Positions 1 to 64,000 of a DNA stretch of 64,000 nucleotides are shown one piece after another. The notes under the pieces are model-generated. The model was not told where the DNA came from. It saw only the letters and a list, made by a program, of their open reading frames with translations, and did not search any database. Location: positions 768,001 to 832,000 of the forward strand of contig JBEKFP010000001.1 in the NCBI GenBank assembly GCA_050013255.1, written 5' to 3'. Position numbers and translations under genes: made by a program. The stretch is from Candidatus Bathyarchaeia archaeon (lineage in GTDB: Archaea > Thermoproteota > Bathyarchaeia > 40CM-2-53-6). Numbering within the stretch: the first letter of the stretch is position 1; each line of letters opens with the position of its first letter.

Positions 1-223
1 CACTCCTTAATTCTTGAATCTGTAAAGAGTGTTTCTAGTAAGATGAAAAGTTTGTTTTGCATAACCTGAGTTTCAGAATAAAATCCCGCTTGAGCAGAGT
101 GCACCTTGAAGCGGAGAACCTGGAACGACAGCTAGCAAAACTGACCGCGCCTTTGGCATACTGGAACAGATGATGGCCAGGCCGGGGAAGACCAAGGTTC
201 ACCCTTAGAGACGCTTCATTTCA

Positions 224-1180
224 GTGGCATGTGCTTCAGGTTTATCTGCCCAGACGTTTTCTTCTATGGTCTGCATGGGGTTGGGTGGCGGAAAGTTGGA
301 TCAAGCGGCGTTTACTGAGATTGCTTTTGAGAGCGCGAAAGACGAGTATACAGATTTTGCTGTGTACAAGAGGTTGTCGGAACTTAGGTTCAAGACCCGT
401 GAATTTAGCAGAACACTTCGCCGACTTGCCGGTATGGAATACCGCCATTACATTCTCTGGAAAAAGTATTGCCCGGGAAGAAAGCCCACAATTAACAAGC
501 TCACTGTTTACATGATCGTTTTCCTCAGATTCATCTTAGGCGTAACCTTCGCAGTAAGGTACCTCGAACGGAATGAGAAGAATACTATCAAGAAGTACCG
601 TGATCTAGCGTACATGATTCCGTCGAAGGATAAGAAGCAATACAACGAAATGATCGCGGACGAAGAAGAACATGAGATGAAGCTCTCAGATTTCAATGAA
701 CCCCAGATCAAATATATTTCCTTCATAGTGCTAGGCTTGGCGGACGCGCTGGTTGAAATCGCGGGCATCCACGCTGGCTCGCTGGGGATTTACAATTCAA
801 CAGAGCTGGCAGGGTTGGCCGGGATAATTGCTGGAGCAGCTGCGTCGGTAGCCATGGCGTCGGCCGCGTACGCGCAGGCAAAGACAGGTTTCAAGGGATC
901 CGCGGCGCTTTCAGCCGTCTACACTGGAGTGTCTTACTTCGTTACAGCGGTGATCTTGGCGACGCCGTACTTCCTGACGAAGGTTATGTTTGACGCGTTA
1001 GGTGCCTCGCTGTTCTTTGCTGTGCTGCTAATAGCTTTCATAAGCTTCTACGGCGCCGTCATTTCCGGAGCTGCATTCAAGAAGGACTTCATAGAGATCA
1101 CAAGCATAATGTTTGGTGCGACGATTGCCCTATACTTGCTTGGGACAGCAATCAAGTACTTGACTAGGATAACTATCTAG
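224..1180 (+). CDS. VIT1/CCC1 family Fe/Mn transporter with N-terminal ferritin/rubrerythrin-like domain (true start probably at about 275-281)
   Basis: ExxH motifs (MEYRHY, DEEEHE), then VIT1-type 'FIVLGLADALVEIAG' and about 5 TM helices. Confidence 0.85.
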   Translation: MACASGLSAQTFSSMVCMGLGGGKLDQAAFTEIAFESAKDEYTDFAVYKRLSELRFKTREFSRTLRRLAGMEYRHYILWKKYCPGRKPTINKLTVYMIVFLRFILGVTFAVRYLERNEKNTIKKYRDLAYMIPSKDKKQYNEMIADEEEHEMKLSDFNEPQIKYISFIVLGLADALVEIAGIHAGSLGIYNSTELAGLAGIIAGAAASVAMASAAYAQAKTGFKGSAALSAVYTGVSYFVTAVILATPYFLTKVMFDALGASLFFAVLLIAFISFYGAVISGAAFKKDFIEITSIMFGATIALYLLGTAIKYLTRITI

Positions 1181-1247
1181 AGAATCCTCCCCCTGCGAAC
1201 TGGAGAACGTAATAGTCGGCGACAAGAAGCTCGTTTCTGGTGAGACT

Positions 1248-1646
1248 GTGTTATCAGCCCCGGAAGTTGAGTACCTGAAGAATCAACGCCTCGCGAGGAT
1301 TGCGACTGCGTCCCCACAAGGCGAACCTGAAGTTTCCCCAGTGGCCTTCGAGTATGATGGCAAATATTTCTACGTCGGAAGCCACGACCAGTCAATCTTC
1401 TTCAAGACTCGAAGGTACAAGAACATCAAGAACGGAAATGCGCGAGTTTCTCTTGTAATAGATGACCTGCAGTCGGTTGACCCCTGGAGGCCGCGTGGGA
1501 TCAAAGTCCGCGGAACAGCCGAGGTTGTAGAACATGAAGGAATGTTCGGAAAAGGAAGTTACCTACGTATCAGTCCGCAAGTTACGATAAGTTGGGGAAT
1601 TGAACCGGCAAAAGAGGGACAATGGTACTCTAAGAAGCAGCACTAA
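1248..1646 (+). CDS. PPOX-class (pyridoxamine 5'-phosphate oxidase-like) F420/FMN-dependent oxidoreductase
   Basis: 'LARIATASPQGEPEVSPV', 'NARVSLVIDD...WRPRGIKVRGTAE' split-barrel motifs. Confidence 0.85.
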   Translation: MLSAPEVEYLKNQRLARIATASPQGEPEVSPVAFEYDGKYFYVGSHDQSIFFKTRRYKNIKNGNARVSLVIDDLQSVDPWRPRGIKVRGTAEVVEHEGMFGKGSYLRISPQVTISWGIEPAKEGQWYSKKQH

Positions 1647-1657
1647 TCCCTGCGCAG

Positions 1658-2089
1658 TCATTTGTGCTTTTTCGCGAGTAAGTTATCAATACTTAGCGCG
1701 GGGCTGCCCGTGAAGAGCAGCACTAATCCTCCGGCGAAAAGGGCGTAGTCATGGGCTAATCCAATGTTCCCTGTGAGCACGCCAGTGGTGCCTGTTATGG
1801 CAAACTCAACGACTGGCCAGATGGCTGCAAGCCTTGTCGCCAAACCCAAGATGAGGGCGATCGCCCCTAGAGTCTCGAAGAGCGTGAATAGGTAAGTCAT
1901 TGGCACTACGGAGCCTGATCCAAACAATGTCCGAACGAGGCCGTTTGATACTGGATGGCCTGCGGCTAGCGCAATCCAACGTGGAGTATCGCTGATTAGC
2001 CAGAACGAGGCAATAACCAACCGAATGACAACATAGACGTATTTGACAGAGCCCCAAGGCTCAGAAAACAAGAACGAACCAAACTTCAA
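1658..2089 (-). CDS. DoxX family membrane protein
   Basis: 'ETLGAIALILGLATRLAA' and 'GSPALSID' DoxX signatures; 4 TM. Confidence 0.8.
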   Translation of the reverse strand: MKFGSFLFSEPWGSVKYVYVVIRLVIASFWLISDTPRWIALAAGHPVSNGLVRTLFGSGSVVPMTYLFTLFETLGAIALILGLATRLAAIWPVVEFAITGTTGVLTGNIGLAHDYALFAGGLVLLFTGSPALSIDNLLAKKHK

Positions 2090-2367
2090 GAAACCATCAC
2101 TTCATCCTCCTTGCTCCTCACGAATTTAAGCCTATCAAGAAATTCCCAGAAGAACCCGAGTTGAAATGAATCGGAGAAGGACAGCGGAGATTTGCCGTGG
2201 TGTTGCGGGTTTGCTGGGCGTGCAGATTTAGTTGGGCGAAATTAATGCATAGAGCTTTTCTATTCTGCGGTGCGGCGTAGGGTTCTCATTTTCTACGCCG
2301 CTCTACGTTCTGCCGCCGTGCTGTGGTCTTCACGCATTTCAAGTTCTATATTTTATAATTCTTCGGC

Positions 2368-2433
2368 GTGTCGTCGTCGTTCCCATTAGCGTTCCTACCG
2401 TCGTTCGTATTAGCGTTCGTCGTTCCTACCGTC
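2368..2433. repeat. Short imperfect tandem repeat built from GTCGTTC / ATTAGCGTTC / CTACC units
   Basis: gtcgttcccattagcgttcctacc-gtcgttcgtattagcgttc-gtcgttcctacc seen directly. Confidence 0.7.
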
Positions 2434-2462
2434 ACAAAGTTAATCTAGTAATGAGCGGCGGG

Positions 2463-2490
2463 GGCGGCGCACCACCATACCCACACTCAC
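2463..2490 (+). repeat. 28-bp att-like site, copy 1
   Basis: ggcggcgcacc-accata-cccacactcac; matches the family consensus. Confidence 0.6.
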
Positions 2491-2521
2491 AGGAAAACGG
2501 AGAACTACTATGGTCGCATCA

Positions 2522-3313
2522 CTATCTACTCGGTACGATAGTCTCGTTCAACCAAGTGATGATTTCGTCGCTAGGTAGGTCCGGCCTGTACTGATTACTC
2601 GGCATATAGCGATGGTCAAGAGCGTCACCTATTCGGACCATCAGCTTATGGTTAGGAAGATGTTCTCTCCAAGTTCGAGCCTGTTGGACATTCACCTCTT
2701 CATCCTTTCCCCCGTGGAGAATAAGCAGTGGAAGATTGGGATAAGGAAGGAACACCTTCCAATTGTCTTCCAATGCTAACTCCTCAAGAAGCCGCCCCAC
2801 AGGACGGTCCATTCCAAGCATATCCGATGGATCTCTACTCATCAACATCTGTTTCATCTGCGAAGAGGCTGGTCCCCCCTGAGCTGCAATGACATCCCCA
2901 ATGTTCGTCGCAATCCCGCCTAGAAGAATCACCCCCGACATCTGACTCAACGGCAAAGCTCTAACATAGAGCGTTCCCTCACTCCAAGCGAAAACAATCC
3001 GTTTGCCATTAGGGAGATTCGTCCAAATCTGTTGTAACTGTTGACAGAGACGCATGTAGCTCGTTCTCCTGTAATCATTGAAGTTAATGCGAGTGTCACT
3101 TACACCTGGCTTTGAATATCGAGCTACAGTCCAACCTTTGGCGCACAGTCGAATCGAAAGATCTCTGAAGAAAGGTTCGCTCGCATAACGAACATCGCGT
3201 GAGGCGCCGGGAATCACGCCGTCCACATTGAAGGGAGCGCTGCCATGAATGAGAAGTATCGTTCCTAGAGAATAGTCTAAAGAAGAACGTTCGATGATCA
3301 TTTCGTTTGACAT
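2522..3313 (-). CDS. Alpha/beta hydrolase (serine hydrolase)
   Basis: 'LLIHGS', nucleophile elbow A-W-S-E-G, 'LILHGGKDEEV' Asp, 'LDH' His. Confidence 0.8.
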   Translation of the reverse strand: MSNEMIIERSSLDYSLGTILLIHGSAPFNVDGVIPGASRDVRYASEPFFRDLSIRLCAKGWTVARYSKPGVSDTRINFNDYRRTSYMRLCQQLQQIWTNLPNGKRIVFAWSEGTLYVRALPLSQMSGVILLGGIATNIGDVIAAQGGPASSQMKQMLMSRDPSDMLGMDRPVGRLLEELALEDNWKVFLPYPNLPLLILHGGKDEEVNVQQARTWREHLPNHKLMVRIGDALDHRYMPSNQYRPDLPSDEIITWLNETIVPSR

Positions 3314-3400
3314 TGACTAGCCTGCCGGGTTTTCAACTAGTTATCGTTTATGGAAGACTCGTAGAATCAGCTGGAGTGGCGTGACTAGTCGTTCGTTCTG

Positions 3401-3428
3401 GTGTGTGTGGGTCTAATGGTGCGCGCAC
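3401..3428 (-). repeat. 28-bp att-like site, copy 2
   Basis: revcomp gtgcgcgcacc-attaga-cccacacacac. Confidence 0.7.
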
Positions 3429-3846
3429 ACACACGAAAATTGGGCGGTTCAAATTCCTCCACCAACCTCTCAAGCGTAGTAATTCAGGTTGCTAATATCG
3501 CCCGATTCAGGGATTAATTGTCGAGCAATCATGCGTTGGACACCTCCAGTTTTTCATCTAGAGAGGATGAGAACTAACGTACGAAATGACTAGTTCTTCG
3601 AAATCCGTAAGAAAGCGCTATCCTACGAAGTTCGCCTTCTAATCGGATCATAACTCTAATGAAGGCCAACTTTGGATCTTGGGGGCCTCCCCCCTAATGC
3701 ACCAGAGAGAAGAGGGCGTAGGACTCGTTTCTCAGATTCTAGTGGGCCCCGTCACGAAGGCTGATGATTATCTGAAAGTATCCAGTGAAAATGCGTCCTT
3801 GTTTACCATTCTATCTATATCCCCCGCACTATTAGCCCCCCAAGAA

Positions 3847-4098
3847 ATGGGGCAATCAAAAGGGTTATTGACGACAGTTGCACATCTATTTTCGATGAAA
3901 TTGAAGTTAGACGCCGAAATTAAGTCAATTAATCTCACTTTTGCGCAGCTATTATCGCTCTTGTTTGTAGTTGTATACATAGGCGTCATATTAGGTGGTC
4001 TGGCTACTGGGAATCTCAAATATGACCAGGTCTCAGGGAGCTTGGGTGGAATCGTAACGGGAATACTCGCTGGTCTCGGTCTCTCCAAATCGCCATAG
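3847..4098 (+). CDS. Small 2-TM membrane protein (83 aa; ORF track extends to 3679)
   Basis: Two hydrophobic helices, one with GxxxG repeats; ATG at 3847 preferred. Confidence 0.55.
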   Translation: MGQSKGLLTTVAHLFSMKLKLDAEIKSINLTFAQLLSLLFVVVYIGVILGGLATGNLKYDQVSGSLGGIVTGILAGLGLSKSP

Positions 4099-4121
4099 AA
4101 GTTGCCGCAATAGTTTCGTAC

Positions 4122-4149
4122 GTGTGCGCACCATTACACCACACACACG
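4122..4149 (+). repeat. 28-bp att-like site, copy 3
   Basis: gtgtgcgcacc-attaca-ccacacacacg. Confidence 0.7.
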
Positions 4150-4231
4150 AAGACGGTCGTTTCTTTGATCTCACAAGTATTCGCGAAGGTATTGTGGGCA
4201 CATCTCGTAAGGAAGGCATCGATTAGCGCTG

Positions 4232-5710
4232 TCAGCTTTCAGGTTCTTCTTCGATGTTCCATGCCTTTTCGATTCCCCTGATTCTGTAGATGAGCAACTT
4301 GATGCGTTGCAACACGTATGCCATGAATGTCTCTTCTTGGTGGTAGGCTCTTTCGAGGATTGCTTCCTCCGATAGGAACGCTTCCTTCATTTCATGCAAC
4401 TCTTTCTTCGGGGAGAAGAATGTATACACTGGAACGCCGACAGCAAGGAGTGCGAGTGAGATCAAGATCTGCTGCCTCGACACTTGTGTCATCAGTACAG
4501 TTGAGAAAATAATGGTCAGCGCTGGAATGAGTATTGTCCACAACCCCTTTGGTGAGGATCTTAGATGTCTTCTCTCCAGAATGAGAGCCGAGATGCCGGT
4601 TGCGAGGTATGCTAGTGACAAAAGGAAGACAGAGCTGTTCACCAATGCAGATAGCGTGTTGACGAGGCTCGCGATGAAGGCTGTTGAACAAAGTACAGCT
4701 AACCCAATGTAAGGCGTGTGGTATGATTTGTGCAATCTGCTGAAGGCTCGAGGAAGATACCCGTCAATTGACATGGCGAAAGTCAATCGTGACGTCCCCA
4801 TCGTCCCTGACTCATCAGCGCCCATAATCGATATCAGGGCACCAACACCTACTACAAGGCTCCCAATCCATGCCAAAACGGGCGAGAAACTGAGGATATT
4901 CGCAGCTGCAACAACCAATGGTGCTTGTGATGAAGCTAAAGTATGTTGATCAACGACACCAATTACTACAAAGTTAGTAGCCATGTAGATCAAGGCCGCA
5001 ATGAGCATCCCAACCGTCAGTGCCCGCGGAATTGTCTTCTTTGGATCTTGAATTTCATTCGCCGGAAGAGTGGACAACTCAAAACCTGCATACGCCCAGA
5101 AGACTATCACCAACACTTGGCCGACATTTTGTAAATTTCCGTCAGGAAAAGCTTGGAAACGAGAGGATATCATTTGCGGTTGTATCGCGAGAAAGACACC
5201 TCCCAAACACATGAGTAGAAGCAGAGGTGTCACTTTCGCGATGGTCAAGGAGTCATTGAACTTACTCGCCTCCCTCACGCCAACGACATTAGTTACGAAA
5301 ATGATCAGCATGAATGCGCCTTTGAGTAGGATTTGGGTTACTGAGTCTAGGTTCGGAACGAACGCAAGGAAGTACTGAATAAAAGCTACTGGGAAGACGG
5401 CTAGAGAGAACCATTCAGCGAGCACGAGAGCCCACCCCACCATAAACCCGCTAAATTGTCCAGCCGCTTCTTTCGCGTACACATATGGTCCTCCAACTCT
5501 CGGGAAAATAGCGGCACAATATCCGAACGATAGTGCGACAACAGTCGCCATCACACCACCAATTAACCAGATTAGAATAGAGGTGGGCCCTAGGAGCTTC
5601 GCACAGAGAGCCGCGGCCACATAGATGTCGGCACCTATAGTTGCGCCAACAACAAGGTTTGTAGTATCAAAGGCATTCAATTGCCTTCTGAGAGTCACTC
5701 TTGTCTTCAA
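4232..5710 (-). CDS. APC family amino acid permease
   Basis: 'VVGATIGADIY', 'GGPYVYA', 'FWAYAGFE'; about 12 TM. Confidence 0.9.
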   Translation of the reverse strand: MKTRVTLRRQLNAFDTTNLVVGATIGADIYVAAALCAKLLGPTSILIWLIGGVMATVVALSFGYCAAIFPRVGGPYVYAKEAAGQFSGFMVGWALVLAEWFSLAVFPVAFIQYFLAFVPNLDSVTQILLKGAFMLIIFVTNVVGVREASKFNDSLTIAKVTPLLLLMCLGGVFLAIQPQMISSRFQAFPDGNLQNVGQVLVIVFWAYAGFELSTLPANEIQDPKKTIPRALTVGMLIAALIYMATNFVVIGVVDQHTLASSQAPLVVAAANILSFSPVLAWIGSLVVGVGALISIMGADESGTMGTSRLTFAMSIDGYLPRAFSRLHKSYHTPYIGLAVLCSTAFIASLVNTLSALVNSSVFLLSLAYLATGISALILERRHLRSSPKGLWTILIPALTIIFSTVLMTQVSRQQILISLALLAVGVPVYTFFSPKKELHEMKEAFLSEEAILERAYHQEETFMAYVLQRIKLLIYRIRGIEKAWNIEEEPES

Positions 5711-5787
5711 ACCTGTCCCCTGTATTCGTCGTGTACGACTAGTTAGATACTAAAGTGTTGGAGAGTTTCTATCAATTGTACCCTTGT

Positions 5788-5815
5788 GTTTGGGCATCAT
5801 TAGTCCACACACTGA
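5788..5815 (+). repeat. 28-bp att-like site, degenerate copy 4
   Basis: gtttgggcatc-attagt-ccacacactga; 20/28 identical to copy 3; intergenic. Confidence 0.4.
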
Positions 5816-5987
5816 CCCAAGTCAGTCTGAAGTATACTCTTGCCGCAACGATTCTATCATTATTAAGAAAGAGCGTCATGATTCTCTTAGCCTCGTTCAT
5901 CGTGTCGTCAGCCAGCTTGTTTGATGACGCCCGCGGCGCGCAACATATTTTAGCCATTGATGAGGATACACGTTCAGAGGCAAGCTC

Positions 5988-7328
5988 TTGGAAAAACGTT
6001 TGAGTATTGAAGATCTAAGACGTTTCTCAAGGTCCTTCAACAAGGACCGAAAGAACATACTTGCCTTGAATGCCGTCACAGAAAATGGCATAGCGGCAGT
6101 TGCCTTAAGCAGAAAGGAGGTGGACAAACAAAATTTCACCTTTAGCGATCTTATCGACTCTCCAGATGCCACTAATCAAGAAAGATCAGGAAGATGCTGG
6201 TTATTTTCTGGACTAAGTACACTGGCTCTTGAAGCGATGAAAAAGTTAGATCTAAGGACATTTGAGCTTTCCGAAATATACCAGATGTTTTGGGACAAAC
6301 TAGAGAAAGCCAACTATTTCCTTGAAAACATAATTGAAACAAAGGAAGAGCCCTTGAATGGCAGGCTGGTCAGTTCGCTTCTTTCAGATCCAATATCAGA
6401 TGGCGGTCAATGGAATATGTTTTCGAATCTCATAAAGAAGTACGGAGTTGTACCAAAAACATTCATGCCAGAAACAGAGAACAGCAACAATTCTGATCCC
6501 ATGAATGCTCTATTTGTGACGAAACTAAGAGAATATGCTAAGATACTCCGAGAGATGAACGAGGCTGGGGCTTCTACGACAGAGCTAAGAGAGAAAAAAG
6601 GTGAATTAATGGAAGAATTCTACAAGTTGCTGTGCATCAACCTTGGCGTTCCTCCAGAGACATTTTACTGGGAGTGGCGGGATAAGAACGGCATTTTCCA
6701 TAGAAGGGGGAATATTACCCCAGTTGAGTTCTATAATGAATATGTCGGACTAGATCTTGATGATTTGGTGAGTCTTATCAACGCCCCAACAAAAGACAAA
6801 CCCTTCAATAAATTGTACACTGTCAAGTATCTCGGCAACGTGGTCGGTGGGCAAGATACTCGTTACCTCAATGTCGACTTGAAGACGTTGAAGAAAGCAA
6901 CTGTAGACATGATCAAAGGTAATCATGCCGTATGGTTCGGATGTGACGTAGCTAAGATGCTGCAGACGCAGATGGGCGCAATGGATCTAAGCATCTATGA
7001 CTACGAATTAGTCTATGGTGCAAAGTTCCAACTCAATAAGGCTGCAAGATTAGATTATGGAGATAGTGAGATGACTCACGCCATGGTGATTACGGGCGTT
7101 GACCTCGATGAGCAGGGCAACCCCAAGAAATGGCGAGTTGAAAACAGCTGGGGAGCCTCCATAGGGGATCAAGGATACATGTACATGATGGATGAATGGT
7201 TCGACGAATACCTCTACGAGGTTGTTGTAAGGAAAGAGTATCTGCCTCCAGAACTCCTGAGAATCCTTGACACTGAGCCGGTAGTTGTGCCTTTCTGGGA
7301 CCCGATGGGTACCTTGGCAAGGAATTAA
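5988..7328 (+). CDS. pepC: Aminopeptidase C / bleomycin hydrolase (peptidase C1B)
   Basis: 'NQERSGRCWLF' (Cys), 'MTHAMVITG' (His), 'WRVENSWG' (Asn). Confidence 0.93.
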   Translation: MEKRLSIEDLRRFSRSFNKDRKNILALNAVTENGIAAVALSRKEVDKQNFTFSDLIDSPDATNQERSGRCWLFSGLSTLALEAMKKLDLRTFELSEIYQMFWDKLEKANYFLENIIETKEEPLNGRLVSSLLSDPISDGGQWNMFSNLIKKYGVVPKTFMPETENSNNSDPMNALFVTKLREYAKILREMNEAGASTTELREKKGELMEEFYKLLCINLGVPPETFYWEWRDKNGIFHRRGNITPVEFYNEYVGLDLDDLVSLINAPTKDKPFNKLYTVKYLGNVVGGQDTRYLNVDLKTLKKATVDMIKGNHAVWFGCDVAKMLQTQMGAMDLSIYDYELVYGAKFQLNKAARLDYGDSEMTHAMVITGVDLDEQGNPKKWRVENSWGASIGDQGYMYMMDEWFDEYLYEVVVRKEYLPPELLRILDTEPVVVPFWDPMGTLARN

Positions 7329-7483
7329 TGTCAAATTTGGCCTCCATTCTCTTACGATAGGAAATGGAAATCACACACACATTGAACGCAGTCTTCTCAG
7401 TCGCGCCTACTTTTCCAAGCAGAATCTTTAACCCATCGAGAGCATGAAAGCCAGAAACTGCGGATAGACAGACGTGAATAGCG

Positions 7484-7957
7484 GTGGGAACAAAGCCAAA
7501 GATTGGTGACACGGCTCCTGATTTCGTAGGCCAAACATCTAACGGCATTCGGATTCGTCTCAAGGACTATCTTGGAAAGAAAAATGTGGTACTATACTTC
7601 TACCCTAAGGACGATACCAAAGGATGCACAATCGAAGCCTGCGCCTTCAGAGACAAACTCCAACCGATAGGAGCTCTCTGGACAGAAGTAGTTGGCGTTA
7701 GTGTGGACACCGTCGAATCTCACAAGAAATTTGCCGAGAAAAATGGCCTGAATTTCACACTGGTCAGCGATCAGGATAAGCAGATCTCGAAGACCTACGG
7801 AGTTCTAAGTGATGATGGCTCGAAAGCAGACAGGGTTACATTCATAATTGACAAAGAAGGCAAGATTGCTAAGATCTTTACCAACGTCGATGTCACAAGA
7901 CATTCGAATGAAATCGTCGATACACTCAAGCAACTCTTTAAGAAGACGAGCTCCTGA
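7484..7957 (+). CDS. bcp: Peroxiredoxin, BCP/PrxQ type
   Basis: 'YFYPKDDTKGCTIEACAFRD' with CxxxxC. Confidence 0.93.
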   Translation: MGTKPKIGDTAPDFVGQTSNGIRIRLKDYLGKKNVVLYFYPKDDTKGCTIEACAFRDKLQPIGALWTEVVGVSVDTVESHKKFAEKNGLNFTLVSDQDKQISKTYGVLSDDGSKADRVTFIIDKEGKIAKIFTNVDVTRHSNEIVDTLKQLFKKTSS

Positions 7958-8476
7958 GAGCTCTTAGACCTTAGGAGTTGACGACGAGTCAAAATCCGGC
8001 CTTGTCATCCTTCATCCAGAAAGCGGCGTTGCTCTTGGACGACGGGTCTACTAGCCATGCAGTTCATGGCTTGAGCAAGTCGGCTCAGCCGACGGCATGG
8101 ATTAAGAGCTGACAAAGATTCATTAGGTTGCGTTCGAAAGTTATGGATGCGGCTTACGCCGTGTGGTTCGCATGCATCAAGAATCACCGTTTAAGGGTAT
8201 GAACTCGGCCAGCGTCGGCCGGTAAACTCCCCTATTTTTGGGCGTTCCTCTGATCATCGACTTGCGACTAAAAAGACGGCTTTCACAGATTTTCGTAGTT
8301 GCAAGCCTGGGTCATGACTATTGGCACATTGGGTGATTGTTATGTGCCGAGGATTATGTGCCGTATGACCAGTATGACAGAGAGTGTGACGACGCGAACA
8401 GGAAGCCGATCAATAGCATTACGAACAGTGCTTTTTGACCGCCGATATTCCACCGTTGCATGCTAACCCACTGTGC

Positions 8477-10015
8477 CTAGGGGCGGTCTTGGTCATTCAT
8501 AAGGTCGGCCCAAACCTTTGCTGGTCTCCAGTTGTAGACTACCGTCTTGAGTCGGGTCATTTCTTCTATGCTGTAGCCGATGCCTTCCCTGCCGATGCCT
8601 GAATCCTTGTTGCCCCCGAACGGGTAGTAACCGACACCATGTCGGGGCGCGGCGTTTATCGTAACCTCACCCTCCTCTAGACGCTTAGCCACTTTTCTTG
8701 CGAGGTTGAGGTTATTAGTGAACACGCATGAATCCAATCCATACCTTGACTTGTTGGCGAGGTCAATAGCTTCATCCACATCTTTCACACGCGCGATGGG
8801 GATTACGGGACCGAAGGTTTCCTCCCACATAATCCTAGCTTCTACTGGAACGTGATCAAGAACTGTCGGGTAATAGTAGTTTCCTTGATGTTTTCCTCCT
8901 GTTAGGAGCTTGGCGCCCTTACCGATGGCGTCTAAGACGAGGCCGTGAACCCTTTCCACAGCCCCATGCTCAATCAGTGGCCCAATCTTGACGGACGGAT
9001 CCCGTGGGTCACCCACTTTGTACGTTCCAACTTCCTTCAGAACTTTCTCTACGAATACGTCTCCGATTTCTTGCTCCACAAGAGCGCGCGACACCGCGTC
9101 ACATCGTTGACCACTATAACTTAGCGACCCCTTCACAGTTTCAGTTGCAGCAAGGTCTAAGTCTGCGTCCTTCAGAACGATGGCGGAACCTTTTCCTCCC
9201 AGCTCCATATGCAACCTCTTCAAGCCGGCGACACGGGCTAGAGTTCTTCCCACTTCCGTGCTACCTGTGAACGTCAACATGCTAATCCTATCGTGACCTG
9301 CCAAATACTGCCCGATTTGCCCCTTGCCCGTGATTACATTGAGTGTGCCCGCAGGTATGCCGGCGAGTTCCAATATTCTTGCGAACATGAGGAAGGAAAG
9401 CGGGTCTTTGCTCGAAGTCTTCACCACAACTGAATTGCCTGCCAGAAGTGCGGGGATAACTTTCGTGGCGGTGATGTAGAGAGGGTAGTTGAAAGGTGAA
9501 ATTGCTAGGACAACGCCCAGCGGCTCCCTGAGCACGTCCGCCGACGTGCCCACGGTCTCCTCAGACCAGTCCCCTGGTATGTGTTCGCCGCGAATCTTGC
9601 CGTACTCATCCGGCGTTAGCTTCAATCGCTCAGCTGTTGCCTTAACCTCTCCTTCCGCATTAGAAATCGGTTTGCCGGCTTCCAGGGTCAGAACTCTGAC
9701 GAAGTGGTCGATATTTTGAAGCAGTATTTCGCGTGCCTGCTGGAAGATTTCTATCTTCTTCACAGCCGGAATAGTTCTGATTAGGTTTCTGTTGACATAG
9801 GATGATTCGACGGCACGTTCGGCCTCTTGTTCCGAAGCCGAGGGAACAGTTGCGATGACTCCCTCATCGATTGGGCTTCGAACCTCAATCCTTTGCGGTA
9901 GTTCCACCCACTTGCCATCCAAGTACATCCTGAAATCCATCATGCCCGAATTGGATATCGAATAAATGGGGTCGAAGACGGTGCCGAGTTTGACGAGTTT
10001 GGTTTTCATTTCCAT
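8477..10015 (-). CDS. gapN: Non-phosphorylating glyceraldehyde-3-phosphate dehydrogenase (ALDH family, archaeal GAPN type)
   Basis: 'PFNYP', 'FTGSTEVG', 'ELGGKG', 'YSGQRCDA', 'EETFGP', 'AAPRHGVGYYPFGG' as in Thermoproteus GAPN. Confidence 0.85.
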   Translation of the reverse strand: MEMKTKLVKLGTVFDPIYSISNSGMMDFRMYLDGKWVELPQRIEVRSPIDEGVIATVPSASEQEAERAVESSYVNRNLIRTIPAVKKIEIFQQAREILLQNIDHFVRVLTLEAGKPISNAEGEVKATAERLKLTPDEYGKIRGEHIPGDWSEETVGTSADVLREPLGVVLAISPFNYPLYITATKVIPALLAGNSVVVKTSSKDPLSFLMFARILELAGIPAGTLNVITGKGQIGQYLAGHDRISMLTFTGSTEVGRTLARVAGLKRLHMELGGKGSAIVLKDADLDLAATETVKGSLSYSGQRCDAVSRALVEQEIGDVFVEKVLKEVGTYKVGDPRDPSVKIGPLIEHGAVERVHGLVLDAIGKGAKLLTGGKHQGNYYYPTVLDHVPVEARIMWEETFGPVIPIARVKDVDEAIDLANKSRYGLDSCVFTNNLNLARKVAKRLEEGEVTINAAPRHGVGYYPFGGNKDSGIGREGIGYSIEEMTRLKTVVYNWRPAKVWADLMNDQDRP

Positions 10016-10048
10016 AACCGATCTTCTCCATTCCGTTGATTCTGAGAG

Positions 10049-10438
10049 CTAGTCGAGTACAGCTTCCGCTTCTATTTCCACAAGCATTTCCGGATTGACT
10101 AGCCCCTTCACTTCGACCAAGCTTGTGGTCGGCCGAATTTCCCTGAAGAATGCGCCGTGCGCTTTGCCAACCTCTTCCCACCGCTTCATGTCGGTAACGT
10201 AGATTCTTGTGCGAACCACATCTTCGAGTCGAGCACCTACCGATTCCAAAGCCCTTTGAATGTTCTTCAAGGTTTGAACAGCTTGTGTTCCCGCGTCTCC
10301 GATTCCAACAATGTTACCTTGCGAGTCGGTTGCAGTGGTCCCTGAAACGTGAACCAGCTTTCCAACCTTCACAACTCTTGAGTAACCAACTATTGGTTCC
10401 CACTTTGTGCCAGATGAAATTTTCATACGCGCGCTCAA
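10049..10438 (-). CDS. RidA/YjgF family protein
   Basis: '[11 protein letters not shown]', 'VSGTT', 'DVVRTRIYV', 'LVEIEAEA'. Confidence 0.9.
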
Positions 10439-10632
10439 GCGGACTCACCAGAGAGTTTCAGCGCAGGTTCGTTCTATTAAGGAAGCTCTAAGCGGACTCT
10501 GTCAAGTATCTCGACAGGAGCGCGGGGAATCAATGAGGTGCCAAAAGTGTGGTATAGAACTAATCTCAAGACGTTAGTTATCGCCAAGAGAGAAATTAGC
10601 GTCCGTGAACTTAACAGACGCAAGTGATGCGG

Positions 10633-11487
10633 CTACGTCTTTTTCGCTCTGACAAAGATTACCTTCCAGTCAAACAGGAAGCGCCCGCCTCGGACGAAAT
10701 GTGTCAATTCATGCCTGAGTGCATGCAGTAGTTCTCGTCGCTTCTTCGCCGGCAATTCACTGAACTCCTGTTTGAGGGTCGCCCTCTTGAGCCGCATGTC
10801 CAAATATTCTTGAATACCCTCCAGTGAAATTCTGTAATTGCGAGTTTTGACTTCGGCTCTCTTGAAACCCACCATGTTAAGCTCACGAACCTGTTCATCA
10901 AAGTTCATTTCGCGGTTGCTGAACCGTTCCAATGTTGCGAGCGCTGCCCTGTCGAGACTCAGCTTTTTTGAAGGGTTTTTCGTGCGGTACTGCTGCAAAG
11001 TTTCGCTAAAGATTCTATGCGCTTGAACATCCTTCAAACGCCAATCACTGTAGGCAAACGTCCCCCCATTCCTGAGCACTCGGTAAACTTCTGCAACTGT
11101 TTGACGAAACCCTGCGGGGGAAATTCCACAGTTAGACACAACCACGTCGAATATTTGGTTAGGAAACAGGAGCTTTCGTGCATCCATCAAGAAGAAACGT
11201 ACGTTTCTGAGCCTCGCATTAGGCTCTGTTCCTCTAGCAGCTAGCATAGACTTCGAACGATCTACGCCGAAGACGAAGCCACCCGATTTGACCCTGCGGG
11301 CCGCTTCGAACGCGGCTACACCTGTCCCAGTGCCAATGTCCAGGACGAGTTGGCCTCGAGAGAGGCCCGAGTCAAAGATTAGATCCTCCGCGAACCTTCG
11401 GAATATTGGAACCCAATACCTTCGCCAAGCTCCGGCATCCTCACTCCAGAGACTCATGACAATCTGTTCCGCCTGTTCTAGATTCAT
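10633..11487 (-). CDS. Class I SAM-dependent methyltransferase (UbiE-like)
   Basis: 'VLDIGTGTG', 'GVDRS', 'MDA..L.F...FDVV'; start uncertain (11487 or 11532). Confidence 0.85.
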   Translation of the reverse strand: MNLEQAEQIVMSLWSEDAGAWRRYWVPIFRRFAEDLIFDSGLSRGQLVLDIGTGTGVAAFEAARRVKSGGFVFGVDRSKSMLAARGTEPNARLRNVRFFLMDARKLLFPNQIFDVVVSNCGISPAGFRQTVAEVYRVLRNGGTFAYSDWRLKDVQAHRIFSETLQQYRTKNPSKKLSLDRAALATLERFSNREMNFDEQVRELNMVGFKRAEVKTRNYRISLEGIQEYLDMRLKRATLKQEFSELPAKKRRELLHALRHELTHFVRGGRFLFDWKVIFVRAKKT

Positions 11488-11591
11488 GCTCAAAGGGCTC
11501 AGACCTAGGATGAGTTCACTCTGCAAATGCAAGTATTTCTAGCCTTGGTCATGCAGAAAGGGAGCATACGTTGTGGTCAGAACAATCATAA

Positions 11592-11622
11592 GAAAAAAGG
11601 GGCGGGGCGAGTTTCCTCGTCC
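11592..11622 (-). terminator. Hairpin plus oligo-T terminator
   Basis: Minus strand ggacgag-GAAA-ctcgccc...cttttttct. Confidence 0.5.
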
Positions 11623-11806
11623 ATTGATTTAGTTTAGTTGTATCGGAAGCCTACTAGGTTAACGTGCCATAGTGCGCCGTATTCGCCGCGAAAGTCGCTG
11701 TAAATGTTCATGTAGGTGCCCTGTTGGGCCTGGGTAGTGTCTTGGCCACCCGTTTAGCTTAGGAGATTTAAGGCGGTTCGGAAGGAATCATCTGGACGAA
11801 TCATCA

Positions 11807-13450
11807 ATGACCCTCGAGTCGCGTGCCGGGCCTTGGCTAAACAGTTGGCCTAAGTATGTGCCACGCTCACTTGACTACCCGAACCTCTCTCTAGGAGAGC
11901 TTCTTCGGCGGACAGCCACAAAATCCGCTGAAAAGCCTGCCATCTACTATAGCGGCAACGCAATCACCTACCGGGAACTTGATGCCTTGGCAGACCGCTT
12001 CGGCGCGGCTCTCCAAGCCCTAGGGGTCAAGAAAGGGGACAGAGTAGCACTTTACCTACCGAACCTCCCCCAATTCGTATTCGCCTACTACGGAGCGCTG
12101 CGGGTCGGCGCAATCGCCGTCACAGCAAGCCCACTCTACAAGGAGAGGGAACTCGCCCACATCCTAACAGACTCAGGCGCGAAAGTTCTGGTGTGCCTAG
12201 ACAAGCTGTACTCATACGTCCGATCAGTTAGGGAAAAGACACCGGTCAATCACATCTTCACAACGAGCATCAGCGACTACGTCCCAAGCTCTCCAACGTC
12301 GCCTGCCCCCCCGAACGCAATGAACCTTCGCACACTTCTCGCGGAATATGCAAATCCACCAAGGCCGGTAGAAATCAACCCAAGAAGTGACCTCGCCCTC
12401 CTACAATACACGGGGGGAACAACAGGCGTACCGAAGGGCGCTATGCTGACTCACTACAACCTTGTGGTCAATGCCGTGCAGTTCTCTTCTTGGCTTGGGA
12501 TGAGGTATGGCGCAGAAGTTCACATGTCGGTTCTACCATTCTTTCACATTTACGGGATGACCGTGGCAATGAATGTCCCGGTTCACACAGCTTCTCCAAT
12601 GGTTCTCATCCCTGACGGGCGGGACATCGACGGCATCCTCCAGGCCATCGACAGGTACAAACCCACGATCTTCTGCGGCGTACCGGCCACGTACATATCC
12701 CTAATCAATCAACCCGAAACAAGGCAGCATGACCTACATTCAATTCGCGTCTGCGTTTCAGGCGCCTCACCCCTTCCCATCCGAGTGCAACGGGAATTCG
12801 AGAAATTAACAGGCGGGAGACTCGTTGAAGGTTATGGGTTAACTGAAACAAGCCCCGTCACACACGTCAACCCGCTGGACGACCCCAGCAAGAACCGGCC
12901 TGGTTCAATCGGCATACCAATCTCAGACACGCAAGCGAAAATTGTTGACTTAGAATTAGGCGCGAACGAACTCGCTGCTGGGACGGTTGGTGAGTTAGTG
13001 GTTCGCGGGCCACAGGTCATGGCAGGTTACTGGAAGAACGATGCGGAAACTAGGGCGGTCCTCAGGGACGGTTGGTTCCACACTGGAGACATTGCGGTAA
13101 TGGAGCCTGATGGATATTTTCGTATCGTGGATCGGAAGAAGGATATGATCAACGTTTCCGGTTTGAAGGTCTGGCCTAGGGAGGTGGAGGAAGTTCTCTA
13201 CGAATATCCCCCCATCAAAGAAGTAACCGCAGTCGCCACGCCCGACCCGCAAAGCGGAGAAGCCGTGAAGGCGTTTGTGGTTTTGAAGGAGGAATTCAGA
13301 GGGAAGGTTGTGGCGGCGGATATTATCGCTTTCTGCAAGGATAAAATCGCCGACTACAAGGCGCCCAGAGTTGTTGAGTTCAGGGACGCACTCCCGAAGA
13401 GTTCTGTTGGCAAAATCCTGAGAAGAGAGCTTAGGGGTCAGCCTTCGTAG
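11807..13450 (+). CDS. Long-chain fatty acid--CoA ligase
   Basis: 'QYTGGTTGVPKG', 'EGYGLTE', 'TGD', 'LPKSSVGKILRR'. Confidence 0.92.
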   Translation: MTLESRAGPWLNSWPKYVPRSLDYPNLSLGELLRRTATKSAEKPAIYYSGNAITYRELDALADRFGAALQALGVKKGDRVALYLPNLPQFVFAYYGALRVGAIAVTASPLYKERELAHILTDSGAKVLVCLDKLYSYVRSVREKTPVNHIFTTSISDYVPSSPTSPAPPNAMNLRTLLAEYANPPRPVEINPRSDLALLQYTGGTTGVPKGAMLTHYNLVVNAVQFSSWLGMRYGAEVHMSVLPFFHIYGMTVAMNVPVHTASPMVLIPDGRDIDGILQAIDRYKPTIFCGVPATYISLINQPETRQHDLHSIRVCVSGASPLPIRVQREFEKLTGGRLVEGYGLTETSPVTHVNPLDDPSKNRPGSIGIPISDTQAKIVDLELGANELAAGTVGELVVRGPQVMAGYWKNDAETRAVLRDGWFHTGDIAVMEPDGYFRIVDRKKDMINVSGLKVWPREVEEVLYEYPPIKEVTAVATPDPQSGEAVKAFVVLKEEFRGKVVAADIIAFCKDKIADYKAPRVVEFRDALPKSSVGKILRRELRGQPS

Positions 13451-13525
13451 TACTCTCAGAGTATGGAATTCGAACTAAACAGTTAAGAATTCGCTAACTT
13501 CGCAAGCTTCGACGTAACCGAAACG

Positions 13526-15496
13526 GTGTTTGCATTGGCACTACACGATATTCTCCCAACTACGGTAATGATATTTCCTGAGAATCGGAAGAACCTGAAG
13601 GTTCTCACGGACATTCACATGAAAAGCATTCAAGATCCTGACGCGTTCTGGCGAAAGGCCGCCGACGAGCTCTTTTGGTATGAGAAGAAGGGGCGGGCTT
13701 TTGAGGAGATGGGTCAGCCGCCCTATGGGCGATGGTTCCCCGAATGGAAGACCAACCTCTCCTACAACGCCTTGGACCGGCAGGTTGCCGGCCCGAGAAA
13801 GAAGAAGGTAGCCTACTACTGGGAAGGCGAAAATGGGGACAAGCGAACACTAACCTACACTGACCTGTACGAGGAAGTAAACAAGCTCGCATCAGCGCTG
13901 AAGAAACTTGGAGTCAAGAAAGGCGATAGAGTCACAATCTATCTTCCCATGATCCCTGAGCTCCCCATTAGCATGCTCGCGGTCACAAGGCTTGGGGCCA
14001 TTCACACAGTAATCTTCGCCGGGTTCACAGCGCAATCCATCGCCAGCCGATTGATCGACTCCAAATCCAAAATGGTGATTACAGCCGACGGAGCCTTCAG
14101 GAAAGGGAAAACCCTCGACCTGAAACCCATTGTTGATGAAGCCATCAAACAATCGAGCGGAATTGAGAAAGTCATCGTGGTGAAGAGGGCGAAGAATCAG
14201 ATACCGATGGTGAGCGGGCGCGACATTTGGTACCACGACCTGATTGCTTCCGCCGCCAAGTACGTTGAGCCCGAACCTGTTGAGGGGACACATCCAAGTT
14301 TCATCTTGTATACTTCAGGAACCACGGGAAAGCCGAAGGGCTGTACCCACAGCACCGGCGGCTACATGGTCTGGGCGGACTACACACAGAAAGCAGTTTT
14401 CGACGTCAAGGAGGATGACGTGTACTGGTGCACCGCTGACATTGGCTGGATAACAGGGCACACGTACATCGTCTACGGTCCACTGATAACTGGCGTTACT
14501 TCCCTAATGTACGAAGGCGCGCCTGATTATCCTCAGCCCGACCGGTGGTGGGACCTGGTCGAAAAATACCATGTAACAATCATCTATACGAGCCCCACGG
14601 CTATCAGAATGCACATGAAGTTTGGTGAACAGTGGGCCCAGAAACATAAGCTGACATCGCTCAGGCTGCTCGGAACTGTTGGGGAGCCCATCAACCCTGA
14701 AGCGTGGAGATGGTACTTCAAGAACATAGGCCGCGAGAAATGCCAGATCGTAGATACTTGGTGGCAAACTGAAACGGGCGGAATCCTAATCAGCCCACAA
14801 CCGGGCATCGTCCCAATTCCACTGAAAGCTGGATCCGCTACGCTCCCCATCGCGGGAGTTGACGCTGACGTTTACGGAGAAACTGGCGAACCCGTGAAGG
14901 TTGGCGAGAAAGGGTACATGGTCATTAAACGGCCCTGGCCAGGCCAGTTCATGACCTTATGGAACGACCCCGATAAGTTCAAGCAGGTATACTTCACCCG
15001 GTTCCCTGGAATCTACTACGCAGGCGACTACGCCCTAAGGGACGACGACGGTTACTTCTGGCTACTGGGACGGGCTGACGAGGTGTTGAAGGTTGCAGGC
15101 CATAGACTTGGAACCATCGAACTAGAAGACAGCCTCATCTCACACCCAGCGGTCGCGGAATCAGCCGTAATCGGGAAGGCTGACCCGATCAAAATGGAAG
15201 TACCAGTCGCATTCGTAGTTCTCAAACCCGGCTTCGACCCCACACCAGAACTCAAAAAGGAATTGATGAACCACGTGAGAACAACCATTGGACCAATAGC
15301 AGTGCCGGAGGCAGTTTACTTCGTCGCCAAGCTCCCGAAGACACGCAGTGCCAAAATCATGAGGCGGGTTGTACGGGCCGTCGTCGAAGGCAAACCCATC
15401 GGCGACGTCACAACGCTTGAAGACGAAACAAGCGTCGAAGAGATGAAGAACGCGTACAGCGAGCTCCAAGCCGAAATGGCGAGAACGGGTAAGTAG
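13526..15496 (+). CDS. acs: Acetyl-CoA synthetase (AMP-forming); start may be ATG 13568
   Basis: 'YTSGTTGKPKG', 'ADIGWITGHTY', 'VDTWWQTETG', 'PKTRSAKIMRR'. Confidence 0.95.
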   Translation: MFALALHDILPTTVMIFPENRKNLKVLTDIHMKSIQDPDAFWRKAADELFWYEKKGRAFEEMGQPPYGRWFPEWKTNLSYNALDRQVAGPRKKKVAYYWEGENGDKRTLTYTDLYEEVNKLASALKKLGVKKGDRVTIYLPMIPELPISMLAVTRLGAIHTVIFAGFTAQSIASRLIDSKSKMVITADGAFRKGKTLDLKPIVDEAIKQSSGIEKVIVVKRAKNQIPMVSGRDIWYHDLIASAAKYVEPEPVEGTHPSFILYTSGTTGKPKGCTHSTGGYMVWADYTQKAVFDVKEDDVYWCTADIGWITGHTYIVYGPLITGVTSLMYEGAPDYPQPDRWWDLVEKYHVTIIYTSPTAIRMHMKFGEQWAQKHKLTSLRLLGTVGEPINPEAWRWYFKNIGREKCQIVDTWWQTETGGILISPQPGIVPIPLKAGSATLPIAGVDADVYGETGEPVKVGEKGYMVIKRPWPGQFMTLWNDPDKFKQVYFTRFPGIYYAGDYALRDDDGYFWLLGRADEVLKVAGHRLGTIELEDSLISHPAVAESAVIGKADPIKMEVPVAFVVLKPGFDPTPELKKELMNHVRTTIGPIAVPEAVYFVAKLPKTRSAKIMRRVVRAVVEGKPIGDVTTLEDETSVEEMKNAYSELQAEMARTGK

Positions 15497-15511
15497 CCAG
15501 AGGGAACTGAG

Positions 15512-16084
15512 ATGAGTTCAAAAGCATCAGCGCTTGCGAATCCTGCGCCACTCGGTTTGATGGGCTTTGGAATGACAACGGTCCTGCTCAACCTCCACAA
15601 CATGGGCTTCTTCGGAATCAGCAGCATCGTTGTGGCGATGGGGATCTTCTACGGCGGCCTCGCGCAGATAGTGGCGGGTGCGATGGAGTTCCGGAAGGGA
15701 AACACCTTCGGAACCTTAGCCTTCACTTCCTACGGGCTTTTCTGGTTGACGCTCGTCTTCATAATAATCTCCGGCGCTGAACGGCCGCTCTTTGCACCAG
15801 ACAACGCTGCTTGGGCGGCGTACTTGTTCATGTGGGGCCTCTTCACAATGGGAATGTTCTTCGGAACCCTCAAAACCAACCGCGCGCTTCAGACAGTATT
15901 CCTTTCGCTCGCAATACTCTTCTTCCTACTCACTGCGGCGCAGGCAATCCCACAGCTTGGCCTAATCGCTGGAATCGAAGGAGTTTTTTGCGGCTTCAGC
16001 GCATTCTACCTATCACTCGCGGAGGTCCTGAACGAAGCCCACAACCGTACAGTCCTACCCATTGGACCCATGAAATCCGCCTGA
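15512..16084 (+). CDS. satP: Acetate uptake transporter (GPR1/FUN34/YaaH)
   Basis: '[12 protein letters not shown]', 'GNTFG', 'SYGLFW'. Confidence 0.93.
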
Positions 16085-16130
16085 GTTGCGCATAGGCGAA
16101 AAAAGAGACGAAAAACGCGTAAGCCTATTC

Positions 16131-16166
16131 ACTTTTCATAACCAGTTTTGCCTCGCTATGAAAAGT
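16131..16166. promoter_or_regulatory. Perfect 10-bp inverted repeat (terminator or operator) between satP and the STAND gene
   Basis: acttttcata-N16-tatgaaaagt. Confidence 0.4.
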
Positions 16167-16287
16167 CTGTCAAAAAGCCTCGACTCAACTCCCGTTTTCA
16201 AGTGGGCGTGTATTTCTCGGCGAGTTACGGAAAACCTATTCTGTACTGGGGGAGTTATTGTAGAGTATTCGGTGCGGACTGACTCCT

Positions 16288-18594
16288 TTGACTGAAAATG
16301 GGAGCCACGCAGGTTTCGAGAAATCTTCCATTGGACGCGAAGGAGGCCGACGTGACCCCTTCTCAACCATGCGAATTTTTGAGAAGCTTGGACGCGGCCC
16401 AACCAACCTGCCAGCGCAACCTACACCTCTAGTCGATCGTGAGAAGGAGTTCATGGCGGTGCGGGGGCTACTTCAAAGTGAGACTCGGCTCGTAACATTG
16501 ACGGGGCCAGGTGGAACTGGAAAAACACGCCTCGCCTTGGAAATTGCGTCAACGCTAGTCGACAATTTCCCGGGCGGAGTCTTTCTCATCCCCCTAGCTC
16601 CAATTACTGATCCAGGCCTAGTTCCTTCGGAAATAGCATCAACGCTGGGGGTTACCGAAAAAGGAGGACAATCGATTGGGGAGACCATCAAGGAATTCTT
16701 GAGAGACAAAGCAATGCTCCTGGTTCTTGACAACTTCGAGCAAGTAGTCTCAGCCGCGCCCATCGCAGCTGAACTCCTGCACGAATGCCCGAAACTGAAG
16801 ATTCTGGTGACAAGCCGGACACCCCTGCGGATTCGGGGCGAACATGAATTGCTAGTGCATCCGCTCGCGCTGCCGGAACCGGAGAAATCCGCGTCCGTGG
16901 ACGTGCTACTAAGTTCGCCATCCGTAACGCTGTTCGTTCAACGAGCTAAAGCGGTAAGGCCTGAATTCGAATTAACCCCAGAGAATGCGCGTACCGTGGC
17001 GGAAGTCTGCATCCGAGTCGACGGCCTACCTCTGGCCCTGGAGTTAGCGGCCGTTCGAATCCGAATAATGTCGCCTGAAATCATACTCAAACGTTTGGAG
17101 AAGCGTCTTGGGTTGCTGACGGGTGGGGCGCAGGATCTACCCGCCAGGCAAAGGACGCTGCGCGATACCATCGCTTGGAGTTATGATTTGTTCGACCCTA
17201 TTGCCAAGAAGGTTTTCCGCCGTGTATCCGTGTTCGTTGGGGGATTTTCGTTGGACGCTGCTCAATCAGTCTGCGGCACCTTTCCGGATGGGGATGTTGA
17301 TGCGCTGGATTCCCTTTCGAAGCTTGTTGAAGGAAATCTGGTGTATCGCGTAGATGCTGGAGGTGAGATGCGCTTCGGGATGCTGGAAACAATCCGCGAG
17401 TTTGCCTTGGAATCATTGGAGACAGCAGGTGAGTCAGGAAAGGCGCTTGAAGCCTATTCCAACTTCTTCCTAAAATTCGCTGAGAAAGCTGAACCGGAGT
17501 TGAGAAGGCCTGATCAAGCCGAATGGTTGACGCAAATTGACCGTGATCATGATAATCTGCGCGCGGTGATTCGCTGGTCAATTGAAAACGGCAATGTTGA
17601 CCTGAGCCTTCGTCTTGCTTCTCTTCTATGGCGGTTCTGGTACATCCGCGGACACTGGACTGAGGGGCGCGTATGGATTGCAAGAACCATCGATAAGTCC
17701 GGGTCAACCCAAAGTGTGGCGCGCGCAAAAGCACTCTTTGGAAATGGGGTGCTAGCATCTGTTCAAGATGACTTTCCTGCCGCACATTCTCTTTTGGATC
17801 GCAGTCTAGCTTTGTTTCGGGAACTAGGGGACAAAGAAGGGATCGCCTTCGCTTTGAACAGCTTGGCGATTGTTGCACGAAACGAGGGGGATCTTTCGGG
17901 GGGCATGAAACTGCAGGAGGACAGCTTGGCTCTGATGCGGGAAATAGGAAACAAATGGGGCATCGCTCTGGTTCTCATGAATATGGGAGTTGGGCTGCGC
18001 GCTCAAGGTGACCATGCGAAAGCGGCTAAACTCCACGAACAGAGCTTGCAGTTGTTCAGAGAGTTAGGAGATAAGCGGTACATCGCACGCATGCTCATCA
18101 ACCTCGGAATAGACTCGAGGGATAAAGGAGATCTCAAACAATCGCGCCGACTACTTACTGAAAGTCTGTCTCTTTCCCGTGAAATGGGAGAGAAGATCGG
18201 GATTGCAGAATCCCTCCTTTACCTAGGCAGCGTTGCGAAAAGACAAGGAGAATACAGTTCAGCAGTCGAGCTTCTTCGTGAATCCTTGGCGGTATATTAT
18301 GAACTTGGAGACAAGGAAGGCATCGCAACATGTTTCGACGAATATGCGAGTTGCGATTGCGCACGAGGAGCAGTGGAGCACGCAACTAGGCTTATGGGAG
18401 CATGCGATGCACTTCGCGAATTTGCTCATGTACCTATCCCCCCAGCATACCGCGCAGACCATGAGCGTGATGTAACCCTCGCACGAACAAAACTGCGTCC
18501 TGAAGAATTTGATGTGGAATGGGCGAACGGGCGGGTAATGACACTAGAACAAGCAGTAAAGTTCGTTCTAGGGCTCGAATCCGAAAGAGTATGA
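16288..18594 (+). CDS. STAND-class (NB-ARC-like) NTPase with C-terminal TPR repeats
   Basis: Walker A 'GPGGTGKT', Walker B 'LLVLDNFE', 'DGLPLALELAA', about 6 TPR units of the 'SLALFRELGDKEGIA' type. Confidence 0.9.
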   Translation: MTENGSHAGFEKSSIGREGGRRDPFSTMRIFEKLGRGPTNLPAQPTPLVDREKEFMAVRGLLQSETRLVTLTGPGGTGKTRLALEIASTLVDNFPGGVFLIPLAPITDPGLVPSEIASTLGVTEKGGQSIGETIKEFLRDKAMLLVLDNFEQVVSAAPIAAELLHECPKLKILVTSRTPLRIRGEHELLVHPLALPEPEKSASVDVLLSSPSVTLFVQRAKAVRPEFELTPENARTVAEVCIRVDGLPLALELAAVRIRIMSPEIILKRLEKRLGLLTGGAQDLPARQRTLRDTIAWSYDLFDPIAKKVFRRVSVFVGGFSLDAAQSVCGTFPDGDVDALDSLSKLVEGNLVYRVDAGGEMRFGMLETIREFALESLETAGESGKALEAYSNFFLKFAEKAEPELRRPDQAEWLTQIDRDHDNLRAVIRWSIENGNVDLSLRLASLLWRFWYIRGHWTEGRVWIARTIDKSGSTQSVARAKALFGNGVLASVQDDFPAAHSLLDRSLALFRELGDKEGIAFALNSLAIVARNEGDLSGGMKLQEDSLALMREIGNKWGIALVLMNMGVGLRAQGDHAKAAKLHEQSLQLFRELGDKRYIARMLINLGIDSRDKGDLKQSRRLLTESLSLSREMGEKIGIAESLLYLGSVAKRQGEYSSAVELLRESLAVYYELGDKEGIATCFDEYASCDCARGAVEHATRLMGACDALREFAHVPIPPAYRADHERDVTLARTKLRPEEFDVEWANGRVMTLEQAVKFVLGLESERV

Positions 18595-18668
18595 GATGTC
18601 CTCAAGCCTTGACAAAAACCTCGTAAAGACGATTTATCGCAAACCTTTTTTACAAAACTTCACGAAGA

Positions 18669-19019
18669 ATGCCTATGGAAAATGACGACGACATTCTGAA
18701 GGTTTGGGGGCTTTCCCATGCTTTCGGGAAAGACTGGAACACGTACTTCAGTTTGGTGACTTTGGACACTGGCAAAACACAGGAAATGTTCTTCAACCAC
18801 ATTAAGAACGCATTCAAGGCTGTAGAAAAGCACGTAACCAACAAAAACCTTCGAATCAACATCGTGGGCATAACGTTCGGCCACGCCGATGCGGTCATAG
18901 TGTGGCAGGCCAAAAATTCAGAGGCTGCAAAGGCATTCAGGGACGCTGTGCTGGCGGGCAATGGTCACCACAGCATCACCATGTGCTGTATTGCCAGCGA
19001 TGGTCACGGTCACAGCTGA
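18669..19019 (+). CDS. GYD-domain-like / dimeric alpha-beta barrel small protein
   Basis: 'TFGHADAVIVWQAKNSEAA' resembles the GYD motif; His/Cys-rich C-terminus. Confidence 0.55.
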   Translation: MPMENDDDILKVWGLSHAFGKDWNTYFSLVTLDTGKTQEMFFNHIKNAFKAVEKHVTNKNLRINIVGITFGHADAVIVWQAKNSEAAKAFRDAVLAGNGHHSITMCCIASDGHGHS

Positions 19020-19360
19020 AGGCAAGTCAAAAGCTCGGTTCCCCTAACTCCGACAGAAGGTAGACATGCAGTAGGCCTACCATTAGTGCTATCTCTGAAG
19101 CATCCGAGCTCCCAAGAGTTTTGCTGAAATTCAAACCTTAAACTCAGCCGCGAAGGCTGAGCACTTACCGCTCGCTCACCTTCTATGTCAAGTCACGTTG
19201 ATCCCATTTGTTTCGCATATGACACTATTTACCACATTCGTTTCGTGTCTGAGAGTTTCCCGTAAGGGGAGGCGTCATATGTAGAGGTATATGCTACATG
19301 TGCATGATAATTAAAAGACGACAATTCTATTTGCGAACCATACTTAGGAGTTGAAGAAGT

Positions 19361-20710
19361 CTGCAAACGCTTACGAAAGAACAGCTTCTCGAGAAAGCGA
19401 AGAAACCAGCCATCGACGCGATGAGGCTCCACCCCTTCTACCACGGAAAGATGGAGATCGTGCCAAAATGTTGCGTTCGTGATTTCAATGACTTCGCTAT
19501 ATGGTACACGCCTGGCGTCGCTGAACCTTGCAGGGCCATCCAGAAGGACGAGAAGCTCGTTTATGAATATACGAACAAGTGGAATATGATTGCGATAGTT
19601 ACTGATGGGACGCGTGTTCTAGGCCTAGGCGACATTGGGCCCAAGGCTGGGCTCCCCGTGATGGAAGGGAAGTCGATTCTCTTCAAATACCTCGGAGGCG
19701 TCGACGCTGTTCCAATCTGCCTGGGAACGAAGGACCCCGACGAGATCATAACGGCTGTGAAATGGCTTCAGCCCTCCTTCGGCGGCGTCAACCTCGAAGA
19801 CATCTCCCAACCCAAATGCTTCCGCATCCTCGACACGCTCAAAGCAACAGCCGAGATTCCAGTTTGGCACGATGACCAGCAGGGAACAGCGACTATAGTT
19901 CTGGCCGGCTTGATCAATGCTCTCGAATTGGTTGGGAAGAAAGCTAGCGATGTGACGGTTGCGATGGTTGGGGCCGGTGCGTCGAACGTTGCAAATAGCC
20001 GGTTGATGTTTTCTTACGGGATAAAACCAGGGAATACTATCGTCGTCGACACGAAGGGCATCCTGAACCAGGATAGGCAGGATCTCGCGATGCGTAAGGC
20101 CGAGTTTGTCGACAAGTGGCGGCTCTGCGAAACCACGAATAAGGAGCAACGGTCGGGTGGAATCCCTGAAGCCATGAAAGGCTCTGACGTTTGCATAGCC
20201 CTTTCCAAACCTGGGCCCGATACAATCAAGAAAGAATGGGTTGCATCAATGGCCAAGGATGCTGTTCTCTTTGCGTGCGCTAACCCCATCCCTGAAATTT
20301 GGCCGTGGGAGGCAAAAGAGGCGGGGGCTCGCGTGGTCGCAACTGGTAGGTCCGACTTTCCTAACCAAGTCAACAATTCCCTCGGCTTTCCAGGAATCTT
20401 CCGCGGGGCACTTGACGTACGGGCTAGGACGATAACAGATGAGATGTGCATCGCCGCAGCTAACGAGCTTGCGAAATGTGCACGTGAGAAAGGCCTCAGC
20501 GAAGACTACATCGCCCCAACAATGGATGAATGGGAGGTCTATCCAAGAGAAGCCGTCGCAGTCGCTCTCAAAGCGCAAGAAGTCGGAGTGGCCGGCCTGA
20601 AGTTGACAAGAACGCAACTACTCGAACAGGCAACGAGTATCATCAAGAGGTCAAGGGACATGACACAGACATCCATGAAACTAGGCTACATCCGGAAGGC
20701 GCCCGATTAA
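19361..20710 (+). CDS. NAD(P)-dependent malic enzyme (probable CTG start at 19361)
   Basis: 'YTPGVA', 'TDGTRVLGLGDIG', 'MEGK', 'HDDQQGT', 'ATGRSDFPNQVNN'; in-frame upstream extension TLTKEQLLEKAKKPAIDA. Confidence 0.93.
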   Translation: MQTLTKEQLLEKAKKPAIDAMRLHPFYHGKMEIVPKCCVRDFNDFAIWYTPGVAEPCRAIQKDEKLVYEYTNKWNMIAIVTDGTRVLGLGDIGPKAGLPVMEGKSILFKYLGGVDAVPICLGTKDPDEIITAVKWLQPSFGGVNLEDISQPKCFRILDTLKATAEIPVWHDDQQGTATIVLAGLINALELVGKKASDVTVAMVGAGASNVANSRLMFSYGIKPGNTIVVDTKGILNQDRQDLAMRKAEFVDKWRLCETTNKEQRSGGIPEAMKGSDVCIALSKPGPDTIKKEWVASMAKDAVLFACANPIPEIWPWEAKEAGARVVATGRSDFPNQVNNSLGFPGIFRGALDVRARTITDEMCIAAANELAKCAREKGLSEDYIAPTMDEWEVYPREAVAVALKAQEVGVAGLKLTRTQLLEQATSIIKRSRDMTQTSMKLGYIRKAPD

Positions 20711-20725
20711 CGGAGGAGAATTAAT

Positions 20726-21661
20726 TTGAAGAAAGATGTATCAGAAAAAGAATACGACCTGTTGATCATCGGCGGCGGCCCAGCAGGCCTAACGGCAGCG
20801 GCATACGCGATTAGAAAAAGAATTGAAATAATGCTGATCAGCGAAGACCTTGGCGGGAAGACTAACTACAAGTTCTCCTTGCCTGACGTTGATACGCACT
20901 TCGTCATAGACGGTGAAGAGCTGGTTGGCAAGTTCAAGAGCCAGATAGAGTACTTGGACTTTGCACGATACCTTGACGAAGTCACGAAACTGGAGCGAAG
21001 AGAAAACAATTTCGTTGCAACCACGAGAGGCGGGAAGGCATTCAAAGGGAAATCTGCCATAATCGCCATAGGTGTAATGCCAAAGCGGCTCAACGTTCCC
21101 GGCGAAAAGGACTTCCTAGGTCGCGGGGTTAGCTACTCTGCCGTCAGCCACGCACCACTATTCATCGACATGGAAGTTGCCGTCGTTGGCGACGGACTAC
21201 CAGCTCTCCAAGCCACAGCTGAACTAGCAGAAATAGCCAAGAAGGTCAACGTGGTCGGCGTCCAAGCAAAGTATGTGGACACAGAGCTCGGAAAGAGACT
21301 AAAAAATTCAGGAAAAGTGCAATTCTTCACCGACTACGAGGTGAAGGAAATTCGTGGCAACTCATCCGTAGAGAATCTGCTGGTACGTTCCAAGGTTGAC
21401 AAGACGGAGAAAGTAATCGCTGTTAAGGGTGTTTTCGTCGAGTTGGGATACGTCCCTAACAAGGAGCTGTTCTCCAAACTGGTGAAGACAACTGCGGAAG
21501 GAAGGATCATGATTAGCGAAAACAACCAAACTAGCGTCCCAGGTCTTTTCGCAGCAGGAGACGTAACTGACGTAAACGCGCAACAAGTTGTCATAGCGAT
21601 CGGGGAAGGAGCGAACGCCGCACTCAGCGCCTACAATTACCTTCTCAGCCTAAAACGATAA
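20726..21661 (+). CDS. Thioredoxin reductase-like FAD-dependent oxidoreductase lacking the CxxC motif
   Basis: 'IIGGGPAGLTAA', 'GRGVSYSAVSHA' (normally YCxxCD), 'TSVPGLFAAGDV'. Confidence 0.85.
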   Translation: MKKDVSEKEYDLLIIGGGPAGLTAAAYAIRKRIEIMLISEDLGGKTNYKFSLPDVDTHFVIDGEELVGKFKSQIEYLDFARYLDEVTKLERRENNFVATTRGGKAFKGKSAIIAIGVMPKRLNVPGEKDFLGRGVSYSAVSHAPLFIDMEVAVVGDGLPALQATAELAEIAKKVNVVGVQAKYVDTELGKRLKNSGKVQFFTDYEVKEIRGNSSVENLLVRSKVDKTEKVIAVKGVFVELGYVPNKELFSKLVKTTAEGRIMISENNQTSVPGLFAAGDVTDVNAQQVVIAIGEGANAALSAYNYLLSLKR

Positions 21662-21672
21662 GTCCGTATGTT

Positions 21673-21725
21673 GAGACCTGCTCCACTTAGTGGAAAAGTG
21701 GAGCAATCTCCTTTTCTTATTTTCT
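21673..21725 (+). terminator. Hairpin plus T-rich terminator
   Basis: tgctccactt/aagtggagca stem followed by cttttcttatttt. Confidence 0.55.
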
Positions 21726-21897
21726 CTCCAACCCAGTTTAATACCTAGAAAATGCTAAGCTTTGGGTTGGAAAGTGTGGTGAATGAAGTTGCGAAAGAAA
21801 CGTAAAGTGAAGATGCGGGTTCGACACAGCCAACCCGTGATAGGCCCCGACCCGGTTGAACAGGTCGCGTAGGTGTGCTCTAGACTAGGCTGGGAGC

Positions 21898-23319
21898 CTA
21901 GGATAGCCAGTCGCTGTGGAACTGCCCTGGCTTATCGATTCGTTCGTAGCCGTGTGCTCCGAAAAGGTCCCGCAGCGCCTGAATGAGATTGGCGGGCAAT
22001 CTCTCGCTCCTGTAACCGTCATAGTAGTCCAACGAGGCATCTAGGGCAGGAGTCGGAATCCCAGAAGTCTTCGCGGCCTTAATCGTATCGCGCCATTTCT
22101 TGTCAAGCTTGATTAGGGTTTCAGCGAGATCAGCGTTTAGCAGTAGGTTCTGTAAGTTTGAATTCGCCTGAAAGGCACTTCTAATCGTATCGAGGAGTTT
22201 GGCGCGGATTATGCATCCCCCCTTCCATATACGTGCCACTTCTCCGAACGGGATCCCATACTCATAGGCTTCCGAAGCAGCGCGCATCAAATGAAACCCT
22301 TGGGCGTAGGCCACGATTATTGAGGCCCGAACGGCACCCTCCAGCTTCTCCGAGAGGTTCCCGGGTGGTAAATTGGGCGCACCTTTTCTGCTTGTTTTTG
22401 ATATTTGCGCGGCCTTAACGCGTTCATCCTTTAGTGCTGAAAGGTTTCTCGCTGTGACTGCGGCGTCAATTGTGGGGGTTGGGATCCCTAGGTCCAAGGC
22501 GTTTTGCGAAGTCCATTTTCCAGTTCCCTTTTGTTGTGCTCGATCGAGGATTAGTGAGACTAGTGGGCGCTTGTTTTCGGCGTCATTTTTCTTGAGGACT
22601 TGGGTTGCAATTTCCATTAGGAAGGAGTTGAGTTCGCCTTCGCTCCATTCCTTGAAAACATTCCGTACTTGTTTGATGCTAAGGCGACCGGCTCTGGTTA
22701 GTAGGTCGTAAGCTTCAGCGATGGTTTGGATTATGGCGTATTCGATGCCGTTATGAATCATCTTTACGTAATGGCCTGCCCCTCTTGGGCCAAGGTATTG
22801 GCAGCATGGACCATCCGCATGCGCTGCTATTCGGCTTAACATCTCGCCAACATGTTCGTAACCTTCCTTTGGCCCCCCGACCATCACGCATGGACCCCTG
22901 AGCGCGCCTTCTTCACCTCCACTCACGCCTACCCCCAAGAAGTGGATTCCGTGCTTGCCTAATTCACCACATCTTCGTTCCGTGTCTTGAAAATGTGAAT
23001 TTCCACCATCCATCAACACATCCCCACGGTTGAGTAAACTTGTCAGGCTGCTGATGGTTGCGTCGACCGCCGGACCAGCTGTCAACATCAGGAAAACGCG
23101 CCGCGGTTGCGAGAGCGAGCCGATAAGATCTGGGAGAGTATAGGTTGGGTCGATTTCGGGGTGCTTGGCGGCGAAACCCCTCGTCTTCTCCTCGGTGCGG
23201 TTGTAGACGGCGACCGAATAGCCGTGGTTATGAAAGTTCAGCGCTAGGTTTTGTCCCATGACACCAAGGCCAATCAATCCTACGTCTTTGCCGCCCAACA
23301 CCCTCAGCTCAGGCTGCAT
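21898..23319 (-). CDS. gnd: 6-phosphogluconate dehydrogenase, decarboxylating (long form)
   Basis: 'GLIGLGVMG', 'YNRT', 'GVSGGEEGA', 'VKMIHNGIEY', 'QKGTGKWT', 'RDLFGAHGY'. Confidence 0.95.
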   Translation of the reverse strand: MQPELRVLGGKDVGLIGLGVMGQNLALNFHNHGYSVAVYNRTEEKTRGFAAKHPEIDPTYTLPDLIGSLSQPRRVFLMLTAGPAVDATISSLTSLLNRGDVLMDGGNSHFQDTERRCGELGKHGIHFLGVGVSGGEEGALRGPCVMVGGPKEGYEHVGEMLSRIAAHADGPCCQYLGPRGAGHYVKMIHNGIEYAIIQTIAEAYDLLTRAGRLSIKQVRNVFKEWSEGELNSFLMEIATQVLKKNDAENKRPLVSLILDRAQQKGTGKWTSQNALDLGIPTPTIDAAVTARNLSALKDERVKAAQISKTSRKGAPNLPPGNLSEKLEGAVRASIIVAYAQGFHLMRAASEAYEYGIPFGEVARIWKGGCIIRAKLLDTIRSAFQANSNLQNLLLNADLAETLIKLDKKWRDTIKAAKTSGIPTPALDASLDYYDGYRSERLPANLIQALRDLFGAHGYERIDKPGQFHSDWLS

Positions 23320-23343
23320 TATGCGTTAGGCTTCAAAAAGAGT

Positions 23344-24513
23344 TCAGCTTCGCCGCTTAGCTCGCTTACGGCCACGATGGCGCCGGCGCCCTGCCGGTTT
23401 GTTGGTCCTTCTGCGTACCATGAGGTAAGCTAAGGCAAAGATGATCACGACTCCTGTCAAGATGAGCGCTGGTTCAGAGTAATCTGTCTGCCAAACTGCA
23501 GTGATCGTATGGGGCTGGTTCATGGATATGGTTCCCGTGGTGGAGCTTGTAAGTAGCTGACCGTTCTCGTACCAGCCTTGAAACTTCATCTTGCCTCCCA
23601 AATTTCCGAGGAGGCCGGCTATGGGCTCGGTCGGTGCGACTGAGAATGTTGCTGTTTCTCCCTCGTTGTACCACCCTGCCCCTATGGAAGTTGCCTGGGG
23701 GCCGGCTATTGTGAGTAAGTTTTGCGTCAGGTAGGTAACGGTGATGTTTGCGTCGCTAGTTATGAAAATGGTTCTATTCGTGTCAGTCGAGCCGTCAGGC
23801 CAATGGTCGAACATCAACCTAGTTGCTGGGTCGACTTGGACGAGAGCGGGTACCGAAATGTTGTGTTCGCCCAATGCAACTCCGACTAGGGCTGGACCTG
23901 GGGGTTGTTGCACTCCGTCAACGGAAACGGCTACGGGGGCTGGAACCGTCACCTTCAACGCTACGGGCGTCAACTGGATACCGAAGAGAACAGTACTCGT
24001 CGTTTTCGGGATCAGATTGCGGGTGGGATCGAGGAGCGCCGTTGTCATGTTCAAATTCCATGTTCCAGGTCCGCGTTTCCCGCCGAGGATTCCACCAATC
24101 TTGAAGTCCAAGTGTTCTGCACCCGATGCTGTATTGATGCCAGTAACACAGAACGCGGCGAGCACAGGTGGGTTTAGGCATGAGTCAGGCGAAGAGGTTG
24201 CAATTCCCGGTGTAATTTCCTGAGGAGTCGTGTCTTGGTCGGTTATCAACGTGACTAGATAATTCCCCGGAGTCGTATTATTGTAGAAGACGATTGCCGT
24301 GACTTCTATGGGGCCTTGGCCGCCGGCAACCGCGTGGCTTGGGTTCACGACTTCATAGATTCTTGTGGTCTGCGCGTAAACGTTGGGAAATGCAAGAATA
24401 AGAGAAGTTACGAGCAAGCAGACTAGCAATGCATGAGCATTTTTCAACTTGAGGCCTACCGAAGGAAGTTTTGTCGCAAGGGCCGGTTCCGGAAGAAAAC
24501 CCTTGTGGTGCAC
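23344..24513 (-). CDS. Secreted, membrane-anchored surface protein
   Basis: Signal peptide 'VYAQ', beta-rich domains ('GAGWYNEG', 'FQGWY', 'ITAVWQT'), C-terminal TM and poly-Arg tail. Confidence 0.75.
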   Translation of the reverse strand: MHHKGFLPEPALATKLPSVGLKLKNAHALLVCLLVTSLILAFPNVYAQTTRIYEVVNPSHAVAGGQGPIEVTAIVFYNNTTPGNYLVTLITDQDTTPQEITPGIATSSPDSCLNPPVLAAFCVTGINTASGAEHLDFKIGGILGGKRGPGTWNLNMTTALLDPTRNLIPKTTSTVLFGIQLTPVALKVTVPAPVAVSVDGVQQPPGPALVGVALGEHNISVPALVQVDPATRLMFDHWPDGSTDTNRTIFITSDANITVTYLTQNLLTIAGPQATSIGAGWYNEGETATFSVAPTEPIAGLLGNLGGKMKFQGWYENGQLLTSSTTGTISMNQPHTITAVWQTDYSEPALILTGVVIIFALAYLMVRRRTNKPAGRRRHRGRKRAKRRS

Positions 24514-24517
24514 TTGT

Positions 24518-27355
24518 TCAGATTCTGGTTTGCAGTCTCTTCGCGGCCTTAGCTGAGGTCAGTGCGGCGGATAGGAAGAGTGTTGAGAGCACGACTGTTG
24601 CTGAGGATATCATGAGAACTAATGGGGAAGCCAGAATTTCACCTAGAAGAAGACCTGTCAATCCGCCAAGTAAGCTAATGTCTAAGAGCTTTTGGAGTAG
24701 GTTTTGTGTTTTCAACCCGCGGAGGCGGCGGAATCTGACTCTAAGCAGGCTAAGTGGTAAGCCCAGGTAGAAGGCGCCAATTAGGCTGCTCGCCAACAGT
24801 CCTGAGAGGAGAGCTGCTAGTTCTGGGTAGGCGGATGTCGCCGAGAATAGGTTTGATGTTAAGTAGAGGATTCCTATCAACGGGTACAATACGCCTTTCA
24901 TGATCATTCTTTCGACCCAGTGGTTCGTCAAGTAAACTGCTACGTGGGGGCTGAAGGAATAGTACCACGCGTTGAAGGCTACCATGAAGTTCGAGCCCGA
25001 CTGCGTCCTCATGATTTGGCGGTCGCGGAAGTTGCGCAACAGCTGAACCTCAGGCGCTAGCTCGGAACCGAATGTTGCCGTCGCAATAATACAGGTCGGG
25101 GCGGTAGGCGTCGTGGTAGTGCTTATTGCTGCTGCCGAAATTGTCACTCCAAGATTAACGGTGTGGCTTAACAGGCCATTCGCCCCTGTGACTGCGAGGG
25201 TGAAGGAGCCTGTTGACGCCGTAGCCGAAGCGCTGATTGTTAGTGTTGATGAGGAGCTCGATCCGGAGGGTGGGGTAACCGGACCAGGCAAACTGATCGA
25301 TACACCTGAAGGAGCTGTTCCTATCCAGGAGTAGGTTAGGGCGACCGCTGAGCTAAACCCGTTGGTCGACCCTACGGTGATAGTCGATGTGCCACTACTG
25401 CCCTGGGTTACTCCTATTGTGCCTGGGATTCCGCTGATCGTGAAGTCCGGCGTAACCATGATAGTCAACGTGAAAGACTGTGAGTGGCTAAGACTTCCAC
25501 TGGTGCCTGTGATCGTTATACTCGCGGACGATGCCGGCGTTCCGGGGTCAATGCTCACAGTCGCAACAGACGTAACCGATCCGCCCGGTGGAGGCGTTAC
25601 AGGGTTTGATGAAAACGAAGCGTGCACACCAGACGGCAATGATCCTGCATTCAGGTTCACGGCCGAGTTGAACGTGCCCACTGAGGCAATTGTAACGGTG
25701 TCCGTTGCCGAGCTTCCAGATCCGACCGTTAGGCTTGATGAGCTGAGGGATAGTGAGAAATCTGCTCCGGAGGTAACCGTAAGCACAAAGCTTGTTGTGT
25801 GTGTTATCGAACCGTCTGTCCCGCTCACTGTAATGGTGGCTGGTCCCAGAGCAACGCTTGATCCAACATTGACCGTAAGCGTTGATGACGCGCTTCCTGA
25901 GGATGGGATATTGATTGGATTGGTGCTAAAAGTGGAGAATGTGACGCCAGAAGGAACGGGGCCCGTAACGGATAACGTCACCGCCCCAGAATATCCGAGC
26001 AAGCTTGAACCAGTAATCGAAATGGAGTTCGATGCGCCTTGCGCTATTGAAATTGAACCTGGACTGGCGTTTAGGCCAAAATCAGGTTGAGTTAGTGTCA
26101 GTTTCGCGATCTTGTTGCCGTTAGACTCAGCGATCCAAACCGCGCCACTAGAATCAACAACCATATCGTGAGGACCACTGGTAGGATTCAAGGCCCATTC
26201 AGTGAAAGCGCCAGTTTGCAAACCGGTATTACTAGCTGACGTGGCTCCAACGGAGTTGGTTGTCGGCGCAATCGGGCCCAATACAGCAGGAGTGACGGTG
26301 TTAACTCCACCCGCATAAGCTGCGGTCGTTGGAGAAACGCCCGTAAGGGATCCCCCCGTGGAAGGGTCGAGCACAGCAACCTTCGCTGCTCCCGAACCTG
26401 CATGCGCATACTCTGCGAACCAAGGTTGTTGGGTCGCGGGGTTCATGCCAATGCCCCGCACATCGGCACCGACTGAGGGGACCTGCCAATCCTTAAACGC
26501 GTTCAGATTCTGAAGTACACCGACGTAATTATTCGGGTCGGCGGCATTGCTACCGACACCTTGGGTATACCATATCTGCCCAAGCGTGTCGGCGGTAAGA
26601 TAGGCTCCATGTGAAGAGCCATGTGTCGGCAGCGCAAACATACTGTATGCACTTGGAAGGTTTGATCGGTCAAAGCGAGTGAGCGCGGCAGCACCGGCAA
26701 ACCAAATTATCCCAGACCCAGCGTAGAGGCCGTTCGCTATTCCACCGACCGCGCCCGGGAACGTGTCCTCAAAAATCTGCGCGGTCGGCTGGGCTAGATC
26801 ATATACTAGTTCACCCCACGCGTTTCTTGTGGCTTCGGTGAACCATGCCCTCGTTTGTCCCGAACCGCCGGGTTCAATTGACACTTCTTCAGGGAGTGAG
26901 CCCCCATTAGGAAGCGCGTATTCTTTGATGATTCCCGTTGCCGGGAAGAAGACGAACATCTTGTTGCCATTGCCTTCAGCTCCAATAATAGCCGTTTGAG
27001 ATGCTATCGTCGCCGCAGCCATGCCGAGCGGCAGTGAATTTGCTGTGGGAATGATCCACTCCTGAAAAGTGTTGGATGCCGGATCAAGGTGTGCAATTTT
27101 ATTGGCGAATGACTCTGCAAACCAGCAGCAATTCCCAGATGGATCGAGAATAATACTATAGGGGCCGCTGTTAGCTGTTGGAATAGTCCATTCGCTCAGT
27201 GTCGCTGCTGTCGAGGGTGCAAAGACTGGTTGGATGAGGGGCTTGGGGATTCCTACGAAGGAAATTGAAAGTAGGAATATGGACAAAACCATCAATGACT
27301 TGAGAATTCTTCGACTTCGGACGGCATGCTTAGCAGTGTTGAAACTTAAGGCCAA
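24518..27355 (-). CDS. Large surface protein: Vgb/NHL-like beta-propeller, three Ig-like repeats, CFI-box-CTERM-type domain
   Basis: 'EWTIPTANSGP..WFAE..NKI' blades; repeats starting PDFGL/ADFSL/PDFTI; 'CIIATATFGSELAPEVQLLRNFRD'. Confidence 0.8.
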   Translation of the reverse strand: MALSFNTAKHAVRSRRILKSLMVLSIFLLSISFVGIPKPLIQPVFAPSTAATLSEWTIPTANSGPYSIILDPSGNCCWFAESFANKIAHLDPASNTFQEWIIPTANSLPLGMAAATIASQTAIIGAEGNGNKMFVFFPATGIIKEYALPNGGSLPEEVSIEPGGSGQTRAWFTEATRNAWGELVYDLAQPTAQIFEDTFPGAVGGIANGLYAGSGIIWFAGAAALTRFDRSNLPSAYSMFALPTHGSSHGAYLTADTLGQIWYTQGVGSNAADPNNYVGVLQNLNAFKDWQVPSVGADVRGIGMNPATQQPWFAEYAHAGSGAAKVAVLDPSTGGSLTGVSPTTAAYAGGVNTVTPAVLGPIAPTTNSVGATSASNTGLQTGAFTEWALNPTSGPHDMVVDSSGAVWIAESNGNKIAKLTLTQPDFGLNASPGSISIAQGASNSISITGSSLLGYSGAVTLSVTGPVPSGVTFSTFSTNPINIPSSGSASSTLTVNVGSSVALGPATITVSGTDGSITHTTSFVLTVTSGADFSLSLSSSSLTVGSGSSATDTVTIASVGTFNSAVNLNAGSLPSGVHASFSSNPVTPPPGGSVTSVATVSIDPGTPASSASITITGTSGSLSHSQSFTLTIMVTPDFTISGIPGTIGVTQGSSGTSTITVGSTNGFSSAVALTYSWIGTAPSGVSISLPGPVTPPSGSSSSSTLTISASATASTGSFTLAVTGANGLLSHTVNLGVTISAAAISTTTTPTAPTCIIATATFGSELAPEVQLLRNFRDRQIMRTQSGSNFMVAFNAWYYSFSPHVAVYLTNHWVERMIMKGVLYPLIGILYLTSNLFSATSAYPELAALLSGLLASSLIGAFYLGLPLSLLRVRFRRLRGLKTQNLLQKLLDISLLGGLTGLLLGEILASPLVLMISSATVVLSTLFLSAALTSAKAAKRLQTRI

Positions 27356-27510
27356 GGCTAGAACACAACTACCTACTCTATTTCAAACTGTAAGTATTTC
27401 ATGCTTTCTACGCCGATCCCAGCTTCATCCATGGGTTTAGCTGTTTGGAGGCAAATGTTCCTACGCGAACTACACAATCCCTGTAAAAGCAGCGAGAGCC
27501 ACGACAATGC

Positions 27511-28543
27511 CTAGTATCGTTCAATATCCAATTTCCTCCCGCGAGTCAAAATTGTCACATCTCTACCGGACGTCACGCATCCCACTTGTTTGGCTTCAGG
27601 CAGTATTTCGCTCACGTGTTTTGCCCCACGTTTTGGGCATATGATGAGGAATCCGATTCCCATGTTGAAGGTTCTGTACATTTCACGCTTAGATATGTGT
27701 CCCTTTGCCTGTATCCTCCTGAAGATGTATGACGGTTCCGGAAGGTTATCTAGGCAGAAACCAACTTTTGCTCGAATTCCAATTCTCTTGAGCTTCGTAT
27801 ACGCGCCGCCCGTTATGTGTGCGAGCCCATGGATTTCGACGCCTGCCCTTAAGAGGTTCGAAATCGTTTTCACGTAGATTCGGGTTGGACGCAACAGTTC
27901 CCTCGCAACCCTGGAGCCAGCTTTGGGGGTGAGGAGGAGTTTCCTGGCCAATGTGAGTCCGTTACAGTGTATCCCACTGCTACGTAATCCAAGAATTACA
28001 TCGCCAACCTTCGCGTTCTCGCCAGTGATGACAGCACTCTTTCTCACGATCCCGACCACTGCCGCGGACAAATCGAAGCTTTCCACAATTTCTGGTACGA
28101 TTGCGGTTTCACCCGCGACAATCGCCACCCCGGCCTCCCGGGCGCCTTTTTGCAACCCCTTCATTATGTCCATGACCAGTCTCGGGCGGGGTCTCTCAAT
28201 CGCCAAGTAGTCGACGAGGGCCAGTGGCTCGGCGCCGAGGCAGATTATATCGTTCACGTTCATTGCAACGCAGTCGATGCCAATGGTATCGTACTTGCGG
28301 TATGTTTCGGCAACGAGAGCTTTTGTCCCAACGCCGTCCGCATGTAGCGCCAGCGCGTAGTCTTTGCTGATTTCTATTAGGCCCGCGTAGTGCTCACGAA
28401 CCCCAATAACTCTTCCCAGCTTTCCTCTCCTAGTCTGAAATGTTCTTGAAAGTATTTTTTCGATGCGCTGCTGTATATCAGCAATCTTGGCTACGTCAAC
28501 GCCGGCTTCTGCATAGGTACGGGGCGACTGGGTGCACTCTCAT
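27511..28543 (-). CDS. purM: Phosphoribosylformylglycinamidine cyclo-ligase; 5' end anomalous (no in-frame start)
   Basis: Open frame continues from 28263 to 28539 with 'TYAEAGVD', 'DGVGTK', 'DCVAMNVND', 'SSGIHCNG', 'TFNMGIG'. Confidence 0.9.
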
Positions 28544-28935
28544 TTTGGCACGTCTAGAATTCTCTTGGCGAGATGAGCTGCGTTCTCAGCTGCGTCTATT
28601 CCAACGGCACAAACTGGAACGCCCCGCGGCATCTGGACGATGGACAAGAGCGAATCTAAACCTCCCAACGCCTTGTTCACCGGTACTCCGATCACAGGCC
28701 GCTCAGTCCGAGAGGCTATGTAACCCGGCAAGTGCGCTGCGAGACCGGCGATGGCTATGAAAACCTTAGCCCCACTTGATGCAATGTATTCGTCAAGTTC
28801 CTTGTGATTCCTGTGAGCGGACAGAATCTGAGTTTCATGGGTAACGCCGAGCGAATCGAGTGTTTCCTCAGCGCGTTTGGCGACATCCAGATCACTCTTG
28901 GAACCTATCACTATTGAAACCGCAGCGCCGGCCAT
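28540..28935 (-). CDS. purE: AIR carboxylase / N5-CAIR mutase
   Basis: 'GSKSDL', 'SAHR', 'AGLAAHLPG', '[11 protein letters not shown]'. Confidence 0.95.
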
Positions 28936-28947
28936 GCTGATGACACC

Positions 28948-29700
28948 TCAAGTAGACGATTCGAGCAAACGCTCGTTTCTCAACCCGGCTTGATAATTAA
29001 TGAATGCTTCCTGCCTTCTATTCCACCGTTCCAGCCAACCCCCACTCAAATCAATCATCGCCTTTCCATCCCGGACGGCGATTCGTCCGTCGGTGTGAAG
29101 TTGGATCGCTTTAGGGTAAGTCCGGTGTTCTTGGATCAATATTCGCTCAGCTAGGGCTTCGGGCGTATCACCTGGTTCAACCGAGACGGCGCTCTGAAGA
29201 ATAATCGGGCCTCGATCCACGCTTTCGTCAACATAATGCACAGTGCACCCGGACTCCGTCTGGCCGGCGTCCAGCACAGCCGCGTGAACGTGCTTCCCAA
29301 ACATTCCAGCGCCGCCGAACCTCACCAAATCTTTCGCGGGGTGGATGTTCATTATTCGAAACCTGTACGCCTCCACAATTCTCGGGCCGAGGACCTGCAT
29401 GAAACCTGCCAGGGCAACAAGGTCAATTTGATGTTCCTTCAAAATCCCCACCGCCCTTTCGTCGAATTCATTCCGCGCCTTCTCTTTATCATGCTTGGAC
29501 GCGAATTTCCTACGGTACACTCCTTCAATGATGACGTTTGGGATTGAATCTTCTCTCGCGATCTGAACCACTGGCGCATTGGAATCATTCGTCACGAGCA
29601 AACTAACCTCAATATTTTGCAAAATACCAAGCCTTGCGTGATCTGCGATGGCTCTGAAGTTTGAGCCGCGTCCGGATGCGAAGACGGCTAGGTGTCTCAT
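28948..29700 (-). CDS. purN: Phosphoribosylglycinamide formyltransferase (folate-dependent)
   Basis: 'ASGRGSNF', 'LAGFM', 'NIHP', 'GCTVHYV', 'DRGPII', 'EH'. Confidence 0.93.
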   Translation of the reverse strand: MRHLAVFASGRGSNFRAIADHARLGILQNIEVSLLVTNDSNAPVVQIAREDSIPNVIIEGVYRRKFASKHDKEKARNEFDERAVGILKEHQIDLVALAGFMQVLGPRIVEAYRFRIMNIHPAKDLVRFGGAGMFGKHVHAAVLDAGQTESGCTVHYVDESVDRGPIILQSAVSVEPGDTPEALAERILIQEHRTYPKAIQLHTDGRIAVRDGKAMIDLSGGWLERWNRRQEAFINYQAGLRNERLLESST

Positions 29701-31088
29701 GCGATTCCCATGTCCAGCGCATTAACGATCGAAGGCGCTGCGCCGATGCCTTTTACATGTTCCATGCGTTTTCGAATCAGGTCCGCCGTCCCTATGTCGC
29801 GCCTGTGTCTTAATGCGCCTTGTACGTGACGTGTTGCTGTTTCGGCGATTTCTTCGGCGGCGATTAACGTGTCCGCAATTCCCAGAACGGCTATTGTCCT
29901 AGACGCTGTCGTGACTAGGTGACCATCCTTCAGGTCGACACTCGCGTAGAAGAAGCCTGCATTCTGTTCCACCATCGCTTTCTCGTCGACGCTGATAGGC
30001 TGCCCGGCGGCTGCGTTTTGCGGATATCCTGCTGGGACAATGTACTTGCAGACCGTGGCTTTTTCTTCGAAGGAGATGTTCTTGGGTTTCAATTTTCCCT
30101 CCGCTATTCGCTCACACACCCGCAAGAAGTTCGTTTCTTCCGAGAGTAAGGGTAGAACGTTCATGGCTTCTGGGTCGCCGAAGCGGCAATTGAATTCGAT
30201 AAGTTTCGGGGTTGGCTTTTCCTCGTGGAGGCTTCGGGCAAGCATGAATTGCGCGTACAACACTCCTCTGTAATCCTCCCCAGTCTCGTTCTTCAGAGCG
30301 TGAACAACGTCCGTCATAATCGTGCAGCTTGCTTCGTAGGTCTCCTGCGAAACGAAGGGTAGCAGGTGGTCACGGTCGCTGTAGCTTCCCATCCCGCCAG
30401 TGTTTGGCCCAGAATCATTCTCGTAAGCCCGCTTGTGGTCTTGAACGAGGGGCATTACGAGCACATTATGGCCGTCGACGAAAGCTTGGAGGGAATATTC
30501 TTCTCCGTCTAGGCGTTCTTCGACGACAAGTTTCTGGGAGCCACCAATCTTGTATCGGAGGATTTCTCTGGCGTATTCAATTTCAGCCTCCTTGCTCGGA
30601 AGGTCTACTCCGCTGACTTTGACTCCTTTCCCTCCCGTGAGCCCTGCTGGCTTAATGGCCACAGGCCCGAATGTTCTGAGGAAGCCTTCCGCTTCCTTAG
30701 GGTTGTTGAAAACACGATAGAGAGGGTTGCCGGATATTCCGTATTTGGTCAGAAGTTCCCGGCAGAAACCTTTGTCGCCCTCAATGGATGCAAGCCTCCG
30801 GGTCGGTCCCACACAGCTAACGCCGAGTTCGGTTAGGGCGTCAACTACTCCGTTGACGAGCGGTGCCTCTGGCCCAACGACGGCCAATTCGACTCCTGCC
30901 CGTTTCGCGTAGTCCGAAACTGCTCGTGGGTCGCTGATTTGTAGGAATGAGACGCCCTTAGAGAGTTTCATTATGCCCGGGTTGTGGGAATTCATTGCAG
31001 CATACAAGTCAACCTCGGCTGCTTTGGTGAGTGCTGAGGCTATGGCGTGTTCCCTAGCCCCGGATCCGACCAGCAGAACGTGGGTCAC
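29697..31088 (-). CDS. purD: Phosphoribosylamine--glycine ligase
   Basis: 'VGSGAREHA', 'GKGV', 'QDHKR', 'GPNTGGMGS', 'EFNCRFGDPE'; GTG start overlaps the purF stop. Confidence 0.95.
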   Translation of the reverse strand: MTHVLLVGSGAREHAIASALTKAAEVDLYAAMNSHNPGIMKLSKGVSFLQISDPRAVSDYAKRAGVELAVVGPEAPLVNGVVDALTELGVSCVGPTRRLASIEGDKGFCRELLTKYGISGNPLYRVFNNPKEAEGFLRTFGPVAIKPAGLTGGKGVKVSGVDLPSKEAEIEYAREILRYKIGGSQKLVVEERLDGEEYSLQAFVDGHNVLVMPLVQDHKRAYENDSGPNTGGMGSYSDRDHLLPFVSQETYEASCTIMTDVVHALKNETGEDYRGVLYAQFMLARSLHEEKPTPKLIEFNCRFGDPEAMNVLPLLSEETNFLRVCERIAEGKLKPKNISFEEKATVCKYIVPAGYPQNAAAGQPISVDEKAMVEQNAGFFYASVDLKDGHLVTTASRTIAVLGIADTLIAAEEIAETATRHVQGALRHRRDIGTADLIRKRMEHVKGIGAAPSIVNALDMGIA

Positions 31089-32545
31089 TGCTCCGTCTCC
31101 CAATACCTTACGTTCTGAGGCTTAACGCGCGTCTCGTCCGCGATTTTCTGGGCTAGGGGGGTCGGGTATACGCCTGTTAGGCATGCCAGACACGTCTCGT
31201 GTTTCGGGAATCCAATTGCACCTATCAGGCCATCTATAGTCTGGTAGCAGAGTTCATCAGCGCCTACGATTCGTCGGATCTCATCCACGGATCTTGCCGA
31301 GGCGATGAGTTCTGAGTGAGTTGGCATGTCGATTCCGTAGAAGCACGGTGATTTGATTGGTGGGCAGGTAACCCAGACTTCGACGCGGCTTGCGCCCGCT
31401 TCTTTGAGTAGGTTCACAATCTTCTTCATCGTGGTTCCGCGAACGATACTGTCGTCAACTAGGAGAACATTCTTGCCTTCCACGACCCTACGAACCGCGT
31501 TGAGCTTCAGTTGGACCGCGTTATCTCTGCCTTCTTGGTGGGGCATAATGAACGTCCTACCTACGTACCGGTTCTTGATCAGGCCTTCGAAGACTGGTAT
31601 GCCAGTCTCACGTGAGATTCCTTCTGCTGCAGGCCGCGCCGTGTCGGGGACTGGTACGATTACGTCTGCGTGAGTCTTGTATGTGTGCGCAAGGTTTCTG
31701 CCCAGTCTTACTCGGACCGAATACACGTCCTTGCCGTCGATCGTTGAATCGGGTCGGCTGAAATAAACATACTCGAACATGCAACGCGCGTGACTGGTCT
31801 GGGCCTTCAGTTCTCTTCTGATGAGCGTTTCGTTTTTCCTTGCAATGACAAGTTCTCCAGGTTTCACGTCCCAGTGGTCGCGTATGCCGTTTATGTCGAG
31901 GGCGACCGTTTCGGAGGCGAACATGAAGAGCCCGCCGTTTGCTCCGTAGCAGAGCGGCCGAAAACCTTCAGGATCTCTGAAGGCAATGAGCTCGCCGTTG
32001 CCTGTTAAAACGGCTGCCGTGTAGGCTCCTTCAAATTTGGCTACACAATTTCTGACGGCTCTCTCTATATCACCGCCGTCGGATAGTTCGTTGGCTAGAG
32101 TCTTGAGCATGACTTCGGCGTCGCAGGTCGCCGACAGGAATGTACCGTTCGAACGTAGCTCACTGCAAACTTCAGGAAAATTGACCAGGTTGCCGTTATG
32201 GCAGAGAGCAATGCCCCCCTTCGGGCGGTCTGAGAAGTATGGCTGTGCGAATTCCTCTAGCTTCTGAGGGTCAGCTAGGGTTTCTTCGTTTGCTGGCTGG
32301 CCCACGGTAGAATATCTAACGTGCCCAATCCCAATATTGCCTTTGAGATTTTCGAAGGCCTCAAAGTTTCCGACCAGCCCGGCTTGCTTTCGGTGGTAGA
32401 ATCTGTTCTTATCGAACGTGTAGACTCCACAAGCTTCTTGCCCCCGGTGCTGCAATGCCAAAAGGCCAAGCCAGATGTTACGAGTCACGTCGCCCACGTT
32501 GCTTATGGCTGCGACGACACCGCAACTTTCCCTTACTTCTGCCAA
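31085..32545 (-). CDS. purF: Amidophosphoribosyltransferase
   Basis: Propeptide then 'CGV', 'QHRGQE', 'GHVRYST', 'VDDSIVRGTT', Fe-S Cys 'CLAC'; TTG start at 32545. Confidence 0.95.
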   Translation of the reverse strand: MAEVRESCGVVAAISNVGDVTRNIWLGLLALQHRGQEACGVYTFDKNRFYHRKQAGLVGNFEAFENLKGNIGIGHVRYSTVGQPANEETLADPQKLEEFAQPYFSDRPKGGIALCHNGNLVNFPEVCSELRSNGTFLSATCDAEVMLKTLANELSDGGDIERAVRNCVAKFEGAYTAAVLTGNGELIAFRDPEGFRPLCYGANGGLFMFASETVALDINGIRDHWDVKPGELVIARKNETLIRRELKAQTSHARCMFEYVYFSRPDSTIDGKDVYSVRVRLGRNLAHTYKTHADVIVPVPDTARPAAEGISRETGIPVFEGLIKNRYVGRTFIMPHQEGRDNAVQLKLNAVRRVVEGKNVLLVDDSIVRGTTMKKIVNLLKEAGASRVEVWVTCPPIKSPCFYGIDMPTHSELIASARSVDEIRRIVGADELCYQTIDGLIGAIGFPKHETCLACLTGVYPTPLAQKIADETRVKPQNVRYWETEQ

Positions 32546-34731
32546 GGCTCCAAAATCCCTTGAATGGAGTTCACATAAGCCTCGTGGAGCGCTTGTATTT
32601 CGCAATCCAATTTGCTGGAGCTGAGAGTTAGGTGAAGTGTGGTCCCTCTAACTGCTCCTGCAACGGCAGCGGGAACGTTCGCGTTTGAAAGGGACTTCAG
32701 AACCTGAGATGGTTTGTTCGTCGTTAAGATGAACCTTGAGTTCGTTTCGGAGAACAGGAATTGGTCATCGCGCATCTTCTCAGCTGCTAGAAGTCTACAA
32801 TCAACGGTGGCACCCTTGCCACCTGCAACTGCCATTTCAGCAAGTGCGACGCCTAAACCGCCTTTCGAAATGTCGTGGCAGGCCGTTACCCAGCCGCGTC
32901 TAATGCATTCGAGAACAGCCTTGGTTGTATGAACCTCAACTTCGAAATTCAGGGCTGGCGGCGTGTTTCCCCTAAACCCTAGGGTGCGATAATACTCTGA
33001 ACCACCGAGCTCACACCTTGTTTCGCCGACTACGATTATTGCATCGCCATCCGGTCCGAACGCCATCTTCATTGTGTGCGCTGGCTTCTCGACTAGGCCA
33101 AGAACTGTAACGACTGGGGACGATTTTATCGCCGTCCCAGCCTCTTCATCTTGGTTGTAGAAACTCACCTTTCCGCCGACACATGGCAAGGAGGCTGCTC
33201 TCGCAAAGTCCGCAATCCCTTGAACCGCTCTAGCGAAGGCCCAGAAAATTTCTTCATTGTTCGGATCCCCGAACTGGCAATGGTCAAGGAAGGCTATCGG
33301 TTCGGCGCCAACGGCGACTACGTTGCGGCAACATTCCGCAAGAACACTAGCAGCGCCAACGTATGGGTCTAGGTCGCAGAACCGTGCGTTCCCATCGACT
33401 TTGATGGCTGCGCACTTTCCGTTAGGTAATTTCAAGACTGAAGCGTCTGCTTCACCAGGTTTGGCTACGGTCCTGATTCCAACTTCGTGGTCATATTGGC
33501 GGAAAACCCATTCTTTACTCGCAATTGTCGGCGAAGCGAGGAGGCGTAAGAGGACCGTTGCAATGTCATTTGGGCTTGCGGGTGTACCTTCAGGATTTCG
33601 GGCTGTTGGCATTCGAGTCTTTCTGCTGATTATTGGGGCATTTGCTAGGAAAGAGGTTGGAAGGTCTGCAATCACCTCTGCAGAACGAAGTACGATAATC
33701 CTGTTGGTTCCGGTAACCTCGCCGATCCGCGCCCAGCAAACACCATACTTTTCCATGATATCCTGTAGAATCAGATCTGCGTCAACCTTGACGACAAGAA
33801 GCATTCGCTCCTGTGATTCTGAAATCATTACTTCAATGGGGCTCATGTCGGTTTCGCGTACGGGCACTTCCTTCAGGTACACGTCAATGCCTGTGTGACC
33901 TTTGTCAGCTAGTTCGGAGAGGCCGGTAGCTAATCCGCCGCCGCCCAAGTCCTTGCAGCCCGTCAGTATTCTGGCTCGGTTTGCCTCCAGCGTCGCCTCA
34001 ATAATCAATTTCTTAGTGAAAGGGTCAGGGATCTGAACTGCCGACCTTTCTTGCTCAGAGCTAGCTGCGAGAGTTCTTGATGCAAAAGTTGACCCATGGA
34101 TTCCGTCTCGACCAGTGGAACCACCCACCAGATAGATGCTGTCGCCAGGGTGGGTTGCCTCGGCTAGAAGAATTTCTTCCTTTCTACCCAGCCCAAGGCA
34201 CGCCACGTCAACCAAACAGTTCCTCTCGAAGCATTCATCGAATTCGACTTCTCCTGCAACCGTTGGGACACCTATACAGTTTCCATAATCTGCGATTCCT
34301 CGTACCACGTTCTTCATGATCCACTTCGAGTGGTCGCTCTTGGTAATGTCACCGAATTTCAAAGCGTTCAGGAGGGCGATGGGCGTAGTTCCCATGCAGA
34401 GAATATCGCGAACGACGCCGCCTATTCCTGTCGCTGCCCCTCCGTACGGCTCGATTGCGCTCGGGTGGTTGTGGCTCTCGGTGTGCAGGGTGAGAACGTA
34501 GCCGTCGCCAATATCGACGACGCCCGAGTCATATCCCGGTCCGACCAAAACACTCCTTCCTGTTGTGGGGAGTTGGGCCAGAATAGTTTTCGATGATTTG
34601 TAGCTGCAGTGCTCGCTCCATTCAGCGTCAATCATGGCCCATTCGAGGCCATTCGGTTCACGACCGAGGTGTCGGCGGGCGTGCTCCATTTCCTCTGGCG
34701 TGAGCGTCGTTTCGACTTCGCCGACTAGCAT
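32533..34731 (-). CDS. purL: FGAM synthase subunit PurL
   Basis: 'WSEHCSYKSS', 'ESHNHPS', 'DLGGGG', 'SESQERM'. Confidence 0.95.
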   Translation of the reverse strand: MLVGEVETTLTPEEMEHARRHLGREPNGLEWAMIDAEWSEHCSYKSSKTILAQLPTTGRSVLVGPGYDSGVVDIGDGYVLTLHTESHNHPSAIEPYGGAATGIGGVVRDILCMGTTPIALLNALKFGDITKSDHSKWIMKNVVRGIADYGNCIGVPTVAGEVEFDECFERNCLVDVACLGLGRKEEILLAEATHPGDSIYLVGGSTGRDGIHGSTFASRTLAASSEQERSAVQIPDPFTKKLIIEATLEANRARILTGCKDLGGGGLATGLSELADKGHTGIDVYLKEVPVRETDMSPIEVMISESQERMLLVVKVDADLILQDIMEKYGVCWARIGEVTGTNRIIVLRSAEVIADLPTSFLANAPIISRKTRMPTARNPEGTPASPNDIATVLLRLLASPTIASKEWVFRQYDHEVGIRTVAKPGEADASVLKLPNGKCAAIKVDGNARFCDLDPYVGAASVLAECCRNVVAVGAEPIAFLDHCQFGDPNNEEIFWAFARAVQGIADFARAASLPCVGGKVSFYNQDEEAGTAIKSSPVVTVLGLVEKPAHTMKMAFGPDGDAIIVVGETRCELGGSEYYRTLGFRGNTPPALNFEVEVHTTKAVLECIRRGWVTACHDISKGGLGVALAEMAVAGGKGATVDCRLLAAEKMRDDQFLFSETNSRFILTTNKPSQVLKSLSNANVPAAVAGAVRGTTLHLTLSSSKLDCEIQALHEAYVNSIQGILEPWQK

Positions 34732-35393
34732 CTAACCCACTCCACCATCGACTGGAAAACCTTCAACCCATCCGTACCACCCAATGCATGGTCGCTTGCG
34801 CGCTCAGGGTGGGGCATCATACCAACAACGTTCCCACCTCTGTTTGAGACAGCAGCTATTCCCCGTGAAGTCCCTGTGGGGTTGTCGTCGGCATAGGACA
34901 TGACGATTCTGCCTTCAGCCGCTATCAGATCAAGAACGTTGTCCTCCGCGAAAAAGCGCCCTTCATTATGAGCGATTGGCATCTTAACGCAGGAAGTTTT
35001 GTCGAACGAGCAAGTGAACGCTGACCTGTTGTTTTCTAACTTTAGGTCCATCCATTTGCACACAAACTTGAGCGATGAATTTCTCAGCAGAGCTCCTTGC
35101 AGAAAGCCCGATTCGATTAGAATTTGGAAACCATTGCATATCCCCAAGACAGGTTTGCCGTCATCAACCATCTTCCGGACGATGTCGATTGCCGGCGAAT
35201 TGGCTGCGATAATGCCGGCTCTCAAATGGTCGCCGAAGCTAAAGCCGCCTGGGAGAATTGCGGCGTCGTATGACGAGTCTCTGAAATCTTCGTGCCAGAT
35301 GAGTCGCGCGTCAAGTCTTAGTACGTTCTTGAGAACGTGGACTGTGTCACGGTCACAATTGCTTCCTGGGAACTGAATGACCGCGACCTTCAT
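34725..35393 (-). CDS. purQ: FGAM synthase glutaminase subunit
   Basis: 'FPGSNCD', 'PGGFSFGD', 'GICNGFQ', 'MPHPER'. Confidence 0.95.
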   Translation of the reverse strand: MKVAVIQFPGSNCDRDTVHVLKNVLRLDARLIWHEDFRDSSYDAAILPGGFSFGDHLRAGIIAANSPAIDIVRKMVDDGKPVLGICNGFQILIESGFLQGALLRNSSLKFVCKWMDLKLENNRSAFTCSFDKTSCVKMPIAHNEGRFFAEDNVLDLIAAEGRIVMSYADDNPTGTSRGIAAVSNRGGNVVGMMPHPERASDHALGGTDGLKVFQSMVEWVRC

Positions 35394-35395
35394 GT

Positions 35396-35656
35396 CTAGG
35401 CACTAACTCTGATATTCACAGCGTGCGCGACTGGGTTGTAGAGTCTGAGCTCGTTGCACATTAGGAATGCTTTGTTTTTGGCGTCTTCTTCCTTTGAGGC
35501 CTCGACCTTGAGCACAAGAAGTTTGCCTGTGCGCACTTCCTTTACGAAGCGGAAGCCGCTCTTGTGAATGAGGTCACGAATTATTGTTTCTCCCTCTGGG
35601 TCTCGGGCCTGCGGTTTATTTGATATTATTACCTCAACGGAGAACGTTCGGTCCAC
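35396..35656 (-). CDS. purS: FGAM synthase subunit PurS
   Basis: 'KP..RDPEG', 'VRTGK', 'L.NPV'; lies between purC and purQ. Confidence 0.9.
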   Translation of the reverse strand: MDRTFSVEVIISNKPQARDPEGETIIRDLIHKSGFRFVKEVRTGKLLVLKVEASKEEDAKNKAFLMCNELRLYNPVAHAVNIRVSA

Positions 35657-36362
35657 CGCAGACCCTCCTTAATGGTTCGGCATACCCTAACTCGAAGACC
35701 TCTGGCAGGTCCTTGCGGAATCTGTCCTTATCCAGAATCTCTTTCGTTGTCTTATCCCAAAGCCTCCAAGAATCCGGGCTGAGTTCATCACCGATCATGA
35801 GTTGCCCTGCGGCGTCTCTCCCGAATTCAAGCTTGAAGTCAACTAGAATTGCAGCTCGTTTGTCAAAGAATTGTTCGAGCATGGCCGCTGCTTTCTGAGT
35901 GTTTCGTTTCACTCCCTCAATTTCTTCGTCGCTAGCCAGCTTGAGGAGTTTCAGATGCTGGTCCGTAAGCATCGGGTCGTGCAGCGAATCATCCTTTAGG
36001 TAGAACTCAACAGTTGGAAAAGACAGTTTCTCACCATTCTTGAAGTACTTTCCAATGCCAATGAAGTGGCCTGCGGCTCGAATTCTGCAAACAACTTCCA
36101 CCGGAATCATGTCCAGTTTCTTAACTAGAAGACTCACGTCGTCTAGCTGTTTGATGAAGTGGTTCGGTATTCCGTATTCGGTGAAGAGACTGTAAAGTCT
36201 CGCAGTGATAGCCGCGTTTACTTTTCCTTTGCCGGGAAGAACCTCGTGTTTCTTGCCGTCTCCTGCCGTTATGTCGTCACGAAAGGTCAGGACGACATAG
36301 CCAGGTTCTTCGGCAGGTGTAACGGTCTTCGTCTTGCCGCTTGAGAAAATCGATAAAGACAT
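35634..36362 (-). CDS. purC: SAICAR synthetase
   Basis: 'GKTK', 'FRDDITAGDG', 'IPVEVVCR', 'DFKLEFG', 'DELSPDSWRLWD', 'DKDRFR'. Confidence 0.95.
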   Translation of the reverse strand: MSLSIFSSGKTKTVTPAEEPGYVVLTFRDDITAGDGKKHEVLPGKGKVNAAITARLYSLFTEYGIPNHFIKQLDDVSLLVKKLDMIPVEVVCRIRAAGHFIGIGKYFKNGEKLSFPTVEFYLKDDSLHDPMLTDQHLKLLKLASDEEIEGVKRNTQKAAAMLEQFFDKRAAILVDFKLEFGRDAAGQLMIGDELSPDSWRLWDKTTKEILDKDRFRKDLPEVFELGYAEPLRRVCGGPNVLR

Positions 36363-36532
36363 GTCCTGTTAATTAGTGCCGTAGTGTAAAAGCGATTTTT
36401 GACATGATTGTGTCTCATTCCTGTTTTGTGTTCTGTTTGAGATTGACGGTCAGTCCGATTTTTGATGCCGCCGTGTAAACGCCCGCAGTTACGTGTTTCC
36501 AATGGTTGTGCGTCTTTCCATGTCTGGGTACC

Positions 36533-38125
36533 TTAATGTGCAAAGTGCCTGATGCCGGTGAACTGCATAGCCATCCCGAATTCGTCAGCGGCCTCTATGA
36601 CTTCAGTGTCCCGCATCGAACCGCCGGGTTGAATGATAGCGCATACTCCCGCTTCACCCATCAAGTCGACGGAGTCCCTGAATGGAAGGAAAGCATCCGA
36701 TGCCATAACTGTGCCCTTAACAGTTATCCGAGCTTCATGCGCTTTCATCAAAGCAATTTTACAGGAATCAACTCGGCTCATTTGTCCTGCCCCTACCCCA
36801 GCGAGTTGCTTCGTGGAGCAGAGGACTATGGCGTTCGACTTGACGTGCTTGACGACCTTCCAAGCAAACAGAAGAGCGTCTTTCTCGCTGGGCGTAGGCT
36901 GCCTTTTCGTCACAACTCTGAGGTTCTGCTCGTCAACTAACTGTTCGTTACTATCTTGGTATAAAATGCCGCCGTGAATCCTCTTGAAACTTTTCTCAGC
37001 CTCCGGCCGTTGCCGATCAGCGAACAGAATTTCGGATAGGTCTAGTATGCGCCGGTTCTTCTTTGCAGATAGAATCTTCAAGGCTTCACTGTCGAATCCT
37101 GGCGCCAAGACCAGTTCAACGAACTTATCGCTGAGAACGTTGGCCGTTTCAGCGTCAACCTGTCTTGTGAACGCGTAAACTCCGCCAAATGCTGAGACGG
37201 GATCAGTAGCCAAAGCCGTACGGCATGATTCTGCGAGGGTCTCATCTTTTCCTATGCCGCATGGATTCGTGTGTTTGATTATTATGGTTGCGACATTGTT
37301 GGCTAGTTCACTAATCAATCTGTAGCCGGCATCCGCGTCAAGTATGTTTGTGTAGCTGAGTTGTTTCTCTCCTGCCACCATAGGGGCTAAAGCAATACAG
37401 TTGCGAGCCTGCGAATCGCGGTAGACCGCAGCCTTCTGATGTGGGTTCTCTCCATAGCGCAAATCTTGAATTTTTTCGAAGTTCAGGAAAAGCCTTTCAG
37501 GTCCAGGCCAATCACTGCGAACGCCCGCATTCATCGCAACAGCACGAAAGAATGATGAAATAGCGGCGTCATAAGTGGCGGTGCGTTCGAAAGCCTTGAG
37601 CATCAACTTCAATCGAGTCTGCTCGGACAGATGGCCGTTGTTGGTCCTGAGCTCAGATAGGACCTCAGGGTAATCAGCTGGTTCAGTTACTACGGCAACA
37701 TTCTGATAGTTCTTCGCGGCTGCTCGAATCATCGTCGGGCCGCCTATGTCGATGTTCTCCAGGGCATTCGCAACATCAGTCGACTGTTGGGTGGCTCTTT
37801 CAAAAGGGTACAAGTTTATCACGGCCATATCAATTGGCTTGATTCCCAGTTTGCTGATGGTTGCGCGGTCACTTTCGTTACTCCGTCTGTAAAGCAGGCC
37901 AGCATGAATTTTCGGGTGCAAGCTCTTGACGCGGCCATCGAAGATTTCTGGAAATCCAGTGTACTCAGCAATCTCTTGAACAGCGATTCCTTTCTCGGTG
38001 AGAAGCTTTGCAGTTCCACCTGTTGACAGCAATTCAACCCCTAAATCTCGCAATGTTCTCGAAAAATCCACAATGCCCGTTTTGTCGTGAACGCTCACAA
38101 CCGCGGTCTTTATGCTCACAGCCAT
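36533..38125 (-). CDS. purH: Bifunctional AICAR transformylase / IMP cyclohydrolase
   Basis: 'SVHDKTG', 'STGGT', 'GRVKSLHP', 'DIGGP', 'RYGENPHQ', 'KHTNPCG', 'SDAF', 'QPGGS', 'RHFAH'. Confidence 0.95.
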   Translation of the reverse strand: MAVSIKTAVVSVHDKTGIVDFSRTLRDLGVELLSTGGTAKLLTEKGIAVQEIAEYTGFPEIFDGRVKSLHPKIHAGLLYRRSNESDRATISKLGIKPIDMAVINLYPFERATQQSTDVANALENIDIGGPTMIRAAAKNYQNVAVVTEPADYPEVLSELRTNNGHLSEQTRLKLMLKAFERTATYDAAISSFFRAVAMNAGVRSDWPGPERLFLNFEKIQDLRYGENPHQKAAVYRDSQARNCIALAPMVAGEKQLSYTNILDADAGYRLISELANNVATIIIKHTNPCGIGKDETLAESCRTALATDPVSAFGGVYAFTRQVDAETANVLSDKFVELVLAPGFDSEALKILSAKKNRRILDLSEILFADRQRPEAEKSFKRIHGGILYQDSNEQLVDEQNLRVVTKRQPTPSEKDALLFAWKVVKHVKSNAIVLCSTKQLAGVGAGQMSRVDSCKIALMKAHEARITVKGTVMASDAFLPFRDSVDLMGEAGVCAIIQPGGSMRDTEVIEAADEFGMAMQFTGIRHFAH

Positions 38126-38159
38126 TTCTCGTCCATGACATGAATCGTGGCTGTGAGAC

Positions 38160-38414
38160 TTATCTTTTCTCGAAGCGATAGGTTGTGACTGGCAGCTGGT
38201 CAACTGAACCATGCCGTTTCCCGGCTGTGGACCCGTAGAGCAACAGGAGCGCCCCTAGGAGTATTAGTGGAATCGCGAACAGGAGGTTCGGGTAGAGTAC
38301 AACATCCCGTGTCGGATCCTGCAACTCAACCATAAGCGGCATGGGAGCTACAGCAAGCGCCACCACAAGTGCAAGGAAACCAAGCAACATTCCGATCTTA
38401 TTCACGTTGCCCAC
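38160..38414 (-). CDS. Small 2-TM membrane protein
   Basis: Two hydrophobic segments. Confidence 0.55.
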   Translation of the reverse strand: MGNVNKIGMLLGFLALVVALAVAPMPLMVELQDPTRDVVLYPNLLFAIPLILLGALLLLYGSTAGKRHGSVDQLPVTTYRFEKR

Positions 38415-38434
38415 CCGTCGGTTTACTCATCCGT

Positions 38435-38884
38435 TCACCAAGCGTACCCGTACAACGCAACTAGTTCCGCAACCAAGCTTTCAGAAACTATCGCCTTGAT
38501 AGGTCTTTGCTCCTTCGTGGACAAGTTTTCAGCCATAACCCTTGACAATTGCGTTTCAGGCGAACCGTACATCGAAGGCTCAAGGGTAGATTGCAAAGCC
38601 TCCAACTGAACCTTCTGAGTAGGGTAGAGCATTTTCATTTCATAATCGTACCCCGTCAGCTCATCCTTGAAAACCGCACGGCTGCTCTCCGCGCCAGCCC
38701 CTTCAACAATCACATAACGGACCAGAAAGATTCGCTGGGGTGAATTGGCTGGATTACGGTCGGCGATGAGAAGCGGCTCCACTCCCCGCTCGTCCACGAA
38801 CAAGCGCTTGTGGAAGCTCTCGGAAATGCGGTAGACCAACGGCTCCATGTAGATTAACCCCTTCTGTAAGCGGAGATTTTTCAT
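38435..38884 (-). CDS. Hypothetical protein
   Basis: 149-aa ORF with protein-like composition; no recognised motif. Confidence 0.6.
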   Translation of the reverse strand: MKNLRLQKGLIYMEPLVYRISESFHKRLFVDERGVEPLLIADRNPANSPQRIFLVRYVIVEGAGAESSRAVFKDELTGYDYEMKMLYPTQKVQLEALQSTLEPSMYGSPETQLSRVMAENLSTKEQRPIKAIVSESLVAELVALYGYAW

Positions 38885-38952
38885 TGGCTAGTTGACGGCG
38901 ATAAAATATAACCATGAGATTGTAGGTTTGCTCGGCGAGATGCTTACCATTG

Positions 38953-39063
38953 ATGTCACGGTTTGAGAAAGAAGGTCAACGCCTAATCTGTGACAAATGC
39001 GGTTTTGAACCAAACAGACAAGAAATCTTCGCCTTACACAAAAAGAACTGCCCTCGCATCTAA
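38953..39063 (+). CDS. 36-aa C2HC zinc-finger microprotein (not in ORF track)
   Basis: MSRFEKEGQRLICDKCGFEPNRQEIFALHKKNCPRI: C-x2-C-x12-H-x3-C. Confidence 0.7.
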   Translation: MSRFEKEGQRLICDKCGFEPNRQEIFALHKKNCPRI

Positions 39064-39270
39064 AACCCCTAGCTCAACCCTCAGGAAGATGTCAAAAGAC
39101 CGCTGTTTACGATAACCACCGCTACGTTCAATTATTCGTTAGAAACGCGTCCCACGCGATCGTGAACGCCTCCACACTCGATCCGCGTTTGCATTGATAA
39201 TGGACGAGGCGTCTGAACGATTCGTTCCTTTTCCTTTTATTCGATTTTCCATGCAACGCTGCTTCTAGAG

Positions 39271-39837
39271 GTGAAACGAAAAATGCAAAGAGCAACAAAA
39301 GTTTCGGTTTGCGCGATAGTAGCATCCATGGTTATCGCTGGCCTTGTGCTTTCACAACCCGTCGCCTCTGCAGCCGGCAGCTCAGGGGCATTCAACCCTC
39401 AAACTCAGTTCCCGGTCGGAAGCACAATCACTTTCAATTCTTTGAACGGGGCCGCGGCAGTGCAGGATAACTTCACGAAACCTAAGTTCACACAGTACAC
39501 TGCCTCATTCACCATAACCGCCCAGGTTCTGAACTTCACCAAAGACGGCGGCATTCGTTGGAAGGTACTCAGCGGAACCTTCACGATTAATGGTCAAACG
39601 TACACTGTAACAGGCGGCGACGGACACATGAACGCTTTCGACGAGATTGCGAGCGGAATGGATGGCCAAGCCATAGGCCCTGATGGCTCAACTTACCTAT
39701 GGCACCTCAACGGAATGACCTCACTCTACAACGGTGTGGTTGTAGCCGGACTCAGAGGGGGCATAGCGACCATTGAAAGCAATCACGCAATCCTCCGGTT
39801 CCAGCTTGCCTTCATGGGCGTGATGTCAGCACAGTAA
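39271..39837 (+). CDS. Secreted beta-rich hypothetical protein
   Basis: Basic N-terminus, hydrophobic signal, 'ASA' cleavage site; beta-strand pattern. Confidence 0.75.
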   Translation: MKRKMQRATKVSVCAIVASMVIAGLVLSQPVASAAGSSGAFNPQTQFPVGSTITFNSLNGAAAVQDNFTKPKFTQYTASFTITAQVLNFTKDGGIRWKVLSGTFTINGQTYTVTGGDGHMNAFDEIASGMDGQAIGPDGSTYLWHLNGMTSLYNGVVVAGLRGGIATIESNHAILRFQLAFMGVMSAQ

Positions 39838-39877
39838 GGGGCGACTACTACGCTCCTTACGCCCCAGTTTCTTCTTG
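39834..39877 (+). terminator. Hairpin terminator
   Basis: gtaaggggcg-actacta-cgctccttac followed by tttcttctt. Confidence 0.45.
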
Positions 39878-39969
39878 GCAGCCGTCCTCTCGGCGAATTC
39901 TTAGGGTGCTTGAGGGCTTTGGTATGACTTTAATTCTAAAGACCCCAGCCCTGTCATGGGCCTGGTAAC

Positions 39970-40230
39970 ATGGGGATCCAGATGGAAGGTTTCGTATTCA
40001 ACGATTACTGCTTCCAATGCCAGAGAACGACCGAACACAAAATCCTGCTCGAAGGCAAGGAACTTTTCGGCGCCTGTTCTTCATGCGGGGAAAAGCGAGC
40101 ATTAACTGAGGTAAAACAGGTCTATTACGAGAAAACGGACCTCTGGGTTACGCGATTCAAGATTGGGAATCTTCCCAGCGCTGTTGCGGGCAAACTTCTG
40201 GACACCGTCCGCCGCACAAGGCGAACGTAA
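39970..40230 (+). CDS. Small zinc-ribbon protein
   Basis: 'CFQC..TEH' and 'CSSCG'. Confidence 0.7.
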   Translation: MGIQMEGFVFNDYCFQCQRTTEHKILLEGKELFGACSSCGEKRALTEVKQVYYEKTDLWVTRFKIGNLPSAVAGKLLDTVRRTRRT

Positions 40231-40626
40231 GGGCACAAAACCGCCGCCGTCCATGTCTGTTCAGTTTTTCCGACTACGCCCAAGCGTACGTGCCATGAAA
40301 AGCTGTAGAAAATTCTCGACAGTTTCCACCAGCTCGTCACAGCCGGCAACGGAAAAGTTTCATCGTATTTTTTTGCTGCAGGAATTTTGCATGGAAAATT
40401 GAAAAGCCTGAATCGCAAAATCACATGCAGAAAAAAATGAATTGGGATTTGTTGTAACATTTTGGGTTTGCGCGGGAATGAAAACCAGAATTCGTGATGC
40501 CGCGGGAAATTTTGGTGAAGAATTTTTTCGCGCGGCGTTCAATTATGATGGGGCAATGCTTATATCCGAATTATTTAACTGTATATCAAAGTCGGGAATT
40601 CTTCGGGAGGATCTTGAGTACAAAAC

Positions 40627-41034
40627 TTGTCCGCTAGACCTTACGCTTACAGGCAAATTGTAGCAACGCTTTGCGGATGCCGTTCAGACCTTCTCGACGA
40701 CAAGCTTCTCCTGAATACGACTTTGAAAGCGATCCACAATGCGAACATGGAACTCGCGAAAACGAAAACCACGAACCCACTCGTCTACCGAGTTACCGAC
40801 GACATCATGGGCGGTGGTGTGAGCGTGAACGCTCTCATTACAACAAGCCACCTCACAGTTCACACGTCAAAGATGTATGCTACGGTGGAGTTCGATTGCG
40901 CAACCTGCGGTTGCGATAGTAATCCATGGGCAGCGCTCGAGACCTTCAAACGAATCTTAAGGCCTACGCACGTTACCATGCAATATCAGCATGGTGAGCG
41001 GCCACTGCTAACAATCCCACCCATCAAAGCTTAA
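40627..41034 (+). CDS. Divergent pyruvoyl-dependent S-adenosylmethionine decarboxylase-family proenzyme
   Basis: 'GVSVNALITTSHLTVHT..Y...FDCATCG..NPWAA' aligns with SpeD/SpeH 'GVS....ESH..HTWPE....D.FTCG...P'. Confidence 0.8.
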   Translation: MSARPYAYRQIVATLCGCRSDLLDDKLLLNTTLKAIHNANMELAKTKTTNPLVYRVTDDIMGGGVSVNALITTSHLTVHTSKMYATVEFDCATCGCDSNPWAALETFKRILRPTHVTMQYQHGERPLLTIPPIKA

Positions 41035-41052
41035 GCGAACCGCCCGTAGGGT

Positions 41053-41478
41053 TTACTGCGATTCTTCCTCTGGACTATTATCACTAGCAAACTCAAGTTT
41101 TCTAACCGAGGCACCAATCTTGTCCAACAGGGCTTGTTCCACTCCTGATTCGAGACTCAAAACTACGAGATGAGCTGCTGTCCGGTAGAAGACCAAGGCC
41201 ACTTTATCGTAACGCACAGTAACACGTCTAATTGAGCCGCAGAATGGCCGTAGTTTCTCCGCAGCATCCACGATCAAGGGTGTAGCAATGGTCATAAAGT
41301 CGCGGTCAGTTTGGGCGGGCGTTAGCGAAGAAACTCCTCCCCGCATTCTCGATTCTAGGAGGTCATACTGGTGGTTTAGGATAGCGATGTATCTGATCCG
41401 TTTGTCGAGTTTGAAGATGTTCTCAGTAATTTCTTTGTTGTCGATCAATGTCTCCCAGCGTCTACCCGCTATCTGCAT
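41053..41478 (-). CDS. Roadblock/longin-like archaeal protein (DUF6659-like)
   Basis: 'IFKLDKRIRYIAIL...MRGGVSSL...G.I....VRYDKV....HLVVLSLE'. Confidence 0.65.
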   Translation of the reverse strand: MQIAGRRWETLIDNKEITENIFKLDKRIRYIAILNHQYDLLESRMRGGVSSLTPAQTDRDFMTIATPLIVDAAEKLRPFCGSIRRVTVRYDKVALVFYRTAAHLVVLSLESGVEQALLDKIGASVRKLEFASDNSPEEESQ

Positions 41479-41562
41479 AGATATATGGGCTTGCAGGTCG
41501 GGGATTTTGATGTAAGACTTAATTCAGGCCAACTCCCGTAAGCGCTCAGCGGTGTTCAACCC

Positions 41563-42081
41563 TTGCTCGACTCGACCAAGATACGACGCGAAATATCGAG
41601 ATTGTACGATAAAGACCCTCAAGGTTGGAGGGTCTTGGTCGGTAAGGACAAAACTGGATTCTACGACGTACTGATCTCGCATGGGACGCAGGCTTGGCAG
41701 GTAAAGGAGTACCAAGTTAACCCCTACAAGTTCGTGGGGCTAGGTTCCAGGCTCCCAAACTCAACTCCTGGGCCTTTGATTTCCAACGATAACCCGTTCG
41801 GCTTTAGGCCCGTTGGTATCGAACAAATGAAGGAGCTCGCAGCTTTGATAGATGACCCGAGGGCGGTAAGCGACCTAGCAGTCAAGCTTCTCGCTGAAAA
41901 ACCGGTGAGTTCCACTGAAGCGTTAGAGAGTCCGGGGGTTCTGCACGGGCCCATACTTCATTCTACTAGACCGATAGAGGCCCTCTCCTCTTCTCATACG
42001 AAGCTGGACGAGAAACTGAGAAGGGAGTTGCAGCGGATCGTCAATAGAGAGTTCAGGCACACAATTGCGCCATACATTTGA
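41563..42081 (+). CDS. Conserved archaeal hypothetical protein
   Basis: Clean ORF, protein-like; 'GWRVLVG..D', 'NPYKFVGLG'. Confidence 0.65.
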   Translation: MLDSTKIRREISRLYDKDPQGWRVLVGKDKTGFYDVLISHGTQAWQVKEYQVNPYKFVGLGSRLPNSTPGPLISNDNPFGFRPVGIEQMKELAALIDDPRAVSDLAVKLLAEKPVSSTEALESPGVLHGPILHSTRPIEALSSSHTKLDEKLRRELQRIVNREFRHTIAPYI

Positions 42082-42162
42082 ATGGAAAGCTCTGAATCTT
42101 CGGGGCGCACGGTCAAGGTCGAATGCTTAGGCACCTTAGCATGTAGAATGGAGGCATGAATT

Positions 42163-43347
42163 GTGAAGATAACCAACGTTGACATTTTCCAACTTGGCGA
42201 ACCCGCTGAGACGGGGAGCGCAACATGGGCTGCTAACTCCATTGTCATTAAGCTCACGACCTCCAACGGCCTTGTTGGCTACGGCGAGGCAGTGCCTACG
42301 TTGAGAGTTCAACCAGTGATACAGTCTCTTCGTGAAGTTGCTCGAGTATACATCGGCAATGATCCTTGTGACGTTGAGCGTAATTGGCATGAGTGGCACA
42401 AGCATGACTTCTACCTACCTGTTTCCTTCGAGTCGACAACCGCGGTTAGCGCATTCGACATTGCCTGCTGGGACATCATCGGAAAACAGTTCGGTGCACC
42501 CCTACACCGACTGATAGGTGGGTCGACGAGAACGAAGGTACGCCTCTACTCAAACGGATGGTACAACGATTGCGTGACGCCAAGCCAATTCGCGGAACGT
42601 GCGAAGAAGTTTGCTGGAATGGGTTACACTGGCCTGAAGTTCGATCCCTTCGGGAATTACTATGACTGGATCGATGCGAAAGGGTTGAGCTTAGCGTACG
42701 ACCGGGTTAAGGCCGTGCGGGATGCCACTGGTGGGAGAGTGGAGTTGCTCATAGAGCACCATGGAAGATTTAACCCCAACTCTGCCATCATGATCGCTAA
42801 GAGACTTCGTGAATTTGACCCGCTCTTTATGGAGGAACCAGTTCACCCAGAGAACATAGACGGGCTGAGAAAGTACAGAGAGGCAGTCGATGTTAGAGTT
42901 GCCCTCGGTGAGAGAATCTTAACCAAAGAGCAGGCGGTCAATATTCTCTCGGACAACCTTACTGATTTCCTTCAACCCGACATAACAAACATAGGCGGAG
43001 TAACTCAGGCGTTGAAAGTTGCGGCCATCGCTGAGGCATACGGAGTTGAGATCGCATTCCACAACGCGTTCGGCCCTATCCAAAACGCGGTAACTATTCA
43101 ACTAGACGCGGCCATACCTAACTTCCTGATTCAGGAATCTTTCTACGATGTTTTTCCATCTTGGAAACGGCAATTGGTGAAGGATCAGTCAAGGGTTGAG
43201 AACGGCTACGCCGCCGTGCCAACAAAGCCTGGCCTAGGCGTTGAGGTAGACGAGAAGGTTCTAGAGGATCATAAGGCGGAAGGTCAAGAATACTTCAACC
43301 CAGACGAACCAGTCTGGGTGGTAAAGAACACTTGGAAGAACCCGTAG
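42163..43347 (+). CDS. gad: D-gluconate/D-galactonate dehydratase (enolase superfamily, Sulfolobus GAD type)
   Basis: 'GSATWA', 'GYGEAVPTLR', 'KFDPFG', 'IEHHGRFN', 'EEP', 'GER', 'AFHNAFG', 'EPVWVVK.TW'. Confidence 0.88.
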   Translation: MKITNVDIFQLGEPAETGSATWAANSIVIKLTTSNGLVGYGEAVPTLRVQPVIQSLREVARVYIGNDPCDVERNWHEWHKHDFYLPVSFESTTAVSAFDIACWDIIGKQFGAPLHRLIGGSTRTKVRLYSNGWYNDCVTPSQFAERAKKFAGMGYTGLKFDPFGNYYDWIDAKGLSLAYDRVKAVRDATGGRVELLIEHHGRFNPNSAIMIAKRLREFDPLFMEEPVHPENIDGLRKYREAVDVRVALGERILTKEQAVNILSDNLTDFLQPDITNIGGVTQALKVAAIAEAYGVEIAFHNAFGPIQNAVTIQLDAAIPNFLIQESFYDVFPSWKRQLVKDQSRVENGYAAVPTKPGLGVEVDEKVLEDHKAEGQEYFNPDEPVWVVKNTWKNP

Positions 43348-43506
43348 CATAGGCACGCGCCCGTATTGTTTCTGAGACTCAAAGAGAGCTTGCATACTGT
43401 CTGAAAATCAAATGATTAGAAGGCAATTAACTCGTTTTCAAGTAGGTATTAGTTTGATAAGCAAAGATTTTCTTTTGACTAGGCGCAATCACACACGGGA
43501 CCTCCT

Positions 43507-44355
43507 ATGTCTTGGAAATATACCGATGAATATTACAAGAATTATACACGTGAAACTTGGGACGAGTGTGCAGAAAAGTACATCCCCATAATGCAACAGC
43601 TCAGACCATACCACAAAGCGTTCCTCGAGAGCCTGAAGCCCATGCCTGGTGAAGCCGTACTAGACGTTTGCACAGGGCCAGGTGAACCTGCCATGACAAT
43701 CGCCCAAATGGTGTCACCCTCAGGGAATGTGGTTGGCGTAGACCTGTCGCGCAACATGACGGAAATGGCGTCCAAGACGGCGCAGAAGAGAGAATTATCT
43801 AATGTAAAATTCTTGAACATGGACGCTGAGAAGCTTGATTTTCCATCGAACGTCTTTGATGTTGCAGTTTCATGTTTCGGTTTTCAAATTGTGACTGATC
43901 CTGAAGCTGCGGCGAGAGAAATCTTCAGGGTCCTCAAGCCTGGGGGCAGAGCTGGGTTTACTGTTTGGAGCAGCGGAGACCGGGCTCCAGCCCTCGACGT
44001 CATTATTGGGCCAATGATGGAGCATGCAACCCCAGACGAGAACGGCTACCTACCTACCCCGTATGAATTGGGCGGCCCGGACGAACTTGCAGCGATGTTG
44101 CGGAAACTTGGCTTTGAAAATACCAAGGAGATTCGAATCACAGAGGAGTGGATCGCGCGCGACTCAGAAGAATTTCTTAACACAATTCTTGAAGGAACAC
44201 CGCTCGGACACTCTCTGAGCGAAGAAGACATGGAAATTCAACAGAAGGTTTTGGAAAAAACGAGAGCTAACATAAAACGCTACGCTACTCCTAGCGGTGT
44301 CAGAATCCCCGCGGAATGCGTGCAAGTTTTCGCATCTAAATCAGCCAATGCTTAA
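43507..44355 (+). CDS. Class I SAM-dependent methyltransferase
   Basis: 'VLDVCTGPG', 'GVDLS', 'MDAEKLDF', 'RVLKPGGR'. Confidence 0.88.
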   Translation: MSWKYTDEYYKNYTRETWDECAEKYIPIMQQLRPYHKAFLESLKPMPGEAVLDVCTGPGEPAMTIAQMVSPSGNVVGVDLSRNMTEMASKTAQKRELSNVKFLNMDAEKLDFPSNVFDVAVSCFGFQIVTDPEAAAREIFRVLKPGGRAGFTVWSSGDRAPALDVIIGPMMEHATPDENGYLPTPYELGGPDELAAMLRKLGFENTKEIRITEEWIARDSEEFLNTILEGTPLGHSLSEEDMEIQQKVLEKTRANIKRYATPSGVRIPAECVQVFASKSANA

Positions 44356-44394
44356 TCAACCGTTAGAGTTCGACTGGACCTAAACTCAACTAGT

Positions 44395-44434
44395 GTCTGT
44401 GTGGGTCTAATGCTGCGTACATCTAGATTTGAAC
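44395..44434 (-). repeat. att-like site copy 5, including a degenerate tRNA T-loop/acceptor 3' half
   Basis: revcomp G-TTCAAAT-CTAGA-TGTACGC-A-GCA-TTAGACCCACACAGAC. Confidence 0.65.
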
Positions 44435-44509
44435 GGTTGTTTTTGCTTGCGTTTGTCGACCCCTTTCGTAGAGGAGAGGTTAAGTTATTGAAGTGGACGA
44501 AATCGTTCC

Positions 44510-45514
44510 ATGCAAATCAGGTTTGGCTACAGGGCTGAGGCCGAAGGGCATCCGCCAGATGAACTGTTGAAGTATGCAGCGCTTGCCCACAAGTTCGGGT
44601 TCGATTTCATCCCAATAAGCGACCACTTCCATCCGTGGTTTCACACTAATGCTGCTTGCCCTTTTGCATGGTCATGGATTTCTGCCGCTGCTGCCACGAT
44701 CCCTAACATCAGACTTGGAACCATAGTCACCGCACCGATTGGCAGATACCACCCAGCCGTGATTGCTCAAGCCTTCGCAACAATGGACGCCATGTTCCCG
44801 AACAGAATGTTCCTTGCGCTAGGGACTGGGGAAGCCATGAACGATTCTCCGCTCGGCTACCCCTGGCCGAAATTTCCGGAAAGACTGGAGCGATTAAAGG
44901 AATCTCTAGAGATAATTCGCAGCCTCTGGGCATCCGATTTCGTAAACTATTCGGGCGAGTACTACACGCTCAAGGACGCGAAACTTTACACGAAACCAAA
45001 AGGCCGAATACCGATTTATGTTGCGGCCAACGGCCCACAGGCCGCTAGCCTGGTCGGAAAATATGCCGATGGGTATGCAACGGTCGACCCACTAATGGGC
45101 AACATCAAGAACCTCTGGCCGATAATTGACGGGGCGGCAAAGGAAGCCGGAAGGGACGCGAGCCAGCTCACCAAGAACGTCGAGCTCTTCTTCTCATATT
45201 CTCAGAATTATGACGAAGCCCTAGCCTCCGCGAGGAAATGGAAATCTGCCTTGATACCAAACATACTGAACCTACCCATCCATGACCCCAGGGAACTCGA
45301 AAGGCAGGGAAACGAAATTTCAGACGACGAACTCGCAAAAGTGTGGACGATCACAACGGAAGCTGAACCAATAATCAAGAAAGCCGAGGACGCCATAGCC
45401 TTGGGATACGATGAAATCCAACTCCACAGCGCAAGCCCTTCCGAAGAGAATTTTCTGCAGATGTGCAACAGAGATGTCCTGCCTCAACTCAAACAAGAAT
45501 TCAGTTCAACTTAG
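44510..45514 (+). CDS. F420-dependent LLM-class oxidoreductase (Fgd/Adf, G6PDH-F420 family)
   Basis: 'SDHFHPW', 'RYHPAVIAQAFAT', 'LGTGEAMN', 'AKLYTKP'. Confidence 0.9.
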   Translation: MQIRFGYRAEAEGHPPDELLKYAALAHKFGFDFIPISDHFHPWFHTNAACPFAWSWISAAAATIPNIRLGTIVTAPIGRYHPAVIAQAFATMDAMFPNRMFLALGTGEAMNDSPLGYPWPKFPERLERLKESLEIIRSLWASDFVNYSGEYYTLKDAKLYTKPKGRIPIYVAANGPQAASLVGKYADGYATVDPLMGNIKNLWPIIDGAAKEAGRDASQLTKNVELFFSYSQNYDEALASARKWKSALIPNILNLPIHDPRELERQGNEISDDELAKVWTITTEAEPIIKKAEDAIALGYDEIQLHSASPSEENFLQMCNRDVLPQLKQEFSST

Positions 45515-45641
45515 CGCTTCGTTTCACACACCCGGAACCGAGGGGCCGATCCTCCGCTCGGTTCGTCGAGAGCAACCATTAATGCCCTCCCTACCAGATA
45601 TGTCCAGGTTCATAGTTCCCTTGGATTAGGATTGGATTGCA

Positions 45642-46469
45642 TTGCAAGCTCCGGCACACGTCAAGCCTTGCCCGCTCTGTGGCGAACCCTCAATGTATGA
45701 TGATTTCATGGAATTCTACTACTGCAACCATTGCGATCAGTTCGTTCAATGGTTACCCGACAGCTATGCGCTGATGATTAGCGGCCCGTCTGGGGCTGGA
45801 AAGAGCCCCGCCCTTCATTACTGGTGCGATTTCTATTTGCGGAACAATCGGCCCGTTATCCTCCTCGCATTCGACGACTCCCCGTCAAATCTGCGTGGCC
45901 CCTTGGGAGAATATGTTCACGGCAAATTGCCGGAACACGAGGCCTCTGGCTTAGCGACTCTCGTGGACTGCTACGCGTCGATCGCCGGCGTCACGAGTCA
46001 AGAGAAGTATTCGTTGAAGAACCGCGCTGACCTAAACGAACTAAGCCTTCTAATTACCGACCTACTAACCGAGAAAACAAAGCTTGGAAGCCCCAAGATC
46101 ATTATGGATTCGGCGACGCCCCTCTTTACCTACAAGGACCCACAACTAGTGGTACAATTTCTCACGAGTATGGCGGCCAAGACGAAAGCAAAGGGCGGGG
46201 CTTTCATAGTTTCAATAACCTCAGGCACAATCAACGATGAAGTCTCCAAACGCTTGGAGACGCTCATGGACCTCTTGGTAGAACTTCGAGTCTTGGAAGT
46301 CGACGGGCGCAAGAAACGCCAGATGCGAATTGCCAAAGCAAGGGGCCAACGCGCGTACGAGGATTGGGTACCTATTTACATTGGAACTAAAACGGTTTCA
46401 ATAGACGTGGGAGAGGACCCCGCCAAGTACGAGCGGTTGAAAAAAGCCCTCCGCGGAGCGTCTTCCTAA
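45642..46469 (+). CDS. RAD55/KaiC-like RecA-superfamily ATPase with N-terminal zinc ribbon
   Basis: 'CPLC..CNHC', Walker A 'GPSGAGKS', 'IIMDS', 'RQMRIAKARG'. Confidence 0.85.
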   Translation: MQAPAHVKPCPLCGEPSMYDDFMEFYYCNHCDQFVQWLPDSYALMISGPSGAGKSPALHYWCDFYLRNNRPVILLAFDDSPSNLRGPLGEYVHGKLPEHEASGLATLVDCYASIAGVTSQEKYSLKNRADLNELSLLITDLLTEKTKLGSPKIIMDSATPLFTYKDPQLVVQFLTSMAAKTKAKGGAFIVSITSGTINDEVSKRLETLMDLLVELRVLEVDGRKKRQMRIAKARGQRAYEDWVPIYIGTKTVSIDVGEDPAKYERLKKALRGASS

Positions 46470-46552
46470 CTCATCATTTTCATTTGTTGCCCGCAACACA
46501 TACCCGACGAACTCGATTCCTTGCCGCAGGCTTCACATTTGTACATGGCCAT
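46466..46552 (-). CDS. 28-aa desulforedoxin-like metal-binding microprotein (not in ORF track)
   Basis: MAMYKCEACGKESSSSGMCCGQQMKMMS; GGGGTGA SD 8 nt upstream. Confidence 0.75.
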   Translation of the reverse strand: MAMYKCEACGKESSSSGMCCGQQMKMMS

Positions 46553-46723
46553 TCTGAAACTCACCCCCAGCGTGAATTGCTTGATGCCAACCGATGCCAT
46601 GAATATTCCTGTAACTCTATATGTGGTTTTGCTGTTGCCTGCACGAGCGTTTACGAGAGCGGAATCAGCGAACCTAATTAGGAACCCTCCTTGTTGCGTG
46701 CTCCCAAAAAATACTGATGCGCC

Positions 46724-47719
46724 ATGAACCCCGTAGAAGTTAATGCACTGTCGAAAACCTTCGAAACAAAAGAAGGACCACTGTTTCGTAAGGTTCCTAG
46801 AACAGTAGTTGCAGTAGACGGCATTAGCTTCAGTGTCCCGAAGGGCGAAATCTTCGGTCTTCTAGGCCCGAACGGGGCGGGAAAGACGACGACTATCAAA
46901 ATGCTCTGCACTTTGATAACTCCCACATCCGGCGATGCCTACGTTGCTGGCTTCAGCGTAGCAAAGGAACAGCAGAAGGTTCGGGCCAATCTGGGGGTGA
47001 TGTTGACGGGGGAGCGAACTCTCTATTGGAAGCTAACGGGGCGCGAGAACCTTGAGTATTTTGCAGCCCTATACCATATGGAATCGAGCTACACGAGAAA
47101 GCGCATTGAAGAATTACTCACGTTGGTAGGTTTGAAGGAACGTGAGGGCACGTTAGTTGAGAATTATTCGACCGGGATGCGAATACGCCTCTCCTTCGCC
47201 AAGGCACTTCTTAACGAGGCGCCAGTACTCCTCTTTGATGAACCTACAGCAAGCCTCGACCCTCAATCCTCGCACCTAATCCGGGACATTATTCGGGCTT
47301 TGAAGAAAGGCGGTCATGCAATCATTCTCACAACGCATAACATGGAAGAAGCCGACATTCTAAGCGACCGAGTTGCAATAATCGACCACGGCAAGATCGT
47401 AAGCCTCGGCCCCCCATCAGAGCTGAAGCAGAAGGTGAAGAGCAGTGATGTGATCGAGATTGAGGGCCGCAACTTTTCCGACCAAACCGCTGATGCACTC
47501 CAATCGTTCAGTGAGGTTTCGAAGGCAGCGTATTCCTTGGCTGAGGCCGCTGGCGAGAAGGGGTTACTTCGGATCCATACCGAGAAGGGCAAGGAGGTGT
47601 TGCCGAAAATTCTCGAATTCCTAGTTAGGAAGCAGGCTACCATAACCAAGGTCAGTTTCATCGAGCCCACTCTAGAAGATGTTTTCATAGCCGAAACGGG
47701 CAGGAGCCTGAGGGACTAA
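46724..47719 (+). CDS. ABC-2 exporter ATP-binding subunit (DrrA-like)
   Basis: 'GPNGAGKTT', 'YSTGM', 'LLFDEP', 'TTHNMEEAD'. Confidence 0.93.
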   Translation: MNPVEVNALSKTFETKEGPLFRKVPRTVVAVDGISFSVPKGEIFGLLGPNGAGKTTTIKMLCTLITPTSGDAYVAGFSVAKEQQKVRANLGVMLTGERTLYWKLTGRENLEYFAALYHMESSYTRKRIEELLTLVGLKEREGTLVENYSTGMRIRLSFAKALLNEAPVLLFDEPTASLDPQSSHLIRDIIRALKKGGHAIILTTHNMEEADILSDRVAIIDHGKIVSLGPPSELKQKVKSSDVIEIEGRNFSDQTADALQSFSEVSKAAYSLAEAAGEKGLLRIHTEKGKEVLPKILEFLVRKQATITKVSFIEPTLEDVFIAETGRSLRD

Positions 47720-47720
47720 A

Positions 47721-48560
47721 ATGCGAACAACTTCCGGGCTGAGGGCAACTTTTGGGGCCTTGGCCGCAATCTTCTGGAAGGGGATAAAGCACTACACAAG
47801 GTACCCGGGCGGATTTGTGATATACCTAATCATGCCATTCCTATTTACTATCCTAATCTTCGGCATGGGACAATTTGTGGGCGGCGGGAATGCCGCATCG
47901 AATTTCGCGGCTCGAACTGGGACAACTAACATTGTGGTCTACGAAATTCTTGGCAGCGCCGTCTGGATGACCAGCTGGGTGGTTGTGGAGGATGTCGGGG
48001 TAGCCTTACGCGATGAGCAAATGAAAGGGACATTGGAGCAAAACTTCTTGGCGCCAGTCAGTCGTTTCACTCTTTTAATCGGCATGAGCCTTACTGACAT
48101 TGTTATCACAACCGTCATCTTCATGATTGTTGTCGGCGCGACCGTTGCGATCGTTTTGCCCTCCGGCTTTCTGAACATCATACAAGCCTTTCTCACTTTA
48201 CTCATCGGTCTGGTTCCATTATTCGGGATCGGTTTTCTCTTCGCTGGGTTCGTGGTCAAATTCAAGGAACCATACGTGTTCACTCAGTTGATCAATCTCA
48301 TTTTCGCCACGTTGACCGGGACATACTATCCCGTGACCTTCCTACCCTACTGGGTTCAATTCATGTCAGGTGTGCTCCCACAGACCTATGTAATCGATGA
48401 TATGCGCCGCATTGTCTTAGCTAACCAGACGCTTGTGAGCCTCTACGGCAGTATCTTCGTACTCCTAAGCCTAGCACTAGTCTATCCTGTTCTTGGCTAC
48501 GCAGTTTTTAGGTATCTCGAGAAGAAGGCGAGTGTAACCGGTGAATTCTCAAAATACTAA
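47721..48560 (+). CDS. ABC-2 type permease
   Basis: 6 TM, 'GTLEQNFLAPV', 'YYPVTFLP'. Confidence 0.9.
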   Translation: MRTTSGLRATFGALAAIFWKGIKHYTRYPGGFVIYLIMPFLFTILIFGMGQFVGGGNAASNFAARTGTTNIVVYEILGSAVWMTSWVVVEDVGVALRDEQMKGTLEQNFLAPVSRFTLLIGMSLTDIVITTVIFMIVVGATVAIVLPSGFLNIIQAFLTLLIGLVPLFGIGFLFAGFVVKFKEPYVFTQLINLIFATLTGTYYPVTFLPYWVQFMSGVLPQTYVIDDMRRIVLANQTLVSLYGSIFVLLSLALVYPVLGYAVFRYLEKKASVTGEFSKY

Positions 48561-49371
48561 CTTCACCAAACGATTGTTTGAGGAATTCAAAGCCTCATTT
48601 CTGAAGGATCTTCGTTCCTACGTGCGCTACCCCGCTTGGGTTTTGGGCGAATTCATCAGCACCCCGCTTTGGTTCTTCTTCTTCGCTCTAGGCGTAACAT
48701 TATTCGCCCCTACTGCCACCTCGTCCTCTCGTAGCGGTGGTTTGGGCTTCTTCTTTTTCGGGTTCATTTTCATAATTCTATTCAGCACATCAGTCTGGGG
48801 CGTGGGTCAAAGCATTCGGAATGAGCAAACCGCGGGGACACTGGAACAATTCTTCCTCGCACCTGTAAACCGAGCAACACTTATCGTTGGTAGATGGGCA
48901 CGTGTCTTTCTAACTGACACACTCATAATCACCTACACAACGCTTCTACTCTACTTGTTTGGCGGCGGACTCGTAACGCTCCTCAATCCGGCCTCCTTTC
49001 TGTTCTCTTTGGGGTTGTATGAGGTAGCGCTAATCGGTTTCGGGTTATTCATAGCGGCGCTAACAATGCGCATCAAATCCTACAACACAATCTCCAACCT
49101 AGTATTCTTCGGCTACATGATCCTCACAGGCGCACTATTCCCCGTCACCGTTATCCCCATGCCGTTCCGTTATCTTTCACTGGCCATCCCCTTCACATAC
49201 TTCAACGACCTCATGCGCCACGCAGCGTTGGGAACTCCAACAATTTTCCCAAACGTCCTTGAATTCGTCGTCGCGGTCTTCCTGTCGATCTCGATGCTGC
49301 TGGTCGGCTTTTTCACATTCAACGAAATCGAGAAAGAAGCACGCTCTCGAGGCAGCATCGGCACAAGTTGA
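48541..49371 (+). CDS. ABC-2 type permease
   Basis: 6 TM, 'GTLEQFFLAPV', 'GALFPV'. Confidence 0.9.
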   Translation: MNSQNTNFTKRLFEEFKASFLKDLRSYVRYPAWVLGEFISTPLWFFFFALGVTLFAPTATSSSRSGGLGFFFFGFIFIILFSTSVWGVGQSIRNEQTAGTLEQFFLAPVNRATLIVGRWARVFLTDTLIITYTTLLLYLFGGGLVTLLNPASFLFSLGLYEVALIGFGLFIAALTMRIKSYNTISNLVFFGYMILTGALFPVTVIPMPFRYLSLAIPFTYFNDLMRHAALGTPTIFPNVLEFVVAVFLSISMLLVGFFTFNEIEKEARSRGSIGTS

Positions 49372-49487
49372 CTTGCACGTGGCCCAGGCGCTAATGCTCA
49401 AATGACGAACGTATGCGGAACAATGGGTTCTGGAAGCTTTAATGAATAGGATGCCATACTGAAGTTTTGATTGAAAGGCGCTTCTGA

Positions 49488-50528
49488 TTGGTGGCCACGC
49501 TCCGGCTCGGGTATTGGGCTGCGCAGGAACAGTACGACCCGGAACGCCTGTTGCAGTACGCGGTCCATGCTGAAGTTGTTGGCTTCGACATGATAGTCAC
49601 GAGTGATCATTTTCACCCGTGGAGCGACACCGGTGGCCAGGCGGGATTCCCATGGGTGTGGCTCGCATCCGCCGCAGAGAAAACTAGGAAGGTTGAATTG
49701 GGGACCGCTGTCACGACTCCCCTCTTTCGATACCACCCCGCATTAGTCGCGCAAGCCTTTGCAACGCTCGACAACCTCTACCCCGGAAGAATTTTCGTAA
49801 CCCTGGGCACCGGCCACTCCATGAACGAAACGCCGCTGGGTTTCAAGTGGCCGGGATTTGAGGAAAAAGTTGGAAGGCTGCAGGAAGCGCTTGAGATAAT
49901 CCAGAAACTCTGGACAGGCGACTTTCTTACTTACGAAGGGAAGTATTACCAACTCAACAAGGCCAAGCTCTACACGAAACCCAAGACCAAGATCCCAGTT
50001 TACTTGGCTACTTCAAATGAGCGAGTAGCCCGGCTCGCCGGCCAATTCAGCGATGGAATTCTCACCAACCCTAGGGGGTTGGACCGCTTCAAGAAGATCG
50101 TGAACGCCATGGAGAAAGCTGCCGCAAAAGTAGGCCGCGACCCAGCTAAGCTCAGTAAGAGCATGGAATTCAAGGTCGCCTACGACATCGATTATAACCG
50201 AGCCCTCAAATCCGCAATGTTCTGGGCGACCACTGCCATACCACGCGAAAAACGGGAGCACGTTTGGGACCCAAGGGAATTGCAGGCTCTCGTTGGTCCT
50301 GAGGAGGAAAGGAAAATCAAAGAGTCCTGGCTCATAACAACTGACTCCGACGACATCATCAAACGTCTAGGTGACTTTCTGAAAATGGGCTTCGACCGAG
50401 TTTACATCCACAGTGCCAGCCCCATCGAGGAACGATTCTTGAACCTGCTGGGACGCGAGATACTGCCGTGGATGAGGGAATACTATGAAAACCTGTTTCG
50501 CCCCGTTCGCACAGTAGCCGTAGAATAA
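49488..50528 (+). CDS. F420-dependent LLM-class oxidoreductase (Fgd/Adf family), second paralogue
   Basis: 'AQEQY', 'SDHFHPW', 'RYHPALVAQAFATL', 'GTGHSMNE'. Confidence 0.9.
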   Translation: MVATLRLGYWAAQEQYDPERLLQYAVHAEVVGFDMIVTSDHFHPWSDTGGQAGFPWVWLASAAEKTRKVELGTAVTTPLFRYHPALVAQAFATLDNLYPGRIFVTLGTGHSMNETPLGFKWPGFEEKVGRLQEALEIIQKLWTGDFLTYEGKYYQLNKAKLYTKPKTKIPVYLATSNERVARLAGQFSDGILTNPRGLDRFKKIVNAMEKAAAKVGRDPAKLSKSMEFKVAYDIDYNRALKSAMFWATTAIPREKREHVWDPRELQALVGPEEERKIKESWLITTDSDDIIKRLGDFLKMGFDRVYIHSASPIEERFLNLLGREILPWMREYYENLFRPVRTVAVE

Positions 50529-50646
50529 CTATGCCTCAGCGACCCGCCAAAGAGAAAGTTGCAAAATAATAATAATATTCGCAGGGTTTGTTGTAGGAAG
50601 GGTCACTGACACCAGAATTCTAAGGTGAACCGGACGACTCACCCAC

Positions 50647-51168
50647 TCAGTTAGCTACCCGCTTACCAACATGGGCTAATATGTCCTCATGCCCTCTCAC
50701 AATATCCTCTCTTCGCGTTTTCGTGAGGTCGATGAACATAAGCTCACTCCATGCCTCGTTTGCGGGCGTGTTGGCGCGTTCTCCCTGAAATATGAATTCG
50801 AGGTCCCAGTGGCGCATGGGGCCGTAAACTTCCGAGAAGACGAAGGGTCCTTCCAGGGGTTGGTCCGCGACACCTAACTGTTCTTTGAGGATTCTTTCGG
50901 CCACCTCCTTTGGTGACTCCCCTAGCATTAGAGCTGAGGAGGGCAGCATCCAACCCTTGCTGTGCCTCTCCACTCTCTCCAGATCGAGTGCGCCTATGTG
51001 ATCCCAGGGAGCCTTCTGGTTGATACGCCCCGCCAAAACCTCCTTTGGGCTTTTTGCCTTCGAGATGACTAGAAAAGCCGAGATGCAAAAACCCCCCTCT
51101 GGAATCTCGTTCATGCGCGGAGGAACCACATCGCGCCTAAAGTGAGCAAATCTTCTACTGGTCGTCAT
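50647..51168 (-). CDS. NUDIX-fold protein with a degenerate Nudix box
   Basis: 'WMLPSSALMLGESPKEVAERILKEQLG'. Confidence 0.7.
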   Translation of the reverse strand: MTTSRRFAHFRRDVVPPRMNEIPEGGFCISAFLVISKAKSPKEVLAGRINQKAPWDHIGALDLERVERHSKGWMLPSSALMLGESPKEVAERILKEQLGVADQPLEGPFVFSEVYGPMRHWDLEFIFQGERANTPANEAWSELMFIDLTKTRREDIVRGHEDILAHVGKRVAN

Positions 51169-51239
51169 GCGCCCTCGGAAAGCACATGCCTAATGTAAGC
51201 TCTTCTTCGAATGAGGCAGCAGTTTGAAGCAGGATTGCG

Positions 51240-51680
51240 GTGAAGACTCAGACGAGGTACTCAAGCATGACAACCGACATGAACAGGGATCTTATTACAA
51301 AATTTTTTGAACAGGTTTTGAACGGAAGGCGACTTTCTATTCTCGGTGATTTCATTTCGGGGGATTACATCGAGCACAGTCCAACCGACGGCCAAAAAGC
51401 TGGCTTAGAAGGCGTTCAGCAACACATCGAGGCCTTCTTCACCGCGTTCTCCAACACTCGGTACAACTTGGAGGATACTATCGCCGAAGGCAACAAGGTC
51501 GTGGCCAAATGGACTCTGACTGGGAAACACACCGGCAACTTCCTCGGCATAGCTCCCGCCGGGAAACCCATGAAAATGACAGGCATCGACATTTACTACA
51601 TTGAAGACGGGAGAATCAGTGAGCATTGGCACGAGTTCGACCTGTTCGGCCTAATGGCACAATTGACTCTAGGCAAATAA
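51240..51680 (+). CDS. SnoaL-like ester cyclase
   Basis: 'IAEGNKVV..WT..GKHTG.FLGIAP.GK...G....IEDGRI.EHW'. Confidence 0.9.
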   Translation: MKTQTRYSSMTTDMNRDLITKFFEQVLNGRRLSILGDFISGDYIEHSPTDGQKAGLEGVQQHIEAFFTAFSNTRYNLEDTIAEGNKVVAKWTLTGKHTGNFLGIAPAGKPMKMTGIDIYYIEDGRISEHWHEFDLFGLMAQLTLGK

Positions 51681-51713
51681 CTGCGTCAATTCCCGCAGCG
51701 GGGAAAGATTCTC

Positions 51714-52883
51714 TCAAGATGTGACGGAATGATGCCATCTGAGTATGTATTCAGGTAATCTTAGGCCGCGTTCAGCAACCTTCTCTACCAAGTATATTGG
51801 AAGCGGGCTAAGAGCGAAGGCGGCCTTCACGTAGAAACTGTTAGGCCTACCCTCACCACTATTGCCCTTTATAGTGAAGGACAGGTCGGAGGTTGCGGCT
51901 ATAGTGCTGTCCGGGTTTCCGACCACAGAGGCGACGAGGGCTCCCATCCGTTTGAAGTTCTTGCACCAGCCAGCCACTATCTCCGTCTCGCCGCTCTGTG
52001 AGATGACAATTAGAACGTCGCCAGCGCGTGGTGCGGGCGTATTGGATTCTCCAGCCACGTAAATCTGGTCGCCCATCGCCCGTTTTACGTGGCCAACCCG
52101 CACGGCCGTCATACGAGCGACCTCTCTACCGCTGCCCAGGCCAACAAAGAAACATGAATGTCTCTGTTCGAGGGCGTCTACAAGTGACTTAAAGAAATTT
52201 GAGGCGACAAACTCGTCTACAAGCGACCCTATTTCCGTAAACAGTTCTTTTGAACGGACTAGTACTCGGTCTGCCGGAGCGTTTTCGTATAGTGCTTCGG
52301 CAATGGATTGAAAGAGCACACCCGTGCCCAAAATAAACAAGTCCTCAAGAATCCCCGTCGTCCGAAATTCCTTGGATTCAGTGGGTTCCTCATCGGGCTC
52401 CCGTCCCTTTAGTAAGAGCACATTACCATACTTAGTCGCGAGTTTCCCGATGGGTGACTCACGGTCTGAAGTTATGGCGTCTATGCGGAAATCGCGTGGG
52501 TTTCCGTGCTGGGCAATATACATGGCCAAATGCTGGGCGTCAAGAAGCGGCATCAGCGACTTTCCGCTACCAGAGTTGATCAGCAAACAGACTTGTCCAA
52601 AACGCTGCCTCAGGATTGGTGCAGCTTCGATGAGGTTTCGTCCTGGGAACCCAATGTCTCCACGGTCGAGAACGAGTTTTCCGCCACGCATCTTAGCCAT
52701 TTCACTGCAAGCAATGCTGAGCGCGCCCTTGGATCGTCCTTCGCCTGATGGGAGAATTACTGCGGCACCCATAATATCGTGGTATATTGCTTCGATTTCT
52801 GTCCGGCTTGCTTGGTCCAGGTTTTGGAATATCCGGTTTACGAAGGTGACAGTGCTGATTTCGCTTGGCATTTCACTTTTCAC
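51714..52883 (-). CDS. Tandem SIS-domain protein (3-hexulose-6-phosphate isomerase-like duplication)
   Basis: Two SIS repeats: 'GEGRS..INSGSGKS' and 'GLGSG..GESNTP..GDVLIVISQSGET'. Confidence 0.75.
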   Translation of the reverse strand: MKSEMPSEISTVTFVNRIFQNLDQASRTEIEAIYHDIMGAAVILPSGEGRSKGALSIACSEMAKMRGGKLVLDRGDIGFPGRNLIEAAPILRQRFGQVCLLINSGSGKSLMPLLDAQHLAMYIAQHGNPRDFRIDAITSDRESPIGKLATKYGNVLLLKGREPDEEPTESKEFRTTGILEDLFILGTGVLFQSIAEALYENAPADRVLVRSKELFTEIGSLVDEFVASNFFKSLVDALEQRHSCFFVGLGSGREVARMTAVRVGHVKRAMGDQIYVAGESNTPAPRAGDVLIVISQSGETEIVAGWCKNFKRMGALVASVVGNPDSTIAATSDLSFTIKGNSGEGRPNSFYVKAAFALSPLPIYLVEKVAERGLRLPEYILRWHHSVTS

Positions 52884-53139
52884 AGCGCACTCTGTGGCGT
52901 CGTTTCAACCTTGATATGAATCTCAAATAAGTGGTTTCGCGTTGAAAGTGAGTGATGGGGAGCCTAAGATTGTATGCATAATTCGAGCAACCTAGAATCG
53001 AATATACTACCTCTACTTTTGCTCGAAAAGCTTCTTTTTCAGCCAAGAGAACTATGCTGACCTCTTAAGTAGGTTGAAACGCAGTGGCCGGTTTGAGGTT
53101 CGCCTGATCTTGGCCACGCTAGAGCAGCAACAAGAGCGG

Positions 53140-53667
53140 ATGGCCTCGACTGAAAATTGGCAAACCCAGCTAAGGGAACTTTTGAGCTCGTGTTCGCCAG
53201 AAGCAAGGCTTGCAATAGTCGGCGTTGGTCACCCAATGCGCGGAGACGATTATGTTGGCAGCTACACCGTAAAGGCCATCATGGATGCAACAGACGGAAC
53301 ATTGCCTGAGGGATCATATCTCTTCGACGCAGAAGATTCGGTGGAAGCGCTCATTGGAACTCTCGCCAAGCTCGGCCTAAAGCATGTGATATTCATCGAC
53401 GCCTGCGAGATGGGGATGCCCCCTGGGGAAACAACCCTGCTGTCTGTCGCAGAGACAAGTTATCCGTTCTTCACAACACATGGCATCCCGCTGAAAGTTC
53501 TGGCAGAGCGATTGCTCTCTGAGAGCAAAGTCTGGGTTCTAGCAATTCAACCCAAACAGACAGGGTTTGATGTGAGCCTGTCCAAGGAGATTCAACACGC
53601 AGCCACGAACGTTTCTGAGTTAATCACGAGAGGTTTGGTTGAGGGAGGCGAATCGATTGCTCGTTAG
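53140..53667 (+). CDS. Hydrogenase maturation endopeptidase (HycI-like)
   Basis: 'VGVGHPMRGDDYVG', 'FIDA', 'TTHGIPL', 'AIQP'. Confidence 0.88.
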   Translation: MASTENWQTQLRELLSSCSPEARLAIVGVGHPMRGDDYVGSYTVKAIMDATDGTLPEGSYLFDAEDSVEALIGTLAKLGLKHVIFIDACEMGMPPGETTLLSVAETSYPFFTTHGIPLKVLAERLLSESKVWVLAIQPKQTGFDVSLSKEIQHAATNVSELITRGLVEGGESIAR

Positions 53668-54004
53668 CCTTGACCTTGCTACGGTCATTTTGTCGGTCGT
53701 AGTCTTCGTGCTGATCTTCTACTTTGTTGCGGGAAAGCTAGGTAAGGTTAGCACGGGCACCGGACCGAAATATGATGCCTTTGCAGGGGGAGAAGAACTT
53801 CCACCCGAGCGTGGAAAATACCACTCCGAGCTCTTCGTTTACGCGGCGCTCTTCGTGGCATTCGAAGTAATCGGGTTACTTCTCGCTAGTTCGATCGCTG
53901 CACGCGGATTCCTCTGGCCGCTCCTATTTACTTTGGCGGGAGGTTTCTCACTTTTCGTTTTGATGCTTTGGTTCGTGGGAACTGGAGGCGCTGAGCTTGC
54001 TTGA
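53657..54004 (+). CDS. Hydrogenase membrane subunit, NuoA-like
   Basis: 3 TM, 'KYDAFAGGE', 'YAALFVAFE'. Confidence 0.8.
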   Translation: MLVSLDLATVILSVVVFVLIFYFVAGKLGKVSTGTGPKYDAFAGGEELPPERGKYHSELFVYAALFVAFEVIGLLLASSIAARGFLWPLLFTLAGGFSLFVLMLWFVGTGGAELA

Positions 54005-54419
54005 ACAAATGGCAAAATGGGCGAGGAAACGTTCCCCTTGGGTCTACCACATAAATGCCTCCTCATGCAACGGATGCGACATCGAACTTGTCGCTAGCCT
54101 CACACCACGCTACGACATTGAAAGGTTCGGAGCCGTCTTGGTACCGAGCCCTAGGCATGCAGACGTTCTCATGGTTACAGGAACGGTAAACGCGCAGACC
54201 AAAGATAGATTGAAGCGAGTCTACGAACAAATACCAGAACCGAAACATGTGATTGCCATAGGAGCCTGCGCGGCCGCGGGTGGCGTATTCAAAGGCTGCT
54301 ACAATGTCGGCCAAGGAGTTCAAGATGTCATACCGGTCGACATGTTCATCCCTGGTTGCCCACCCCGCCCTGAGGCGATTATGTATGGAGTCCTGAAACT
54401 TTTGGGGGAAGTGAAATGA
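53997..54419 (+). CDS. Group 4 [NiFe]-hydrogenase small subunit (NuoB-like)
   Basis: 'SCNGCDIE', 'SPRHAD', 'GACA', 'IPGCPPRPE'. Confidence 0.93.
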   Translation: MLEQMAKWARKRSPWVYHINASSCNGCDIELVASLTPRYDIERFGAVLVPSPRHADVLMVTGTVNAQTKDRLKRVYEQIPEPKHVIAIGACAAAGGVFKGCYNVGQGVQDVIPVDMFIPGCPPRPEAIMYGVLKLLGEVK

Positions 54420-54898
54420 GCGAAGTTTTGCTTCAACAGCTCAAGAAACACGCCGAGAACGCTAATGGCAAGTTTACGGTTCTGAGGAAAGGCGAGGTCG
54501 CTGTTGAAGTCGACCAGGGGAAGATCAAAGGTTTCATCTCGAATCTAGTTAACGACCTGCACGTTAGCCATCTCTCAACAATGACAGGCCTCGACCTCGG
54601 CCAAAACATTGGAATCATCTACCACTTCTCCAGGGACAAGGATATGATTGACCTGAAAACATTCGTCCCGAAGACCCAGCCAACCGCCGTTTCGATAGTG
54701 GACATTATCCCAGGCGCAATCCTCTACGAGATGGAAATTCACGATATGTTCGGAGCCAACTTCGAAGGCAATCCATGGATGGACAGGAAACTGCTCCTCC
54801 CAGACACTTGGCCAGCGGACCTGCCACCGCCGCTTCTGAAAAGCTCGAAACCTGCTGAGATCCGCAAGAGACTGCATTTGGAGGTTGAAAGCAAATGA
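54416..54898 (+). CDS. Hydrogenase NuoC-like subunit
   Basis: 'HLSTMTGLD', 'YEMEIHDMFG..F.G.P...LLLPD.WP'. Confidence 0.9.
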   Translation: MSEVLLQQLKKHAENANGKFTVLRKGEVAVEVDQGKIKGFISNLVNDLHVSHLSTMTGLDLGQNIGIIYHFSRDKDMIDLKTFVPKTQPTAVSIVDIIPGAILYEMEIHDMFGANFEGNPWMDRKLLLPDTWPADLPPPLLKSSKPAEIRKRLHLEVESK

Positions 54899-56139
54899 GC
54901 GCTGAGCCCACACAACCCAAGCAAAGGGAAGAATCTGCCGGGCTGATGAAATACTCAGCGGAAAACCTTGTTCCATTTGGGCCTATTCATCCTGCGCTGA
55001 AAGAGCCTGAATACTTCAAGCTGATTCTCGAGGGTGAAAGAATCGTACAGGTCATACCGAGAATCGGGTACGTTCACAGAGGGCTGGAGAAAGCTGCTGA
55101 AACGCGGCCTTGGGTGCAAAACATGTATATGTTCGAGAGGACCTGCGGCATCTGCAGCTTCGTTCACAGCCTAGCCTATGGCCAAGCCGTGGAAGGCCTA
55201 ACAATCTACGAAGTCCCGCGACGAGCCAAATTCATCCGGCTGATTATAGCGGAGATGGAAAGGATCCACAGCCATCTGCTCTGGGTCGGCCTAATGGGCC
55301 ACTGGGCAGGGTTCGAAACGTTATTCATGTGGGTGTGGCGCGACCGTGAGGTGGTCCTCGACTTAGTGGAAGCTATCTCAGGCAATCGAATTCACAAATC
55401 AATGAACGCCTTCGTAGGCGTCAGGCGTGACATGCCCGAAGGCATGGAAGATAGAATCGTCGAGCGCATGAAATTCCTCGTAGACCGGGCGCGGTATTAC
55501 AAGGAGATTATTGACACTGAAGAAACGATGCTGGAACGAACAGAGAAAGTTGGAAAGCTAAGCCAGGACACAGCGGAAAAACTGTGCGTGGTCGGCCCGA
55601 TGGCCCGTTACGTAGGGCTACAAAAAGATGTTCGGTTGAACGACCCCTACGCGGCCTACGATGAAGTGCCCTTCGACATAATCATCAGAAACGAAGCCGA
55701 CGTCCACGCACTCCTCCAGCTACGCCTAGACGAACTCGTAGCCTCAGCAAACATGATCAGCTACGCCGTTCAGCATCTACCGGATGGTCCAATTAGAGTC
55801 AAGATTCCACCCATAATTCCAGCAGGCGAACATTCAACACATTGCGAAGCCCCAAGGGGCGAGATTTTCTATTACGTCAAGTCCGGCGGTGGAAGAACCC
55901 CCGAACGCGTTAAAGTCAGGACTCCTACCCTAGCTAACCTCCCTGCAGCTCTAGAGATTCTGAAGGGGCAGACAATCGCAGACGTACCAATAGTTCTCAC
56001 AGCAATCGACCCCTGTTTCGGCTGCATGGACAGGATGTCTTTCTTAGACACTGAGACGAACCGCCAGTGGACATGGTCAGGTGAGGAACTCAGACAATAC
56101 GGGATCAATCATTACTTCCCCGAGAGGGCCAAGAAGTGA
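54895..56139 (+). CDS. Group 4 [NiFe]-hydrogenase large subunit
   Basis: L1 'ERTCGICS', L2 'DPCFGCMDR' followed by a cleavable C-terminal extension. Confidence 0.93.
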   Translation: MSAEPTQPKQREESAGLMKYSAENLVPFGPIHPALKEPEYFKLILEGERIVQVIPRIGYVHRGLEKAAETRPWVQNMYMFERTCGICSFVHSLAYGQAVEGLTIYEVPRRAKFIRLIIAEMERIHSHLLWVGLMGHWAGFETLFMWVWRDREVVLDLVEAISGNRIHKSMNAFVGVRRDMPEGMEDRIVERMKFLVDRARYYKEIIDTEETMLERTEKVGKLSQDTAEKLCVVGPMARYVGLQKDVRLNDPYAAYDEVPFDIIIRNEADVHALLQLRLDELVASANMISYAVQHLPDGPIRVKIPPIIPAGEHSTHCEAPRGEIFYYVKSGGGRTPERVKVRTPTLANLPAALEILKGQTIADVPIVLTAIDPCFGCMDRMSFLDTETNRQWTWSGEELRQYGINHYFPERAKK

Positions 56140-57125
56140 CTGCCACAGAAATCTTAGAGGCCATAATATTTCCAGGCGTACTTTTCACGATAGCAATGGG
56201 CTTTATTTTCGACTGGCTTGACAGAAAAACCGCAGCCCGTATGCAAGGCCGAATAGGCCCAAAGATCACGGGGCCATCCGGAATACTTCAGCCGCTCGCC
56301 GACTTTCTGAAGCTTCTCTTCAAGGAGGAAATAATCCCCTCCCACGCGGATAAGGTGATTTTCCTATTCGCCCCAGCATTGTACTTTCTCGCGCCTTTGC
56401 TTTCGATGCTGTTCATTCCGATAATTGCGTTGACACCGACTGCAGGCTTCGATTTTGATCTGCTCGTCATACTGTTCCTGTTGGCCTTTGCAGCGTTCGT
56501 AGTCGCGGTTCTCAGCTATTCTTCCGCCAGCAGCTTTACCACGATAGCCACGGGAAGGCTGGTTCTTCAGTACGTGAGCTATGAAATCCCATTGGTCCTA
56601 GCCATAGTTACCGCCGCAATCTACTCGCGAAGCCTATCCGTGGAGGGAATCGTGACATCTCAAACCGGGCTCTGGAATGTTTTCGTGATGCCATTCGCCT
56701 TCGGAGTGTACGTCATAGCCCTAATGGCGGAGCTTGAGAAGCCCCCCTTCGATATTCCCAGCGCCAAGACAGAAATCGTGGCCGGCTGGCTCACAGAATT
56801 CTCCGGGCGCGCACTTGCGTTCCTCAAACTCACGAAGGAGGTAGGTTACGTATTCGGTTCTGCACTTGCGGTGTCGCTTTTTCTCGGCGGGCCCCTTGGC
56901 CCACAGATGGGGGCCTCCGTTCCAGCCCCGTTCCAATATTTCATCTATTTCATGGTTAAACTTCTGGCAGTTGGATTCTTGATATTCGTCCTGAAAACTG
57001 CGTTAGCCCGCGTGAAAATCGCGCAAGCGACCGAACTCTTCTGGAAGGTACTAACGCCTGTCAGCCTTGCGCAGCTCGCACTAGTTCTGGTTCTAATTCA
57101 GGGAGGGGTTCCTCTTGCCGCGTAG
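56136..57125 (+). CDS. Hydrogenase membrane subunit, NuoH-like
   Basis: 'RK..ARMQGRIGP', 'QPLADFLKL..KE', 'SYE', 'PFD'. Confidence 0.92.
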   Translation: MTATEILEAIIFPGVLFTIAMGFIFDWLDRKTAARMQGRIGPKITGPSGILQPLADFLKLLFKEEIIPSHADKVIFLFAPALYFLAPLLSMLFIPIIALTPTAGFDFDLLVILFLLAFAAFVVAVLSYSSASSFTTIATGRLVLQYVSYEIPLVLAIVTAAIYSRSLSVEGIVTSQTGLWNVFVMPFAFGVYVIALMAELEKPPFDIPSAKTEIVAGWLTEFSGRALAFLKLTKEVGYVFGSALAVSLFLGGPLGPQMGASVPAPFQYFIYFMVKLLAVGFLIFVLKTALARVKIAQATELFWKVLTPVSLAQLALVLVLIQGGVPLAA

Positions 57126-57504
57126 AAGAGCAGGTGCCGCCATACCTGAAATGTTCCGCACGCTGATTGAGAAACCAAGTACGCAAGTCTACCCATACGA
57201 GAAAGTGAACCTGCCGCAACGGTTCCGTGGCAAGCTGGACATAGACCCAGCCAAATGCACGGGCTGCCAAGTCTGCGCATTGGTCTGCCCTGCCAGTGTT
57301 ATCACGATGGTTGACTTTGGGACCCGCAAGGTTGGCGACCGCGTACTTCCGGTCAAACGACCAGTGTTCGATCTGGCCACTTGCATTTTCTGCGGTGAAT
57401 GCGTCGACAACTGCGCTTTCAACGCGCTTGAGATGACTAAGCAGTTCGAGTTAGCTACGCCGCACAAGGAAGACTTGGTGATGAGGAAGGCTCTGGCAAG
57501 ATGA
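57115..57504 (+). CDS. 2x[4Fe-4S] subunit, NuoI-like
   Basis: 'CTGCQVCALVCP' and 'CIFCGECVDNC'. Confidence 0.92.
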   Translation: MPRRRAGAAIPEMFRTLIEKPSTQVYPYEKVNLPQRFRGKLDIDPAKCTGCQVCALVCPASVITMVDFGTRKVGDRVLPVKRPVFDLATCIFCGECVDNCAFNALEMTKQFELATPHKEDLVMRKALAR

Positions 57505-58013
57505 GTTTTGACGTAACATTCCTTCTGGGGACAATGTTGGTCGGCGTCACCATCGTTGCCTTAATGGTGCGCAAATTGGTTTGGTCTCTAATCCTGCTCT
57601 TTTACTCTAGCATAGTCTTCGGCCTACTACTCATAAGCTATGGCGCAACCTTCGCAGGCCTATTCCACATCATAACCTTCGCTGGGGCCGTCTCAGTCCT
57701 CTTCATGGTCATACTGATGATTGTGGGAGGGCAAGCACTCAGCGACAAAATTGGAAAAGAAAACCTCACAGGAATGATACTCGCGGTTCTCGCTGCGATA
57801 CCCCTCGTCATCATAGTCTCGAACTTCCAACCATTCCCGGTCAGGTTGGATGAGCGAACTCAACTCATGGGCCTAGCGAGTCAACCTAACAACCCACTCA
57901 GTTTTCTATGGGCCCTACGATCCTGGGATCTGTTGCTAGTCGTGATCCTCGTAGCCGCCGCTATGCTTGGCGTGATGAACCTGTTCTCCCGAGAAGGAGG
58001 CCCAGAGAAATGA
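57501..58013 (+). CDS. Membrane subunit, NuoJ-like
   Basis: 'FAGAVSVLF'; 5 TM. Confidence 0.85.
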   Translation: MSFDVTFLLGTMLVGVTIVALMVRKLVWSLILLFYSSIVFGLLLISYGATFAGLFHIITFAGAVSVLFMVILMIVGGQALSDKIGKENLTGMILAVLAAIPLVIIVSNFQPFPVRLDERTQLMGLASQPNNPLSFLWALRSWDLLLVVILVAAAMLGVMNLFSREGGPEK

Positions 58014-58318
58014 ACGAGCAGCAGCTCCTACAAGTCTTCGCAGCCCTACTCTTCGTTTCAGGGTTCGGAACAATTGCCACCACGAAGAACCTTGTCAAAA
58101 TGATCATGGGCTTCCAGGTTATGATTTGGGGAGTCAACCTTGCGCTCTTCGCTGGGGGCCTAGTTAACGGCCAAATTACACTATTCTCGACCTCGCTCGT
58201 GATAATTTCAATCTCTATCGGCGCAAGTGTTGAAGCCCTAGCGCTGTCCCTCGTCATTCTAGTCTTCCGAAGGTACGGTACCCTTAACCCATGGGAAATT
58301 AGGAGGCTCGCGCACTGA
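58010..58318 (+). CDS. Membrane subunit, NuoK-like
   Basis: 'KNLVKMIMG', 'ASVEALAL', 'YGTLN'; ATGA overlap. Confidence 0.85.
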   Translation: MNEQQLLQVFAALLFVSGFGTIATTKNLVKMIMGFQVMIWGVNLALFAGGLVNGQITLFSTSLVIISISIGASVEALALSLVILVFRRYGTLNPWEIRRLAH

Positions 58319-60081
58319 CCACTCTATACGCAGAATGGTTTGTTTGGGCCCTACCCTTCATAGCGATACCCTTCACCTTAGGCTTATCACGCTGGCCTAA
58401 AGTAAGAAACTGGTTCGCCGCAACAATAACTGGCCTCACATTTCTATTGGCAGTAGACCTGCTGCTCGAAGTGCAAAGTGGTGGGATAATTGATTCATCG
58501 TTTTCATGGTTGTCGGCCTACGGTTTCAAAGTGACGGTGCACGTAGATGGTTTAGCAGCTTTCTTGGCGGTGGTAGTGAATTCGCTTGGTTTCTTGATCG
58601 TTGTTTATTCACAGGGCTACATGGGGCATGAGAAAGGCCTACCTAGATACTATTCGCTCGTTCAACTCTTCATTGGCGCTATGACTGGGCTAGTCCTTGC
58701 CGGAAACTTTCTCCAGCTCTACATCTTCTGGGAAATAGTAGGCATATGCTCCGCCTTCCTGATAGCCTTCTGGTATGACCGGCCGGAAGCAGTTCGTGCT
58801 GGCCTCAAGGCCTTCATCGTCACAAGGGTCGGGGACGCAGCGTTGCTGATCGGGTTTGTCTGGCTCTACGTGACAACAGGGAGCGTAGACTTCCAGAAAC
58901 TGAGCACACTGGCATCGCAGGGATTCATCCCCGCATCAATCCTTACAGCGACAGGAATACTGATTCTCGTCGGCGCGATGGGTAAGTCCGCGCAGGTGCC
59001 GCTCCACGTTTGGCTACCCGACGCAATGGAAGGGCCAACCACCGTTAGCGCCCTAATTCATGCTGCCACAATGGTAAACGCAGGCGTGTACCTAGTCGCC
59101 AGAACATACCCAATCTTCTCCACCAGCCAAACATGGCTCTCCACCGTCGGCTGGGTTGGCATAATCTCAGCCCTGCTAGCCGCCAGCATAGCCACGGTTA
59201 CTACGGACATAAAACGAGTCCTCGCCTACTCAACAATCAGCCAACTGGGCATGATGCTCGCAGCACTCGGAACTGGGACGGCGGGCGGATGGTTTGCCTC
59301 CCAATTCCATTTGATGAGCCAAGGCTTCTTCAAAGCACTGGGATTCTTGGCAGCGGGGTCGATCATTCACGTTCTCGGGACTCGTAACATGGAGGAGATG
59401 GGCGGCCTGCGAAAGCGTATGCCCATCACTTTCCTGGCATTTCTATTCGCAACACTCGCCCTAGCGGGTGTCCCGCCGTTCGTTGGTTTCTGGAGCAAAG
59501 ACCTCATCGTAACCGAACTGTCCTTGGCCGGCCAGAACGTACAGGCCCTGCTCATCCTAGTTGTTTCAATACTCTCATCATTCTACATGTTCCGTGCGCT
59601 CTTCAAAGTCTTCTTCGGGCCCGAGAGCAAAATGGCGCAAGAGAAGAACATTCACGAATCGCCGAAAATCATGACGATACCGCTACTCATCCTGAGCGCT
59701 TGCGTACTCGTGTTGGGCTTTACAGAAGGCCCAGCTGCGAGCTTACTCGGCATAACGGAGAACCTTGCCTTCGAGCTACCTATCATCGGCGCTTCCATCT
59801 TTGCGATTTTGATAGGGCTGACGCCATCCTACTTTGCGTTCTACCTGCACAAACCTAACCCATCAACGTTCCTTGAACAACACCCCAGCCTCGGGACATT
59901 GAGGCAAATCATGCTGGCTGGGTATGGTTTTGACGCCCTTTACCAAAGAGTCTTCGTTAACTCGCTCTCGAAAATTTCGAACACGGCTAGGGAAATTCAG
60001 ACTGGAATCCTGGCTAAGAATCTCTGGCCTATGCTCGCAATCTTAGTGATTCTCGCGATCTGGGTGGTGTTGTACCTATGA
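58315..60081 (+). CDS. Antiporter-like subunit, NuoL-like (probable CTG start)
   Basis: 'YSQGYM', 'WEIVGICS', 'GKSAQVPLHVWLPDAMEGPT', 'GFWSKD'; frame open upstream to a CTG overlapping the nuoK-like stop. Confidence 0.92.
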   Translation: MTTLYAEWFVWALPFIAIPFTLGLSRWPKVRNWFAATITGLTFLLAVDLLLEVQSGGIIDSSFSWLSAYGFKVTVHVDGLAAFLAVVVNSLGFLIVVYSQGYMGHEKGLPRYYSLVQLFIGAMTGLVLAGNFLQLYIFWEIVGICSAFLIAFWYDRPEAVRAGLKAFIVTRVGDAALLIGFVWLYVTTGSVDFQKLSTLASQGFIPASILTATGILILVGAMGKSAQVPLHVWLPDAMEGPTTVSALIHAATMVNAGVYLVARTYPIFSTSQTWLSTVGWVGIISALLAASIATVTTDIKRVLAYSTISQLGMMLAALGTGTAGGWFASQFHLMSQGFFKALGFLAAGSIIHVLGTRNMEEMGGLRKRMPITFLAFLFATLALAGVPPFVGFWSKDLIVTELSLAGQNVQALLILVVSILSSFYMFRALFKVFFGPESKMAQEKNIHESPKIMTIPLLILSACVLVLGFTEGPAASLLGITENLAFELPIIGASIFAILIGLTPSYFAFYLHKPNPSTFLEQHPSLGTLRQIMLAGYGFDALYQRVFVNSLSKISNTAREIQTGILAKNLWPMLAILVILAIWVVLYL

Positions 60082-61583
60082 GCGATTGGATAACGCTATT
60101 CTCAACTTTCGCCCCAGGGTTCTTTGGCGCCTTCGGCATTCTCATCCTAGACTTGGTCTTCAAGAATAGAACGAAACATCGCTCTGCTATTAGCGGCGTA
60201 ATAGCCATCGGTGCCTTCTCCCTAATCGCGGTTAGCAACTGGCAACAGGCTGCAACCGTGTTAGCGACGGGTAAGCCCACTGTGATAAGCCTTGAACCGA
60301 GCCTGTTGGCTACAACCTTTACGATAACTCAGCTAGGCGTTTACATATCCTCAATTGCACTGTTGCTCTGCATTCTAATCAGCCTGTACTCGATTGCATA
60401 CCTTTCGAAGGAGGGTAGCTCAGCCCTCTTTCAATCCCTAATTCTTCTGCTCTACCTCAGCATATACGCGGTCACAGTCTCGGGCGACCTGTTCACATTC
60501 TTCATTGGTTGGGAGGGTATGAGTGTCGCCGCATACGGCCTGGTAGCCTTCTACAAGCATAGCTGGGAAGCTATCGAGGCTACAGTGAAGTACTTGCTGA
60601 TGAGCGGAATAGGAAGCCTCACAGCGCTTTACGGAATTGCACTCATATACGGCCTAACAGGCACCTTGAACATTGAGAGCTTCGTGAAAGGCTTCGCCAC
60701 ACCGACTTCGACTGGAACGTTGGCCCTCATTCTCATTTTCGTGGGATTTGGCGTTGAGGCCGCTGTCGTGCCGTTACACATGTGGTTACCTGACGCCCAT
60801 CCTGCAGCCCCTAGCCCTATGAGCGCGCTACTGTCTGGGATTATCATTGAAGTTGGAAGTTTTGCTTTCATACGCCTTATAGGCCCAATTCTAATCCTGC
60901 CCGCTTACGTGACTCTGGCTCAGCCGATACTTGCGGCCGCTGCCGTCGCAACAATGTTCGTCGGCAACCTGTCAGCATTACAGCAGGACGATTTGAAGCG
61001 GCTACTAGCCTATTCGAGTATCGCGCAAGTCGGCTACATATTACTTGGAATCGCGACCCTAACCCCCGCGGGATTCTCAGCGAGCATATTCCACATCTGG
61101 AACCACGCACTTCTGAAAGGGATGTTATTCCTCCTCGCAGGAATCGTTACCTACCAAATTGGCACCAGAAGCTTGACTGAGATGGCCGGGTTGGGAAGGA
61201 AAAGCCCGATACTTGCAGCGCTTTTCGGTCTCAGCGCGTTGGCTATGACCGGTGTCCCACCCTTTGGCTTATTCTGGAGCGAACTGCTGATAGTTCTCTC
61301 AAACCTGGCAGTCGGGTCGATTATCCTAGATGCGGCGGTTGTGTTAATGTTGCTCAACCTGCTCATCTCGATAGCGTACTACTTCCGAATAATACGAACC
61401 ATCGCTTTCGCAGAACCGAGCAGCCACCTAAACGGAAACGTGGCGACCAAAATACCGAAGCTCCTGTTGATTCCGTGTATAATCCTAATCGCGCTCAGTT
61501 TGATTACGGGCCTCTACCCGAACCTTTTCTACCAACCAGCAGCAAATGCTGTTAATGGGCTTCTAACCGGTTTCTCATGGTGA
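60078..61583 (+). CDS. Antiporter-like subunit, NuoM/N/MrpD-like
   Basis: 'FFIGWE', 'PLHMWLPDAHPAAP', 'LKRLLAYSSI', 'GVPP.G.FWSE'. Confidence 0.9.
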   Translation: MSDWITLFSTFAPGFFGAFGILILDLVFKNRTKHRSAISGVIAIGAFSLIAVSNWQQAATVLATGKPTVISLEPSLLATTFTITQLGVYISSIALLLCILISLYSIAYLSKEGSSALFQSLILLLYLSIYAVTVSGDLFTFFIGWEGMSVAAYGLVAFYKHSWEAIEATVKYLLMSGIGSLTALYGIALIYGLTGTLNIESFVKGFATPTSTGTLALILIFVGFGVEAAVVPLHMWLPDAHPAAPSPMSALLSGIIIEVGSFAFIRLIGPILILPAYVTLAQPILAAAAVATMFVGNLSALQQDDLKRLLAYSSIAQVGYILLGIATLTPAGFSASIFHIWNHALLKGMLFLLAGIVTYQIGTRSLTEMAGLGRKSPILAALFGLSALAMTGVPPFGLFWSELLIVLSNLAVGSIILDAAVVLMLLNLLISIAYYFRIIRTIAFAEPSSHLNGNVATKIPKLLLIPCIILIALSLITGLYPNLFYQPAANAVNGLLTGFSW

Positions 61584-61586
61584 TCT

Positions 61587-61928
61587 ATGATGAGTGAAGG
61601 AGGAAGAGAACGAATAATCAAAGATGTGGAAACCCTCGACGATGCAGTCAAAGCCGAGAAGGATGTGGAGTCAGGGTACCACGGCGTCATCGACGAGAAT
61701 ATATCGTACTGGCTAGCCGTCGAAGAGGACATCGTCGAAAGTTACACGAAGTTGGCCAAGAAAAGCAAGAACAGAAAGGTCAAAACGACCCTCAACAGAA
61801 TTATAGACGACTCCAAGAACCACATTCGAATGCTAACCTCGATACGCAAAGCCTTCAACAAAATTATGGCGGACGAACATCGCCACGCAGCACTCCTACA
61901 AGAGTTGGCTGAAACAACGCACAAATGA
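61587..61928 (+). CDS. Ferritin-like (rubrerythrin-fold) small protein
   Basis: Helical; 'VEEDIVESY', 'DSKNH', 'DEHRH'. Confidence 0.7.
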   Translation: MMSEGGRERIIKDVETLDDAVKAEKDVESGYHGVIDENISYWLAVEEDIVESYTKLAKKSKNRKVKTTLNRIIDDSKNHIRMLTSIRKAFNKIMADEHRHAALLQELAETTHK

Positions 61929-61953
61929 GACCAGCTTAGGGACGCCTTCGGGC

Positions 61954-61977
61954 GTTCAAATCCCTCCCCGTGCACCA
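61954..61977 (+). other. tRNA 3'-half fragment (att-like scar)
   Basis: G-TTCAAAT-CCCTC-CCCGTGC-A-CCA: exact T-loop/T-stem/acceptor/discriminator/CCA spacing; no 5' half upstream. Confidence 0.7.
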
Positions 61978-62123
61978 ACTATACCCGTGTATAACATATG
62001 CTAGACGAGAAGGACCATGGAGTATTCGAGAAATTCGTTTAGGAACCGGTTTCGATTCAAGCCTTGTCCGCCTATCGAAGTGGATTTTGGGTTGTTCCGC
62101 CAAGAAAATTGGTTCTGGAGCTT

Positions 62124-62149
62124 GGGTTCGAACCCCGTTCCCGCCACCA
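62124..62149 (+). other. Second tRNA 3'-half fragment (att-like scar)
   Basis: GGG-TTCGAAC-CCCGT-TCCCGCC-A-CCA; no 5' half upstream. Confidence 0.7.
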
Positions 62150-62422
62150 CTCACACTGGTTCACATAGCCAACCAGCACCCTTGGCACCGTTTGGCACCA
62201 CCCCTCGGTGGGTGGATCCACCCTCTGATTCGGCCACTGGAAGATCGAGCCGTTTACCTAGGCCTCCCAACCGCAAGATGCTGGGAGTGCCGACTTTCAC
62301 AAATTGGCATTCAGATGGGAGTATTATAACCAAAGTGATGGTGGAGCGAAGAATTCCTATTCGCTACGCATACAGTTAGGCGGGAAGTACCAAGGCACAG
62401 TTCGTGCCATGAATCGCGTGTC

Positions 62423-63694
62423 TTACTGTCGTTTTCCGCGTTTTCTCCAGACGCCTACGCCTGCTAGAAGAACGATTACGATCACAGCCACCAGAATGAG
62501 GTTAGACCACCCAATCGAAGGAGTCTGACTCGTGGAAGTCGACGACATCTCTGAGATCATAGCTGTAGTTGAGGGCATAGACGATGAGGCATGGCAGTCA
62601 ATCATCGGAACAGTAGCATTTCCGCGTAGGTTCATGATGTTCGTGTTAGCCGTGTTGCATGTCCACACGCCATACTTGTCGTTGAGGATTGTGTTCGACA
62701 ATATAGAAGTGCCCGTTACGGTCGGAGGGGAAGGCATGCCGGGGGCAGCTTCCGCTACGAGTGATATGCCCACGGTTCCATTCGAACCTGTTGGAGTGTT
62801 TGGAGAAGCAAAATCTGGTGGGTAGTATCCGTTGTTGCTGATGAAGTTGTTCTCAATGGTTGTGTGTGAAATCACATCACCGGGGGCATTCGCGTGAATC
62901 GCTATGCCAGGTAGCATGCTCCCATCGACAATGTTGTCAGAAATGATCGTGTCGCTGATAACCGTGTTCGGAGCGTTAGCGGCCATAACAATCTGACCAT
63001 TGTAGGGTCCAACATCAGGCGTGCTCCCAAGAACTAGGTTCCATGTTATGATGTTACCCACTGCGCCCGCGCTCGGGCCAGAGTTGTACGAAGCAACAAG
63101 TATGCCACATCCTGGGATGTTATTTTCAATCAGGTTGTTTGTGATGATGTTTGCGACGCTTTGATGTGGCGTTCCTGGGTTTGGAGCGCCTGGGTTAGCC
63201 GGTCCGTCGTCGGCAACGGCGATGCCTCCGTCAGCAGGATTGAAACTTACTGTGTTGCCTTTGACTAACGCGTGGCTTGTTCCAACAAGTAGAACTTCGT
63301 AGTTGGCAGCAATGCAAGGTTTCGATGGAGTCGAGGGCGTCCCGAATGGACAAGCTGGGTGAGGCGCTATGCCGTTTGCAGTGATGAAGCTGTTCTCTAT
63401 GACGGTGTTCGTGGTGTCCTGCACTAATATTCCGTGGTCGTTTGCCCCTGTGACTGTGGCGTTTGCGATCACTACTTCAATTCCTGGTCCGACGTAGATG
63501 CCGATATCGCAACCTGCAGCGTTGATTATCCCAGTTATCACTTGATTTGAGTTGGCCACTACCGACGCGGTTAGTCCTGTGTCACCGGCTGGCGAGCAGC
63601 TTGCTGCCTGAACATAGCTAAGAGTCGCTGTAGGTCCGAAGAAGACGGCGACAAGGAAGATGGTGACCGCGGTAAAGGCAAGACTGGTTCTCAA
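62423..63694 (-). CDS. Secreted right-handed parallel beta-helix protein with C-terminal membrane anchor
   Basis: Signal peptide; repeated 'I.NN.I..N...GI' coils; S/T linker, TM, basic tail. Confidence 0.8.
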   Translation of the reverse strand: MRTSLAFTAVTIFLVAVFFGPTATLSYVQAASCSPAGDTGLTASVVANSNQVITGIINAAGCDIGIYVGPGIEVVIANATVTGANDHGILVQDTTNTVIENSFITANGIAPHPACPFGTPSTPSKPCIAANYEVLLVGTSHALVKGNTVSFNPADGGIAVADDGPANPGAPNPGTPHQSVANIITNNLIENNIPGCGILVASYNSGPSAGAVGNIITWNLVLGSTPDVGPYNGQIVMAANAPNTVISDTIISDNIVDGSMLPGIAIHANAPGDVISHTTIENNFISNNGYYPPDFASPNTPTGSNGTVGISLVAEAAPGMPSPPTVTGTSILSNTILNDKYGVWTCNTANTNIMNLRGNATVPMIDCHASSSMPSTTAMISEMSSTSTSQTPSIGWSNLILVAVIVIVLLAGVGVWRKRGKRQ

Positions 63695-63770
63695 GTTACT
63701 ATCGAAGGGGATATCAAATTCGACATTAATTAAGCCTTATCTTAGAAGGAGATTCGATGCATCAAAATCA

Positions 63771-64000
63771 CTACAGCGTGCTCGTTTCCTTTCTGTCAAG
63801 TAAGATGTTGATTATTCTAAAAGTCAATCCCCACACTGTGTTTCCGCCGTAAATGTAAGCCTCAACATTCAGGTTTCCCTCGTCGTCCTTTACTTCGGTT
63901 CTATTGACTTCGCTCACGTCCAAGATGCTGAGAGGTACCCAGAATTTCTCTGCAACCTCCTCATTCGATTTAACAATTACACTTGTCTTCAATTGGAAGA
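63771..64000 (-). CDS. CoA pyrophosphatase-like NUDIX hydrolase, C-terminal part (runs off the window)
   Basis: 'NEEVAEKFWVPL' and 'VWGLTFRII'. Confidence 0.75.
   Translation of the reverse strand, partial: FQLKTSVIVKSNEEVAEKFWVPLSILDVSEVNRTEVKDDEGNLNVEAYIYGGNTVWGLTFRIINILLDRKETSTL

Follow-up and report, generated by a model that had tools for sequence, protein, structure and literature searches.

A genus-wide family of tRNA-3'-end-like repeats in a Bathyarchaeia archaeon: candidate junctions of casposon-type transposition around single-gene units

The window analysed here, a stretch of 64,000 nucleotides from the genome of an uncultured peat archaeon (Bathyarchaeia), contains five related 28-base repeats, sites 1-5, which are the subject of this study (Table 1). 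All four of the closely spaced sites in the initial annotation were found at the positions and on the strands it gave, as was its fifth, on the minus strand at 44395-44422. Sites 1-4 lie within a strain-variable accessory island, where single genes for an alpha/beta-hydrolase, a small membrane protein and an APC amino-acid permease separate neighbouring sites, and where, as first described, the orientation of sites 1-3 alternates (+, -, +). Two further units, with genes for aminopeptidase C and a peroxiredoxin, follow site 4, and site 5 accompanies a methyltransferase gene in a separate, smaller insertion.

Table 1. Features of the accessory island and of the site-5 insertion, in window coordinates
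Feature	Position	Strand	Remarks
Strain-variable accessory island	2145..8098	.	~6 kb; holds sites 1-4
Solo right end of GC-tipped Cas1 element (putative)	2315..2467	+	ends ...CACAAAGTTAATCTAG..GCGGCGGGGGCGG
Site 1 core	2468..2481	+	CGCACCACCATACC; 26.3 bits
Hydrolase unit	2482..3409	.	CA tip CACACTCAC..., GT tip ...GGTGTGTGTGG
Alpha/beta-hydrolase gene	2522-3313	-	inside hydrolase unit, between sites 1 and 2
Site 2 core	3410..3423	-	CGCACCATTAGACC; exact consensus, 41.8 bits
Casposon-TIR-like linker	3424..3455	+	CA tip, spacer, T-loop box GGTTCAAATT
Small-membrane-protein unit	3424..4126	.	
Small-membrane-protein gene	3679-4098	+	no Pfam family
Site 3 core	4127..4140	+	CGCACCATTACACC; one base short of consensus before CA tip
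APC amino-acid permease unit	4141..5792	.	
Permease gene	4232-5710	-	
Site 4, decayed core	5793..5812	+	GGCATCATTAGTCC, then ACACAC
Aminopeptidase C unit	5816..7340	.	
Aminopeptidase C gene	5988-7328	+	Peptidase_C1_2
Peroxiredoxin unit	7372..7959	.	
Peroxiredoxin gene	7484-7957	+	AhpC/TSA
Site-5 insertion	43347..44505	.	1.16 kb; one methyltransferase gene and site 5
Methyltransferase gene	43507-44355	+	
Site 5 core	44404..44417	-	CGCAGCATTAGACC; 29.3 bits; GT tip of methyltransferase unit to left
Site 5 tRNA-like leader	44418..44436	-	8 nt + T-loop box CCGTTCAAATC

The 28-base sites are confirmed as a real repeat family. Their edit distances to the 21-nt consensus CGCACCATTAGACCCACACAC are 4, 0, 2, 4 and 2 for sites 1 to 5, respectively, and at up to 4 edits this consensus matches the window five times; 40 first-order Markov controls average 0.125 matches, and the reversed window has none. 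A weight-matrix scan of the whole genome at 16 bits or more, the check proposed with the initial annotation, yielded 91 copies, compared with 2 in the reversed-genome control; an intergenic enrichment was also seen, with 89 of the 97 copies at 12 bits or more lying outside genes (by rough gene calls) in a genome that is ~85% coding. Of 18 genomes sampled within the genus, 17 have the motif, whereas none of 12 sampled from other families of the order does. The arrangement in the window recurs as a genome-wide tendency, in that 28 of 45 non-empty intervals between cores contain a single gene and that inverted neighbouring cores prevail over direct ones (28 vs 18 pairs).

The intergenic position of the copies, with the next gene a median 118 bp away, would suit a regulatory motif (promoter, terminator or transcription-factor site), but no orientation bias with respect to the flanking genes was seen (49/91 and 57/91 co-oriented), for which reason promoters and terminators were rejected, and the sites in the window lie variously upstream of genes, downstream of genes and between convergent genes. 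Plain (CA)n low complexity is contradicted both by the controls, with 0-5 matches against 91, and by the location of most of the information in the non-repetitive CGCACCA. We give almost no credence to either explanation.

Each site is built around a 14-bp core, consisting of CGCACCA and seven variable bases, which is followed by a CA-rich element tip. Upstream of the core lies either a leader resembling a tRNA T-loop or the GT tip of the unit before it. The resemblance to a tRNA 3' end reported earlier is real and extends beyond the stretch in which it was noted: in many copies the T-loop box GGTTCAAATT stands at tRNA spacing (5+7+1 nt) before CCA, and the genuine tRNA genes of the genome have the 3' end ...GGTTCAAATCCCGGCGGCCGCACCA. 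The sites are not themselves tRNAs, since ARAGORN finds none in the window and the T-stem is unpaired in the copies; Rfam likewise gave no match to a tRNA or other known RNA, even at E values up to 1.

Analysis of the seven variable bases is informative with respect to how the copies arose. Direct core pairs that share a rare 7-nt variant and lie within 20 kb of each other number 7, against 0.9 expected (0 of 2000 shuffles reach 7), whereas for inverted pairs the figures are 2 and 1.0, respectively; in all six bracketed elements (6/6), the first core copy comes after a T-loop leader and the second after the element end. Because the variable bases are identical within a pair and differ between pairs, these observations argue for duplication of a 14-bp target, rather than exchange between fixed attP and attB sites. 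Such a duplication, beginning with CGCA, brackets three elements with a cas1 gene (Cas1 elements) and four Cas1-less elements, all of them outside the window, and is abutted by terminal inverted repeats (TIRs) of either a CA type or a GC type; the units in the window carry CA and GT tips.

Two of the three Cas1 elements are in the genome studied, at C1:1330273-1346555 (duplication CGCACCATTAGACC, TIR CACACACACACACTTTGAAACGG, casposase gene C1:1333417-1334640) and C3:228079-239043 (duplication CGCACCAGCATACC, GC-rich TIR, casposase gene C3:231179-232393), with the third being in a relative (G014:C3), where CGCACCACTATACC occurs three times in direct order. All three are intact: the 14-bp duplications are perfect, the casposase genes are open and the catalytic motifs are retained. 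The two Cas1 proteins of the genome match the Methanosarcina mazei casposase (PDB 6OPM) over their full length with E=4e-74 and 8e-77, whereas matches to CRISPR Cas1 have E=1e-21 to 1e-24. The C-terminal HTH falls within the aligned region, where VEG, FLHE and EPFR correspond to the motifs holding E162, H232 and E247. On the basis of these alignments the two proteins are predicted casposases, and their genes, which lie elsewhere in the genome, agree with the earlier proposal that the enzyme is encoded outside the window. No Cas2 was found in the genome. No ORF of either Cas1 element matches the PolB family, the three DNA_pol_B genes of the genome being elsewhere, on C2; a search for DNA_pol_B_2 gave no match, but neither did its controls. 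A casposon-type end also follows a true tRNA-Gln gene, which speaks for natural use of such a target; a search for a second copy of the duplication belonging to this end found none.

The initial annotation had interpreted the sites as att/dif-like targets of a trans-encoded tyrosine recombinase (Xer-type or integrase) which would capture, excise and invert single-gene modules. The part of that interpretation that stands is that the sites are insertion or recombination junctions of mobile DNA delimiting mostly single-gene units; the proposed mechanism is not supported, in view of the duplication signature and the Cas1 elements. The alternation of cores with one gene between sites is, it is true, as in pdif modules, the likeness to tRNA 3' ends is as at many integrase attB sites, and inverted cores would permit inversion. 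Against this, the 11-6-11 geometry with inverted arms was not borne out: the arms agree at only ~5 positions out of 11, and no dyad is conserved, with the left-hand arm being a GT run or, in many copies, wholly replaced by a tRNA-like leader or a GC-rich end. Further, flanking pairs share their seven variable bases, which differ among pairs, and the inverted-repeat tips of the units abut the core. The anticipated nearness to integrase or Xer genes was also not observed, no core lying within 20 kb of any of the three Phage_integrase genes (C3:28755, C3:131514 and C2:259232), two of which adjoin unrelated tRNA genes; no integrase was found in the two Cas1 elements, and the bracketed elements lack one. 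Overall, we regard a tyrosine recombinase as very unlikely.

Composites of two inverted cores 38-50 bp apart are frequent and, on the metagenome contig L065, enclose a single gene in long, symmetrical inverted repeats, such that the ~95-bp composite (inverted core, linker, core) might be envisaged as a folded single-stranded hairpin site, in the style of attC or REP/BIME, for an enzyme other than Cas1. The second arm is, however, absent from many sites, including all those in the window, and such a model leaves the direct 14-bp duplications that flank the Cas1 elements unaccounted for. Moreover, the genome has no Y1 (RAYT/IS200) transposase (no PF01797 match, with controls matching in 6 of 14 genomes), no integron-type integrase adjoins any array, and Rfam is without a match. 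REP/MITE-like or attC-like palindromes were dropped as the main reading after the duplication test, the Cas1 findings and the absence of a Y1 transposase, and the initial annotation was correct in excluding integron attC, there being no RYYYAAC/GTTRRRY boxes. A hairpin site of this kind appears highly improbable.

The interpretation that we favour, with a probability of about 65%, is that the sites are junctions resulting from casposon-type transposition by a Cas1-family transposase (casposase). The conserved 14 bp would be the target, a copy of the terminal bases of a tRNA 3' end that is duplicated on insertion, and the CACACAC 3' and the frequent GTGTG 5' of the core would be the TIR tips of inserted units. 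A landing pad would comprise the T-loop box, 7 nt and the core; copies of this combination exist far from real tRNA genes, and some lie inside the ~50-bp inverted repeats of the elements themselves, so that new units would land in or beside old ones, forming arrays. Most units, having one ordinary gene and no enzyme, would rely on the two casposase genes elsewhere in the genome. The repeat family, the duplication signature, the Cas1 elements that it brackets and the strain differences at the sites are observations; that casposase has moved the Cas1-less units, and the way in which the cores came to alternate, we infer. Sites 1-4 would then represent a partly decayed stack, consisting of a solo casposon end followed by the hydrolase, small-membrane-protein and permease units, and site 5 would be a landing pad filled by the methyltransferase unit.

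Several features of the island are consistent with this proposal. The segment preceding site 1 shares homology (E=1e-17) with the C3:228079-228264 end of the Cas1-bearing element, and the alignment continues through the core and the next tip, with a near-identical core and CA tip at C3:228065. The linker after site 2 is built like the other linkers of the genome and like the TIR of a Cas1-only element in L052, and its composition (CA tip, ACGACG-rich stretch and T-loop box) is that of the TIR of a 2.8-kb Cas1-only element in G014:C8; the core expected after it is decayed. As inverted repeats, the two ends of the small-membrane-protein unit agree in 16 positions out of 22, and the peroxiredoxin gene is preceded by a CA run (7372-7381).

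Comparison with relatives reveals breakpoints at the sites, which the initial annotation had made a point on which its proposal should stand or fall. Differences between the window and the close strain L064 fall precisely at sites 1, 2 and 3; directly after the site 3 core, L064 carries a 287-nt TIR-bearing mini-element. The hydrolase unit also lies between cores in L064 and, beside other neighbours, on the metagenome contigs L065 and L066. The peroxiredoxin unit lies between two high-scoring cores in G004:C14, and the aminopeptidase C unit occurs by itself in G004:C25, accompanies the permease in G008 and is lacking in L064. G008 and L064 retain site 4 at an unchanged position and in a form nearer the consensus (GGCACCATTGGTCC), and a 93% identical permease copy in G014 matches only 4165-5790, stopping at the site 4 edge, and is without cores. 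The island as a whole is missing at the equivalent locus of G004, G018 and G033 and is replaced by 5.5 kb of unlike DNA in G014; the site-5 segment is missing from at least seven relatives with conserved flanks. Folding of a conserved block at 8110-8240 was not significant.

Other observations are at odds with casposon-type transposition. Although cores are present, identical direct 14-bp pairs do not flank any of the window's units. Site 2 is inverted relative to sites 1 and 3, and no second duplication copy was found for site 5. The genome-wide excess of inverted over direct neighbours counts against the casposon interpretation because simple insertion cannot yield inverted cores. The borders of the islands lie away from cores (2145/8098, 43347/44505 and C1:37376/45674), the corresponding empty sites of relatives (for the window island, the site-5 segment and the C1:37-46 kb island) have neither T-loop box nor core, and the 287-nt element of L064 has a core on one side only. 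The protein query used gave no Cas1 match in the core-rich relatives G018, G016 and G013, and across the genus the presence of Cas1 and motif counts correlate only partially. The absence of a family-B polymerase from the Cas1 elements likewise counts against the casposon interpretation. Casposon-type transposition does not explain the alternating core orientation or the island borders away from cores. Two elaborations were considered and set aside: a long TIR including the core with an outer duplication, since no direct repeats were seen just outside the inverted core pairs of the hydrolase unit and the G014:C8 element, and a palindromic double target with central insertion, which is unsupported, the genome having only one empty 'facing' pair.

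The borders and empty sites, the commonness of inverted cores and the core-rich genomes without a Cas1 match would all fit with the sites being relics of past casposons, the modules now being shuffled by homologous or microhomology recombination between the ~90 junction repeats without a site-specific enzyme; exchange of modules would then be from strain to strain, and recombination between inverted repeats would give inversions. The resemblance of the site-1 junction to a block copied from the C3 junction, and the decay of many cores, e.g. site 4, point in the same direction. The intactness of the three Cas1 elements does not, however, nor does the finding that L064 differs by small TIR-bearing insertions exactly at core edges, and repeats of 20-30 bp recombine inefficiently; we consider this explanation unlikely.

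One route by which the cores could have come to alternate would extend casposon-type transposition. It may be, although this is tentative and rather doubtful, that the sites belong to a working integron-like cassette system, in which casposase captures single host genes between casposon ends and inserts or swaps them at the tRNA-mimicking pads. Elements would carry pads in both inverted repeats, and, for example, paired half-site integrations into two facing pads would account for the alternating cores. If so, the arrays would be a living intermediate linking casposons to CRISPR arrays.

The closest parallel is with the family 2 casposons of M. mazei, whose 14-bp duplications have CGCA as their first bases and extend over the end of a tRNA gene. 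These casposons require ~30 bp of tRNA sequence upstream, form tandem stacks and leave solo TIRs behind (PMC6977970, PMC4779613). Shared with these are a Cas1 with a C-terminal HTH (6OPM being the best PDB match, at full length), terminal inverted repeats, tandem stacking at one target, solo ends, a 14-bp CGCA-initial duplication and, as judged from sequence, its overlap with a tRNA 3' end and a ~30-bp upstream leader (T-arm region). By contrast, the Cas1 elements here lack the family-B polymerase that defines described casposons, most units are Cas1-less with a single ordinary gene, the target is copied to dozens of non-tRNA places and to the elements' own ends, the cores often alternate, and ~90 junctions occur in each genome throughout a Bathyarchaeia genus. 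We found no description in the literature of Cas1-less cargo units.

Units that lack an enzyme but have the inverted-repeat ends of an autonomous element, and that would be mobilised in trans, are shared with MITEs and composite transposons, as is the flanking of some genes by two short end copies; the ends here, however, come from a Cas1 transposon rather than an IS, and insertion is site-specific, at a tRNA-like pad. The pdif modules of Acinetobacter plasmids are XerC/D sites of alternating orientation around one or a few genes; short alternating sites around single accessory genes, with the enzyme in trans, are common to both, whereas the present sites have no 11-6-11 dyad and no nearby Xer gene, and do have a target-duplication signature and inverted-repeat tips. 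In integrons, an intI gene and attI stand at the head of the array and the attC sites share one orientation. Both have arrays of functionally diverse genes, mostly single and poor in promoters, with a recurring site between them, but here no IntI gene lies beside any array, attC R/L boxes are absent and orientations are mixed; the chemistry is most likely of a transposase type, unlike that of integrons. In CRISPR arrays, Cas1-Cas2 duplicates the repeat (PMC6977970). The likeness is that a Cas1-family enzyme duplicates a short leader-side repeat with each insertion, giving a repeat-insert-repeat array, although what is inserted here is a kilobase-sized unit with a gene inside and inverted-repeat tips, the repeat measures 14 bp, and the genome is without Cas2 and effector genes.

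Casposons are known as rare, large, self-replicating transposons and have been proposed as the ancestor of CRISPR spacer acquisition. In the present genus the same chemistry appears to yield a family of ~90 leader-repeat junctions per genome, with portable copies of a tRNA-like landing site and dozens of enzyme-less units carrying single ordinary genes as apparent further novelties. The accessory DNA of this archaeon looks to be divided into single-gene units in an integron-like manner, but by a different chemistry. If this is true, it would constitute a second archaeal route to integron-like gene cassettes and would provide a natural Cas1 case of leader-side repeat-insert-repeat arrays, a step that is assumed by scenarios for the origin of CRISPR.

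The sequences of the four sites reported by the initial annotation, and of the fifth on the minus strand, were confirmed at the coordinates and strands collected in the table. The edit distances of sites 1-5 from the 21-nt consensus, CGCACCATTAGACCCACACAC, are 4, 0, 2, 4 and 2; the window holds five copies with ≤4 edits, the expectation from 40 Markov controls being 0.125 and the reversed window having none. A weight matrix derived from the site copies gave 91 sites at ≥16 bits in the source genome (2.46 Mb in three contigs, C1-C3, with the window at C1:768001-832000) vs 2 in the reversed genome, on which basis a chance origin was rejected; a regulatory-motif reading was also rejected. By rough gene calls, 89 of the 97 sites at ≥12 bits lie outside genes, in a genome that is ~85% coding. 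The exact motif, with ≤2 mismatches, was present in 17 of the 18 genomes sampled from the genus and absent from all 12 from other families of the order. Within clusters the sites are spaced by ~1 kb, and 28 of the 45 non-empty intervals between neighboring cores genome-wide hold a single gene, so the one-gene-per-interval pattern seen in the window is general.

Alignment of all copies reveals three parts, i.e. a 14-bp core composed of CGCACCA and seven variable bases (most commonly TTAGACC, also GCTGACC, GCATACC, TTGATAC and others), in most copies a CA-rich downstream tip (CACACAC...), and an upstream context with three main forms, besides others. The first form is a tRNA-like leader, GGTTCAAATT, followed by 7 nt, one further base and then CGCACCA, the spacing being that of T-loop, T-stem, acceptor strand, discriminator and CCA; the second is the GT-rich tip of the preceding unit (a gene-carrying segment with a CA tip and a GT tip between cores); the third is a GC-rich end, GGCGGCGGGGGCGG. 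CCA is genome-encoded in the tRNA genes of this organism, some of which end ...GGTTCAAATCCCGGCGGCCGCACCA; the likeness to tRNA 3' ends remarked on from the window is thus right, and the T-loop box at tRNA spacing extends it. The proposed 11-6-11 dyad of an att/dif-like tyrosine-recombinase site fails: its arms agree at ~5 positions out of 11, and among copies the left arm is not conserved.

Among cores ≤20 kb apart, direct pairs with the same rare 7-nt variant number 7 vs 0.9 expected (0 of 2000 shuffles reach 7), and inverted pairs 2 vs 1.0 expected. In all six bracketed elements, copy 1 follows a T-loop leader and copy 2 follows the element end. This order and the direct rare-variant pairs together are the signature of a target duplicated upon insertion; the presence of the same site-specific variable bases on both flanks argues against a conservative attP x attB exchange, and the three tyrosine-recombinase genes of the genome all lie far from every core. 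The only Cas1 genes of the genome, two in number, sit within two of the bracketed elements. Their products, 60% identical to each other, match 6OPM, the structure of the Methanosarcina mazei casposase, along their entire length, including the C-terminal HTH region (E=4e-74 and 8e-77, vs about 1e-22 for CRISPR Cas1), and retain in alignment the motifs with E162, H232 and E247, the published residues of the active site. Both are therefore predicted to be casposases, i.e. Cas1-family transposases of casposons. Neither Cas2 nor a Y1 transposase was found in the source genome. Drawing on the Cas1 search, PDB and strain comparisons, the duplication statistics and the literature, we consider it probable, at roughly 65%, that casposase transposition made these sites.

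Sites 1-5 of the window and the two Cas1 elements of the source genome (C1, C3, contigs; L035-L037, stretches of the same genome)
Feature	Position	Strand	Sequence features	Setting
Site 1	window 2463-2490	+		Solo end of GC-tipped Cas1 element, then core and CA tip of hydrolase unit
Site 2	window 3401-3428	-	Inverted consensus core	Between hydrolase unit and linker
Linker	window 3424-3455		CA tip and GGTTCAAATT	Leads into small membrane-protein unit
Site 3	window 4122-4149	+		One side of permease unit
Site 4	window 5788-5815	+		Other side of permease unit
Site 5	window 44395-44422	-	T-loop leader and core	Occupied by methyltransferase unit
Cas1 element 1	C1:1330273-1346555 (L036:8274-19001 and L037:1-5555)		Duplication CGCACCATTAGACC; ends CACACACACACACTTTGAAACGG...	
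Cas1 element 2	C3:228079-239043 (L035:9080-17001, i.e. C3:228079-236000, continuing to 239043)		Duplication CGCACCAGCATACC; GC-rich ends	

Both Cas1 elements bear defense-type cargo and lack a DNA polymerase; one has an AIPR protein, a weak match to HATPase and a DndB-like protein, the other a TIR-domain protein. A third Cas1 element, in the relative G014, has CGCACCACTATACC on its flanks; a T-loop leader precedes copy 1, and a further element is stacked behind. The same relative has a 2.8-kb element (L052:818-3615, from contig G014:C8) consisting almost entirely of a Cas1 gene and two small ORFs; its flanking cores are inverted, not direct, and its inverted repeat, made up of a CA tip, an ACGACG-rich stretch and a T-box-like sequence, is the same as the linker that recurs between cores. 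Another relative, G017, has 13 casposase matches on several contigs, some of them fragments with internal stop codons, suggesting a burst of a casposase transposon family followed by decay. Outside the window, a tRNA-Gln(CTG) gene (C1:1132371-1132570) is directly followed by sequence resembling the inverted repeat that ends the 16-kb Cas1 element. Within 40 kb no other copy of CGCACCACAACCCT, the presumptive duplication, was found, so this sequence is probably a solo end at the natural target.

With respect to the window itself, the solo end at 2315-2467 shares homology (E=1e-17) with the element end at C3:228079-228264. The hydrolase unit is the best case: on two metagenome contigs, L065 and L066, a forward and a reverse core enclose the gene for a 93%-identical protein (~89% at the DNA level), next to which is a nitroreductase unit that is likewise bracketed. 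The ends of the small membrane-protein unit agree, as inverted repeats, at 16 of 22 positions. Site 4 is decayed, its position being kept, nearer to consensus, in the relative G008 and in L064, a metagenome contig from a close strain. G004, G018 and G033 lack block 2145-8098 at this locus, and in G014 the locus is occupied by other DNA; the permease copy of G014 matches 4165-5790 only and stops at the edge of site 4. Pieces of the island occur separately elsewhere, with the peptidase unit alone in G004:C25 and a peroxiredoxin unit between two strong cores in G004:C14. The genes for the APC-family permease and aminopeptidase C (Peptidase_C1_2; window 4232-7328) adjoin in G008:C11, G017:C5, G014:C5 and G031:C52, suggesting that the two work together in the use of peptides or amino acids. 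Right after the variable island lies a ~120-nt non-coding block (8119-8238), ending in CCCCTATTTTT and conserved at 81-83% in G004, G018 and G033; it has no Rfam match and folds no better than shuffles (z=-1.4), and may represent either a small RNA or a 3' region under conservation.

L064, which is 95.6% identical to window 1-2145 and keeps the gene order of the window, departs from it exactly at the sites. A T-loop landing leader replaces 2146-2467, 271 bases are added at site 2, and the peptidase is missing. Directly after the site 3 core, L064 has a 287-nt mini-element (L064:4327-4613; ENA ERZ25039477 contig_39181), not present in the window, with inverted repeats ACACCTATGAAAAGTC... and a core on one side only; its end family adjoins cores in the source genome at C1:197635, 633253 and 1153249 and at C2:746093.

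The 1.16-kb segment around site 5 (43347-44505) is missing, with flanks kept, in at least seven relatives, and methyltransferase homologues in relatives are without cores. Cargo across clusters is ordinary and varied, including methyltransferases, KaiC-like ATPases, a cupin, a radical-SAM enzyme, a UbiA prenyltransferase, an epimerase and transporters. An 8.3-kb island elsewhere on C1 (37376-45674; L055:2377-10674) has five cores in perfect alternation, each interval holding one gene; it is absent from G014, G018, G004 and G033, and adjoins a block highly conserved across the genus (L055:10809-10893), which may be an RNA gene.

Insertion alone yields direct repeats only, whereas neighboring cores genome-wide are more often inverted (28) than direct (18), a prevalence that simple insertion does not explain. 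The commonest layout, exemplified by the hydrolase unit, runs from a forward core through CA tip, gene and GT tip to a reverse core. Linkers of 38-50 bp connect a reverse to a forward core; on L065, a gene is surrounded by a single symmetrical inverted repeat of ~95 bp made up of T-loop box, core and tip. It may be that both inverted repeats of the elements carry landing pads, facing inward, and that units come to sit between facing pads; inversions or paired half-site integrations might contribute to the alternating pattern. Island borders lie away from cores, no landing pad was found at empty sites in relatives, and three motif-rich relatives gave no Cas1 match with this protein query.

The duplications produced by casposons of M. 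mazei are 14 bp long and start with CGCA, overlapping the final bases of a tRNA gene, of which ~30 further bp are needed for targeting; these casposons stack in tandem and leave solo ends behind (PMC6977970, PMC4779613). The core described here is likewise 14 bp with a CGCA start, and the T-loop box lies in the corresponding upstream stretch. Shared with family-2 casposons are an HTH-bearing Cas1, a 14-bp duplication starting with CGCA, a target at a tRNA end together with its leader, inverted repeats and stacking; however, neither Cas1 element has a family-B polymerase, one defining feature of described casposons, and the system is not a textbook member. The likeness to pdif modules and to integrons is in architecture only. 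The literature yielded nothing relevant on casposon MITEs, non-autonomous casposons or casposons in Bathyarchaeota, and the system exceeds what could be found in print on casposons. The casposase may also be moving single-gene units today, a proposal that we hold with less confidence than the casposase origin of the sites.
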